Part shown: positions 1 to 64,000 of the stretch, piece after piece | How the letters are laid out: each line of letters starts with the position of its first letter | How positions within the stretch are numbered: position 1 is the stretch's first letter | NCBI GenBank assembly: GCA_964016885.1 | Contig: OZ024745.1 | Location: 68,572,001-68,636,000, forward strand | Source of the DNA: Eledone cirrhosa | Taxonomy: Eukaryota | DNA length: 64,000 nt | Direction of reading: 5' to 3' | Position numbers and translations under genes: made by a program | The notes under the pieces: generated by a model | What the model was told of the DNA's origin: nothing | Databases searched by the model: none | The model's input: the letters and a program-made list of their open reading frames with translations, nothing else

Positions 1-76
1 TACGGGGTCGATAAAATGAAGTACTAGAAATGCACTGGGTAATTGCTGGCCTTGTGCCAAATGAAGAAACAATTAT
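1..76 (+). mobile_element. 3' fragment of tRNA-derived SINE (family A)
   Basis: GGGGTCGATAAAATGAAGTAC...CACTGGGTAATTGCTGGCCTTGTGCCAA...GAAACAATTAT matches the 3' half of the copy at 27250-27374. Confidence 0.8.
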
Positions 77-737
77 GTTAGTGCTCAGGCATTTACACGT
101 TAATTGTACGTGCGGGTTATTCCGTTGATTGAACAATTGAGACAACTCGTCGTTGAAACCGTCGGAGATCCATTCCATGTACATAATATTATTTTATAAT
201 CGAAATTAGGTGTATAGTTTGCTGTGTATTGAATCACATCTACCCTTGTCAACATGCATAATATATAAATTCATAATATCCCGTGGTGTCTAATCTGTTA
301 ATGTTTGGAAAGCCTCTTGCACGTCTTCGCCAGTTAAGTCGTGTTTCATATAAGTGGCCTTGTCATGTATTTCAAAAGTTGTATACAGTAAGTGGCTGAA
401 GATTGAGTGTTGGACAATTAAGTATTCAGGAAGGATGGTTATATTAAGAGAATTATAAACGTATATTTGATGGTTTTTATTGACTTACTCTCACTATAGT
501 ACACACCTTAACTTTACATATTATATATACGTCACTCCGAATATAGGATCTTGTTTAGTGTTCGATTGTTTTTTAGTTTAAGTGCTAAATGTCAATAATG
601 TCCGGACAAGAGACGCAGTTTCATAAAATCGATTAAAATTCCATTGAAAACTGTTGGAATATATTATATCAAGGTGACCTGCTCTTCGCCTTTGCTTTCT
701 TCAATACTCTGATATTAACATTTCTTTTATTTATCTA

Positions 738-756
738 ACACGCACGCACACGCACA

Positions 757-821
<65 letters not shown>

Positions 822-830
822 GTATATATG

Positions 831-861
<31 letters not shown>

Positions 862-862
862 G

Positions 863-893
<31 letters not shown>

Positions 894-973
894 GTATATA
901 TATATATACATATATATAAATATACATATATATATATATATATATAAGTATATACGCACATACATATATATAA

Positions 974-1010
<37 letters not shown>

Positions 1011-1064
1011 TATATACGCACATACATATATATATATATGTGTGTGTATATATGTATATATATA

Positions 1065-1157
<93 letters not shown>

Positions 1158-1163
1158 GTGTGA

Positions 1164-1195
<32 letters not shown>

Positions 1196-1220
1196 ATATA
1201 CACACATACATGTATATATT
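738..1220. repeat. (CA)n/(TA)n/(TG)n compound microsatellite
   Basis: Directly visible; explains the YI/CV-repeat ORFs. Confidence 0.97.
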
Positions 1221-1466
1221 TGACAGCCGTTGTCAATGTTTAAGCAAGTAACATCATGAATTCAACAGATGTAAGGTGCTGCAGTATTCCATTTATTTTC
1301 TTTTTCACTGTCAAAGCTGACACTAGGATTTCCTTCTAATATTTCATATTTTAGTTTTTTTTAGAATATCTCAAAGAATATTTATTTAAATGAACGCTGC
1401 TTAGACGAATCTATAACTTTATATTGGCATAATACTGTTAGAGAAATATATAGCATTTATATTATA

Positions 1467-1494
1467 CTAGCAGTTGTACCCGACATTTCACGGG
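1467..1494 (-). mobile_element. Possible Helitron 3' terminus (GC hairpin plus CTAG)
   Basis: Plus strand A|CTAG cagttgta CCCG acatttca CGGG; on the minus strand this is a short hairpin about 8 nt before a terminal CTAG at an A/T site. Confidence 0.4.
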
Positions 1495-1871
1495 GAAGAG
1501 ATGACTAAGTCAGTGGACTACATTTTGGAAAATAATAATTGCAACTCTGCATAAATATATTATTTGAAACATTTCTATTCAATGTGAGAATATGTATGTG
1601 TGGGTATGTGCACATTTTCTCTTGCTTTTGCATTGCAACGTAGTGTTTCAGGAAATAGAGATCGATAATAAGTGTAATACACGGAAATAAGTACTAGCAT
1701 CAAGATGATCGACGAAACTCTTTAATACCTTGCTCTATATGATCGCAGTTCAGTCGAATGACTGACACTAAATAAGTGAAAAATCTCATTTATTTTTTAT
1801 TAATTTTGTTCCTTTGTTTTCTTGATTGTATGTGTGTCGAACCAAAACATCATTGCACCTCACAACTTTAA

Positions 1872-2092
1872 CCCTTTAGCATTTAAAGCGGACATATCCG
1901 GCCAGAATTCTCTCACCTCTTTCTGTTCAAACTGGCTGTATATAGTTGCCCATACTGATGTTAAGGTATTGTACTCAAAATAAATAACATCAAAATCTCA
2001 TAGATTCGATATCATGAGAGATAAGTATGTAAGGTAAAGCTTTTACCGTGAAAATATGATAGTAAATATAGAGTAATGTAAATGCTAAAGGG
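1872..2092. mobile_element. piggyBac-like MITE (about 220 bp)
   Basis: TIRs CCCTTTAGCATTTA (1872-1885) and TAAATGCTAAAGGG (2079-2092), flanked by TTAA and TTAC (mutated TTAA target site). Confidence 0.7.
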
Positions 2093-2419
2093 TTACACAT
2101 GAACAAAACAAAATCAGAGAGTCCTAGCAGTCTTCCCTTAGATATGCCAGACACTCATATCTCTCCTCCTCTTATCATGCATAATATGTCCAACTCCCCA
2201 TGTCCAGTAATAACTATTATGCACAATCCTTCTGCTCAGAACCTCATCCCACCGGAATTCTTTACGATCACATATCTTTCCTACATGAGTCGACATACAC
2301 CAACTTAAACTAAACATCAACAGTTTCAATCTCATGAATCTTAGAATACATACAAAGGTGGTATACACCGACCCTTTCTGTGGACCTAGCAAATAATAAT
2401 TAAAAAGAAAACTTAACAC

Positions 2420-2681
2420 ATTATCACCGCTACCACCATCATCACCACCACCACCACCATTACCACCACCACCACCACCACCACCACCACAACAAAAGCC
2501 ACCACCATCATCACCACCATCACCACCACCACCACCACCATCACCGCCACCACCACCACCACCATCACCACCACAACAAAAGCCACCACCATCATCACCA
2601 CCATCACCATCACCACCACCACCACCACAACAACAACAAAAGCCACCACCATAATCAACACCACCACCACCATCACCACCT

Positions 2682-2720
<39 letters not shown>

Positions 2721-2760
2721 CCACCACCACCACCACCACCCAACAACACCACCATACATC
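2420..2760. repeat. (CAC/CAT/CAA)n trinucleotide compound repeat
   Basis: Directly visible; source of the poly-G/poly-V ORFs. Confidence 0.95.
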
Positions 2761-3042
2761 TCTACCACACCCTCACCATACTACCATCCAACACCATACA
2801 AATACATCCGTACACAAGACACCATCTGCACGGCCACTACCACAGCAACATCGACATACTCAATTTCATCGGTCATACATAATGTCTTTATATGTATGCT
2901 TGTGTATGGAAGTAACCACACAAATATACCCACACACTCACACTCACACTCACATATGTAGCGTCGTGATCAAAGAACGCTCTCTCTCCCCTCACGCGCT
3001 CTATCAACATTTTTCCCATTCTTTTTTGAAATTTCGATAAAC

Positions 3043-3080
3043 TTTCTTCTTCTTCTTCTTCTTCTTCTTCTTCTTCTTCT

Positions 3081-3124
<44 letters not shown>

Positions 3125-3400
3125 GACACACACATGCACACAATCATTTTTTGACGTGTGTGTCTCTCTTTTTCTCTATATATTTCTTCTTCTCTAAGAT
3201 TTTCACTTTCAATATTGTTTCACCTCTCTCTCGCTCTCTCTTTTCCCTTAAATATTCTCTTTTTTTCCTCACTCTCGTCCTTTCTCTTTTTTCTATCTTT
3301 CTCTCTCCCAACCATTTTCTCTATTCTTACATTCTCCTTCTCTCTTTTCCTTTCTTTTTCCTCTTTCTTACTCCCCCATCCTCTCTCCTTCTTTCTTTAC
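3043..3400. repeat. (CTT)n, (CT)n and pyrimidine-rich low-complexity tract
   Basis: Directly visible. Confidence 0.9.
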
Positions 3401-3754
3401 AAAACAAAATAGCCAGATTTTACGATATGCATTTGGAAATATATACAATTGAATTTAAATATATTATTTGCTTTGTAAAGCAAAACCATGATTTGTCCGG
3501 TGATATAATGAATATATATGTGTAGTTTTATGCGTATTCGCTCTCTAATTTCTGAGTACATCCGGAAGACATACAGAGACAACTTTCCTTTATGTAGATA
3601 TATACACCGTGTTCATGTAATTCATTGACAGTAGACCATTGCTTCACAAATAATGTACACACACACACAACCGGCCCAGCCCCCAATATTATATTTTTCT
3701 CCCCAAAATACCAAAACTCATCTATTTGTATATGCGCTACAATTTATGTACATG

Positions 3755-4330
3755 TTATGTAGAGATAGATGGGAAAGATGGATATAGATATAGAGAGGGG
3801 GAGAGTTTCGTGGTAAATGATATAGGGAGGGGGATTGGAAGAGAGTTCAGTGTAGTATATATAGAGAGAGGGGAGAGTTTGGTAGTAATGGATAGAATGA
3901 GAGGGAATGAGAGAGAGTGTTGGATGGTAGATATAGAGAGGGGAATAGTTTGGTGGTAATTGATATATAGAGGGGGATTGGGGAAGAGAGTGTCGTGTAG
4001 TAGATATAGAGATGTGTATATTTCAATGCTTGTAGATATAAGGAGGGGTTGCGAGAGATAAATATTGCTAAATATAGAGAGGGGGATTGGGAAAGACAGT
4101 ATCGTAAAATATATAGAGGGGGGAGTTTGTGATGGATAGAGAGAGAGAGTACGATTACGAGAGAGTGTGGTAGAGATGGTGAGGGAGAGAATTTGGAGAT
4201 GATTGATATAAAGAGGGGGATTGGGAGAGTGATTTGTATGTTAGATATAGAGGGGGGGGGAGAATTTGCTGGTTGTAGATATAGAGAAAGTATAATGAGA
4301 GAGTGCCGTGTAGTAGACATAGAGAGGGTC
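3755..4330. repeat. Degenerate purine-rich minisatellite (GTAGATATAGAGAGGGGGATTGGGAGAGAGT-like)
   Basis: Recurrent GATATAGAGAGGGGG and GGGGATTGGGA motifs at irregular spacing. Confidence 0.7.
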
Positions 4331-4568
4331 CCAAATAATAGGAGGGTGGGAATAAGGTGGGGGTGGTCTTGGGAAATCGGTAATTGTGTAGTTTACGTTC
4401 GTAGATATGGGATTTCTTGTAATGTTCTTTTTTTGTCGTATATAATGTTTATTTAAATGTAAAATAAAATAATTAGACCTGAGAGTACATGAATTATTGA
4501 CGGACGTAAGAATGAAAACTCAAATCCGAAGTAAGGTTTAAATAATTTATTATGGCTAAGTGATGAGC

Positions 4569-4617
4569 CTTGTTACTCTGGAGTTTCATCTGCGTACTTA
4601 CAGGATCATCAGACAAG
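4569..4617 (-). ncRNA. Type I hammerhead ribozyme (complete core) within a fold-back element
   Basis: Minus strand: CUUGU-CUGAUGA-UCCUGUAAGUACGCAGAU-GAAA-CUCCAGAG-UA-ACAAG; stem I CUUGU/ACAAG, stem III ACUC/GAGU, GUA cleavage triplet. Confidence 0.75.
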
Positions 4618-4681
4618 ACTGGTGATCCTGTGAGTGTGCAGGAGAAACTTTAGAGTATCACAGCTCAGCCATAATAAATCA

Positions 4682-4729
<48 letters not shown>

Positions 4730-5620
4730 AGATTGCTAGAGGGCGATCCGAGCCTTGTGATTGAAATTGGGTTAACGGAAACTTCTAGAGTTCTGACGGT
4801 CAGCCAATTCACCAGACTAATTCAACTTTTCAATAAAGTTAAGTGCCTACGTTTCTGTGGAATTTACACGTTAATTCACAGTTGGACATTCAGTTGATCG
4901 AACAACCGAATGCTCATCGTCGTATTCGATGCATCCAAGTATAGATAGAAATATCAGAACAACAACAACCTAGCTAATTTTAAAGTTAATACAATTAAGA
5001 AAGTGCAGAAATAACTTAGCCAGAATTTTGTGTTAAGTTGTTCGAAAATCGTTTTGGTTTCATTTTCAACTGCTAGAGAATATTTCTACATTAATTAGTC
5101 ATCGATGAAGTGAAATAATTTAAAGATCTTGCTGAATTCTCAATAGAATATATTTCCTGTGAGATTATATTTCGTGCCAGGTTTCTGTCGTCGGTAAGCA
5201 TTTTCACCAGGCGATCTTTAAGTAGTCGTCATTAGCAAACGACGAAACTCTTGCATAAATGATATGAATATAGAGAAAGTAATGTTTATTAACTTACCAG
5301 CTTTCAGGGTTGTTTTGTCTCGAAAGATTACTTAGCTGTAAGAGAAACCAGAATTCTGTAGCATATCTCATTTTCATTTAGTTTTTCTGCCGCCTGCTAT
5401 TATACCTATTGACAGTTTGTTTACGGAGGCGGGTGGCGTCTAAGAACTTAGCAAAGCTGTCCATTTTGATTTAAATATGTGCAGCTCTGGAGAACTGAAA
5501 GGTCAGTTATGGTTAACATCTTTCTTGATTACAGTTAAACAACTTTTATTCAAATTACACCGTTTCTTTCTTCATTGCATCAAAAATACTTTCATCTCTC
5601 ATCCACCTGCTCTAGTTTCA

Positions 5621-5680
<60 letters not shown>

Positions 5681-5783
5681 CGTAAATATGTGTGTGTTCA
5701 TGGCAAGAATTATATATGCAGTGGAATATCTAAATACATCAATAATTTGAAAACGAAGATTTTCATGTCATCGAAAAACGATG

Positions 5784-5865
<82 letters not shown>

Positions 5866-5870
<5 letters not shown>

Positions 5871-6068
5871 TAAAATAACATTAAAATTTAAGCAACAGAT
5901 TGACTTTTTTAGTTTCAGAAGATCCCGTTAAGGGTGAAAGCAGCGATTCTTTGCTTAAACTTTAATCTGTTATTTTAATAAATATTTGCTCTACGGTTCT
6001 TATATATTTGATGTATATTTATCCTTATCGAGCCCTCTTTGGATTTTAGTCTTCAAATTTATTATTAT

Positions 6069-6072
<4 letters not shown>
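5866..6072 (+). mobile_element. Fold-back PLE-like terminal fragment with degenerate hammerhead core
   Basis: Inverted arms TTATTAAAATAACA..TTTAAGCAA / TTGCTTAAA..TGTTATTTTAATAA; internal CAGAAGA-UCCCGUUAAGGGU-GAAA; related sequence at 17710-17762 and (inverted) at 26140-26222. Confidence 0.45.
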
Positions 6073-6142
<70 letters not shown>

Positions 6143-6504
6143 CTGTATATATAAACATTTGCTTAACTTCAGGAACTCCGCAATTGGAAACTCTAGTCGC
6201 CACGATGCAGATAAGTATAATAATAGTTGATAACCATAAATAATAATTGAATAAATCGAGTAAGTACTCTTGACGACGAAAAAAAAATTGACAGAGATGC
6301 AGACGTGTAATCGAACCCACCATGTCTCTACATACCAGTCTTCCCTCGCTACACCACAAATTTTGTCGAAGGGAAAGACGTAAGCTGATACAGCTTGGTA
6401 CAAGTATCGTCGCATCATATATATATATAGACTATATAGGATATTTTACCAGGTAAAGGCAAATCCCGATAAAGTTAGTCACTTGTGTCACAACCTATTT
6501 TCTT

Positions 6505-6614
6505 AAGGTGAATAGACAAGAGCAACGTGAAATAAAGTGTCTCGATCAAGCTAGGGATTGAGCTACAACCTAAATATCGCATGCCTAACATTCTATCCAC
6601 TTAGCTACATGCCT
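6505..6614 (-). mobile_element. Degenerate tRNA-derived SINE (family B)
   Basis: GCAACGTGAAATAAAGTGTCTCG..GGGATTGAGC..CCACTTAGCTACATGCCT reads as the reverse complement of a tRNA-like head (A/B boxes); a similar remnant lies at about 7095-7190. Confidence 0.45.
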
Positions 6615-7400
6615 GTTATCACTACAAATGATGCCACAGTCATAGACAGGAATGTGAGGCGCACAGATTGTTAACTAAGCCATAGCGCATTATCTATCTC
6701 GATGCGTCCAAACTCCGGTTCTATAGTATGCTAAGAATCATATACACCATACCCAGTTCAGACAAATGTAAAAACATATATACAGGAATAACTGGGAAAT
6801 CAATAGCTTCAGTAGCTCCAGACGCTGTGCTGTGAGGTAGCACAACACGTGTAGAGGAACCGAAACAGACACATACAGAACGAACCCACCTTACCCGTGT
6901 CCGCAGTGGCCATTCACAAGAATCTGCAACCATACAGAAATTCCCTGGAGGGAGTGCAACATGCCTATATAGTATCACAAATTCCTCACTGCCCGTCGGA
7001 ATGCGATATTGTCATTAGCTAGTGTGTGTGTGTGGGGGGGGGGGGGATATTGCACCTGGAAAACATATGGGGGATATATATGTGAAATAGTGTCCTGTAA
7101 CAGAATCAATGCACCGCATGTTCCGGAAATTGAACTCACGACTTCAAGATTGGGAGCACAACGCACTTCCATAGCCATAAGCTTCGCACTTCCACTGTCT
7201 TCTACAAGGTAGGTTAGAAAAGACCTCAAGTGCGTAAAAGAAGGCTAGAGACTTTCTACATACAGTTATTAACTAGAAGATTGGGGTAGATTTATAGAAA
7301 GTGTTCCTATCCTCCAGTAATATTACTATAATGATGTAATGCATTAGTCACATAGCATTGACTAACTCGACAAACATATCCCGATCGTTGAATTCAATAT

Positions 7401-7615
7401 TGGTTTCGGATTTAGGGGCAAGGCCATTAATTTTGGGGGAAGAGAGTCGATTAGATCGACCCTAGTACCTAACAGGTACTTTATTTGATCGACCCCGTAA
7501 GGATGAAAGGCAAAGCTAACCTCAGCAGGATGTTAAATCCGATCGTAAAGGGCCGTAACTCTGTACCATCAAGCATATTGTCCGACGCTCCACCTATACT
7601 GCCAATCCACCGCCC
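7401..7615 (-). mobile_element. tRNA-derived SINE family A, near full length
   Basis: GGTACTTTATTTGATCGACCCCGTAAGGATGAAAGGCAAAG core shared with the other copies; tRNA-like head ends at CCACCGCCC. Confidence 0.8.
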
Positions 7616-8326
7616 TCTACTGCCACAAGATATTACCTTCATCTGCTGTTGACTGGAAATATCAACGATATCCCTCCCTCCAGTGGATCATACCAAGGAA
7701 TATCTTGGTTGTTTTGACCCTCACTGTAGCAAAATCGTTTTCGTTTTGTTATCCATGCAACAACCGCAACGAGCCGAATGCATCTGTTACAACTCCAGTC
7801 CTTTCAGAATTATTTTGTTTACTCCTCGCTGAGAATTGTTATTTACTCTCAACGCTGGTATTTATCTCAAATATTTCTACCATATCCATCATGAAGCAGT
7901 TTTTTTTTTATTTCCCTCTTTTTATTTCCAGTTATTGAATCATCACTATACTCTCCTTTCTCGACGAAATACCAATCAGTTAAGAAGACATAGCAAATCT
8001 AGTTACAAACCTACGACATTCAACCTCAACTGGAAGAAGCGTACACTGTCATCTCATATTTTAGACAATTCATTAAGTCTTTTATATTTTGGGTTCTTTC
8101 TATCGTGCGCCTACTCCATATTGCCTTCACATCAACTCAGAAATTTAGACATTTTTGTTAATCAGACTGTCATAAAATCGAGTTGCAGCATCCTCATAAC
8201 AATATAAATACGAACACTTTCTTTAAATCCACCTGTACGTTCCAGTCATTTTCACAATGCAGAAGATTTAGGTACCAACTCTATTTCGTTTACGCTCCTG
8301 CTGTTTTTCCATTCACTGCTGCGTGA

Positions 8327-8414
8327 TATGTATGTATGTGTGTATGTGTGTATGTGTGTATGTATGTATGTATGTATGTATGTATGTATGTATGTATGTA
8401 TGTATGTATGTACG

Positions 8415-8481
<67 letters not shown>

Positions 8482-8496
8482 GTGTGTATATATATA
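8327..8496. repeat. (TATG)n/(TA)n microsatellite
   Basis: Directly visible. Confidence 0.95.
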
Positions 8497-8663
8497 TTAT
8501 ACTACATATATCATATTTCCCGGCGCCGAAGACGCTTCGTCCTCGACCACGAACCCGAATTTTGACAACCAATGATTTGAAAAAAATATATATACAACCT
8601 TCGGCCTCCAGGACGTATGGTAAATTTTTGAGACTTATTTTACGAAAACGTAGCATCTTCGAC

Positions 8664-11600
8664 GCTGCTCAGCCTTAATTTTCATAAGGGAAGTATATAC
8701 TTTCGAACGTTCAACTATCTGGCAGATGGGTAAACGGTGCTGATGATAGCTAACAAGCTTGAAACTAGTACATCGTTCCTGTGTCAGTGTTGAACAAAAA
8801 GGTGACGTGGTTGCCTTAACACCGTATGGCATAAATTCAGGCTGTTCAGTTTGTTTACAAACGAACAAAGCGACGTTATAATAAGCGCCGCTAAACTGAT
8901 ACGTGCATATATGTATGTGTACCTGTATGCATATGTATGTATATATGTATATATATATATATATGTGCATGCTACTGTACGTCTGTATACATATATGTAT
9001 GTACGTATACATGCATACTTACATTTAAGTAAGTGCCATACTAAGAGTGAGAAATGAAATTTCGTTTTCATTTTGTTTCAATTTATCGTTTTCGGTATGC
9101 CTGACTGATTTAACTCACTCAACATGCAAATTAGGCTGCTCAGCCTTAATTTTCATAAGGGAAGTATATACTTTCGAACGTTCAACTATCTGGCAGATGG
9201 GTAAACGGTGCTGATGATAGCTAACAAGCTTGAAACTAGTACATCGTTCCTGTGTCAGTGTTGAACAAAAAGGTGACGTGGTTGCCTTAACACCGTATGG
9301 CATAAATTCAGGCTGTTCAGTTTGTTTACAAACGAACAAAGCGACGTTATAATAAGCGCCGCTAAACTGATACGTGCATATATGTATGTGTACCTGTATG
9401 CATATGTATGTATATATGTATATATATATATATATGTGCATGCTACTGTACGTCTGTATACATATATGTATGTACGTATACATGCATACTTACATTTAAG
9501 TAAGTGCCATACTAAGAGTGAGAAATGAAATTTCGTTTTCATTTTGTTTCAATTTATCGTTTTCGGTATGCCTGACTGATTTAACTCACTCAACATGCAA
9601 ATTAGGCTGCTCAGCCTTAATTTTCATAAGGGAAGTATATACTTTCGAACGTTCAACTATCTGGCAGATGGGTAAACGGTGCTGATGATAGCTAACAAGC
9701 TTGAAACTAGTACATCGTTCCTGTGTCAGTGTTGAACAAAAAGGTGACGTGGTTGCCTTAACACCGTATGGCATAAATTCAGGCTGTTCAGTTTGTTTAC
9801 AAACGAACAAAGCGACGTTATAATAAGCGCCGCTAAACTGATACGTGCATATATGTATGTGTACCTGTATGCATATGTATGTATATATGTATATATATAT
9901 ATATATGTGCATGCTACTGTACGTCTGTATACATATATGTATGTACGTATACATGCATACTTACATTTAAGTAAGTGCCATACTAAGAGTGAGAAATGAA
10001 ATTTCGTTTTCATTTTGTTTCAATTTATCGTTTTCGGTATGCCTGACTGATTTAACTCACTCAACATGCAAATTAGGCTGCTCAGCCTTAATTTTCATAA
10101 GGGAAGTATATACTTTCGAACGTTCAACTATCTGGCAGATGGGTAAACGGTGCTGATGATAGCTAACAAGCTTGAAACTAGTACATCGTTCCTGTGTCAG
10201 TGTTGAACAAAAAGGTGACGTGGTTGCCTTAACACCGTATGGCATAAATTCAGGCTGTTCAGTTTGTTTACAAACGAACAAAGCGACGTTATAATAAGCG
10301 CCGCTAAACTGATACGTGCATATATGTATGTGTACCTGTATGCATATGTATGTATATATGTATATATATATATATATGTGCATGCTACTGTACGTCTGTA
10401 TACATATATGTATGTACGTATACATGCATACTTACATTTAAGTAAGTGCCATACTAAGAGTGAGAAATGAAATTTCGTTTTCATTTTGTTTCAATTTATC
10501 GTTTTCGGTATGCCTGACTGATTTAACTCACTCAACATGCAAATTAGGCTGCTCAGCCTTAATTTTCATAAGGGAAGTATATACTTTCGAACGTTCAACT
10601 ATCTGGCAGATGGGTAAACGGTGCTGATGATAGCTAACAAGCTTGAAACTAGTACATCGTTCCTGTGTCAGTGTTGAACAAAAAGGTGACGTGGTTGCCT
10701 TAACACCGTATGGCATAAATTCAGGCTGTTCAGTTTGTTTACAAACGAACAAAGCGACGTTATAATAAGCGCCGCTAAACTGATACGTGCATATATGTAT
10801 GTGTACCTGTATGCATATGTATGTATATATGTATATATATATATATATGTGCATGCTACTGTACGTCTGTATACATATATGTATGTACGTATACATGCAT
10901 ACTTACATTTAAGTAAGTGCCATACTAAGAGTGAGAAATGAAATTTCGTTTTCATTTTGTTTCAATTTATCGTTTTCGGTATGCCTGACTGATTTAACTC
11001 ACTCAACATGCAAATTAGGCTGCTCAGCCTTAATTTTCATAAGGGAAGTATATACTTTCGAACGTTCAACTATCTGGCAGATGGGTAAACGGTGCTGATG
11101 ATAGCTAACAAGCTTGAAACTAGTACATCGTTCCTGTGTCAGTGTTGAACAAAAAGGTGACGTGGTTGCCTTAACACCGTATGGCATAAATTCAGGCTGT
11201 TCAGTTTGTTTACAAACGAACAAAGCGACGTTATAATAAGCGCCGCTAAACTGATACGTGCATATATGTATGTGTACCTGTATGCATATGTATGTATATA
11301 TGTATATATATATATATATGTGCATGCTACTGTACGTCTGTATACATATATGTATGTACGTATACATGCATACTTACATTTAAGTAAGTGCCATACTAAG
11401 AGTGAGAAATGAAATTTCGTTTTCATTTTGTTTCAATTTATCGTTTTCGGTATGCCTGACTGATTTAACTCACTCAACATGCAAATTAGGCTGCTCAGCC
11501 TTAATTTTCATAAGGGAAGTATATACTTTCGAACGTTCAACTATCTGGCAGATGGGTAAACGGTGCTGATGATAGCTAACAAGCTTGAAACTAGTACATC

Positions 11601-14600
11601 GTTCCTGTGTCAGTGTTGAACAAAAAGGTGACGTGGTTGCCTTAACACCGTATGGCATAAATTCAGGCTGTTCAGTTTGTTTACAAACGAACAAAGCGAC
11701 GTTATAATAAGCGCCGCTAAACTGATACGTGCATATATGTATGTGTACCTGTATGCATATGTATGTATATATGTATATATATATATATATGTGCATGCTA
11801 CTGTACGTCTGTATACATATATGTATGTACGTATACATGCATACTTACATTTAAGTAAGTGCCATACTAAGAGTGAGAAATGAAATTTCGTTTTCATTTT
11901 GTTTCAATTTATCGTTTTCGGTATGCCTGACTGATTTAACTCACTCAACATGCAAATTAGGCTGCTCAGCCTTAATTTTCATAAGGGAAGTATATACTTT
12001 CGAACGTTCAACTATCTGGCAGATGGGTAAACGGTGCTGATGATAGCTAACAAGCTTGAAACTAGTACATCGTTCCTGTGTCAGTGTTGAACAAAAAGGT
12101 GACGTGGTTGCCTTAACACCGTATGGCATAAATTCAGGCTGTTCAGTTTGTTTACAAACGAACAAAGCGACGTTATAATAAGCGCCGCTAAACTGATACG
12201 TGCATATATGTATGTGTACCTGTATGCATATGTATGTATATATGTATATATATATATATATGTGCATGCTACTGTACGTCTGTATACATATATGTATGTA
12301 CGTATACATGCATACTTACATTTAAGTAAGTGCCATACTAAGAGTGAGAAATGAAATTTCGTTTTCATTTTGTTTCAATTTATCGTTTTCGGTATGCCTG
12401 ACTGATTTAACTCACTCAACATGCAAATTAGGCTGCTCAGCCTTAATTTTCATAAGGGAAGTATATACTTTCGAACGTTCAACTATCTGGCAGATGGGTA
12501 AACGGTGCTGATGATAGCTAACAAGCTTGAAACTAGTACATCGTTCCTGTGTCAGTGTTGAACAAAAAGGTGACGTGGTTGCCTTAACACCGTATGGCAT
12601 AAATTCAGGCTGTTCAGTTTGTTTACAAACGAACAAAGCGACGTTATAATAAGCGCCGCTAAACTGATACGTGCATATATGTATGTGTACCTGTATGCAT
12701 ATGTATGTATATATGTATATATATATATATATGTGCATGCTACTGTACGTCTGTATACATATATGTATGTACGTATACATGCATACTTACATTTAAGTAA
12801 GTGCCATACTAAGAGTGAGAAATGAAATTTCGTTTTCATTTTGTTTCAATTTATCGTTTTCGGTATGCCTGACTGATTTAACTCACTCAACATGCAAATT
12901 AGGCTGCTCAGCCTTAATTTTCATAAGGGAAGTATATACTTTCGAACGTTCAACTATCTGGCAGATGGGTAAACGGTGCTGATGATAGCTAACAAGCTTG
13001 AAACTAGTACATCGTTCCTGTGTCAGTGTTGAACAAAAAGGTGACGTGGTTGCCTTAACACCGTATGGCATAAATTCAGGCTGTTCAGTTTGTTTACAAA
13101 CGAACAAAGCGACGTTATAATAAGCGCCGCTAAACTGATACGTGCATATATGTATGTGTACCTGTATGCATATGTATGTATATATGTATATATATATATA
13201 TATGTGCATGCTACTGTACGTCTGTATACATATATGTATGTACGTATACATGCATACTTACATTTAAGTAAGTGCCATACTAAGAGTGAGAAATGAAATT
13301 TCGTTTTCATTTTGTTTCAATTTATCGTTTTCGGTATGCCTGACTGATTTAACTCACTCAACATGCAAATTAGGCTGCTCAGCCTTAATTTTCATAAGGG
13401 AAGTATATACTTTCGAACGTTCAACTATCTGGCAGATGGGTAAACGGTGCTGATGATAGCTAACAAGCTTGAAACTAGTACATCGTTCCTGTGTCAGTGT
13501 TGAACAAAAAGGTGACGTGGTTGCCTTAACACCGTATGGCATAAATTCAGGCTGTTCAGTTTGTTTACAAACGAACAAAGCGACGTTATAATAAGCGCCG
13601 CTAAACTGATACGTGCATATATGTATGTGTACCTGTATGCATATGTATGTATATATGTATATATATATATATATGTGCATGCTACTGTACGTCTGTATAC
13701 ATATATGTATGTACGTATACATGCATACTTACATTTAAGTAAGTGCCATACTAAGAGTGAGAAATGAAATTTCGTTTTCATTTTGTTTCAATTTATCGTT
13801 TTCGGTATGCCTGACTGATTTAACTCACTCAACATGCAAATTAGGCTGCTCAGCCTTAATTTTCATAAGGGAAGTATATACTTTCGAACGTTCAACTATC
13901 TGGCAGATGGGTAAACGGTGCTGATGATAGCTAACAAGCTTGAAACTAGTACATCGTTCCTGTGTCAGTGTTGAACAAAAAGGTGACGTGGTTGCCTTAA
14001 CACCGTATGGCATAAATTCAGGCTGTTCAGTTTGTTTACAAACGAACAAAGCGACGTTATAATAAGCGCCGCTAAACTGATACGTGCATATATGTATGTG
14101 TACCTGTATGCATATGTATGTATATATGTATATATATATATATATGTGCATGCTACTGTACGTCTGTATACATATATGTATGTACGTATACATGCATACT
14201 TACATTTAAGTAAGTGCCATACTAAGAGTGAGAAATGAAATTTCGTTTTCATTTTGTTTCAATTTATCGTTTTCGGTATGCCTGACTGATTTAACTCACT
14301 CAACATGCAAATTAGGCTGCTCAGCCTTAATTTTCATAAGGGAAGTATATACTTTCGAACGTTCAACTATCTGGCAGATGGGTAAACGGTGCTGATGATA
14401 GCTAACAAGCTTGAAACTAGTACATCGTTCCTGTGTCAGTGTTGAACAAAAAGGTGACGTGGTTGCCTTAACACCGTATGGCATAAATTCAGGCTGTTCA
14501 GTTTGTTTACAAACGAACAAAGCGACGTTATAATAAGCGCCGCTAAACTGATACGTGCATATATGTATGTGTACCTGTATGCATATGTATGTATATATGT

Positions 14601-14735
14601 ATATATATATATATATGTGCATGCTACTGTACGTCTGTATACATATATGTATGTACGTATACATGCATACTTACATTTAAGTAAGTGCCATACTAAGAGT
14701 GAGAAATGAAATTTCGTTTTCATTTTGTTTCAATT

Positions 14736-14738
<3 letters not shown>
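8664..14738 (+). mobile_element. 471-bp tandem array (12.9 copies), each unit with a hammerhead ribozyme: candidate non-LTR retrozyme or PLE pseudo-LTR array
   Basis: Exact 471-bp period (ORF track repeats identically at +471); unit starts GCTGCTCAGCC at 8664 and the last copy ends CAATTTAT at 14738, running into (TA)n. Confidence 0.85.
8733..8777 (+). ncRNA. Minimal type I hammerhead ribozyme (copy 1 of 13; others start at 9204, 9675, 10146, 10617, 11088, 11559, 12030, 12501, 12972, 13443, 13914, 14385)
   Basis: AACGGUG-CUGAUGA-U AGCU AACA AGCU U-GAAA-CUAG-UA-CAUCGUU: 7-bp stem I (one G.U), 4-bp stem II, palindromic ACUAGU stem III; predicted cleavage after GUA at 8770. Confidence 0.85.

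Positions 14739-14830
<92 letters not shown>
14739..14830. repeat. (TA)n microsatellite between the array and the PLE 3' end
   Basis: Directly visible. Confidence 0.95.
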
Positions 14831-14831
<1 letters not shown>

Positions 14832-16547
14832 GAAAAGATGAATATAAAATGAAAGTGCTTTTATAAAGGAATTTATTAGGTATTGACATATGTTTCTGTA
14901 ACAGACGGAATACCTATGTATCGCTGCTTGCGTAATCATATAATGTTAGCAAGTATTCGATAGCAAATGTATAATCAGTTGTCACTTCTTCAGAGATATT
15001 GTATAAATTGGAAAAAATCAGAAAAATTGAAGTATTTATATTAGTTGTAAGAAAGGAAGAAGAGAGGGGATAGTATATGACAGATGGCAATTCAATTTAC
15101 TGGTAAACAAGTATATAAAAGGTTTCTAATGAGAATACAATGAGTATATGGTTTATTTTATCTAAATAAGAATTTTTGGGAGTGCCTATTTTAATCTATA
15201 CTTGACCAATTGAACAATGGACAGGGCTGGTCGTTTGGTGTAGTAGTATTAATAGATATAAAGTATCAATTAAGGAAGAGGGAGATTTTCACTGCTACTG
15301 CATAACAACAATGCTGGTAGCCTGCTGGTATATGCATTAGGGAATTGAATTAAGAAATCCATTTTATCTATAGCAGTTTATATTAAATGGTAAAGAATAG
15401 AAGAGTTGATAGAATTAAGACTAATAGAGAATGTTAATATGTATTTTGACAATCAAACGGAGATGGAGACAGGCGTTCAATCCTGGTAGTGTTTGTAATA
15501 TGAAAATGTAGATTTCAAGCGATGGTTACAGTATAACGATCGCTCTATTCTGTTATTTAATAAAATATTTTTGGATTTCATAATACAAAATAATTCCATA
15601 TTACACAATTTACAAAATTCTTGTCCGCGGATATGCAGGGGCATTGTTATTATATCCCATTTTAGGTTAAATTGTGGGTTATTTTTGCGCAGCTGCCAAG
15701 CCTTGTCTGCAAGTGTTGTTACATAACGCTGGTTTTCATGTTTTATCGAGTAACGATGTCTATAAAGGCGAGATTTGAAGGAGGTAGATGTAGACCCCAC
15801 ATAGTACCACTTCTGGCTATCCGATTCGATAGTACATTTGTATATGATGTTGCGTTCAAGACACTGATTGTTCAACGGACACATTCCTGGTTGGACACAG
15901 TTACAGTTATAATTTTGCGTTATTGTATTGGCATGGATGGGTTGATGAGGTTGCTTAGGTAGGACGGGATGTTGTTTGTTGTTTTGTGATGTTATAGCCG
16001 ATGTTTTACGTGTATTGTTATGTGTTGGAAGGCATTTATACAACCGTTTTGCGTTAAGCTTTTTTATATGTTGTTCAATACTAGGGGCGGTTGAATATGA
16101 AAGTCGAATAGTGTTAGGGTTTAAGATTTTATTATATTTATGTGATGTTGGAAAGTGTTTTTTAACTAATCGAAAGAATTGTGAGGGTAGATTGGTTTTA
16201 ATAGAGTTATTATAGACCGGGTTGTACCATATATACTCTTTACATCGCCTTCCGTTTGGTGGTGTGCGACTATTAGAGTGTCTATTGCGGTAGTGTATGT
16301 ATGGTGGTGATTCTATGCTATTTCTACCTCTATGAGATTTATTTTGGGTGTTTTGGTGATCGTCGACTATATACTCTATATTATCTAGGTGTCCAGCCAT
16401 ACTAAGTGCATCATCATAATATTCAGCATGTTCTTTGAAGGTTTGCTGGTTGGACGACAGGCGGGAGATTCTAAGGGAAATATTTCTAGGGATGGATTTA
16501 ATTATAGAGGGTGGATGGTTAGAACCCGTATTTACATATTTAAGGTT

Positions 16548-16550
<3 letters not shown>
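14831..16550 (-). mobile_element. 5'-truncated Penelope-like retroelement (RT thumb, linker, GIY-YIG endonuclease, 3' region)
   Basis: Open frame bounded by (TA)n on both sides; see the ORF motifs at 15477-16550. Confidence 0.85.
15477..16550 (-). pseudogene. C-terminal part of a PLE polyprotein (RT thumb plus GIY-YIG endonuclease)
   Basis: [17 protein letters not shown] (PLE RT thumb), IWYNPVY..KHFP..RLSYS linker, CNC..CPL..C, NIIYKC..YYVGST..FKSRLYRH (GIY-YIG), CKLCNME..LLN. The ORF-track N-terminus is microsatellite read-through. Confidence 0.88.
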
Positions 16551-18229
<1,679 letters not shown>

Positions 18230-18231
<2 letters not shown>

Positions 18232-18830
18232 CATTTGAGATACGTACTAGATAGGATAGCATTTCAACATAAGAAAACGAAATCATGGAAGAAATCAAAC
18301 CCAAATACATACAATGTATCGAATGGCGATAACAAAGACGATAACGATACATTGGACAGAATACTTTAACCCCTGCATTAACTTACATGGCATTAAATGA
18401 TCTTAAAAGCAATTTTACAACCAACATACTCAACAAAGAGAGAGGTAGCTAGAGAGTCAGAAAACACATTTGAGATTTGATAGACCCAAAGAATAAATTA
18501 TACAACGAATTTAACAGAATGAAAATATATATCAATACGTTTAACAAAGTCTCGGATAAATCTAGCTACAGATTTATATCCTTCGATACTACCCATCTAA
18601 TTCTAACGGTATTTTAAAAGCAGCATAATTTGGAAAAACATGAACTGCCACAACCAAGGCTGATATCAGTATTACAATGAAGGTAATTCCGTCGGGTTTA
18701 AGAAATAAGGAAATCAACTGCTCGATGTATCCATGGGTAGCTACAACAGAGAAAACATTTATGATATTCTTGGATTATGTTCTACATACACTAGTCACTT
18801 AACACCAATGAAACGCTTAATGCATCCACA
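18230..18830 (+). pseudogene. Degenerate PLE reverse-transcriptase fragment
   Basis: YRFISFD (about 18567) and DVSMGSYNRENIYDILGL (18724) resemble PLE RT motifs F..FDI and DVTMGSYDGAEICELVGL; stops and frameshifts present. Confidence 0.6.
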
Positions 18831-19377
18831 ATACTCATAGAAGAGAGTGAGAGGTGAAGAGAGAAGGAGCGCGAGAGAGAAACGACTCAATATTTGGCTG
18901 GAATTTTATTGACCCCGAAATGCGCCGCCTACTATTATTCCCATTCCTTAGCCAATAACACATCCTTCGCGTGTAAAAATAAAATAGTATTCCTCTCGCA
19001 GTTACTGTCTTATGAAAATCTAAACTGAAATCCATTTATTCTCTGTTAACATCTGTCATCATATACATTACCAGAATTATTTGAGCAGCAATGGAATTCT
19101 CCTGTGGATCAATCAACAGATATACAGCATTTCAAGACTATTGTTTAGAACACAATGTTGCAATGGACGAATGATCAGAGGTATAACGTTACAGTTTGAA
19201 GAATATCACGAGGTTTGGAGATATAAAAGAGAATGACTTAGGAGACAGAAAGCTCTAAATCATCTGATAACATCTAACTTGATATATACAGTTAATTCTC
19301 ATCCATTACAGATTCTTTCTTCTCAGTTTTTAATTGTTTCTATAAAATTGTTTTTTCAATGAATCAGTTTAATTCTC

Positions 19378-19929
19378 TATGGTCATGAATCTTGAGTAAT
19401 GACCGAAAGAATATAATCGCGAATACGATCACGAATACAAGCGACCGAATACAAGAGGTTCCTCCGAAGGGTCTTTGGAGTAACGTTACGTGATAGAGTG
19501 CGTAGCTCTGAGATCAGAGACTCCAGCCAGATAGAGACGCTACCTCTCTGAATTGAAAGATCACACTTCGACACTATAGGCATGTGGTTAGAACATCTCA
19601 GGAAAGAATTGCTGGACAGATTTTACGGGCACAACCAGCTCTCAGGAGACTCCGAGGTAGACCTGGAGCAAGATGGTTAAATAACATCCATGAGCTTGGC
19701 TGGTCTTGCTTGGGGATCCAGCCGGATCAGTTGGAGACGGTTGCTTCTGACAGGAGTCGCTGGAAGGAGTGTTTGATGACTCTGCCTTTACGGCCCTCTC
19801 AGAAATAAGTGGGCGAAGAAGAAGAAGAAGAAGAAGAAGAAGAAGAAGAAGAAGAAGAAGAAGAAGAAGAAGAAGAAGAAGAAGAAGAAGAAGACGGAGA
19901 AGAAGAAGAAGAAGAAGAAGAAGAAGAAG

Positions 19930-19957
<28 letters not shown>
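19378..19957 (+). mobile_element. 5'-truncated RTE-clade LINE with (GAA)n tail
   Basis: YGHES*VMTE..RFLRRVFGVTLRDRVRS..GHVVR..RGRP..RW..ASDRSRWK motifs; (GAA)n from 19815; TSD AGTTTAATTCTC at 19366-19377 and 19958-19969. Confidence 0.9.
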
Positions 19958-19960
<3 letters not shown>

Positions 19961-20570
19961 TTAATTCTCAACGTTAGATAAGAGCAAAAAAAAAACAAAA
20001 AAAAACATTACTTTTCAGATAGTAATGAAAATATGTTATTTTCTGTATACTATGTCTGTCTATCCTTTGTTTTGTTGTAGTTCCTTTAGTTATAGTTTTC
20101 TACAGAATCACATTGTTAAACTGGTGACCAACGCTTAATCTTGAGATCAACTGGCGAAGGTCAATTTTGGCAGATATCTGAAAGACATACGAATTGACAG
20201 TGGGTCGTTAAAAATGGGAGCAGTGTAGTGCAAATTAATCTGATTTGATATTTGTCTCAATTCTATTGTAAAGACGGTATACACTCAATTTATGTACGGT
20301 TAATACAAATGAAATTACTCTAATAATTTTTCATACTATATACAGCGATATTTCAATCTATTTTTCTCTTTTCTCTTATCTGATTGGATGGCATCTCTAT
20401 AATATTGTCACGTGATCTGTACTGATGAACAACAACTAGATAATGAATAAGAGAAAAGGCTAAAATATCGGGATTAGAAATCAAATCATTATACATCTCC
20501 ACTAAAGTTTGTCCTAACGACGGTCGTTTAATTAAATTGAAGATGAAATTATTCAAATTTCTTTCTCTCC

Positions 20571-20686
<116 letters not shown>

Positions 20687-20707
20687 ATTTATATAGGAAA
20701 ATGTTTA

Positions 20708-20833
20708 ACCCCGACGGCAGAGCTCAAGCCGTTTCGACGGCTATTTCTGGACATATCCACTCTACTAGGCTAAGTATTGAGTACTCTGGTGCGTTATGGT
20801 CCATCTGGTTCCTTACCACACTTCCTTCGTTAT
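20708..20833 (+). mobile_element. Short PLE-like terminal fragment with inverted 5' piece
   Basis: 20758-20833 is the reverse complement of about 24721-24797, while 20709-20741 matches 24817-24849 in direct orientation; flanked by (TA)n. Confidence 0.55.
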
Positions 20834-21186
20834 ATATATATATATATCAATAGGAGGGGGCTATGAAAATGTATATATATATATATATTTGTATGTTTTT
20901 GTGTGAGTCTGTATGTATGTATGTATGTATGCATGTATATACGTGTATACTTATATATATATGTGTGTGTGTAGTACCTAACTGTGGCAACTCCATCACT
21001 CCACAACCTCCAGATTTATCTATGTTAAACCAACAACTGTCTCAGAACACTACACTCAACACTTTTTTATACTTAGTCAGACCTAAAACCATGACTCGAG
21101 TTGATTTATTTCCGCCCGAAAAATTAAGGGTAACCCCCCCCCCCCCCAAAAAAAAACCCGTTGACATAAATTTATTTCATTTTTCA

Positions 21187-21593
21187 TAATAATGATTTCC
21201 ACGATAGGCACAAGGCTAGCAATTTAGGGAGAGAAGAGAGGGGAAAGTTGATTAAATCGACCTCAGTACATTATTGGTTCTTTATTTTATCTACCCCGTA
21301 ATCTATGAAAGGCAAAGCTAACCTCGGTGAGATTTGAACTCTGAACGTAAAGGGCCATAACTCTATGCTGCAAAGCATGGTGTCTGACGCGCTACCGATA
21401 CTCCCAATCCACTTTTCATAATAATGGTTTCTTATATAGGCACAAGGCCAGCAATTTGGGTGGAGGGGCAAGTCGATTAAATCGACCCCAGTGCGTGACT
21501 GGTACTTTGTTTTATCGACCCCCGTAAGGATGAAAGGCAAAGTTAACCTCGGCAGGATTTGAACTCGGATCATAAAGGGCCGTAACTCTATGC
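21187..21593 (-). mobile_element. Two adjacent family-A SINE copies (about 21187-21411 and 21421-21593)
   Basis: Both contain GGCACAAGGC..ATCGACC..GATGAAAGGCAAAG..AACCTCGG..GATTTGAACTC (reverse-complement B box). Confidence 0.85.
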
Positions 21594-21597
21594 TCCA

Positions 21598-21631
<34 letters not shown>

Positions 21632-21835
21632 CATACATACATACATACATACATACATACATACATACACAGGTAGTTAGTTAGATAGGGGAGATAATGT
21701 CTATTTGTGTATTTAGGTTAAACGACAAATGACTTTCACCAAACTACTATCATTTCATTTTCAACGGAATTTGATCAATTCTATTCTGAAGAAAACAAGA
21801 TTACGTTTAGTAAGAGAAATTGTCTTTTCAGTACG

Positions 21836-21869
<34 letters not shown>

Positions 21870-22961
21870 CACATATATATAACGCATTATATAATATATA
21901 ATATATAAATATATATATATATACAAACACACACATATCTATATTATATTATATTATATATTATATAGCGCCTTATAATGACAAGGGTAGTTGTGATATC
22001 TTCTTATATTACATTACTTTTATCGGCTGTTTAAGCTATTCTAATGAAAATGTATCTCGTATCTCTACGATTGTATTTTTTTTTTCTTAGTCTTTATCAC
22101 ACAATTCGTAAAACTGTGATTTGGATGATACCAACCAAAAAGAAGTTAACGTAAACGAAAGAAAATAAATACAGTAGCTGAATATATTGCATATTTAATG
22201 ACTTAAAACTAACGTAGGCCAATGATGTATGAATACTTCTCTAAATTAGAAGTAGAAATAAATTAGAAGTAAACACTGGAACTATATAGTGGTATATTTG
22301 TTACCCAATATCGCTTTGTTTGCATAGAACATCTATCTGTTATGGATTGGAAGAATCGTGGGTTCGATGTATTTTATTGCTGTTGCAGTCCGATAACATT
22401 AGGCTACTTACGCCGAGATACCGTAAACCAATGCTGACGATGTGTAATAACTCTGAAATACATGTACACATGGCTCTTATACCGATACCGAGTTAGCTGT
22501 AATAAACTCCTAGCGCGAGTAAATGGATGTTTATTGTACAGTAACTTATTACATATGGGTCTGTATATGTATTTATTCTATTTTTGATATAATTGTTGTT
22601 GCTACTGTTGTGGTTGTTCTGGTTTCGACCTAGCTCAAACAGTACTATAAATATATACCGTACAATCACAGTCATCTCATCGTTTTACACATTTATCACT
22701 ACAACTTACATTTTTCCTTCGCTTTAAACCACCTGATATCGCCCCTTTTCCTACAAAACAAAATTGTTTTAAAATGTTTATATACATATCTAAAAACTCT
22801 GTCATCATAATTTTAAATTTGATCTAAGAAGCATTTCAGTTATGTTCTAAACTCCTGATGAATATATTTTTAAATTAGCTCTATGACAAAATTCTCCAAA
22901 TTCATGACTATTTTCAAAATTATTTGAAACACTTGGATGGATCATTTCATTAGAAATATAT

Positions 22962-23097
22962 AATTGTTTCTACTTTTTGGCACAATGCCAGCAATTACCC
23001 AGTGCATTACTGGTACTTTATTTATCGACCCCGTAAGGATGAAAGGCAAAATTAACCTCGGCGGGATTTGAACTCAGAATGGCAAGGGCCGTAACTT
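22962..23097 (-). mobile_element. Family-A SINE (partial)
   Basis: ATCGACCCCGTAAGGATGAAAGGCAAAATTAACCTCGGCGGGATTTGAACTC. Confidence 0.85.
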
Positions 23098-23398
23098 GCC
23101 ATTCTAGAAATATATAATGAAGAGTTGAAACAACCGGGTATGATTCAGAAGCTGGTTACTATTTCTAGTAGAGCGAGCAACCAGGTAAGAGCACCGTAAT
23201 TCATTCAGGAAACTGCTTGTTTATACAAAATGATATTTTAGATAAAATTGAGCAAAATTTTGAGAAACCCCAAAATAATTTCGCTTTAAACAGATTATCT
23301 CAATTTCCGCTCAATTGAATTAATGTAGATATACAGGGTGTGTGTGTATGTGGGGGGGGGGGGGGGGACAGTATGTGTGTATGTATGTATATATATAT

Positions 23399-24704
23399 AT
23401 ATGAAAAAAGTTTGTCCTTCATCAGTGATCTTCCAACTATCATAGGCATTTCATCGCTTTAAAGACCATATACCTCCGGTTGGTGCGAGCAACGGCTAAA
23501 AAAAGTCGTTGGGACACGTAAATAAAGGGGACACGAGGGTAAACAAACAAAATGGTGAAGCAACAGAAAGTGAGGAAGAAGGAGACAAGTCCCAGATTTC
23601 TATGAATTTAAGTTCGGTGAAATCGTGAACGAGAGAATAAAGACCATCAAACCTGGTTGAAATGTGAGCAAGGAAGGAATTTCGCACAGGTCTAATGGGA
23701 GGAAGAAGGGGTCTGGTATGCGAATTCGGTAAACATAAGTTCTGTGAAATCGTAGACGAGAGAGAAAAAATTCCGACCAGCTTGGCCGAGAATGTGAGAG
23801 AAGAGAGTTACTCACAGGTCAAACGGGAAGAAAGAGGAGGAGGAGAGGTAGTGACAGAGAATGAGTGAGTGAAGGGTGAGGAAGAGGCTAACAGAGAAAG
23901 AGACTGCTAGAAAGGGTAAAGATACATAGAACGAAAAAGATGGTGTAGCAGCAGAGGAAAAAATATGTGTAAATATGATAATAAGGGCGCTGCGGAGTTG
24001 CAAATGATAGTTGGAAGATCACTGATGAAGGACAAACTTTTTTCATATGTAACCCATTTGCAACTCCTCAGCGCCCTTATTATCATATTTACACATATTT
24101 TTTCCTCTGCTGCTACACCGTCTTTTTCGTTCTATGTATCTTTACCCTTTCTAGCACTCTCTCTCTCTCTGTTAGCCTCTTCCTCACCCTTCACTCACTC
24201 ATTCTCTGTCACTACCTCTCCTCCTCCTCTTTCTTCCCGTTTGACCTGTGAGTAATTCTTTTCTCTCACATTCTCGGCCAAGCTGGTCGGAATTTTTTCT
24301 CTCTCGTCTACGATTTCACAGAACTTATGTTTACCGAATTCGCAGACCAGACCCCTTCTTCCTCCCGTTAGACCTGTGCGAAATTCCTTCCTTGCTCACA
24401 TTTCAACCAGGTTTGATGGTCTTTATTCTCTCGTTCACGATTTCACCGAACTTAAATTCATAGAAATCTGGGACTTGTCTCCTTCTTCCTCACTTTCTGT
24501 TGCTTCACCATTTTGTTTGTTTACCCTCGTGTCCCCTTTATTTACGTGTCCCAACGACTTTTTTTAGCCGTTGCTCGCACCAACCGGAGGTATATGGTCT
24601 TTAAAGCTATGAAATGCCTATGATAGTTGGAAGATCACTGATGAAGGACAAACTTTTTTCATATGTAACCCATTTGCAACTCCGCAGCGCCCTTATTATC
24701 ATAT
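23399..24704. repeat. About 610-bp near-perfect inverted repeat with partial tandem 616-bp unit
   Basis: Arms 23399-24006 and 24055-24664 (mirror ORFs in the track); 24004-24088 repeated directly at 24620-24704. Confidence 0.92.
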
Positions 24705-24720
24705 ATATATATATATATAT

Positions 24721-24892
24721 ATAACGGAGGAAATGTGGTAAGGAACCAGGTGGACCATAACGCACCAAAGTACTCAATACTTAGGGTAGTAGAGTGGGTA
24801 ATAGGAACGAGTAGGACCCCGACGGCTGAGCTCAAGCCGTTTCGACGGCTCGAAACGGCTTGAACTTAGCCGTCGGGGTCCTACTCGTTCCT
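24721..24892 (-). mobile_element. PLE-like terminal fragment ending in a 43-bp-arm hairpin with a half hammerhead
   Basis: Arms 24803-24845 and 24850-24892; GAAA-CGGC..GCCG-UC motif on both strands. Confidence 0.6.
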
Positions 24893-25599
24893 CTCTCTCT
24901 CTATATATATATACACGTATATATATATATATACTCTTTAAATATGTTTCACCTTAAATATTTTTGTATTGTAAGCAAAATACTAAATATACTCTGATAC
25001 CATCAATAAACTGACATCGACACAAGAATATAAACCTTTGGAATAATATCCTATGTCTAGCATAGCACGAGACTACCGAGAGAGAAGGCCGAGACTTGGG
25101 CTAAAAGATCGACTGTTAAATAGATAGGAGACGATTTATTGTTACAGAGCCCGTTGTAAAATTTCATCGTGACTAGGGATACACAACATCGAATAACCGT
25201 CAACAAATCTGCCGATCATCTTAAAAGTAGCATGACCATCAAAACCCGAGCGTACACGCAGAAGGAGCTAATCCAACCAATTCAGTTAGAGATGATCCCA
25301 TATCTATGCTGGCAACAGGCTACCAATGCGGAGTGTTCCACCCTATTTATGGCACAGTTTGTTGGTTGAGATGATGCAAATGCGACACTCAGAAAAATTT
25401 AGACTTGAATAAATAACTGTTTCTACTTTAGGCACAAGGCCAGCAATTACCCAGTACATTACTGGTACTTTGAATAAATAACGACAACAATATATATATA
25501 TATCATAGAAAAAAGAGAATCAGTGTTGCGACGAAAGGAATTTATTGGACATATTACTAATGTTTCTCGGGCGACCAGCTCGAGGCATATATATATATG

Positions 25600-25765
25600 G
25601 CTTCTACAGGAATAGAACTAACTGTTTAATTCGGAGGAAATCACCAGGAAAGCCCTGATGATTTCCTTCGAATGAAACAGTTCTAGTCCTGTAGAAGCTA
25701 TTTCTGCATTAAAAAATTATACTCTGCTTACTTACTGTGGTTACCCCCGGTTAAACTGAGGATAC
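25600..25765 (+). mobile_element. Fold-back PLE-like terminal fragment with hammerhead core
   Basis: Arms GCTTCTACAGGA.. / ..TCCTGTAGAAGC (25600-25698); CUGAUGA (25655)-UUUCCUUCGAAU-GAAA-CAGUUCUAG-UC. Confidence 0.6.
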
Positions 25766-25770
25766 ACACT

Positions 25771-25849
<79 letters not shown>

Positions 25850-26103
25850 ATAATTGTTTCGTGTTTTGGCACAAGGCCAGCAATTATCCCAGTACATTAC
25901 TGGTACTTTATTTTATCGACCCCGTAAGAATGAAGGGCAAAGTTAACCTCGGCGGGATTTGAACTCAGATCGTAAAGGGACGTAACTGTGCTGGAAAGCA
26001 TGCCCGACCCTCTACCGATACTGCGAATTCATAGTAATAATTGTTTCTACTTTAGACACAAGGCCAGCAAATTACCCAGTGCATTACTGGTACTTTATTT
26101 TAT
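25850..26103 (-). mobile_element. Family-A SINE plus an adjacent 3' fragment
   Basis: Same core and reverse-complement B box GGGATTTGAACTC; tail fragment repeated at 26035-26103. Confidence 0.85.
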
Positions 26104-27249
26104 ATTCATAGTAATATTCATAGTAATTATAATAATAATAATAATAAATTAGAAGACTAAAATCCAAAGAGGGCTCGATAAGGATAAATATATATCAAAT
26201 ATATAAGAACCGTAGAGCAATATATACATAATACATACATACATATATATGCTCACACACACAGGCACGCACAAACACACACACACACATATATATATAT
26301 GTGTGTGTGTGTGCGTATGTGTACATATTCTACAATGAGTATTTAATTGAGATTTCATTAACTTTTATACTCTGTTGTTTCTATATTTCTCATAGTTCAC
26401 CAGAATCACGAGCTCCAATCAAACAACTACCAGGGGAATAAATACGAAAGTTGAAGAGAGTGGAGAGTTACGTCACTTCCGCGGTTTGTTTGTTTGCATG
26501 AGAATCAATAAAATTCCATATTTCTCAAGAGATAATAATTTTAATAAAATCCAAATTCTGAAAAACTCATTTTGTTAATATTAAGATTTTTACGATGACA
26601 ATTTATTCACGAGAGAATGTAATATAATAGCATAATTCCTTGATATTTTTGCGTACACTCTGGATAATGTTTGTCCGAAATTGATTTTAAAATTGCTCAA
26701 AGATATCAGAAATTCGACAAATTACTTTGTACCAATGTTTAATCAGTGACCTGTCCTCGCTCATAATGTCATCAAAACTAATAAGTTACTAACCTTTTTG
26801 CTACCAATTTCATAAGAGACACTACGGATGATTTTCAAATAATGTTTAAAACAGCCAAGAATTTGGGGAGATTTTGTAATAACATAACTAACATTCTCTT
26901 TATTATACTGGTGTTTTGAACATAGCTGAACAAAATTTCTTATATATTATATTTGGTGGCTTTTAGTTAAACATAAACACTTTAACTCTTTTCATACCAT
27001 ATGTTTGGCAAAATACATTGCCTATGTATTTGAAATAATTTTGAAAATAATGAATAATTTAGAGTGATTTAGTGATACAACAAACTTACACTTTATTAGG
27101 AATATGATAGAATATTTTTAGATGTATGTATATTCTTCAAAACAAACAGATTTGTATCTTGGCAGTTTCAGGACATTTGCTATTATAGAGTGACGTCTAT
27201 TGGTTTTCGAAAAATTAAATTTGATCCAGTTGACTTCTTAGACTAGACA

Positions 27250-27374
27250 TGGTATTCTGAGTTCAAATCCCGCCGAGGTTAACTTTGCCTTTCATCCTTA
27301 CAGGGTCGATAAAATAAAGTACCAGTAATACACTGGGTAATTGCTGGCCTTGTGCCAAAAGTAGAAACAATTAT
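27250..27374 (+). mobile_element. Family-A tRNA-derived SINE (Meta-domain-like core)
   Basis: B box GAGTTCAAATCCC then GAGGTTAACTTTGCCTTTCATCCTTACAGGGTCGATAAAATAAAGTACCAG, resembling the MetaSINE central domain. Confidence 0.8.
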
Positions 27375-27499
27375 ATAGTGCTAAACTGAATTGCTGTTTT
27401 ACGACCCTTAGCTATTTAGTCATTGATGGTCTTTAAAGTGACAAACAGTTGGTACTAGAAATTATTTTTTGTTGGTTAGTCAGGAATTCAGACAGAGCC

Positions 27500-27800
27500 A
27501 AGGCATGTTTCCTTTTTCACACTTCCTTATCCATCTATCTTCAGTTCCTGTATAGATTCCAGGTGAGTATCCTGTTTCAGCTTGTCAATATATGTGACAT
27601 GTCGCCCACCACAGTTCTCTGTCCAATATTACCATCATCAGTTCCTGGAATCTATCCAAGCAAGTATTCTGCTTCAGATTGTCAATATATGTGACTTGAT
27701 GTCTACCATGCTTTCCTCTTTCTTCTATTGAATCGGTGCTCTTGTATGGCAGTGAGATATGAACATCTTCAAAGCAAACTGAAAAGACTTCGTGTTTTTT
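27500..27800 (-). mobile_element. Possible degenerate RTE-like LINE 3' remnant with internal duplication
   Basis: RGKHGRHQVTYIDNLKQNT resembles the RTE C-terminal GRP..TYID.L motif; TTGTCAATATATGTGAC occurs twice. Confidence 0.35.
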
Positions 27801-27927
27801 ATATAAAGCTGACATGTATGGCATTTGATGTGGTTAAAAGTCATTTATTATATCACATTGATTCTGCCAGAGATTTACATTAAGGATACGTGTATCTGTG
27901 GAGCATTCCACCACTTACACTATATAT

Positions 27928-28144
27928 AATGGTCTCTGATTTAGGCACAAAGCCAACAATTTTAGGGGCGAGGAAAGTTGATTAAATCGACCCAGTGCAT
28001 TACTGGTGCTTTATTTTATCAACCCCGTAAGGATGAGAAGCAAAGCTAACCTCAGCGAGATTTGAACTCAAAACGTTAAGGGCCGAACTCTATGCTGCAA
28101 AGCATGGTGTTCGACGCTCTACCGATACTGCCAATCCACCACCC
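27928..28144 (-). mobile_element. Family-A SINE, near full length
   Basis: Core plus tRNA-like head ending ACTGCCAATCCACCACCC. Confidence 0.85.
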
Positions 28145-28285
28145 TAACTTAGACTGTGTATAATACAAGCTGGAATATATGTGCAATTCAAAGATCCAGC
28201 TATATCACATATTTTGTTAGATTAACTCAGTTTGTGAATAAAATTAAAGGAACACGTGCCTGTAAAATACCAAACCATTTACACT

Positions 28286-28487
28286 ATAATGGTTTCTGAT
28301 TTAAGCACAAGGCCAACAATTTGGGGAGATGGGGAAAGTCGATTAAATCTACCCCAGTACGTCACTGGTACTTTATGTTAAGGATGAAAGGTAAAGCTAA
28401 CCTCGGTGGGATTTGAACTCAGAAAGTGAAGGGCCATAACTAAAAGTCACAAAGCCTATTGTTCGATGCTGTACCGACATTGCCAAC
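28286..28487 (-). mobile_element. Family-A SINE
   Basis: AGGATGAAAGGTAAAGCTAACCTCGGTGGGATTTGAACTC. Confidence 0.8.
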
Positions 28488-28549
28488 CTGAATATACATT
28501 GTATATTACACCAATGTATTACATCAATGTATTACTGATACACCATTTG

Positions 28550-31500
28550 TGGGCAAGGTAAACAGAACTGTTAAAGACTAGTCTTACATTGGGCAAGGTA
28601 AACAGAACTGCTAAAGACTAGTCTTACAGGAGGGAAGGTAAACAGAACTGCTAAAGACTAGTCTTACTGGAGGGAAGGTAAACAGAACAGCTAAAGACTA
28701 GTCTTACAGGAGGGAAGGTAAACAGAACTGTTAAAGACTAGTCTTACAGGAGGGAAGGTAAACAGAACTGCTAAAGACTAGTCTTATAGGAGGGAAGGTA
28801 AACAGAACTGCTAAAGACAGTCTTACAGGATGGAAGGTAAACAGAACTGCTAAAGACTAGTCTTACAGGAGGGAAGGTAAACAGAACTGCTAAAGACTAG
28901 TCTTACAGGAGGGAAGGTAAACAGAACTGCTAAAGACTAGTCTTACAGGAGGGAAGGTAAACAGAACTGCTAAAGACTAGTCTTACAGGAGGGAAGGTAA
29001 ACAGAACTGCTAAATACTAGTCTTACATTGGGGAACGTAAACAGAACTGCTAAAGACAAGTCTTACAGGAGGGAAGGTAAACAGAACTGCTAAATACTAG
29101 TCTTACATTGGGGAACGTAAACAGAACTGCTAAAGACAAGTCTTACAGGAGGGAAGGTAAACAGAACTGCTAAATACTAGTCTTACAGGAGGGAAGGTAA
29201 ACAGAACTGCTAAAGACTAGTCTTACAGGAGGGAAGGTAAACAGAACTGCTAAATACTAGTCTTACATTGGGGAACGTAAACAGAACTGCTAAAGACAAG
29301 TCTTACAGGAGGGAAGGTAAACAGAACTGCTAAAGACTAGTCTTACAGGAGGAAAGGTAAACAGAACTGCTAAATACTAGTCTTACAGGAGGGAAGGTAA
29401 ACAGAACTGCTAAATACTAGTCTTACATTGGGGAACGTAAACAGAACTGCTAAAGACAAGTCTTACAGGAGGGAAGGTAAACAGAACTGCTAAATACTAG
29501 TCTTACATTGGGGAAGGTAAACAGAACTGCTAAAGACAAGTCTTACAGGAGGGAAGGTAAACAGAACTGCTAAATACTAGTCTTACATTGGGGAACGTAA
29601 ACAGAACTGCTAAAGACAAGTCTTACAGGAGGGAAGGTAAACAGAACTGCTAAAGACTAGTCTTACAGGAGGGAAGGTAAACAGAACTGCTAAATACTAG
29701 TCTTACAGGAGGGAAGGTAAACAGAACTGCTAAATACTACTCTTACATTGGGGAAGGTAAACAGAACTGCTAAATACTAGTCTTACATTGGGGAACGTAA
29801 ACAGAACTGCTAAAGACAAGTCTTACAGGAGGGAAGGTAAACAGAACTGCTAAAGACTAGTCTTACAGGAGGGAAGGTAAACAGAACTGCTAAATACTAG
29901 TCTTACAGGAGGGAAGGTAAACAGAACTGCTAAAGACTAGTCTTACAGGAGGGAAGGTAAACAGAACTGCTAAATACTAGTCTTACATTGGGGAACGTAA
30001 ACAGAACTGCTAAAGACAAGTCTTACAGGAGGGAAGGTAAACAGAACTGCTAAATACTAGTCTTACAGGAGGGAAGGTAAACAGAACTGCTAAATACTAG
30101 TCTTACATTGGGGAACGTAAACAGAACTGCTAAAGACAAGTCTTACAGGAGGGAAGGTAAACAGAACTGCTAAATACTAGTCTTACATTGGGGAACGTAA
30201 ACAGAACTGCTAAAGACAAGTCTTACAGGAGGGAAGGTAAACAGAACTGCTAAATACTAGTCTTACATTGGGGAACGTAAACAGAACTGCTAAAGACTAG
30301 TCTTACAGGAGGGAAGGTAAACAGAACTGCTAAATATTAGTCTTACAGGAGGGAAGGTAAACAGAACTGCTAAATACTACTCTTACATTGGGGAAGGTAA
30401 ACAGAACTGCTAAAGACAAGTCTTACAGGAGGGAAGGTAAACAGAACTGCTAAATACTAGTCTTACATTGGGGAACGTAAACAGAACTGCTAAAGACAAG
30501 TCTTACAGGAGGAAGGTAAACAGAACTGCTAAATACTAGTCTTACATTGGGGAACGTAAACAGAACTGCTAAAGACAAGTCTTACAGGAGGGAAGGTAAA
30601 CAGAACTGCTAAAGACAAGTCTTAAAGGAGGGAAGGTAAACAGAACTGCTAAATACTAGTCTTACATTGGGGAAGGTAAACAGAACTGCTAAAGACAAGT
30701 CTTACAGGAGGGAAGGTAAACAGAACTGCTAAATACTAGTCTTACATTGGGGAACGTAAACAGAACTGCTAAAGACAAGTCTTACTGGAGGGAAGGTAAA
30801 CAGAACTGCTAAATACTAGTCTTACATTGGGGAACGTAAACAGAACTGCTAAAGACAAGTCTTACAGGAGGGAAGGTAAACAGAACTGCTAAAGACTAGT
30901 CTTACAGGAGGGAAGGTAAACAGAACTGCTAAAGACAAGTCTTACAGGAGGGAAGGTAAACAGAACTGCTAAATACTAGTCTTACAGGAGGGAAGGTAAA
31001 CAGAACTGCTAAAGACAAGTCTTACAGGAGGGAAGGTAAACAGAACTGCTAAAGACAAGTCTTACAGGAGGGAAGGTAAACAGAACTGCTAAATACTAGT
31101 CTTACATTGGGGAACGTAAACAGAACTGCTAAAGACAAGTCTTACAGGAGGGAAGGTAAACAGAACTGCTAAATACTAGTCTTACATTGGGGAACGTAAA
31201 CAGAACTGCTAAATACTAGTCTTACAGGAGGAAAGGTAAACAGAACTGCTAAAGACAAGTCTTACAGGAGGGAAGGTAAACAGAACTGCTAAAGACAAGT
31301 CTTACAGGAGGGAAGGTAAACAGAACTGCTAAAGACTAGTCTTACAGGAGGGAAGGTAAACAGAACTGCTAAAGACTAGTCTTACTGGAGGGAAGGTAAA
31401 CAGAACTGCTAAAGACTAGTCTTACAGGAGGGAAGGTAAACAGAACTGCTAAAGACTAGTCTTACATTGGGGAACGTAAACAGAACTGCTAAAGACAAGT

Positions 31501-34500
31501 CTTACTGGAGGGAAGGTAAACAGAACTGCTAAAGACTAGTCTTACAGGAGGGAAGGTAAACAGAACTGCTAAAGACTAGTCTTACATTGGGGAACGTAAA
31601 TAGAACTGCTAAAGGCAAGTCTTACTGGAGGAAAGGTAAACAGAACTGCTAAAGACTAGTCTTACAGTAGGGAAGGTAAACAGAACTGCTAAAGACTAGT
31701 CTTACTGGAGGGAAGGTAAACAGAACTGCTAAAGACTAGTCTTACAGGAGGGAAGGTAAATAGAACTGCTAAAGACTAGTCTTACTGGAGGGAAGGTAAA
31801 CAGAACTGCTAAATACTAGTCTTACATTGGGGAACGTAAACAGAACTGCTAAAGACAAGTCTTACAGGAGGGAAGGTAAACAGAACTGCTAAAGACTAGT
31901 CTTACAGGAGGAAAGGTAAACAGAACTGCTAAATACTAGTCTTACAGGAGGGAAGGTAAACAGAACTGCTAAATACTAGTCTTACATTGGGGAACGTAAA
32001 CAGAACTGCTAAAGACAAGTCTTACAGGAGGGAAGGTAAACAGAACTGCTAAATACTAGTCTTACATTGGGGAACGTAAACAGAACTGCTAAAGACAAGT
32101 CTTACTGGAGGGAAGGTAAACAGAACTGCTAAAGACTAGTCTTACAGGAGGGAGGGTAAACAGAACTACTAAAGACTAGTCTTACTGGAGGGAAGGTAAA
32201 CAGAACTGCTAAAGACTAGTCTTACAGGAGGGAAGGTAAACAGAACTGCTAAAGACTAGTCTTACCTTGGGGAACGTAAACAGAACTGCTAAAGACAAGT
32301 CTTACTGGAGGGAAGGTAAACAGAACTGCTAAAGACTAGTCTTACAGGAGTGAAGGTAAACAGAACTGCTAAAGACTAGTCTTACTGGAGGGAAGTTAAA
32401 CAGAACTGCTAAAGACTAGTCTTAGAGGAGGAAAGTTAAACAGAACTGCTAAATACTAGTCTTACATTGGGGAACGTAAACAGAACTGCTAAATACTAGT
32501 CTTACAGGAGGAAAGGTAAACAGAACTGCTAAAGACAAGTCTTACAGGAGGGAAGGTAAACAGAACTGCTAAATACTAGTCTTACATTGGGGAACGTAAA
32601 CAGAACTGCTAAAGACAAGTCTTACAGGAGGGAAGGTAAACAGAACTGCTAAATACTAGTCTTACATTGGGGAACGTAAACAGAACTGCTAAATACTAGT
32701 CTTACAGGAGGAAAGGTAAACAGAACTGCTAAAGACAAGTCTTACAGGAGGGAAGGTAAACAGAACTGCTAAAGACAAGTCTTACAGGAGGGAAGGTAAA
32801 CAGAACTGCTAAAGACTAGTCTTACAGGAGGGAAGGTAAACAGAACTGCTAAAGACTAGTCTTACTGGAGGGAAGGTAAACAGAACTGCTAAAGACTAGT
32901 CTTACAGGAGGGAAGGTAAACAGAACTGCTAAAGACTAGTCTTACATTGGGGAACGTAAACAGAACTGCTAAAGACAAGTCTTACTGGAGGGAAGGTAAA
33001 CAGAACTGCTAAAGACTAGTCTTACAGGAGGGAAGGTAAACAGAACTGCTAAAGACTAGTCTTACATTGGGGAACGTAAATAGAACTGCTAAAGGCAAGT
33101 CTTACTGGAGGAAAGGTAAACAGAACTGCTAAAGACTAGTCTTACAGGAGGGAAGGTAAACAGAACTGCTAAAGACTAGTCTTACTGGAGGGAAGGTAAA
33201 CAGAACTGCTAAAGACTAGTCTTACAGGAGGGAAGGTAAATAGAACTGCTAAAGACTAGTCTTACTGGAGGGAAGGTAAACAGAACTGCTAAATACTAGT
33301 CTTACATTGGGGAACGTAAACAGAACTGCTAAAGACAAGTCTTACAGGAGGGAAGGTAAACAGAACTGCTAAAGACTAGTCTTACAGGAGGAAAGGTAAA
33401 CAGAACTGCTAAATACTAGTCTTACAGGAGGGAAGGTAAACAGAACTGCTAAATACTAGTCTTACATTGGGGAACGTAAACAGAACTGCTAAAGACAAGT
33501 CTTACAGGAGGGAAGGTAAACAGAACTGCTAAATACTAGTCTTACATTGGGGAACGTAAACAGAACTGCTAAAGACAAGTCTTACTGGAGGGAAGGTAAA
33601 CAGAACTGCTAAAGACTAGTCTTACAGGAGGGAGGGTAAACAGAACTACTAAAGACTAGTCTTACTGGAGGGAAGGTAAACAGAACTGCTAAAGACTAGT
33701 CTTACAGGAGGGAAGGTAAACAGAACTGCTAAAGACTAGTCTTACCTTGGGGAACGTAAACAGAACTGCTAAAGACAAGTCTTACTGGAGGGAAGGTAAA
33801 CAGAACTGCTAAAGACTAGTCTTACAGGAGTGAAGGTAAACAGAACTGCTAAAGACTAGTCTTACTGGAGGGAAGTTAAACAGAACTGCTAAAGACTAGT
33901 CTTAGAGGAGGAAAGTTAAACAGAACTGCTAAATACTAGTCTTACATTGGGGAACGTAAACAGAACTGCTAAATACTAGTCTTACAGGAGGAAAGGTAAA
34001 CAGAACTGCTAAAGACAAGTCTTACAGGAGGGAAGGTAAACAGAACTGCTAAAGACAAGTCTTACAGGAGGGAAGGTAAACATAACTGCTAAAGACTAGT
34101 CTTACAGGAGGGAAGGTAAACAGAACTGCTAAAGACTAGTCTTACAGGAGGGAAGGTAAACAGAACTGCTAAAGACAAGTCTTACAGGAGGGAAGGTAAA
34201 CAGAACTGCTAAATACTAGTCTTACATTGGGGAACGTAAACAGAATTGCTAAAGACAAGTCTTACCGGAGGGAAGGTAAACAGAACTGCTAAAGTCTAGT
34301 CTTACAGGAGGGAAGGTAAACAGAACTGCTAAAGACTAGTCTTACAGGAGGGAAGGTAAACAGAACTGCTAAAGACTAGTCTTACTGGAGGGAAGGTAAA
34401 CAGAACTGCTAAAGACTAGTCTTACAGGACGGAAGGTAAACAGAACTGCTAAAGACTAGTCTTACAGGAGGAAAGTAAACAGAACTGCTAAAGACTAGTC

Positions 34501-37500
34501 TTACAGGAGGGAAGGTAAACAGAACTGCTAAAGACTAGTCTTACAGGAGGAAAGGTAAACAGAACTGCTAAATACTAGTCTTACATTGAGGAACGTAAAC
34601 AGAACTGCTAAAGACAAGTCTTACAGGAGGGAAGGTAATCAGAACTGCTAAAGACTAGTCTTACAGGAGGGAAAGTAAACAGAACTGCTAAAGACTAGTC
34701 TTACATTGGGGAACGTAAACAGAACTGCTAAAGACAAGTCTTACAGGAGGGAAGGTAAACAGAACTGCTAAAGACAAGTCTTACAGGAGGGAAGGTAAAC
34801 AGAACTGCTAAAGACTAGTCTTACAGGAGGGAAGGTAAACAGAACTGCTAAATACTAGTCTTACAGGAGGAAAGGTAAACAGAACTGCTAAAGACTAGTC
34901 TTACAGGAGGGAAGGTAAACAGAACTGCTAAAGACTAGTCTTACAGGAGGGAAGGTAAACAGAACTGCTAAAGACTAGTCTTACAGGAGGAAAGGTAAAC
35001 AGAACTGCTAAATACTAGTCTTACAGGAGGGAAGGTAAACAGAACTGCTAAATACTAGTCTTACATTGGGGAACGTAAACAGAACTGCTAAAGACAAGTC
35101 TTACAGGAGGGAAGGTAAACAGAACTGCTAAATACTAGTCTTACATTGGGGAACGTAAACAGAACTGCTAAAGACAAGTCTTACTGGAGGGAAGGTAAAC
35201 AGAACTGCTAAAGACTAGTCTTACAGGAGGGAGGGTAAACAGAACTACTAAAGACTAGTCTTACTGGAGGGAAGGTAAACAGAACTGCTAAAGACTAGTC
35301 TTACAGGAGGGAAGGTAAACAGAACTGCTAAAGACTAGTCTTACCTTGGGGAACGTAAACAGAACTGCTAAAGACAAGTCTTACTGGAGGGAAGGTAAAC
35401 AGAACTGCTAAAGACTAGTCTTACAGGAGTGAAGGTAAACAGAACTGCTAAAGACTAGTCTTACTGGAGGGAAGTTAAACAGAACTGCTAAAGACTAGTC
35501 TTAGAGGAGGAAAGTTAAACAGAACTGCTAAATACTAGTCTTACATTGGGGAACGTAAACAGAACTGCTAAATACTAGTCTTACAGGAGGAAAGGTAAAC
35601 AGAACTGCTAAAGACAAGTCTTACAGGAGGGAAGGTAAACAGAACTGCTAAAGACAAGTCTTACAGGAGGGAAGGTAAACATAACTGCTAAAGACTAGTC
35701 TTACAGGAGGGAAGGTAAACAGAACTGCTAAAGACTAGTCTTACAGGAGGGAAGGTAAACAGAACTGCTAAAGACAAGTCTTACAGGAGGGAAGGTAAAC
35801 AGAACTGCTAAATACTAGTCTTACATTGGGGAACGTAAACAGAATTGCTAAAGACAAGTCTTACCGGAGGGAAGGTAAACAGAACTGCTAAAGTCTAGTC
35901 TTACAGGAGGGAAGGTAAACAGAACTGCTAAAGACTAGTCTTACAGGAGGGAAGGTAAACAGAACTGCTAAAGACTAGTCTTACTGGAGGGAAGGTAAAC
36001 AGAACTGCTAAAGACTAGTCTTACAGGACGGAAGGTAAACAGAACTGCTAAAGACTAGTCTTACAGGAGGAAAGTAAACAGAACTGCTAAAGACTAGTCT
36101 TACAGGAGGGAAGGTAAACAGAACTGCTAAAGACTAGTCTTACAGGAGGAAAGGTAAACAGAACTGCTAAATACTAGTCTTACATTGAGGAACGTAAACA
36201 GAACTGCTAAAGACAAGTCTTACAGGAGGGAAGGTAAACAGAACTGCTAAAGACTAGTCTTACAGGAGGGAAAGTAAACAGAACTGCTAAAGACTAGTCT
36301 TACATTGGGGAACGTAAACAGAACTGCTAAAGACAAGTCTTACAGGAGGGAAGGTAAACAGAACTGCTAAAGACAAGTCTTACAGGAGGGAAGGTAAACA
36401 GAACTGCTAAAGACTAGTCTTACAGGAGGGAAGGTAAACAGAACTGCTAAATACTAGTCTTACAGGAGGAAAGGTAAACAGAACTGCTAAAGACTAGTCT
36501 TACAGGAGGGAAGGTAAACAGAACTGCTAAAGACTAGTCTTACAGGAGGGAAGGTAAACAGAACTGCTAAATACTAGTCTTACATTGGGTAACGTAAACA
36601 GAACTGCTAAAGACAAGCCTTACAGGAGGGAAGGTAAACAGAACTGCTAAAGACTAGTCTTACATTGGGGAACGTAAACAGAACTGCTAAAGACAAGTCT
36701 TACAGGAGGGAAGGTAAACAGAACTGCTAAAGACAAGTCCTACAGGAGGGAAGGTAAACAGAACTGCTAAAGACTAGTCTTACAGGAGGAAAGGTAAACA
36801 GAACTGCTAAATACTAGTCTTACATTGGGGAACGTAAACAGAACTGCTAAAGACAAGTCTTACAGGAGGGAAGGTAAACAGAACTGCTAAATACTAGTCT
36901 GACATTGGGGAACGTAAACAGAACTGCTAAAGACAAGTCTTACAGGAGGGAAGGTAAACAGAACTGCTAAAGACAAGTCTTAAAGGAGGGAAGGTAAACA
37001 GAACTGCTAAAGACTAGTCTTACAGGAGGAAAGGTAAACAGAACTGCTAAATACTAGTCTTACATTGGGGAACGTAAACAGAACTGCTAAAGACAAGTCT
37101 TACAGGAGGGAAGGTAAACAGAACTGCTAAAGACTAGTCTTACAGGAGGGAAGGTAAACAGAACTGCTAAATACTAGTCTTACAGGAGGAAAGGTAAACA
37201 GAACTGCTAAAGACTAGTCTTACAGGAGGGAAGGTAAACAGAACTGCTAAAGACTAGTCTTACAGGAGGGAAGGTAAACAGAACTGCTAAATACAAGTCT
37301 TACATTGGGGAACGTAAACAGAACTGCTAAAGACAAGTCTTACAGGAGGGAAGGTAAACAGAACTGCTAAAGACTAGTCTTACAGGAGAGAAGGTAAACA
37401 GAACTGCTAAAGACTAGTCTTACAGGAGGGAAGGTAAACGAAAATGCTAAAGACAAGTCTTACAGGAGGGAGGGTAAACAGAACTGCTAAAGACAAGTCT

Positions 37501-40500
37501 TACAGGAGGAAAGGTAAACAGAACTGCTAAAGACTAGTCTTACAGGAGGGAAGGTAAACAGAACTGCTAAAGACTAGTCTTACAGGAGGAAAGGTAAACA
37601 GAACTGCTAAAGACTAGTCTTACAGGAGGGAAGGTAAACAGAACTGCTAAATACTAGTCTTACAGGAGGAAAGGTAAACAGAACTGCTAAAGACTAGTCT
37701 TACAGGAGGGAAGGTAAACAGAACTGCTAAAGACTAGTCTTACAGGAGGGAAGGTAAACAAAACTGCTAAAGACAAGTCTTACAGGAGGGAAGGTAAACA
37801 GAACTGCTAAAGACAAGTCTTACAGGAGGGAAGGTAAACAGAACTGCTAAAGACTAGTCTTACATGAGGGAAGGTAAACAGAACTGCTAAAGACTAGTCT
37901 TACAGGAGGGAAGGTAAACAGAACTGCTAAAGACTAGTCTTACTGGAGGGAAGGTAAACAGAACTGCTAAAGACTAGTCTTACAGGAGGGAAGGTAAACA
38001 GAACTGCTAAAGACTAGTCTTACAGGAGGAAAGGTAAACAGAACTGCTAAAGACTAGTCTTACAGGAGGGAAGGTAAACAGAACTGCCAAAGACTAGTCT
38101 TACAGGAGGGAAGGTAAACAGAACTGCTAAAGACTAGTCTTACAGGAGGGAAGGTAAACAGAACTGCTAAAGACTAGTCTTACTGGAGGGAAGGTAAACA
38201 GAACTGCTAAAGACTAGTCTTACAGGAGGGAAGGTAAACAGAACTGCTAAAGACTAGTCTTACTGGAGGGTAGGTAAACAGAACTGCTAAAGACTAGTCT
38301 TACAGGAGGGAAGGTAAACAGAACTGCTAAAGACTAGTCTTACTGGAGGGAAGGTAAACAGAACTGCTAAAGACTAGTCTTACTGGAGGGAAGGTAAACA
38401 GAACTGCTAAATACTAGTCTTACATTGGGGAACGTAAACAGAACTGCTAAAGACAAGTCTTACAGGAGGGAAGGTAAACAGAACTGCTAAAGACTAGTCT
38501 TACAGGAGGGAAGGTAAACAGAACTGCTAAATACTAGTCTTACATTGGGGAAGGTAAACAGAACTGCTAAATACTAGTCTTACATTGGGGAAGGTAAACA
38601 GAACTGCTAAATACTAGTCTTACAGGAGGGAAGGTAAACAGAACTGCTAAAGACAAGTCTTACATTGGGGAAGGTAAACAGAACTGCTAAATACTAGTCT
38701 TACAGGAGGGAAGGTAAACAGAACTGCTAAATACTAGTCTTACAGGAGGGAAGGTAAACAGAACTGCTAAAGACTAGTCTTACTGGAGGGAAGGTAAACA
38801 GAACTGCTAAAGACTAGTCTTACAGGAGGGAAGGTAAACAGAACTGCTAAATACTAGTCTTACATTGGGGAACGTAAACAGAACTGCTAAAGACAAGTCT
38901 TACAGGAGGGAAGGTAAACAGAACTGCTAAAGACTAGTCTTACTGGAGGGAAGGTAAACAGTACTGCTAAAGACTAGTCTTACAGGAGGGAAGGTAAACA
39001 GAACTGCTAAAGACTAGTCTTACATTGGGGAACGTAAACAGAACTGCTAAAGACAAGTCTTACAGGAGGGAAGGTAAACAGAACTGCTAAATACTAGTCT
39101 TACATTGGGGAACGTAAACAGAACTGCTAAATACTAGTCTTACAGGAGGAAAGATAAACAGAACTGCTAAAGACAAGTCTTACAGGAGGGAAGGTAAACA
39201 GAACTGCTAAAGACAAGTCTTACAGGAGGGAAGGTAAACAGAACTGCTAAAGACTAGTCTTACTGGAGGGAAGGTAAACAGAACTGCTAAAGACTAGTCT
39301 TACAGGAGGGAAGGTAAACAGAACTGCTAAAGACTAGTCTTACATTGGGGAACGTAAACAGAACTGCTAAAGACAAGTCTTACAGGAGGGAAGGTAAACA
39401 GAACTGCAAAAGACTAGTCTTACATTGGGGAACGTAAATAGAACTGCTAAAGGCAAGTCTTACTGGAGGGAAGGTAAACAGAACTGCTAAAGACTAGTCT
39501 TACAGGAGGGAAGGTAAACAGAACTGCTAAAGACTAGTCTTACTGGAGGGAAGGTAAATAGAACTGCTAAAGACTAGTCTTACTGGAGGGAAGGTAAACA
39601 GAACTGCTAAAGACTAGTCTTACAGGAGGGAAGGTAAACAGAACTGCTAAAGACTAGTCTTACAGGAGGGAAGGTAAACAGAACTGCTAAAGACTAGTCT
39701 TACATTGGGGAACGTAAACATAACTGCTAAAGACAAGTCTTACTGGAGGGAACGTAAACAGAACTGCTAAAGACTAGTCTTACAGGAGGGAGGGTAAACA
39801 GAACTACTAAAGACTAGTCTTACTGGAGGGAAGGTAAACAGAACTGCGAAAGACTAGTCTTACAGGAGGGAAGGTAAACAGAACTGCTAAAGACTAGTCT
39901 TACATTGCGGAACGTAAACAGAACTGCTAAAGACAAGTCTTACTGGAGGGAAGGTAAACAGAACTGCTAAAGACTAGTCTTACAGGAGGGAAGGTAAACA
40001 GAACTGCTAAAGACTAGTCTTACTGGAGGGAAGGTAAACAGAACTGCTAAAGACTAGTCTTACAGGAGGGAAGTTAAACAGAACTGCTAAATACTAGTCT
40101 TACATTGGGGAACGTAAACAGAACTGCTAAATACTAGTCTTACAGGAGGAAAGGTAAACAGAACTGCTAAAGACAAGTCTTACAGGAGGGAAGTTAAACA
40201 GAACTGCTAAAGACTAGTCTTACAGGAGGGAAGGTAAACAGAACTGCTAAAGACTAGTCTTACTGGAGGGAAGGTAAACAGAACTGCTAAAGACTAGTCT
40301 TACAGGACGGAAGGTAAACAGAACTGCTAAAGACTAGGTTTACAGGAGGAAAGTAAACAGAACTGCTAAAGACTAGTCTTACAGGAGGGAAGGTAAACAG
40401 AACTGCTAAAGACTAGTCTTACAGGAGGAAAGGTAAACAGAACTGCTAAATACTAGTCTTACATTGAGGAACGTAAACAGAACTGCTAAAGACAAGTCTT

Positions 40501-43500
40501 ACAGGAGGGAAGGTAAACAGAACTGCTAAAGACTAGTCTTACAGGAGGGAAAGTAAACAGAACTGCTAAAGACTAGTCTTACATTGGGGAACGTAAACAG
40601 AACTGCTAAAGACAAGTCTTACAGGAGGGAAGGTAAACAGAACTGCTAAAGACTAGTCTTACAGGAGGGAAGGTAAACAGAACTGCTAAAGACTAGTCTT
40701 ACAGGAGGGAAGGTAAACAGAACTGCTAAATACTAGTCTTACAGGAGGAAAGGTAAACAGAACTGCTAAAGACTAGTCTTACAGGAGGGAAGGTAAACGG
40801 AACTGCTAAAGACTAGTCTTACAGGAGGGAAGGTAAACAGAACTGCTAAATACTAGTCTTACATTGGGTAACGTAAACAGAACTGCTAAAGACAAGCCTT
40901 ACAGGAGGGAAGGTAAACAGAACTGCTAAAGACTAGTCTTACATTGGGGAACGTAAACAGAACTGCTAAAGACAAGTCTTACAGGAGGGAAGGTAAACAG
41001 AACTGCTAAAGACAAGTCTTACAGGAGGGAAGGTAAACAGAACTGCTAAAGACTAGTCTTACAGGAGGAAAGGTAAACAGAACTGCTAAATACTAGTCTT
41101 ACATTGGGGAACGTAAACAGAACTGCTAAAGACAAGTCTTACAGGAGGGAAGGTAAACAGAACTGCTAAATACTAGTCTGACATTGGGGAACGTAAACAG
41201 AACTGCTAAAGACAAGTCTTACAGGAGGGAAGGTAAACAGAACTGCTAAAGACAAGTCTTACAGGAGGGAAGGTAAACAGAACTGCTAAAGACTAGTCTT
41301 ACAGGAGGAAAGGTAAACAGAACTGCTAAATACTAGTCTTACATTGGGGAACGTAAACAGAACTGCTAAAGACAAGTCTTACAGGAGGGAAGGTAAACAG
41401 AACTGCTAAAGACTAGTCTTACAGGAGGGAAGGTAAACAGAACTGCTAAATACTAGTCTTACAGGAGGAAAGGTAAACAGAACTGCTAAAGACTAGTCTT
41501 ACAGGAGGGAAGGTAAACAGAACTGCTAAAGACTATTCTTACAGGAGGGAAGGTAAACAGAACTGCTAAATACTAGTCTTACATTGGGGAACGTAAACAG
41601 AACTGCTAAAGACAAGTCTTACAGGAGGGAAGGTAAACAGAACTGCTAAAGACTAGTCTTACAGGAGGGAAGGTAAACAGAACTGCTAAAGACAAGTCTT
41701 ACAGGAGGGAAGGTAAACAGAACTGCTAAAGACTAGTCTTACAGGAGGGAAGGTAAACAGAACTGCTAAAGACTAGTCTTACAGGAGGAAAGGTAAACAG
41801 AACTGCTAAAGACTAGTCTTACAGGAGGGAAGGTAAACAGAACTGCTAAAGACTATTCTTACAGGAGGGAAGGTAAACAGAACTGCTAAATACTAGTCTT
41901 ACATTGGGGAACGTAAACAGAACTGCTAAAGACAAGTCTTACAGGAGGGAAGGTAAACAGAACTGCTAAAGACTAGTCTTACAGGAGGGAAGGTAAACAG
42001 AACTGCTAAAGACTAGTCTTACTGGAGGGAAGGTAAACAGAACTGCTAAAGACTAGTCTTACAGGAGGGAAGGTAAACAGAACTGCTAAAGACTAGTCTT
42101 ACTGGAGGGTAGGTAAACAGAACTGCTAAAGACTAGTCTTACAGGAGGGAAGGTAAACAGAACTGCTAAAGACTAGTCTTACTGGAGGGAAGGTAAACAG
42201 AACTGCTAAACACTAGTCTTACTGGAGGGAAGGTAAACAGAACTGCTAAATACTAGTCTTACATTGGGGAACGTAAACAGAACTGCTAAAGACAAGTCTT
42301 ACAGGAGGGAAGGTAAACAGAACTGCTAAAGACTAGTCTTACAGGAGGGAAGGTAAACAGAACTGCTAAATACTAGTCTTACATTGGGGAAGGTAAACAG
42401 AACTGCTAAATACTAGTCTTACATTGGGGAAGGTAAACAGAACTGCTAAATACTAGTCTTACAGGAGGGAAGGTAAACAGAACTGCTAAAGACAAGTCTT
42501 ACATTGGGGAAGGTAAACAGAACTGCTAAATACTAGTCTTACAGGAGGGAAGGTAAACAGAACTGCTAAATACTAGTCTTACAGGAGGGAAGGTAAACAG
42601 AACTGCTAAAGACTAGTCTTACTGGAGGGAAGGTAAACAGAACTGCTAAAGACTAGTCTTACAGGAGGGAAGGTAAACAGAACTGCTAAATACTAGTCTT
42701 ACATTGGGGAACGTAAACAGAACTGCTAAAGACAAGTCTTACAGGAGGGAAGGTAAACAGAACTGCTAAATACTAGTCTTACATTGGGGAACGTAAACAG
42801 AACTGCTAAATACTAGTCTTACAGGAGGAAAGATAAACAGAACTGCTAAAGACAAGTCTTACAGGAGGGAAGGTAAACAGAACTGCTAAAGACAAGTCTT
42901 ACAGGAGGGAAGGTAAAAAGAACTGCTAAAGACTAGTCTTACAGGAGGGAAGGTAAACAGAACTGCTAAAGACTAGTCTTACTGGAGGGAAGGTAAACAG
43001 AACTGCTAAAGACTAGTCTTACAGGAGGGAAGGTAAACAGAACTGCTAAAGACTAGTCTTACATTGGGGAACGTAAACAGAACTGCTAAAGACAAGTCTT
43101 ACAGGAGGGAAGGTAAACAGAACTGCTAAAGACTAGTCTTACATTGGGGAACGTAAATAGAACTGCTAAAGGCAAGTCTTACTGGAGGGAAGGTAAACAG
43201 AACTGCTAAAGACTAGTCTTACAGGAGGGAAGGTAAACAGAACTGCTAAAGACTAGTCTTACTGGAGGGAAGGTAAACAGAACTGCTAAAGACTAGTCTT
43301 ACAGGAGGGAAGGTAAATAGAACTGCTAAAGACTAGTCTTACTGGAGGGAAGGTAAACAGAACTGCTAAAGACTAGTCTTACAGGAGGGAAGGTAAACAG
43401 AACTGCTAAAGACTAGTCTTACAGGAGGGAAGGTAAACAGAACTGCTAAAGACTAGTCTTACATTGGGGAACGTAAACATAACTGCTAAAGACAAGTCTT

Positions 43501-46500
43501 ACTGGAGGGAACGTAAACAGAACTGCTAAAGACTAGTCTTACAGGAGGGAGGGTAAACAGAACTACTAAAGACTAGTCTTACTGGAGGGAAGGTAAACAG
43601 AACTGCTAAAGACTAGTCTTACAGGAGGGAAGGTAAACAGAACTGCTAAAGACTAGTCTTACATTGCGGAACGTAAACAGAACTGCTAAAGACAAGTCTT
43701 ACTGGAGGGAAGGTAAACAGAACTGCTAAAGACTAGTCTTACAGGAGGGAAGGTAAACAGAACTGCTAAAGACTAGTCTTACTGGAGGGAAGGTAAACAG
43801 AACTGCTAAAGACTAGTCTTACAGGAGGGAAGTTAAACAGAACTGCTAAATACTAGTCTTACATTGGGGAACGTAAACAGAACTGCTAAATACTAGTCTT
43901 ACAGGAGGAAAGGTAAACAGAACTGCTAAAGACAAGTCTTACAGGAGGGAAGTTAAACAGAACTGCTAAAGACTAGTCTTACAGGAGGGAAGGTAAACAG
44001 AACTGCTAAAGACTAGTCTTACTGGAGGGAAGGTAAACAGAACTGCTAAAGACTAGTCTTACAGGACGGAAGGTAAACAGAACTGCTAAAGACTAGGTTT
44101 ACAGGAGGAAAGTAAACAGAACTGCTAAAGACTAGTCTTACAGGAGGGAAGGTAAACAGAACTGCTAAAGACTAGTCTTACAGGAGGAAAGGTAAACAGA
44201 ACTGCTAAATACTAGTCTTACATTGAGGAACGTAAACAGAACTGCTAAAGACAAGTCTTACAGGAGGGAAGGTAAACAGAACTGCTAAAGACTAGTCTTA
44301 CAGGAGGGAAAGTAAACAGAACTGCTAAAGACTAGTCTTACATTGGGGAACGTAAACAGAACTGCTAAAGACAAGTCTTACAGGAGGGAAGGTAAACAGA
44401 ACTGCTAAAGACTAGTCTTACAGGAGGGAAGGTAAACAGAACTGCTAAAGACTAGTCTTACAGGAGGGAAGGTAAACAGAACTGCTAAATACTAGTCTTA
44501 CAGGAGGAAAGGTAAACAGAACTGCTAAAGACTAGTCTTACAGGAGGGAAGGTAAACGGAACTGCTAAAGACTAGTCTTACAGGAGGGAAGGTAAACAGA
44601 ACTGCTAAATACTAGTCTTACATTGGGTAACGTAAACAGAACTGCTAAAGACAAGCCTTACAGGAGGGAAGGTAAACAGAACTGCTAAAGACTAGTCTTA
44701 CATTGGGGAACGTAAACAGAACTGCTAAAGACAAGTCTTACAGGAGGGAAGGTAAACAGAACTGCTAAAGACAAGTCTTACAGGAGGGAAGGTAAACAGA
44801 ACTGCTAAAGACTAGTCTTACAGGAGGAAAGGTAAACAGAACTGCTAAATACTAGTCTTACATTGGGGAACGTAAACAGAACTGCTAAAGACAAGTCTTA
44901 CAGGAGGGAAGGTAAACAGAACTGCTAAAGACAAGTCTTACAGGAGGGAAGGTAAAAAGAACTGCTAAAGACTAGTCTTACAGGAGGGAAGGTAAACAGA
45001 ACTGCTAAAGACTAGTCTTACTGGAGGGAAGGTAAACAGAACTGCTAAAGACTAGTCTTACAGGAGGGAAGGTAAACAGAACTGCTAAAGACTAGTCTTA
45101 CATTGGGGAACGTAAACAGAACTGCTAAAGACAAGTCTTACAGGAGGGAAGGTAAACAGAACTGCTAAAGACTAGTCTTACATTGGGGAACGTAAATAGA
45201 ACTGCTAAAGGCAAGTCTTACTGGAGGGAAGGTAAACAGAACTGCTAAAGACTAGTCTTACAGGAGGGAAGGTAAACAGAACTGCTAAAGACTAGTCTTA
45301 CTGGAGGGAAGGTAAACAGAACTGCTAAAGACTAGTCTTACAGGAGGGAAGGTAAATAGAACTGCTAAAGACTAGTCTTACTGGAGGGAAGGTAAACAGA
45401 ACTGCTAAAGACTAGTCTTACAGGAGGGAAGGTAAACAGAACTGCTAAAGACTAGTCTTACAGGAGGGAAGGTAAACAGAACTGCTAAAGACTAGTCTTA
45501 CATTGGGGAACGTAAACATAACTGCTAAAGACAAGTCTTACTGGAGGGAACGTAAACAGAACTGCTAAAGACTAGTCTTACAGGAGGGAGGGTAAACAGA
45601 ACTACTAAAGACTAGTCTTACTGGAGGGAAGGTAAACAGAACTGCTAAAGACTAGTCTTACAGGAGGGAAGGTAAACAGAACTGCTAAAGACTAGTCTTA
45701 CATTGCGGAACGTAAACAGAACTGCTAAAGACAAGTCTTACTGGAGGGAAGGTAAACAGAACTGCTAAAGACTAGTCTTACAGGAGGGAAGGTAAACAGA
45801 ACTGCTAAAGACTAGTCTTACTGGAGGGAAGGTAAACAGAACTGCTAAAGACTAGTCTTACAGGAGGGAAGTTAAACAGAACTGCTAAATACTAGTCTTA
45901 CATTGGGGAACGTAAACAGAACTGCTAAATACTAGTCTTACAGGAGGAAAGGTAAACAGAACTGCTAAAGACAAGTCTTACAGGAGGGAAGTTAAACAGA
46001 ACTGCTAAAGACTAGTCTTACAGGAGGGAAGGTAAACAGAACTGCTAAAGACTAGTCTTACTGGAGGGAAGGTAAACAGAACTGCTAAAGACTAGTCTTA
46101 CAGGACGGAAGGTAAACAGAACTGCTAAAGACTAGGTTTACAGGAGGAAAGTAAACAGAACTGCTAAAGACTAGTCTTACAGGAGGGAAGGTAAACAGAA
46201 CTGCTAAAGACTAGTCTTACAGGAGGAAAGGTAAACAGAACTGCTAAATACTAGTCTTACATTGAGGAACGTAAACAGAACTGCTAAAGACAAGTCTTAC
46301 AGGAGGGAAGGTAAACAGAACTGCTAAAGACTAGTCTTACAGGAGGGAAAGTAAACAGAACTGCTAAAGACTAGTCTTACATTGGGGAACGTAAACAGAA
46401 CTGCTAAAGACAAGTCTTACAGGAGGGAAGGTAAACAGAACTGCTAAAGACTAGTCTTACAGGAGGGAAGGTAAACAGAACTGCTAAAGACTAGTCTTAC

Positions 46501-49500
46501 AGGAGGGAAGGTAAACAGAACTGCTAAATACTAGTCTTACAGGAGGAAAGGTAAACAGAACTGCTAAAGACTAGTCTTACAGGAGGGAAGGTAAACGGAA
46601 CTGCTAAAGACTAGTCTTACAGGAGGGAAGGTAAACAGAACTGCTAAATACTAGTCTTACATTGGGTAACGTAAACAGAACTGCTAAAGACAAGCCTTAC
46701 AGGAGGGAAGGTAAACAGAACTGCTAAAGACTAGTCTTACATTGGGGAACGTAAACAGAACTGCTAAAGACAAGTCTTACAGGAGGGAAGGTAAACAGAA
46801 CTGCTAAAGACAAGTCTTACAGGAGGGAAGGTAAACAGAACTGCTAAAGACTAGTCTTACAGGAGGAAAGGTAAACAGAACTGCTAAATACTAGTCTTAC
46901 ATTGGGGAACGTAAACAGAACTGCTAAAGACAAGTCTTACAGGAGGGAAGGTAAACAGAACTGCTAAATACTAGTCTGACATTGGGGAACGTAAACAGAA
47001 CTGCTAAAGACAAGTCTTACAGGAGGGAAGGTAAACAGAACTGCTAAAGACAAGTCTTACAGGAGGGAAGGTAAACAGAACTGCTAAAGACTAGTCTTAC
47101 AGGAGGAAAGGTAAACAGAACTGCTAAATACTAGTCTTACATTGGGGAACGTAAACAGAACTGCTAAAGACAAGTCTTACAGGAGGGAAGGTAAACAGAA
47201 CTGCTAAAGACTAGTCTTACAGGAGGGAAGGTAAACAGAACTGCTAAATACTAGTCTTACAGGAGGAAAGGTAAACAGAACTGCTAAAGACTAGTCTTAC
47301 AGGAGGGAAGGTAAACAGAACTGCTAAAGACTATTCTTAGAGGAGGGAAGGTAAACAGAACTGCTAAATACTAGTCTTACATTGGGGAACGTAAACAGAA
47401 CTGCTAAAGACAAGTCTTACAGGAGGGAAGGTAAACAGAACTGCTAAAGACTAGTCTTACAGGAGGGAAGGTAAACAGAACTGCTAAAGACAAGTCTTAC
47501 AGGAGGGAAGGTAAACAGAACTGCTAAAGACTAGTCTTACAGGAGGAAAGGTAAACAGAACTGCTAAAGACTAGTCTTACAGGAGGAAAGGTAAACAGAA
47601 CTGCTAAATACTAGTCTTACATTGGGGAACGTAAACAGAACTGCTAAAGACAAGTCTTACAGGAGGGAAGGTAAACAGAACTGCTAAAGACTAGTCTTAC
47701 AGCAGGGAAGGTAAACAGAACTGCTAAATACTAGTCTTACAGGAGGAAAGGTAAACAGAACTGCTAAAGACTAGTCTTACAGGAGGGAAGGTAAACAGAA
47801 CTGCTAAAGACTAGTCTTACAGGAGGGAAGGTAAACAGAACTGCTAAATACTAGTCTTACATTGGGGAACGTAAACAGAACTGCTAAAGACAAGTCTTAC
47901 AGGAGGGAAGGTAAACAGAACTGCTAAAGACTAGTCTTACAGGAGGGAAGGTAAACAGAACTGCTAAAGACTAGTCTTACAGGAGGGAAGGTAAACGAAA
48001 ATGCTAAAGAGAAGTCTTACAGGAGGGAGGGTAAACAGAACTGCTAAAGACAAGTCTTACAGGAGGAAAGGTAAACAGAACTGCTAAAGACTAGTCTTAC
48101 AGGAGGGAAGGTAAACAGAACTGCTAAAGACTAGTCTTACAGGAGGAAAGGTAAACAGAACTGCTAAAGACTAGTCTTACAGGAGGGAAGGTAAACAGAA
48201 CTGCTAAATACTAGTCTTACAGGAGGAAAGGTAAACAGAACTGCTAAAGACTAGTCTTACAGGAGGGAAGGTAAACAGAACTGCTAAAGACTAGTCTTAC
48301 AGGAGGGAAGGTAAACAGAACTGCTAAAGACAAGTCTTACAGGAGGGAAGGTAAACAGAACTGCTAAAGACAAGTCTTACAGGAGGGAAGGTAAACAGAA
48401 CTGCTAAAGACTAGTCTTACAGGAGGGAAGGTAAACAGAACTGCTAAAGACTAGTCTTACAGGAGGGAAGGTAAACAGAACTGCTAAAGACTAGTCTTAC
48501 TGGAGGGAAGGTAAACAGAACTGCTAAAGACTAGTCTTACAGGAGGGAAGGTAAACAGAACTGCTAAAGACTAGTCTTACAGGAGGAAAGGTAAACAGAA
48601 CTGCTAAAGACTAGTCTTACAGGAGGGAAGGTAAACAGAACTGCCAAAGACTAGTCTTACGGGAGGGAAGGTAAACAGAACTGCTAAAGACTAGTCTTAC
48701 AGGAGGGAAGGTAAACAGAACTGCTAAAGACTAGTCTTACTGGAGGGAAGGTAAACAGAACTGCTAAAGACTAGTCTTACAGGAGGGAAGGTAAACAGAA
48801 CTGCTAAAGACTAGTCTTACTGGAGGGTAGGTAAACAGAACTGCTAAAGACTAGTCTTACAGGAGGGAAGGTAAACAGAACTGCTAAAGACTAGTCTTAC
48901 TGGAGGGAAGGTAAACAGAACTGCTAAAGACTAGTCTTACTGGAGGGAAGGTAAACAGAACTGCTAAATACTAGTCTTACATTGGGGAACGTAAACAGAA
49001 CTGCTAAAGACAAGTCTTACAGGAGGGAAGGTAAACAGAACTGCTAAAGACTAGTCTTACAGGAGGGAAGGTAAACAGAACTGCTAAATACTAGTCTTAC
49101 ATTGGGGAAGGTAAACAGAACTGCTAAATACTAGTCTTACATTGGGGAAGGTAAACAGAACTGCTAAATACTAGTCTTACAGGAGGGAAGGTAAACAGAA
49201 CTGCTAAAGACAAGTCTTACATTGGGGAAGGTAAACAGAACTGCTAAATACTAGTCTTACAGGAGGGAAGGTAAACAGAACTGCTAAATACTAGTCTTAC
49301 AGGAGGGAAGGTAAACAGAACTGCTAAAGACTAGTCTTACTGGAGGGAAGGTAAACAGAACTGCTAAAGACTAGTCTTACAGGAGGGAAGGTAAACAGAT
49401 CTGCTAAATACTAGTCTTACATTGGGGAACGTAAACAGAACTGCTAAAGACAAGTCTTACAGGAGGGAAGGTAAACAGAACTGCTAAATACTAGTCTTAC

Positions 49501-52500
49501 ATTGGGGAACGTAAACAGAACTGCTAAATACTAGTCTTACAGGAGGAAAGATAAACAGAACTGCTAAAGACAAGTCTTACAGGAGGGAAGGTAAACAGAA
49601 CTGCTAAAGACAAGTCATACAGGAGGGAAGGTAAAAAGAACTGCTAAAGACTAGTCTTACAGGAGGGAAGGTAAACAGAACTGCTAAAGTCTAGTCTTAC
49701 TGGAGGGAAGGTAAACAGAACTGCTAAAGACTAGTCTTACAGGAGGGAAGGTAAACAGAACTGCTAAAGACTAGTCTTACATTGGGGAACGTAAACAGAA
49801 CTGCTAAAGACAAGTCTTACTGGAGGGAAGGTAAACAGAACTGCTAAAGACTAGTCTTACAGGAGGGAAGGTAAACAGAACTGCTAAAGACTAGTCTTAC
49901 ATTGGGGAACGTAAATAGAACTGCTAAAGGCAAGTCTTACTGGAGGGAAGGTAAACAGAACTGCTAAAGACTAGTCTTACAGGAGGGAAGGTAAACAGAA
50001 CTGCTAAAGACTAGTCTTACTGGAGGGAAGGTAAACAGAACTGCTAAAGACTAGTCTTACAGGAGGGAAGGTAAATAGAACTGCTAAAGACTAGTCTTAC
50101 TGGAGGGAAGGTAAACAGAACTGCTAAAGACTAGTCTTACAGGAGGGAAGGTAAACAGAACTGCTAAAGACTAGTCTTACAGGAGGGAAGGTAAACAGAA
50201 CTGCTAAAGACTAGTCTTACATTGGGGAACATAAACATAACTGCTAAAGACAAGTCTTACTGGAGGGAACGTAAACAGAACTGCTAAAGACTAGTCTTAC
50301 AGGAGGGAGGGTAAACAGAACTACTAAAGACTAGTCTTACTGGAGGGAAGGTAAACAGAACTGCTAAAGACTAGTCTTACAGGAGGGAAGGTAAACAGAA
50401 CTGCTAAAGACTAGTCTTACATTGGGGAACGTAAACAGAACTGCTAAAGACAAGTCTTACTGGAGGGAAGGTAAACAGAACTGCTAAAGACTAGTCTTAC
50501 AGGAGGGAAGGTAAACAGAACTGCTAAAGACTAGTCTTACTGGAGGGAAGGTAAACAGAACTGCTAAAGACTAGTCTTACAGGAGGGAAGTTAAACAGAA
50601 CTGCTAAATACTAGTCTTACATTGGGGAACGTAAACAGAACTGCTAAATACTAGTCTTACAGGAGGAAAGGTAAACAGAACTGCTAAAGACAAGTCTTAC
50701 AGGAGGGAAGTTAAACAGAACTGCTAAAGACTAGTCTTACAGGAGGGAAGGTAAACAGAACTGCTAAAGACTAGTCTTACTGGAGGGAAGGTAAACAGAA
50801 CTGCTAAAGACTAGTCTTACAGGACGGAAGGTAAACAGAACTGCTAAAGACTAGTCTTACAGGAGGGAAGGTAAACAGAACTGCTAAAGACTAGTCTTAC
50901 AGGAGGAAAGGTAAACAGAACTGCTAAATACTAGTCTTACATTGAGGAACGTAAACAGAACTGCTAAAGACAAGTCTTACAGGAGGGAAGGTAAACAGAA
51001 CTGCTAAAGACAAGTCTTACAGGAGGGAAAGTAAACAGAACTGCTAAAGACTAGTCTTACATTGGGGAACGTAAACAGAACTGCTAAAGACAAGTCTTAC
51101 AGGAGGGAAGGTAAACAGAACTGCTAAAGACTAGTCTTACAGGAGGGAAGGTAAACAGAACTGCTAAAGACTAGTCTTACAGGAGGAAAGGTAAACAGAA
51201 CTGCTAAATACTAGTCTTACAGGAGGAAAGGTAAACAGAACTGCTAAAGACTAGTCTTACAGGAGGGAAGGTAAACGGAACTGCTAAAGACTAGTCTTAC
51301 AGGAGGGAAGGTAAACAGAACTGCTAAATACTAGTCTTACATTGGGTAACGTAAACAGAACTGCTAAAGACAAGCCTTACAGGAGGGAAGGTAAACAGAA
51401 CTGCTAAAGACTAGTCTTACATTGGGGAACGTAAACAGAACTGCTAAAGACAAGTCTTACAGGAGGGAAGGTAAACAGAACTGCTAAAGACAAGTCTTAC
51501 AGGAGGGAAGGTAAACAGAACTGCTAAAGACTAGTCTTACAGGAGGAAAGGTAAACAGAACTGCTAAATACTAGTCTTACATTGGGGAACGTAAACAGAA
51601 CTGCTAAAGACAAGTCTTACAGGAGGGAAGGTAAACAGAACTGCTAAATACTAGTCTGACATTGGGGAACGTAAACAGAACTGCTAAAGACAAGTCTTAC
51701 AGGAGGGAAGGTAAACAGAACTGCTAAAGACAAGTCTTACAGGAGGGAAGGTAAACAGAACTGCTAAAGACTAGTCTTACAGGAGGAAAGGTAAACAGAA
51801 CTGCTAAATACTAGTCTTACATTGGGGAACGTAAACAGAACTGCTAAAGACAAGTCTTACAGGAGGGAAGGTAAACAGAACTGCTAAAGACTAGTCTTAC
51901 AGGAGGGAAGGTAAACAGAACTGCTAAATACTAGTCTTACAGGAGGAAAGGTAAACAGAACTGCTAAAGACTAGTCTTACAGGAGGGAAGGTAAACAGAA
52001 CTGCTAAAGACTATTCTTACAGGAGGGAAGGTAAACAGAACTGCTAAATACTAGTCTTACATTGGGGAACGTAAACAGAACTGCTAAAGACAAGTCTTAC
52101 AGGAGGGAAGGTAAACAGAACTGCTAAAGACTAGTCTTACAGGAGGGAAGGTAAACAGAACTGCTAAAGACAAGTCTTACAGGAGGGAGGGTAAACAGAA
52201 CTGCTAAAGACAAGTCTTACAGGAGGAAAGGTAAACAGAACTGCTAAAGACTAGTCTTACAGGAGGGAAGGTAAACAGAACTGCTAAATACTAGTCTTAC
52301 AGGAGGAAAGGTAAACAGAACTGCTAAAGACTAGTCTTACAGGAGGGAAGGTAAACAGAACTGCTAAAGACTAGTCTTACAGGAGGGAAGGTAAACAGAA
52401 CTGCTAAAGACAAGTCTTACAGGAGGGAAGGTAAACAGAACTGCTAAAGACAAGTCTTACAGGAGGGAAGGTAAACAGAACTGCTAAAGACTAGTCTTAC

Positions 52501-55500
52501 AGGAGGGAAGGTAAACAGAACTGCTAAAGACTAGTCTTACAGGAGGGAAGGTAAACAGAACTGCTAAAGACTAGTCTTACTGGAGGGAAGGTAAACAGAA
52601 CTGCTAAAGACTAGTCTTACAGGAGGGAAGGTAAACAGAACAGCTAAAGACTAGTCTTACAGGAGGAAAGGTAAACAGAACTGCTAAAGACTAGTCTTAC
52701 AGGAGGGAAGGTAAACAGAACTGCCAAAGACTAGTCTTACGGGAGGGAAGGTAAACAGAACTGCTAAAGACTAGTCTTACAGGAGGGAAGGTAAACAGAA
52801 CTGCTAAAGACTAGTCTTACTGGAGGGAAGGTAAACAGAACTGCTAAAGACTAGTCTTACAGGAGGGAAGGTAAACAGAACTGCTAAAGACTAGTCTTAC
52901 TGGAGGGTAGGTAAACAGAACTGCTAAAGACTAGTCTTACAGGAGGGAAGGTAAACAGAACTGCTAAAGACTAATCTTACTGGAGGGAAGGTAAACAGAA
53001 CTGCTAAAGACTAGTCTTACTGGAGGGAAGGTAAACAGAACTGCTAAATACTAGTCTTACATTGGGGAACGTAAACAGAACTGCTAAAGACAAGTCTTAC
53101 AGGAGGGAAGGTAAACAGAACTGCTAAAGACTAGTCTTACAGGAGGGAAGGTAAACAGAACTGCTAAATACTAGTCTTACATTGGGGAAGGTAAACAGAA
53201 CTGCTAAATACTAGTCTTACATTGGGGAAGGTAAACAGAACTGCTAAATACTAGTCTTACAGGAGGGAAGGTAAACACAACTGCTAAAGACAAGTCTTAC
53301 ATTGGGGAAGGTAAACAGAACTGCTAAATACTAGTCTTACAGGAGGGAAGGTAAACAGAACTGCTAAATACTAGTCTTACAGGAGGGAAGGTAAACAGAA
53401 CTGCTAAAGACTAGTCTTACTGGAGGGAAGGTAAACAGAACTGCTAAAGACTAGTCTTACAGGAGGGAAGGTAAACAGAACTGCTAAATACTAGTCTTAC
53501 ATTGGGGAACGTGAACAGAACTGCTAAAGACAAGTCTTACAGGAGGGAAGGTAAACAGAACTGCTAAATACTAGTCTTACATTGGGGAACGTAAACAGAA
53601 CTGCTAAATACTAGTCTTACAGGAGGAAAGATAAACAGAACTGCTAAAGACAAGTCTTACAGGAGGGAAGGTAAACAGAACTGCTAAAGACAAGTCTTAC
53701 AGGAAGGAAGGTAAAAAGAACTGCTAAAGACTAGTCTTACAGGAGGGAAGGTAAACAGAACTGCTAAAGACTAGTCTTACTGGAGGGAAGGTAAACAGAA
53801 CTGCTAAAGACTAGTCTTACAGGAGGGAAGGTAAACAGAACTGCTAAAGACTAGTCTTACATTGGGGAACGTAAACAGAACTGCTAAAGACAAGTCTTAC
53901 TGGAGGGAAGGTAAACAGAACTGCTAAAGACTAGTCTTACAGGAGGGAAGGTAAACAGAACTGCTAAAGACTAGTCTTACATTGGGGAACGTAAATAGAA
54001 CTGCTAAAGGCAAGTCTTACTGGAGGGAAGGTAAACAGAACTGCTAAAGACTAGTCTTACAGGAGGGAAGGTAAACAGAACTGCTAAAGACTAGTCTTAT
54101 TGGAGGGAAGGTAAACAGAACTGCTAAAGACTAGTCTTACAGGAGGGAAGGTAAATAGAACTGCTAAAGACTAGTCTTACTGGAGGGAAGGTAAACAGAA
54201 CTGCTAAAGACTAGTCTTACAGGAGGGAAGGTAAACAGAACTGCTAAAGACTAGTCTTACAGGAGGGAAGGTAAACAGAACTGCTAAAGACTAGTCTTAC
54301 ATTGGGGAACGTAAACATAACTGCTAAAGACAAGTCTTACTGGAGGGAACGTAAACAGAACTGCTAAAGACTAGTCTTACAGGAGGGAGGGTAAACAGAA
54401 CTACTAAAGACTAGTCTTACTGGAGGGAAGGTAAACAGAACTGCTAAAGACTAGTCTTACAGGAGGGAAGGTAAACAGAACTGCTAAAGACTAGTCTTAC
54501 ATTGGGGAACGTAAACAGAACTGCTAAAGACAAGTCTTACTGGAGGGAAGGTAAACAGAACTGCTAAAGACTAGTCTTACAGGAGGGAAGGTAAACAGAA
54601 CTGCTAAAGACTAGTCTTACTGGAGGGAAGGTAAACAGAACTGCTAAAGACTAGTCTTACAGGAGGGAAGTTAAACAGAACTGCTAAATACTAGTCTTAC
54701 ATTGGGGAACGTAAACAGAACTGCTAAATACTAGTCTTACAGGAGGAAAGGTAAACAGAACTGCTAAAGACAAGTCTTACAGGAGGGAAGTTAAACAGAA
54801 CTGCTAAAGACTAGTCTTACAGGAGGGAAGGTAAACAGAACTGCTAAAGACTAGTCTTACTGGAGGGAAGGTAAACAGAACTGCTAAAGACTAGTCTTAC
54901 AGGACGGAAGGTAAACAGAACTGCTAAAGACTAGTCTTACAGGAGGAAAGTAAACAGAACTGCTAAAGACTAGTCTTACAGGAGGGAAGGTAAACAGAAC
55001 TGCTAAAGACTAGTCTTACAGGAGGAAAGGTAAACAGAACTGCTAAATACTAGTCTTACATTGAGGAACGTAAACAGAACTGCTAAAGACAAGTCTTACA
55101 GGAGGGAAGGTAAACAGAACTGCTAAAGACAAGTCTTACAGGAGGGAAAGTAAACAGAACTGCTAAAGACTAGTCTTACATTGGGGAACGTAAACAGAAC
55201 TGCTAAAGACAAGTCTTACAGGAGGGAAGGTAAACAGAACTGCTAAAGACTAGTCTTACAGGAGGGAAGGTAAACAGAACTGCTAAAGACTAGTCTTACA
55301 GGAGGAAAGGTAAACAGAACTGCTAAATACTAGTCTTACAGGAGGAAAGGTAAACAGAACTGCTAAAGACTAGTCTTACAGGAGGGAAGGTAAACGGAAC
55401 TGCTAAAGACTAGTCTTACAGGAGGGAAGGTAAACAGAACTGCTAAATACTAGTCTTACATTGGGTAACGTAAACAGAACTGCTAAAGACAAGCCTTACA

Positions 55501-58500
55501 GGAGGGAAGGTAAACAGAACTGCTAAAGACTAGTCTTACATTGGGGAACGTAAACAGAACTGCTAAAGACAAGTCTTACAGGAGGGAAGGTAAACAGAAC
55601 TGCTAAAGACAAGTCTTACAGGAGGGAAGGTAAACAGAACTGCTAAAGACTAGTCTTACAGGAGGAAAGGTAAACAGAACTGCTAAATACTAGTCTTACA
55701 TTGGGGAACGTAAACAGAACTGCTAAAGACAAGTCTTACAGGAGGGAAGGTAAACAGAACTGCTAAATACTAGTCTGACATTGGGGAACGTAAACAGAAC
55801 TGCTAAAGACAAGTCTTACAGGAGGGAAGGTAAACAGAACTGCTAAAGACAAGTCTTACAGGAGGGAAGGTAAACAGAACTGCTAAAGACTAGTCTTACA
55901 GGAGGAAAGGTAAACAGAACTGCTAAATACTAGTCTTACATTGGGGAACGTAAACAGAACTGCTAAAGACAAGTCTTACAGGAGGGAAGGTAAACAGAAC
56001 TGCTAAAGACTAGTCTTACAGGAGGGAAGGTAAACAGAACTGCTAAATACTAGTCTTACAGGAGGAAAGGTAAACAGAACTGCTAAAGACTAGTCTTACA
56101 GGAGGGAAGGTAAACAGAACTGCTAAAGACTATTCTTACAGGAGGGAAGGTAAACAGAACTGCTAAATACTAGTCTTACATTGGGGAACGTAAACAGAAC
56201 TGCTAAAGACAAGTCTTACAGGAGGGAAGGTAAACAGAACTGCTAAAGACTAGTCTTACAGGAGGGAAGGTAAACAGAACTGCTAAAGACAAGTCTTACA
56301 GGAGGGAGGGTAAACAGAACTGCTAAAGACAAGTCTTACAGGAGGAAAGGTAAACAGAACTGCTAAAGACTAGTCTTACAGGAGGGAAGGTAAACAGAAC
56401 TGCTAAATACTAGTCTTACAGGAGGAAAGGTAAACAGAACTGCTAAAGACTAGTCTTACAGGAGGGAAGGTAAACAGAACTGCTAAAGACAAGTCTTACA
56501 GGAGGGAAGGTAAACAGAACTGCTAAAGACAAGTCTTACAGGAGGGAAGGTAAACAGAACTGCTAAAGACAAGTCTTACAGGAGGGAAGGTAAACAGAAC
56601 TGCTAAAGACTAGTCTTACAGGAGGGAAGGTAAACAGAACTGCTAAAGACTAGTCTTACAGGAGGGAAGGTAAACAGAACTGCTAAAGACTAGTCTTACT
56701 GGAGGGAAGGTAAACAGAACTGCTAAAGACTAGTCTTACAGGAGGGAAGGTAAACAGAACTGCTAAAGACTAGTCTTACAGGAGGAAAGGTAAACAGAAC
56801 TGCTAAAGACTAGTCTTACAGGAGGGAAGGTAAACAGAACTGCCAAAGACTAGTCTTACAGGAGGGAAGGTAAACAGAACTGCTAAAGACTAGTCTTACA
56901 GGAGGGAAGGTAAACAGAACTGCTAAAGACAAGTCTTACTGGAGGGAAGGTAAACAGAACTGCTAAAGACTAGTCTTACAGGAGGGAAGGTAAACAGAAC
57001 TGCTAAAGACTAGTCTTACTGGAGGGTAGGTAAACAGAACTGCTAAAGACTAGTCTTACAGGAGGGAAGGTAAACAGAACTGCTAAAGACTAGTCTTACT
57101 GGAGGGAAGGTAAACAGAACTGCTAAAGACTAGTCTTACTGGAGGGAAGGTAAACAGAACTGCTAAATACTAGTCTTACATTGGGGAACGTAAACAGAAC
57201 TGCTAAAGACAAGTCTTACAGGAGGGAAGGTAAACAGAACTGCTAAAGACTAGTCTTACAGGAGGGAAGGTAAACAGAACTGCTAAATACTAGTCTTACA
57301 TTGGGGAAGGTAAACAGAACTGCTAAATACTAGTCTTACATTGGGGAAGGTAAACAGAACTGCTAAATACTAGTCTTACAGGAGGGAAGGTAAACAGAAC
57401 TGCTAAAGACAAGTCTTACATTGGGGAAGGTAAACAGAACTGCTAAATACTAGTCTTACAGGAGGGAAGGTAAACAGAACTGCTAAATACTAGTCTTACA
57501 GGAGGGAAGGTAAACAGAACTGCTAAAGACTAGTCTTACAGGAGGGAAGGTAAACAGAACTGCTAAAGACTAGTCTTACAGGAGGAAAGGTAAACAGAAC
57601 TGCTAAATACTAGTCTTACATTGGGGAACGTAAACAGAACTGCTAAAGACAAGTCTTACAGGAGGGAAGGTAAACAGAACTGCTAAAGACTAGTCTTACA
57701 GGAGGGAAGGTAAACAGAACTGCTAAATACTAGTCTTACAGGAGGAAAGGTAAACAGAACTGCTAAAGACTAGTCTTACAGGAGGGAAGGTAAACAGAAC
57801 TGCTAAAGACTATTCTTACAGGAGGGAAGGTAAACAGAACTGCTAAATACTAGTCTTACATTGGGGAACGTAAACAGAACTGCTAAAGACAAGTCTTACA
57901 GGAGGGAAGGTAAACAGAACTGCTAAAGACTAGTCTTACAGGAGGGAAGGTAAACAGAACTGCTAAAGACAAGTCTTACAGGAGGGAGGGTAAACAGAAC
58001 TGCTAAAGACAAGTCTTACAGGAGGAAAGGTAAACAGAACTGCTAAAGACTAGTCTTACAGGAGGGAAGGTAAACAGAACTGCTAAATACTAGTCTTACA
58101 GGAGGAAAGGTAAACAGAACTGCTAAAGACTAGTCTTACAGGAGGGAAGGTAAACAGAACTGCTAAAGACAAGTCTTACAGGAGGGAAGGTAAACAGAAC
58201 TGCTAAAGACAAGTCTTACAGGAGGGAAGGTAAACAGAACTGCTAAAGACAAGTCTTACAGGAGGGAAGGTAAACAGAACTGCTAAAGACTAGTCTTACA
58301 GGAGGGAAGGTAAACAGAACTGCTAAAGACTAGTCTTACAGGAGGGAAGGTAAACAGAACTGCTAAAGACTAGTCTTACTGGAGGGAAGGTAAACAGAAC
58401 TGCTAAAGACTAGTCTTACAGGAGGGAAGGTAAACAGAACTGCTAAAGACTAGTCTTACAGGAGGAAAGGTAAACAGAACTGCTAAAGACTAGTCTTACA

Positions 58501-61500
58501 GGAGGGAAGGTAAACAGAACTGCCAAAGACTAGTCTTACAGGAGGGAAGGTAAACAGAACTGCTAAAGACTAGTCTTACAGGAGGGAAGGTAAACAGAAC
58601 TGCTAAAGACAAGTCTTACTGGAGGGAAGGTAAACAGAACTGCTAAAGACTAGTCTTACAGGAGGGAAGGTAAACAGAACTGCTAAAGACTAGTCTTACT
58701 GGAGGGTAGGTAAACAGAACTGCTAAAGACTAGTCTTACAGGAGGGAAGGTAAACAGAACTGCTAAAGACTAGTCTTACTGGAGGGAAGGTAAACAGAAC
58801 TGCTAAAGACTAGTCTTACTGGAGGGAAGGTAAACAGAACTGCTAAATACTAGTCTTACATTGGGGAACGTAAACAGAACTGCTAAAGACAAGTCTTACA
58901 GGAGGGAAGGTAAACAGAACTGCTAAAGACTAGTCTTACAGGAGGGAAGGTAAACAGAACTGCTAAATACTAGTCTTACATTGGGGAAGGTAAACAGAAC
59001 TGCTAAATACTAGTCTTACATTGGGGAAGGTAAACAGAACTGCTAAATACTAGTCTTACAGGAGGGAAGGTAAACAGAACTGCTAAAGACAAGTCTTACA
59101 TTGGGGAAGGTAAACAGAACTGCTAAATACTAGTCTTACAGGAGGGAAGGTAAACAGAACTGCTAAATACTAGTCTTACAGGAGGGAAGGTAAACAGAAC
59201 TGCTAAAGACTAGTCTTACTGGAGGGAAGGTAAACAGAACTGCTAAAGACTAGTCTTACAGAAGGAAAGGTAAACAGAACTGCTAAAGACTAGTCTTACA
59301 GGAGGGAAGGTAAACAGAACTGATAAAGACTAGTCTTACAGGAGGGAAGGTAAACAGAACTCCTAAAGACTAGTCTTACAGGAGGGAAGGTAAACAGAAC
59401 TGCTAAAGACTAGTCTTACAGGAGGGAAGGTAAACAGAACTGCTAAATACTAGTCTTACAGGAGGGAAGGTAAACAGAACTGCTAAAGACAAGTCTTACA
59501 TTGGGGAAGGTAAACAGAACTGCTAAATACTAGTCTTACAGGAGGGAAGGTAAACAGAACTGCTAAAGACTAGTCTTACAGGAGGGAAGGTAAACAGAAC
59601 TGCTAAAGACTAGTCTTACATTGGGGAACGTAAACAGAACTGCTAAAGACAAGTCTTACTGGAGGGAAGGTAAACAGAACTGCTAAAGACTAGTCTTACA
59701 GGAGGGAAGGTAAACAGAACTGCTAAAGACTAGTCTTACTGGAGGGAAGGTAAACAGAACTGCTAAAGACTAGTCTTACAGGAGGGAAGTTAAACAGAAC
59801 TGCTAAATACTAGTCTTACATTGGGGAACGTAAACAGAACTGCTAAATACTAGTCTTACAGGAGGGAAGGTAAACAGAACTGCTAAAGACTAGTCTTACT
59901 GGAGGGAAGGTAAACAGAACTGCTAAAGACTAGTCTTACAGGACGGAAGGTAAACAGAACTGCTAAAGACTAGTCTTACAGGAGGAAAGTAAACAGAACT
60001 GCTAAAGACTAGTCTTACAGGAGGGAAGGTAAACAGAACTGCTAAAGACTAGTCTTACAGGAGGAAAGGTAAACAGAACTGCTAAATACTAGTCTTACAT
60101 TGAGGAACGTAAACAGAACTGCTAAAGACAAGTCTTACAGGAGGGAAGGTAAACAGAACTGCTAAAGACTAGTCTTACAGGAGGGAAAGTAAACAGAACT
60201 GCTAAAGACTAGTCTTACATTGGGGAACGTAAACAGAACTGCTAAAGACAAGTCTTACAGGAGGGAAGGTAAACAGAACTGCTAAAGACTAGTCTTACAG
60301 GAGGGAAGGTAAACAGAACTGCTAAAGACTAGTCTTACAGGAGGAAAGGTAAACAGAACTGCTAAATACTAGTCTTACAGGAGGAAAGGTAAACAGAACT
60401 GCTAAAGACTAGTCTTACAGGAGGGAAGGTAAACGGAACTGCTAAAGACTAGTCTTACAGGAGGGAAGGTAAACAGAACAGCTAAATACTAGTCTTACAT
60501 TGGGTAACGTAAACAGAACTGCTAAAGACAAGCCTTACAGGAGGGAAGGTAAACAGAACTGCTAAAGACTAGTCTTACATTGGGGAACGTAAACAGAACT
60601 GCTAAAGACAAGTCTTACAGGAGGGAAGGTAAACAGAATTGCTAAAGACAAGTCTTACAGGAGGGAATGTAAACAGAACTGCTAAAGACTAGTCTTACAG
60701 GAGGAAAGGTAAACAGAACTGCTAAATACTAGTCTTACATTGGGGAACGTAAACAGAACTGCTAAAGACAAGTCTTACAGGAGGGAAGGTAAACAGAACT
60801 GCTAAATACTAGTCTGACATTGGGGAACGTAAACAGAACTGCTAAAGACAAGTCTTACAGGAGGGAAGGTAAACAGAACTGCTAAAGACAAGTCTTACAG
60901 GAGGGAAGGTAAACAGAACTGCTAAAGACTAGTCTTACAGGAGGAAAGGTAAACAGAACTGCTAAATACTAGTCTTACATTGGGGAACGTAAACAGAACT
61001 GCTAAAGACAAGTCTTACAGGAGGGAAGGTAAACAGAACTGCTAAAGACTAGTCTTACAGGAGGGAAGGTAAACAGAACTGCTAAATACTAGTCTTACAG
61101 GAGGAAAGGTAAACAGAACTGCTAAAGACTAGTCTTACAGGAGGGAAGGTAAACAGAACTGCTAAAGACTATTCTTACAGGAGGGAAGGTAAACAGAACT
61201 GCTAAATACTAGTCTTACATTGGGGAACGTAAACAGAACTGCTAAAGACAAGTCTTACAGGAGGGAAGGTAAACAGAACTGCTAAATACTAGTCTTACAG
61301 GAGGGAAGGTAAACAGAACTGCTAAAGACAAGTCTTACAGGAGGGAGGGTAAACAGAACTGCTAAAGACAAGTCTTACAGGAGGAAAGGTAAACAGAACT
61401 GCTAAAGACTAGTCTTACAGGAGGGAAGGTAAACAGAACTGCTAAATACTAGTCTTACAGGAGGAAAGGTAAACAGAACTGCTAAAGACTAGTCTTACAG

Positions 61501-64000
61501 GAGGGAAGGTAAACAGAACTGCTAAAGACAAGTCTTACAGGAGGGAAGGTAAACAGAACTGCTAAAGACAAGTCTTACAGGAGGGAAGGTAAACAGAACT
61601 GCTAAAGACAAGTCTTACAGGAGGGAAGGTAAACAGAACTGCTAAAGACTAGTCTTACAGGAGGGAAGGTAAACAGAACTGCTAAAGACTAGTCTTACAG
61701 GAGGGAAGGTAAACAGAACTGCTAAAGACTAGTCTTACTGGAGGGAAGGTAAACAGAACTGCTAAAGACTAGTCTTACAGGAGGGAAGGTAAACAGAACT
61801 GCTAAAGACTAGTCTTACAGGAGGAAAGGTAAACAGAACTGCTAAAGACTAGTCTTACAGGAGGGAAGGTAAACAGAACTGCCAAAGACTAGTCTTACAG
61901 GAGGGAAGGTAAACAGAACTGCTAAAGACTAGTCTTACAGGAGGGAAGGTAAACAGAACTGCTAAAGACAAGTCTTACTGGAGGGAAGGTAAACAGAACT
62001 GCTAAAGACTAGTCTTACAGGAGGGAAGGTAAACAGAACTGCTAAAGACTAGTCTTACTGGAGGGTAGGTAAACAGAACTGCTAAAGACTAGTCTTACAG
62101 GAGGGAAGGTAAACAGAACTGCTAAAGACTAGTCTTACTGGAGGGAAGGTAAACAGAACTGCTAAAGACTAGTCTTACTGGAGGGAAGGTAAACAGAACT
62201 GCTAAATACTAGTCTTACATTGGGGAACGTAAACAGAACTGCTAAAGACAAGTCTTACAGGAGGGAAGGTAAACAGAACTGCTAAAGACTAGTCTTACAG
62301 GAGGGAAGGTAAACAGAACTGCTAAATACTAGTCTTACATTGGGGAAGGTAAACAGAACTGCTAAATACTAGTCTTACATTGGGGAAGGTAAACAGAACT
62401 GCTAAATACTAGTCTTACAGGAGGGAAGGTAAACAGAACTGCTAAAGACAAGTCTTACATTGGGGAAGGTAAACAGAACTGCTAAATACTAGTCTTACAG
62501 GAGGGAAGGTAAACAGAACTGCTAAATACTAGTCTTACAGGAGGGAAGGTAAACAGAACTGCTAAAGACTAGTCTTACTGGAGGGAAGGTAAACAGAACT
62601 GCTAAAGACTAGTCTTACAGAAGGAAAGGTAAACAGAACTGCTAAAGACTAGTCTTACAGGAGGGAAGGTAAACAGAACTGCTAAAGACTAGTCTTACAG
62701 GAGGGAAGGTAAACAGAACTCCTAAAGACTAGTCTTACAGGAGGGAAGGTAAACAGAACTGCTAAAGACTAGTCTTACAGGAGGGAAGGTAAACAGAACT
62801 GCTAAATACTAGTCTTACAGGAGGGAAGGTAAACAGAACTGCTAAAGACAAGTCTTACATTGGGGAAGGTAAACAGAACTGCTAAATACTAGTCTTACAG
62901 GAGGGAAGGTAAACAGAACTGCTAAAGACTAGTCTTACAGGAGGGAAGGTAAACAGAACTCCTAAAGACTAGTCTTACAGGAGGGAAGGTAAACAGAACT
63001 GCTAAAGACTAGTCTTACAGGAGGGAAGGTAAACAGAACTGCTAAATACTAGTCTTACAGGAGGGAAGGTAAACAGAACTGCTAAAGACAAGTCTTACAT
63101 TGGGGAAGGTAAACAGAACTGCTAAATACTAGTCTTACAGGAGGGAAGGTAAACAGAACTGCTAAAGACTAGTCTTACAGGAGGGAAGGTAAACAGAACT
63201 GCTAAAGACTAGTCTTACAGGAGGGAAGGTAAACAGAACTGCTAAATACTAGTCTTACAGGAGGGAAGGTAAACAGAACTGCTAAAGACTAGTCTTACAG
63301 GAGGGAAGGTAAACGGAACTGCTAAAGACTAGTCTTACAGGAGGGAAGGTAAACAGAACTGCTAAATACTAGTCTTACATTGGGTAACGTAAACAGAACT
63401 GCTAAAGACAAGCCTTACAGGAGGGAAGGTAAACAGAACTGCTAAAGACTAGTCTTACATTGGGGAACGTAAACAGAACTGCTAAAGACAAGTCTTACAG
63501 GAGGGAAGGTAAACAGAACTGCTAAAGACAAGTCTTACAGGAGGGAAGGTAAACAGAACTGCTAAAGACTAGTCTTACAGGAGGAAAGGTAAACAGAACT
63601 GCTAAATACTAGTCTTACATTGGGGAACGTAAACAGAACTGCTAAAGACAAGTCTTACAGGAGGGAAGGTAAACAGAACTGCTAAATACTAGTCTGACAT
63701 TGGGGAACGTAAACAGAACTGCTAAAGACAAGTCTTACAGGAGGGAAGGTAAACAGAACTGCTAAAGACAAGTCTTACAGGAGGGAAGGTAAACAGAACT
63801 GCTAAAGACTAGTCTTACAGGAGGAAAGGTAAACAGAACTGCTAAATACTAGTCTTACATTGGGGAACGTAAACAGAACTGCTAAAGACAAGTCTTACAG
63901 GAGGGAAGGTAAACAGAACTGCTAAAGACTAGTCTTACAGGAGGGAAGGTAAACAGAACTGCTAAATACTAGTCTTACAGGAGGAAAGGTAAACAGAACT
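28550..64000. repeat. 40-bp satellite array (over 35 kb, roughly 885 monomers, continues past the window end)
   Basis: Consensus AGGAGGGAAGGTAAACAGAACTGCTAAAGACTAGTCTTAC; major variant ATTGGGGAACG; no ORFs in the track. Confidence 0.99.

Follow-up and report, generated by a model that had tools for sequence, protein, structure and literature searches.

What kind of element is a 471-bp sequence that carries a ribozyme motif and stands thirteen times in a row without a single change, and how was it written into the genome of Eledone cirrhosa? In the window, by which we mean the whole 64,000-nt stretch analysed, the array occupies positions 8664 to 14738 of the plus strand as a single arm, and TRF gave a period of 471, 12.9 copies and 100% matches. 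Units 1 to 12 have 0 mismatches relative to unit 1, and unit 13 is identical up to 14738, the start of a (TA)n tract; the thirteen tandem units counted in the initial annotation are therefore present, each with its hammerhead motif. A misassembly may still have affected the exact count of 13, on which contigs from public sequencing runs, likewise silent on expression, gave no information. The unit has a GC content of about 36% and, as had also been claimed, encodes no credible protein: its two ORFs, which lie on the minus strand and run from stop to stop (124 and 97 aa), lack a Pfam match, an ORF and Pfam search of the unit did not find the RT and GIY-YIG ORF of an autonomous Penelope-like element (PLE), and we found no long ORF within the mapped family arrays. 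Two features described as atypical proved to be ordinary. Published retrozyme units span 51-972 bp (Li, Clavereau & Pollet, bioRxiv 10.64898/2026.07.22.740005; 150-450 bp in Cervera & de la Pena 2020, PMC7229834), and the TA/TATG tract (8895..9016, plus strand) is a long hairpin of ~120 nt (fold z -3.6) with a counterpart in a 420-nt sister family; in those family members that are edited, A>G changes cluster there. The monomer between two predicted cut sites (8771..9241, plus strand), a putative linear or circular RNA, is highly self-paired; its overall fold z of -7.6 is largely due to the TA hairpin, for the parts on either side reach only -1.4 and -1.8.

The first type I hammerhead motif lies at 8733..8777 on the plus strand, with a predicted cut after 8770, and recurs every 471 bp, 13 times (CTGATGA-14 nt-GAAA-CTA-GTA at 8740+471n). 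CUGANGA, GAAA, NUH and the three helices of a type I hammerhead are all present: a 7-bp stem I (AACGGTG/CATCGTT) in each motif, a stem II of U·U plus 4 bp with an AACA loop, and a palindromic ACUAGU stem III of 2 bp, with GUA as the triplet. Of the full type I core attributed to every unit, the motif and the paired stem I hold in 13/13 cases; what does not hold is the G10.1-C11.1 pair closing helix II, which is absent, and stem III is short. A U·U replaces that pair in 741/741 family copies examined, a count obtained with a search pattern that demanded T at both places, and is seen directly in the window copies. When checked against Rfam, the sequence gave no match at the gathering score and only Hammerhead_HH9 at 18.5 bits (E 0.14), and the hammerhead is not the MFE fold of the isolated motif. 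Matches to miRNA families at the E-value level were set aside, as they derive from the TA tract.

Searching the genome for dispersed copies returned 10,122 exact matches to the 40-nt ribozyme, in dispersed arrays, versus 0 for the reversed control. The covariation proposed as a check on the stems was seen as compensatory changes in relatives. Stem I pair 3 is G-U in 640, U-G in 81, A-U in 13 and U-A in 4 of the 741 copies, and N7 is U, C or A, variation that suggests a ribozyme fold under selection. The compensatory alignment has its distal stem I register partly off (54% of helix 1 is paired), and most of the double changes come from a non-homologous 310-nt family, which accounts for 2 of its 10 rows. 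Copy number and compensatory changes together indicate that the motif in the array is more than chance. That a transcript would be cut in each 471-nt unit, as first expected, is probably an overstatement: the array hammerhead resembles axolotl HHR_Amex2 in the U·U at the base of helix II and the 2-bp helix III, and by this analogy cleavage of the array transcript is likely partial. HHR_Amex2 is reported to cleave to 22% as a monomer and better as a dimer, and only one of nine Xenopus dimers to have been cleaved in vitro.

With a hammerhead in each unit, a non-coding unit and dispersed copies, the array is, on sequence grounds, an arm of a young family of metazoan non-LTR retrozymes, as first proposed. 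The element class is already known, and intact PLE ORFs co-occur with the family in the source genome.

How such units are inserted is visible in their ends, which the initial annotation had missed. Family insertions lie in (TA)n, and their 3' ends coincide with two fixed internal sites 59-65 nt apart rather than with the cut site. Shown on the monomer that follows the first cut site, site B is in the loop of a small hairpin (9021..9027, plus strand; monomer 251-257), and the 'tail' between the sites (9028..9086, plus strand; monomer 258-316) ends at site A. Across the genome we counted 890 junctions at site A and 935 at site B, with 0 in the controls, and in loci found without end patterns 12/12 ends were at A or B. 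Most insertions are head-to-head, with one arm ending at each site. For the first 337 Mb of C1, 100 matches were listed for each site, of which 8 A matches lying beyond the end of the B list were dropped; among the remaining 92 A and the 100 B matches there were 59 divergent A-B neighbours, 0 A-A and 0 divergent B-B. Two-armed insertions were A-B in 6/6 cases from an unanchored search and in 21/24 cases picked by one end only, and the larger locus set, most of which had been chosen beforehand as A-B pairs, gave 78 A-B junctions out of 87, with 9 insertions left out of its arm-length statistics for being truncated or nested. One A-A junction was traced to a neighbouring sister-family fragment (L065) and the B-B junction of L143 to incomplete locus sequence; L126, a B-B junction with a 207-nt insert, is a standing exception. 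The A-B layout recurs in the 420-nt sister family and in an autonomous 781-aa PLE of the same genome, and fixed ends with A-B pairing are the Penelope 'tail' signature. Together with the (TA)n targets, they support the suggested mobilisation by a Penelope-like element.

The array in the window fits this layout as one arm. Its 3' end is site A, at 14738, overlapping by 3 nt the (TA)n target tract (14736..14831), and its 5' end is truncated at monomer position 365. There it meets an unrelated MITE-like repeat of ~175 bp (8505..8665; 2290 candidates at 86-89% identity), whose right inverted repeat lacks its last ~14 bases, through a 2-nt (GC) microhomology; we had considered this left flank as part of the element and rejected that assignment. 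On the other side, a 5'-truncated autonomous-type PLE (14832..16550, minus strand; GIY-YIG remnant 15477-16547) abuts the same (TA)n with its own short end. It is, judging from its sequence, an independent insertion not homologous to the retrozyme: there is no homology beyond TA that would make it a proven partner, and its end motifs resemble those of the retrozyme over 6-8 nt only, a likeness that chance can give in AT-rich DNA. Intact 781-aa PLE ORFs exist elsewhere in the source genome. A comparison with 20 clusters of PLE 3' regions, which sampled some of the PLE families of the genome, brought up none whose terminal repeat is homologous (the best z was 3.4, over 23 nt), and a search for an autonomous parent with the CUGAAGA variant gave 115 matches, of which the 20 loci listed, plus 20 stretches, were all retrozyme relatives.

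We consider it probable that the array is one arm of a non-autonomous retrozyme, written by a PLE into (TA)n from one small RNA circle copied about 13 times. Since the array in the window carries no polymorphism, a circular and a linear template look the same from the window alone, and the evidence on the template comes from other family members. In some of these, the ribozyme strand bears clustered A>G changes that repeat in every unit, and in both arms of single insertions. In a first locus set, 19/30 shared substitutions were A>G versus 11/155 singletons, 13 of the 19 shared sites coming from two insertions; without those two hyper-edited insertions the pooled counts were 9/30 shared versus 15/201 singletons (p 0.001), and a second set of 42 loci, not significant alone, gave 3/14 versus 4/46 (p 0.34). 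These counts exclude ten common subfamily alleles and positions 128-215, and six loci were dropped as diverged subfamily members (L137 and L149 from the first set; L266, L272, L292 and L298 from the second). A 5' G precedes 1/22 edited sites versus 16/118 A's, a weak trend. The clusters are likely fossil ADAR edits of one RNA that was copied repeatedly, most simply as a circle. Their strand specificity suggests that the arrays were transcribed on the ribozyme strand, in agreement with the plus-strand RNA that the initial annotation, partly supported overall, had assumed.

Single insertions show the same repetition. L148 has four A>G edits in 3/3 units and both arms, with a 29-nt pattern containing three of them that is unique in the genome, and in the array L143/L212 a unit X (14 A>G) alternates with a unit Y (5 A>G), 11 full units in all. 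In one arm (L074), 5/5 junctions lack 7 nt right next to the cut site, a deletion seen nowhere else. Private variants are fixed in all units and both arms of L081 (9/9), L089 (6/6), L071 (5/5), L129 (5/5), L291 (14/14) and L302 (10/10), which points to one template for both arms. Counter-cases are L031, L034, L136 and L289, with subset or higher-order unit patterns, and L255/L119. Indirectly, repeated edits and arrays of period 2 favour circles, and the array L255/L119 a linear multimer.

The same two-site priming by a PLE could instead have used a linear, largely uncut multimeric transcript, its homogeneity inherited from a source array duplicated as DNA. This reading, which we hold to be unlikely, draws on L255/L119, where the same three-unit run, offset by one unit and not periodic throughout, appears in both arms (duplication at the DNA level would fit as well), on a variant mirrored between the arms of L120, and on the existence of an old satellite-like array with heterogeneous units (L244). 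An anole PLE, moreover, is reported to take uncut RNA as its main substrate in vitro and to insert ribozyme mutants as well (Frangieh 2024, PMC11167929). Edits on a multimer should, however, vary from unit to unit, yet identical clusters repeat in all units, and among singletons A>G is not in excess (11, versus 26 T>C); nor did we find elsewhere in the genome a source array for the marks of L148, L143/L212 or L074.

Improbable in our estimation is a template in the form of a linear monomer (or dimer) that has been cut but is kept together at its ends by stem I, with the RT jumping from the 5' end back to the 3' end, as on a pseudo-circle, or between cut units. It would explain the repeated edits and the L074 deletion equally well, and L034 contains a haplotype switch inside one arm. 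In addition, there is a mild excess of 5' ends immediately past the cut site (21/174 at positions 1-30, where ~11 would be expected), and the single arm L038 begins at that site, so that cut linear RNA may have served as the template in some cases. Against this reading, unit junctions are as exact as control windows (17/541 versus 9-28 of 519-579), arrays are not random mosaics of common haplotypes, and 0/174 inversion-junction ends fall exactly on the cut site, several running 7-17 nt past it. The accumulation of 5' ends that a first map showed at the cut site was an artefact of hit splitting at the monomer boundary that exact extension removed, and a 5'-end peak at monomer 376 was likewise artificial, caused by an indel variant. 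It is very hard to credit that an ordinary satellite, or an expansion in the assembly, grew around a chance or dead hammerhead and was amplified only as DNA: 13 identical copies with no independent read spanning the array and the lack of an Rfam match at the gathering score speak for it, but it is largely refuted by insertions that are dispersed, have fixed ends and pair as A-B, by A>G clusters confined to one strand and by compensatory pairs.

Under the preferred reading, copying by a PLE from a small RNA circle, arrays would be transcribed on the ribozyme strand, as the strand-specific A>G marks suggest. By analogy with known retrozymes, the weak hammerhead would then cut in part, probably as a dimer, and a ligase would close monomers and some multimers into circles. 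ADAR would edit the paired RNA. A PLE protein, probably also a dimer, would break (TA)n and prime the two DNA ends on a single RNA molecule, using site A for one and site B for the other; the ends and their pairing are observed and the enzyme is presumed. Each cDNA would run a variable distance round the template, after which either microhomology would link the two 5' ends or a lone arm would be attached directly to the flank, the case in the window; both kinds of junction are seen.

We lean slightly towards the broader view that the genome holds a fossil record of single circular RNAs, with a dimeric Penelope RT engaging one ADAR-edited circle, monomer or dimer, at two fixed, non-equivalent sites and carrying out rolling-circle synthesis from both ends of a break. 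If true, the editing state of one RNA molecule, and even a mis-ligated junction, was written repeatedly into germline DNA, a heritable write-back of A-to-I edits, and the PLE tail and inverted copy would be one asymmetric two-site reaction on one template. The data suggest that retrozyme copying may fix RNA edits in DNA. For the questions of how animal retrozymes move and why PLEs have a tail and an inverted copy, the family offers predicted starts (monomer 316 and 251-257), a (TA)n target, a one-end-each rule and candidate enzymes with intact ORFs.

Like the metazoan non-LTR retrozymes described in PMC7229834 and 10.64898/2026.07.22.740005, the family consists of non-coding tandem repeats with one type I hammerhead per unit, a GC content below 50%, a self-paired monomer, dispersed arrays and PLEs in the same genome. 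For published retrozymes, expression, cleavage and circles have been demonstrated; for the present array they are predictions. Circle copying by PLE enzymes has been proposed in that literature; fixed internal ends are not described in those accounts as far as they were available, nor are strict two-armed A-B insertions into (TA)n or DNA editing marks, and a full-text search of openly accessible articles, judged by titles and abstract starts, returned no description of any of the three in retrozymes. In Xenopus, 24/57 retrozyme families are reported to match known TEs, and 21 of the 22 TEs concerned are PLEs, unlike the family studied here, for which no homologous PLE terminal repeat was found in the 20 clusters compared. 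Its ribozyme shares with the metazoan type I hammerheads of Cervera & de la Pena 2014 (PMC4209133) a helix I of ~6 bp, a helix II of 4 bp and a helix III of 1-2 bp with a palindromic loop, for which action as a dimer is expected, but differs from them in the U·U that replaces the conserved G10.1-C11.1. The closest parallel in insertion is to PLEs (Frangieh 2024, PMC11167929; Craig 2021, PMC8557442), which likewise have two start sites bounding a tail, inverted 5'-truncated copies, tandem copies, (TA)n targeting and a type I hammerhead upstream of the start sites. Frangieh 2024 shows for a PLE that the RT starts at two internal sites and that both strands are extended, and predicts that the protein is a dimer; Craig 2021 ascribes the tail to endonuclease resolution; the portions of these two papers available to us do not state a one-A-one-B rule or a shared template for both arms. 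The retrozyme departs from PLEs in having no ORF, a tail of 59-65 nt versus 30-40, and two arms that can each be a long multimer, of 25 or more units.

The tandem array reported in the initial annotation at window positions 8664-14738 is borne out, with 12.9 copies of a 471-bp unit and zero mismatches among units. The accompanying claim of a type I hammerhead in every unit stands for the canonical metazoan layout but not for the base of helix II, where there is a U·U: each unit reads AACGGTG-CTGATGA-T-AGCT-AACA-AGCT-T-GAAA-CTA-GTA-CATCGTT, with plus-strand cleavage predicted after 8770+471n. This U·U is the sole departure from the canonical metazoan type I layout as given by Cervera & de la Pena 2014 (PMC4209133), and the same mismatch occurs in axolotl HHR_Amex2, whose cleavage is weak in the monomer and improves in the dimer. 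An Rfam search with the hammerhead returned HH9 as its sole match, below threshold. Of 741 family copies, 738 have G-U, U-G, A-U or U-A at pair 3 of stem I, and the bases found at N7 are U, C and A. An unrelated ~300-nt family in the searched genome (G000) shares this architecture down to the U·U, with a different sequence. Because pair 3 is kept paired and the architecture recurs in an unrelated family, the hammerhead fold is likely under selection, and ribozyme activity is predicted. The ~300-nt family (L163:93-169, L247:5921-5997 and L104) constitutes a second, non-homologous retrozyme family.

The exact 40-nt ribozyme has 10,122 matches in this 3.0-Gb genome (reversed control, 0), and the tail motif of a sister family of ~420 nt is found in 3,217 copies. 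Since the window haplotype is present in just 1 of 85 other loci, the window array is likely a very young branch of the family. One locus, L244 (G000:C2:383027500-383037499), holds at least 10 kb of older units at 82-89% identity in a single orientation, and is a retrozyme turned satellite.

Numbering the monomer from the predicted cut site, insertion ends adjoining (TA)n fall at two fixed positions, site A (316; 890 junctions) and site B (251-257; 935 junctions), and all 12 ends from loci retrieved independently of end patterns were A or B. Most insertions are laid out head to head, as two arms of opposite orientation. The first 337 Mb of sequence C1 contained 59 divergent A-B pairs from 92 A and 100 B matches, with 0 A-A pairs and 0 divergent B-B pairs; two-armed insertions sampled without pair selection were of A-B type in 6/6 and 21/24 cases. 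Inner junctions are scattered over the whole unit, with 1-8 nt of overlap in 51/87. Arm lengths (medians 577 and 524 bp, skewed distributions) are uncorrelated between the two arms, and one arm extends to at least 25 units. The window array is a lone A arm whose 5′ end abuts, with a 2-nt overlap and loss of the repeat's end, a MITE-like repeat (8505-8665; ~175 bp, terminal inverted repeats, 2290 candidates). Ends of the sister family lie at sites equivalent to A and B. In one single-arm insertion (L033:4530-4615), an inverted flank duplication surrounds (TA)n at the 5′ junction, resembling a fold-back of the target end prior to joining. Foreign inserts of 200-1250 bp lie within or between the arms at L076, L126, L136 and L137, some deriving from other repeats that had gone into the TA tract.

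An autonomous 781-aa RT/GIY-YIG Penelope-like element (PLE), a fragment of which adjoins the array region (14832-16550, minus strand), has its own long and short ends, separated by ~109 nt and arranged in inverted fashion as in the retrozyme. We place it tentatively in the Neptune clade, partly on the basis of a cysteine motif described in Craig 2021 (PMC8557442). In Frangieh 2024 (PMC11167929), in vitro reverse transcription by a PLE began at two internal sites, one on either side of the tail (here the stretch between A and B), and both DNA strands were extended. From the fixed ends, the A-B layout, the autonomous parallel and these in vitro data, we strongly infer that the retrozyme is mobilised by a PLE, very probably by PLE-type mobilisation from plus-strand RNA. 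No partner family with homologous ends emerged from 20 clusters of PLE 3′ regions or from 20 ribozyme-variant loci, and the PLE next to the array showed no homology to the retrozyme beyond TA. The 781-aa family itself (also at L213 and L214) is abundant, with 77,535 candidates, a 3115-bp unit, many 781-aa frames still open and a hammerhead-like motif with a long stem II insert. Elsewhere in the window, a 1.27-kb palindrome (23399-24667; 96%) flanked by (TA)n runs has one arm that extends ~40 nt further outward and CTGATGA near both ends, and resembles a further two-armed, PLE-type insertion carrying a tail. A 194-aa minus-strand frame (17140-17724) matched nothing in Pfam and resembles a Helitron/Pif1 helicase fragment; a strongly purine-skewed 40-bp satellite (~886 copies, 92% matches) occupies 28555-64000, reaching the window end.

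Variants private to an insertion are frequently fixed across all its units and both arms, so both arms were likely copied from one template. Clustered A>G changes in paired RNA are a signature of ADAR. Over the first 109 loci, ribozyme-strand A>G accounted for 19 of 30 substitutions common to at least two units (T>C, 1) and 11 of 155 singletons; among 42 further loci, analysed as a second set, the difference was not significant (3/14 shared vs 4/46 singleton). Pooled, with two hyper-edited insertions left out, the counts were 9/30 shared vs 15/201 singleton (p 0.001), and, counted by insertion, shared A>G occurred in 11 and shared T>C in 2. Family-wide singletons on the ribozyme strand showed T>C 26 vs A>G 11 (p 0.02), which might reflect biased G·U misincorporation by the RT. 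L148 has, within a single hairpin region, four A>G changes that are present in 3/3 units and both arms, and the pattern with three of the four is unique in the genome. At L143/L212, two unit types, X and Y, alternate over 11 full units with 14 vs 5 A>G changes; every substitution in units 1-10 is A>G, the last unit adding two G>A within the TA tract alignment. These marks recur in the opposite arm, their sole outside match being a diverged, separately changed relative.

Such repeated edits are most simply accounted for by an RT that would pass repeatedly round a monomer or dimer circle, repeating one RNA's edits; axolotl retrozymes form dimer circles in vitro. At L074, a 7-nt deletion abuts the cut site in 5/5 of the junctions of one arm and is found only there; unit junctions are otherwise exact to the same degree as control windows. 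The circle reading has limits: 5′ ends are mildly enriched directly downstream of the cut site, and a part is also played by linear multimers or DNA duplication, as indicated by a three-unit run at L255/L119 that is mirrored in both arms and not periodic throughout, and by subset patterns in several arrays; the XY block of L143 may have been duplicated at the DNA level. We consider the circular template the probable main route, a reading drawn from the edited loci, as the window array is invariant and its own units do not record template type.

The literature searched, as far as its text was available, yielded no report of a two-site, two-armed footprint or of editing fossils in retrozymes. 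In its testable features the array matches metazoan non-LTR retrozymes and, judged from its sequence, would work like them, and PLE-driven copying of circles is likewise proposed in the available literature on those elements.

Follow-up and report, generated by a model that had tools for sequence, protein, structure and literature searches.

The tandem array at positions 8664-14738 of the window (the whole stretch of 64,000 nucleotides that was analysed) is, judged by its sequence, one young insertion of an abundant non-LTR retrozyme family with Penelope-type ends. Each 471-bp unit carries a type I hammerhead whose stem III is the palindrome ACUAGU. By analogy with related hammerheads, we moderately favour the prediction that adjacent copies within a transcript exchange strands to form a double hammerhead, which would cut more efficiently than a single copy. 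Dimer-assisted cleavage as such is an already published concept (newt, axolotl and Penelope elements).

The array and its hammerhead

The relevant features are given in window coordinates.

8505-8665, no strand: unrelated ~175-bp repeat, bounded by terminal inverted repeats, that has lost its right end at the array junction
8664-14738, + strand: tandem array of 12.9 copies of the 471-bp retrozyme unit, with one hammerhead each
8709-8795, + strand: predicted rod hairpin with the hammerhead at its tip (87 nt, -28.9 kcal/mol, z -3.8)
8726-8782, + strand: extended stem I with stem Ia (8734-8739/8771-8776, 6 bp), an internal loop and stem Ib (8726-8730/8778-8782), supported by covariation between subfamilies
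8740-8770, + strand: hammerhead core with CUGAUGA (8740-8746), U-U mismatch (8747/8760), GAAA (8761-8764) and GUA triplet
8748-8751/8756-8759, + strand: stem II, AGCU/AGCU with an AACA loop (sequence and predicted structure)
8764-8769, + strand: palindromic stem III ACUAGU (A15.1, CUAG loop, U16.1), recurring every 471 bp
8771-9241, + strand: predicted cut-to-cut monomer RNA of 471 nt, whose ends would be paired via stem Ia
14680-14738, + strand: 59-bp Penelope-type tail, ending at the fixed unit position 423
14736-14831, no strand: (TA)n microsatellite, the insertion target

Twelve full units of the array are identical, and the 13th is identical over 423 bp. The insertion has one arm and is truncated at its 5' end, where it joins the truncated inverted-repeat element through 2 shared bases. 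This ~175-bp element, which we take to be MITE-like, is flanked by TA (2,295 candidates, about 88% identity). An assembly artefact as the origin of the array was rejected, since identical units are found on 6 contigs and other periods occur as well (459, 463, 471). The 24-mer spanning stem II to the cut has 11,837 exact copies in the 3.0-Gb genome. The unit appears to be devoid of protein coding; its longest frames (125 aa) are largely microsatellite-derived or antisense. With its 471-bp tandem unit, one type I hammerhead, ~35% GC and many dispersed loci, the family is a further example of the already known class of non-LTR retrozymes. In the main texts of a mainly open literature we found no paper that deals with this 471-bp family or describes ligation scars in arrays of retrozymes. 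Positions 28555-64000 hold a 35-kb satellite that is unrelated to the hammerhead array; its 40-bp unit occurs in 886 copies with 92% matches and has a strong purine skew.

The segment GAAACUAGUA at 8761-8770 comprises stem III and the cut triplet of the hammerhead. Written as GAAACTAGTA, it is numbered G12 A13 A14 A15.1 C U A G U16.1 A17, and we take the cut to lie between 8770 and 8771, the position given by established hammerhead numbering. As in other type I hammerheads, the core elements CUGANGA, GAAA and UH follow in this order and stem I is open-ended; H17 is A. The closing pair G10.1-C11.1 is replaced by U-U at 8747/8760. This mismatch and the GUA triplet are departures from the hammerhead consensus. 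By analogy with axolotl Amex2, which is active and has the same U-U at the base of stem II, the mismatch does not disqualify the motif. At gathering score Rfam gave no match; a weak match to Hammerhead_HH9 covers 8726-8788 (18.5 bits versus a gathering score of 52, E 0.086). Matches to microRNA families below threshold were discarded, because they derive from the TA/TG microsatellite.

The first-pass annotation had described ACUAGU as self-complementary, and this is correct: positions 8764-8769 form a 6-nt palindrome without mismatch, which occurs 13 times at 471-bp spacing, up to 14413. Its description of stem III as very short also stands, but not its drawing of two base pairs, which would need a 2-nt loop. 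The realistic form has one A-U pair over a CUAG tetraloop, and in the folding model of the monomer the probability of this pairing is 0.0. In the fetched loci 7.4% of A-NNNN-T hexamers are internally self-complementary, and the unit contains 8 perfect 6-nt palindromes outside its microsatellite. The palindrome by itself does not exceed chance; its context, with the complete core, the covarying stem I and the fold of the rod, does.

The two strands of stem II (8747-8760) are 6-nt palindromes too, UAGCUA and AAGCUU, and a swap of stem II between copies is possible. A second CUGAUGA...GAAA motif lies at 25655-25700 of the window; it belongs to a common dispersed family with similar copies at two of the fetched loci (L040 and L043).

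Conservation of the motif

The structure was compared between loci, each represented by one copy; of 39 distinct sequences, 6 with indels or shifts were omitted and 33 were used. In the proposed structure 95.1% of the cells are paired, versus 35-53% with the partners slid; the shuffle control is inflated by the relatedness of the sequences. Three pairs of stem I show two-sided changes, including one that is G-U in 14, U-G in 13 and A-U in 3 copies and another that is A-U in 24 and U-G in 7. As many copies owe these few changes to common descent, they amount to about three events. Stems I and II are both paired, with the covariation residing in stem I and none in stem II.

Variation in the core is confined to N7, a tolerant position, in a set of copies that was chosen partly with a core pattern, and A15.1-U16.1 is invariant in all 33. 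With almost no variation, stems II and III give no covariation signal. For stem III this counts against the dimer reading, since four invariant bases are weak evidence. Older subfamilies (2,197 candidates), which are ~76% identical across the unit, have retained CUAG.

A wider search used a descriptor that imposed no pairing inside stem III. Applied to the fetched loci (850,581 bases), it found 52 distinct hammerhead motifs, with 1 match in 5 shuffles; these loci were picked around hammerheads and TA-rich sites and are not a random genome sample. The motifs were grouped by eye, and the centre of stem III is self-complementary in 5 of 6 independent even-length groups, against a background of 7.4% (strict) or 22% (with G-U). 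In one clade ATATATAT, ATGCGCAT, ATATGTAT and ATGTGTAT alternate at stem III, where ATAT is swapped for GCGC or G-U variants.

Folding of monomer and dimer

According to the folding model, the ground state of the monomer has a slid stem I in which GUGCUG pairs with UAGUAC. Here C3-U4-G5 is paired with the palindrome, and the core and the cut triplet are masked. The active monomer fold lies 8.5 kcal/mol above the ensemble, in the context of the unit as well as of the circle. In the linear monomer the pairs of stem Ia have probabilities of 0.69-1.0.

For a 63-nt construct the swapped dimer was calculated at -28.4 kcal/mol, versus -27.8 for a pair of monomers in the ground state and -11.6 for a pair in the active fold. 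In the context of full units the swapped pair costs 12.2-13.1 kcal/mol relative to the ground state in 12 of 13 runs, some of them repeats on one window, and 7.2 kcal/mol in the remaining run, compared with 8.5 for one local active fold. Folding of positions 8700-9300 seemed to favour the swapped form, but other windows disagreed. Besides the palindromes, both stem I helices and the surrounding rod have to be swapped between copies. At these costs in full units, tertiary contacts would have to contribute over about 4.5 kcal/mol at each site for the paired form to win. For full-length RNA, nearest-neighbour folding gives the paired form no clear advantage.

As a test, the first-pass annotation had suggested replacing CUAG by a non-palindrome and rescuing it with complementary mutations in the partner copy. 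In folding models such loop mutants mostly behaved as its interpretation predicts. Three of four non-palindromic loops raised the cost of the swapped form from 12.7 to 14.2-19.7 kcal/mol, and complementary partner loops lowered it to 9.1-11.1 kcal/mol; GGAC, however, was not penalised (12.6 kcal/mol).

Hammerheads of the dimer type have a stem III of just 1-2 bp whose loop is self-complementary, as is the case here; the dimer idea reportedly dates from 1988. In axolotl HHR_Amex1, stem III likewise consists of 1 bp and a palindromic tetraloop, and the monomer is described as cleaving 6% in 1 h and the dimer as much better (PMC7229834). Double hammerheads have been described from newt and viroids (PMC6155905). 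A short palindromic helix III is presented as the usual metazoan form, in which multimers cleave and circles avoid cleavage (PMC4209133), and it has been stated explicitly that a tandem layout may aid dimerisation of adjacent hammerheads (PMC6765202). Thus the suggestion of the annotation that neighbouring units pair their palindromic stems III agrees with the geometry and with precedent as far as reported in these sources (PMC7229834, PMC6765202). Its further expectation, an activity that depends on copy number, finds no support beyond two copies, as array sizes vary widely and look set at insertion. The tandem arrangement plausibly matters in that a lone copy differs from a pair or a longer series, and the length of 13 copies is best read as a footprint of rolling reverse transcription.

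Insertion ends

Arrays of the family end at two fixed unit positions, 423 (with tail) and 364 (without tail), and run into (TA)n. Genome-wide there are 915 tailed and 919 untailed ends, compared with 0 and 1 for reversed-pattern controls of the two end types. Among the first matches listed for C1 (0-342 Mb), 99 are tailed ends, and for 60 of these an untailed end lies within 10 kb on the other strand, facing away. Like-like pairs are absent from the same set (0 tail-tail, 0 untailed-untailed), and chance would give 0.6. Of 61 pairs the 40 larger ones were fetched, and each proved to be a head-to-head array whose inner ends are truncated. The 61 paired insertions range from 127 bp to about 8.5 kb, apart from one span of 20 kb, with a median of 1,348 bp; 17 of them are shorter than two units.

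A tail at one end, an inverted 5'-truncated partner and a bias for (TA)n are the insertion signature reported for Penelope-like elements (PMC8557442), and the tail of Penelope is described as bounded in vitro by two reverse-transcription start sites (PMC11167929). The 471-bp family shares all of these traits, as far as the two sources describe them. The copy in the window has the tail and the TA target and lacks the inverted arm. There are also differences from the reported systems. The tail measures 59 bp here versus 30-40 bp there, and the strands are alike in start site in the in vitro work (PMC11167929), whereas among the matches listed the 471-bp family uses strictly one site per arm.

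The domains of a Penelope-like element, RVT_1 and GIY-YIG, are present at one fetched locus (L112), which carries a different hammerhead family. Broken Penelope-like frames at L112:3761-6111 and L113:3899-6471 lie near other hammerhead families, and the C-terminal GIY-YIG domain of the former contains a CxxC motif. A search for an autonomous partner found neither pLTR nor tail homology to the family in 30 of 150 scored GIY-YIG loci (10,598 candidates); one GIY-YIG locus (L138) has an inverted retrozyme copy ~1 kb downstream. Two further loci are composite. At L159:788-2034, ~1.2 kb of other sequence splits one arm of a two-armed insertion. At L051:667-830 a retrozyme tail and 5' segment are fused to another hammerhead with a long stem II, through either a nested insertion or a template switch.

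Origin of the tandem arrays

Units were compared at 40 loci that each hold at least two full ones. Outside the microsatellite, 69% of unit pairs within a locus are identical, versus 27% of consensus pairs between loci. Locus-private variants are fixed in the full units of both arms (12/12 at L172, 7/7 at L164, 6/6 at L170 and 3/3 at L155). Since private variants are shared by both arms, one monomer template, most simply a circle, was presumably copied repeatedly. It is therefore likely that array length is set at insertion, as a by-product of rolling reverse transcription of a one-unit circle.

It could be argued instead that the array grew in place by DNA duplication or unequal crossover and was kept because more copies mean more activity. 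Local amplification by unequal crossover has indeed been proposed (bioRxiv 10.64898/2026.07.22.740005), and older arrays (L103, L104 and L106) contain higher-order repeats. The homogeneity, however, extends over two inverted arms that share private variants and end at two fixed (TA)n sites, which unequal crossover fails to explain. In addition, paired insertions may be as short as 127 bp (17/61 under two units), and one array, L157, still has five copies although the hammerhead is dead in every unit. The haplotypes common to both arms appear to refute growth in place largely, and we regard it as highly improbable.

Rolling copying of a one-unit template, the reading that we prefer, has its own counter-cases. 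Arrays L021 and L186 show a three-unit periodicity, and at L205 a variant is found in two outer units but not in the inner partial unit. Consequently, not every template can have been a simple monomer. Higher-order periodicity of three units and longer was observed in L021, L186, L103, L104 and L106, suggesting multimeric templates or later duplication.

Of 94 inner ends of the arms, 15 fall within 30 nt on the 3' side of the cut and 3 within 30 nt on its 5' side (binomial p 0.008, but p 0.14 in a scan with a free window). None of the 94 lies at the cut itself (unit-frame 213-217). Run-off combined with trimming could explain the excess, as could stalling within the rod.

A deletion in L157 may bear on the template. 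At L157:729-3053 (G000:C1:184,445,9xx-184,447,8xx) 7 nt are missing in 5/5 full units; the breakpoint coincides with the predicted cut within 1 nt, and the palindrome itself is removed. Among the genome-wide pattern matches this is the sole multi-base hammerhead deletion found in consecutive units. The others are single and mostly at microhomologies; in L204, the one other case inspected, the neighbouring copy is intact. Searches with junction-scar patterns gave 16, 9 and 6 matches, and a control window gave 18, none of more than 2 nt. The deletion is a possible ligation scar copied from a circle, which fits 3' trimming before ligation. Alternatively, it could be a skip over the palindrome; it represents one event.

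Proposed retrozyme cycle and alternatives

Building on the observed motif, its conservation, the family ends and the array structure, we infer the following steps, from the slid fold to rolling copying. In a multi-unit transcript each hammerhead would be folded into the inactive, slid stem I. Copies n and n+1 would then trade the strands of stem I, and their two ACUAGU segments would form a 6-bp helix. Cleavage at both sites would release one unit whose ends are already joined by stem I pairing, and a host ligase would close it into a circle. Having one hammerhead, the circle would mostly be spared from cleavage. A reverse transcriptase/endonuclease of the Penelope type would cut a (TA)n target and copy the circle repeatedly, starting at one fixed site for each of the two DNA ends, which would result in arrays of random length. 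We tentatively propose that the arrays record this whole retrozyme cycle: excision by a swapped double hammerhead with pre-paired ends, a palindrome that acts as an off-latch in the lone circle, Penelope copying from two fixed sites and, in L157, a frozen ligation scar.

Another possibility is that the hammerhead cuts adequately as a monomer, through contacts between loops 1 and 2 or with the help of a protein, and that the inherited palindrome adds little. The extended, looped stem I is maintained by compensatory changes, and newt hammerheads are reported to cut as monomers through just such an extension with an internal loop (PMC6155905). Coral and mussel retrozymes cut efficiently as monomers, as did the invertebrate retrozymes tested up to that report, and the monomer of HHR_Amex2, with its U-U at the base of stem II, reaches 22% (PMC7229834). 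Moreover, the swapped form is unfavoured in full-length folding, and the excess of inner arm ends 3' of the cut could reflect templates nicked there. On the other hand, the motif joins a 1-bp stem III, as in the poorly active Amex1, to a U-U mismatch in stem II, folding predicts the inactive slid form for the monomer, and palindromy recurs in unrelated hammerhead families. Adequate cleavage by monomers seems rather unlikely to us, though it deserves more weight than a hammerhead whose self-cleavage is weak or dispensable. In that case long uncut transcripts would be the templates, and the hammerhead would be an element for folding or protein binding. The Anolis Penelope hammerhead is described as needing protein and as dispensable for insertion in vitro, where the Penelope protein inserts uncleaved RNA and core mutations do not lower insertion (PMC11167929); for Xenopus retrozymes, 8/9 dimers were reported inactive in vitro (bioRxiv 10.64898/2026.07.22.740005). 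Both reports also weigh against a strict dependence of cleavage on dimers. The lack of inner arm ends at the cut and the deviations of GUA and U-U from the consensus would also agree with dispensable cleavage. However, the core is invariant across subfamilies save for N7, in copies partly selected by a core pattern, private variants fixed over whole two-armed arrays require a one-unit template, and the array-wide deletion of L157 ends at the predicted cut. We consider dispensable cleavage improbable.

Comparison with known systems and implications

The closest counterparts are axolotl HHR_Amex1 and HHR_Amex2 and newt satellite 2, in which, as here, each unit of a low-GC tandem repeat contains one type I hammerhead (PMC7229834, PMC6155905). 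Amex1 shares the 1-bp stem III with a palindromic tetraloop, and Amex2 the U-U at stem II (PMC7229834). In these amphibians dimers are reported to cleave better than monomers. The 471-bp motif differs from the axolotl motifs, as reported, in combining both weak features, in its invertebrate-type genome, in the GUA triplet and in the microsatellite within the unit.

The metazoan non-LTR retrozymes described in a recent preprint also consist of tandem units with one type I hammerhead, dispersed as monomers to multimers, with Penelope-like elements in the same genome, as at L112 here (bioRxiv 10.64898/2026.07.22.740005). The association with Penelope is based there on co-occurrence and pLTR homology, and tandems are attributed to unequal crossover. 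In the 471-bp family the insertion footprint itself is of the Penelope type and points to rolling reverse transcription.

The hammerheads of Penelope pLTRs resemble the present one in their short palindromic stem III and in a proposed double-hammerhead cleavage, and circles have been proposed as templates for cDNA of more than unit length (PMC4209133). Their minimal form (min-HHR) is described with a stem II of 7-8 bp, a short stem I and no tertiary loops (PMC4209133). The 471-bp motif, with 4 bp in stem II and 6 bp plus an extension in stem I, is of the canonical rather than the minimal type, and it has no adjacent RT-endonuclease frame.

If confirmed in this family, dimer cleavage would add one example to an idea that has been restated for Penelope elements and retrozymes. 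As a very young and very abundant family with identical copies, it would be a clean substrate for the kinetics of monomer, dimer and circle. The insertion footprints make two propositions testable, namely that circular retrozyme RNA is the template of reverse transcription and that retrozymes are mobilised by Penelope proteins. Should the tentative reading of the arrays be true, the L157 scar would be in vivo evidence for cutting at the predicted bond and for a circular template, both of which published work had only proposed before.
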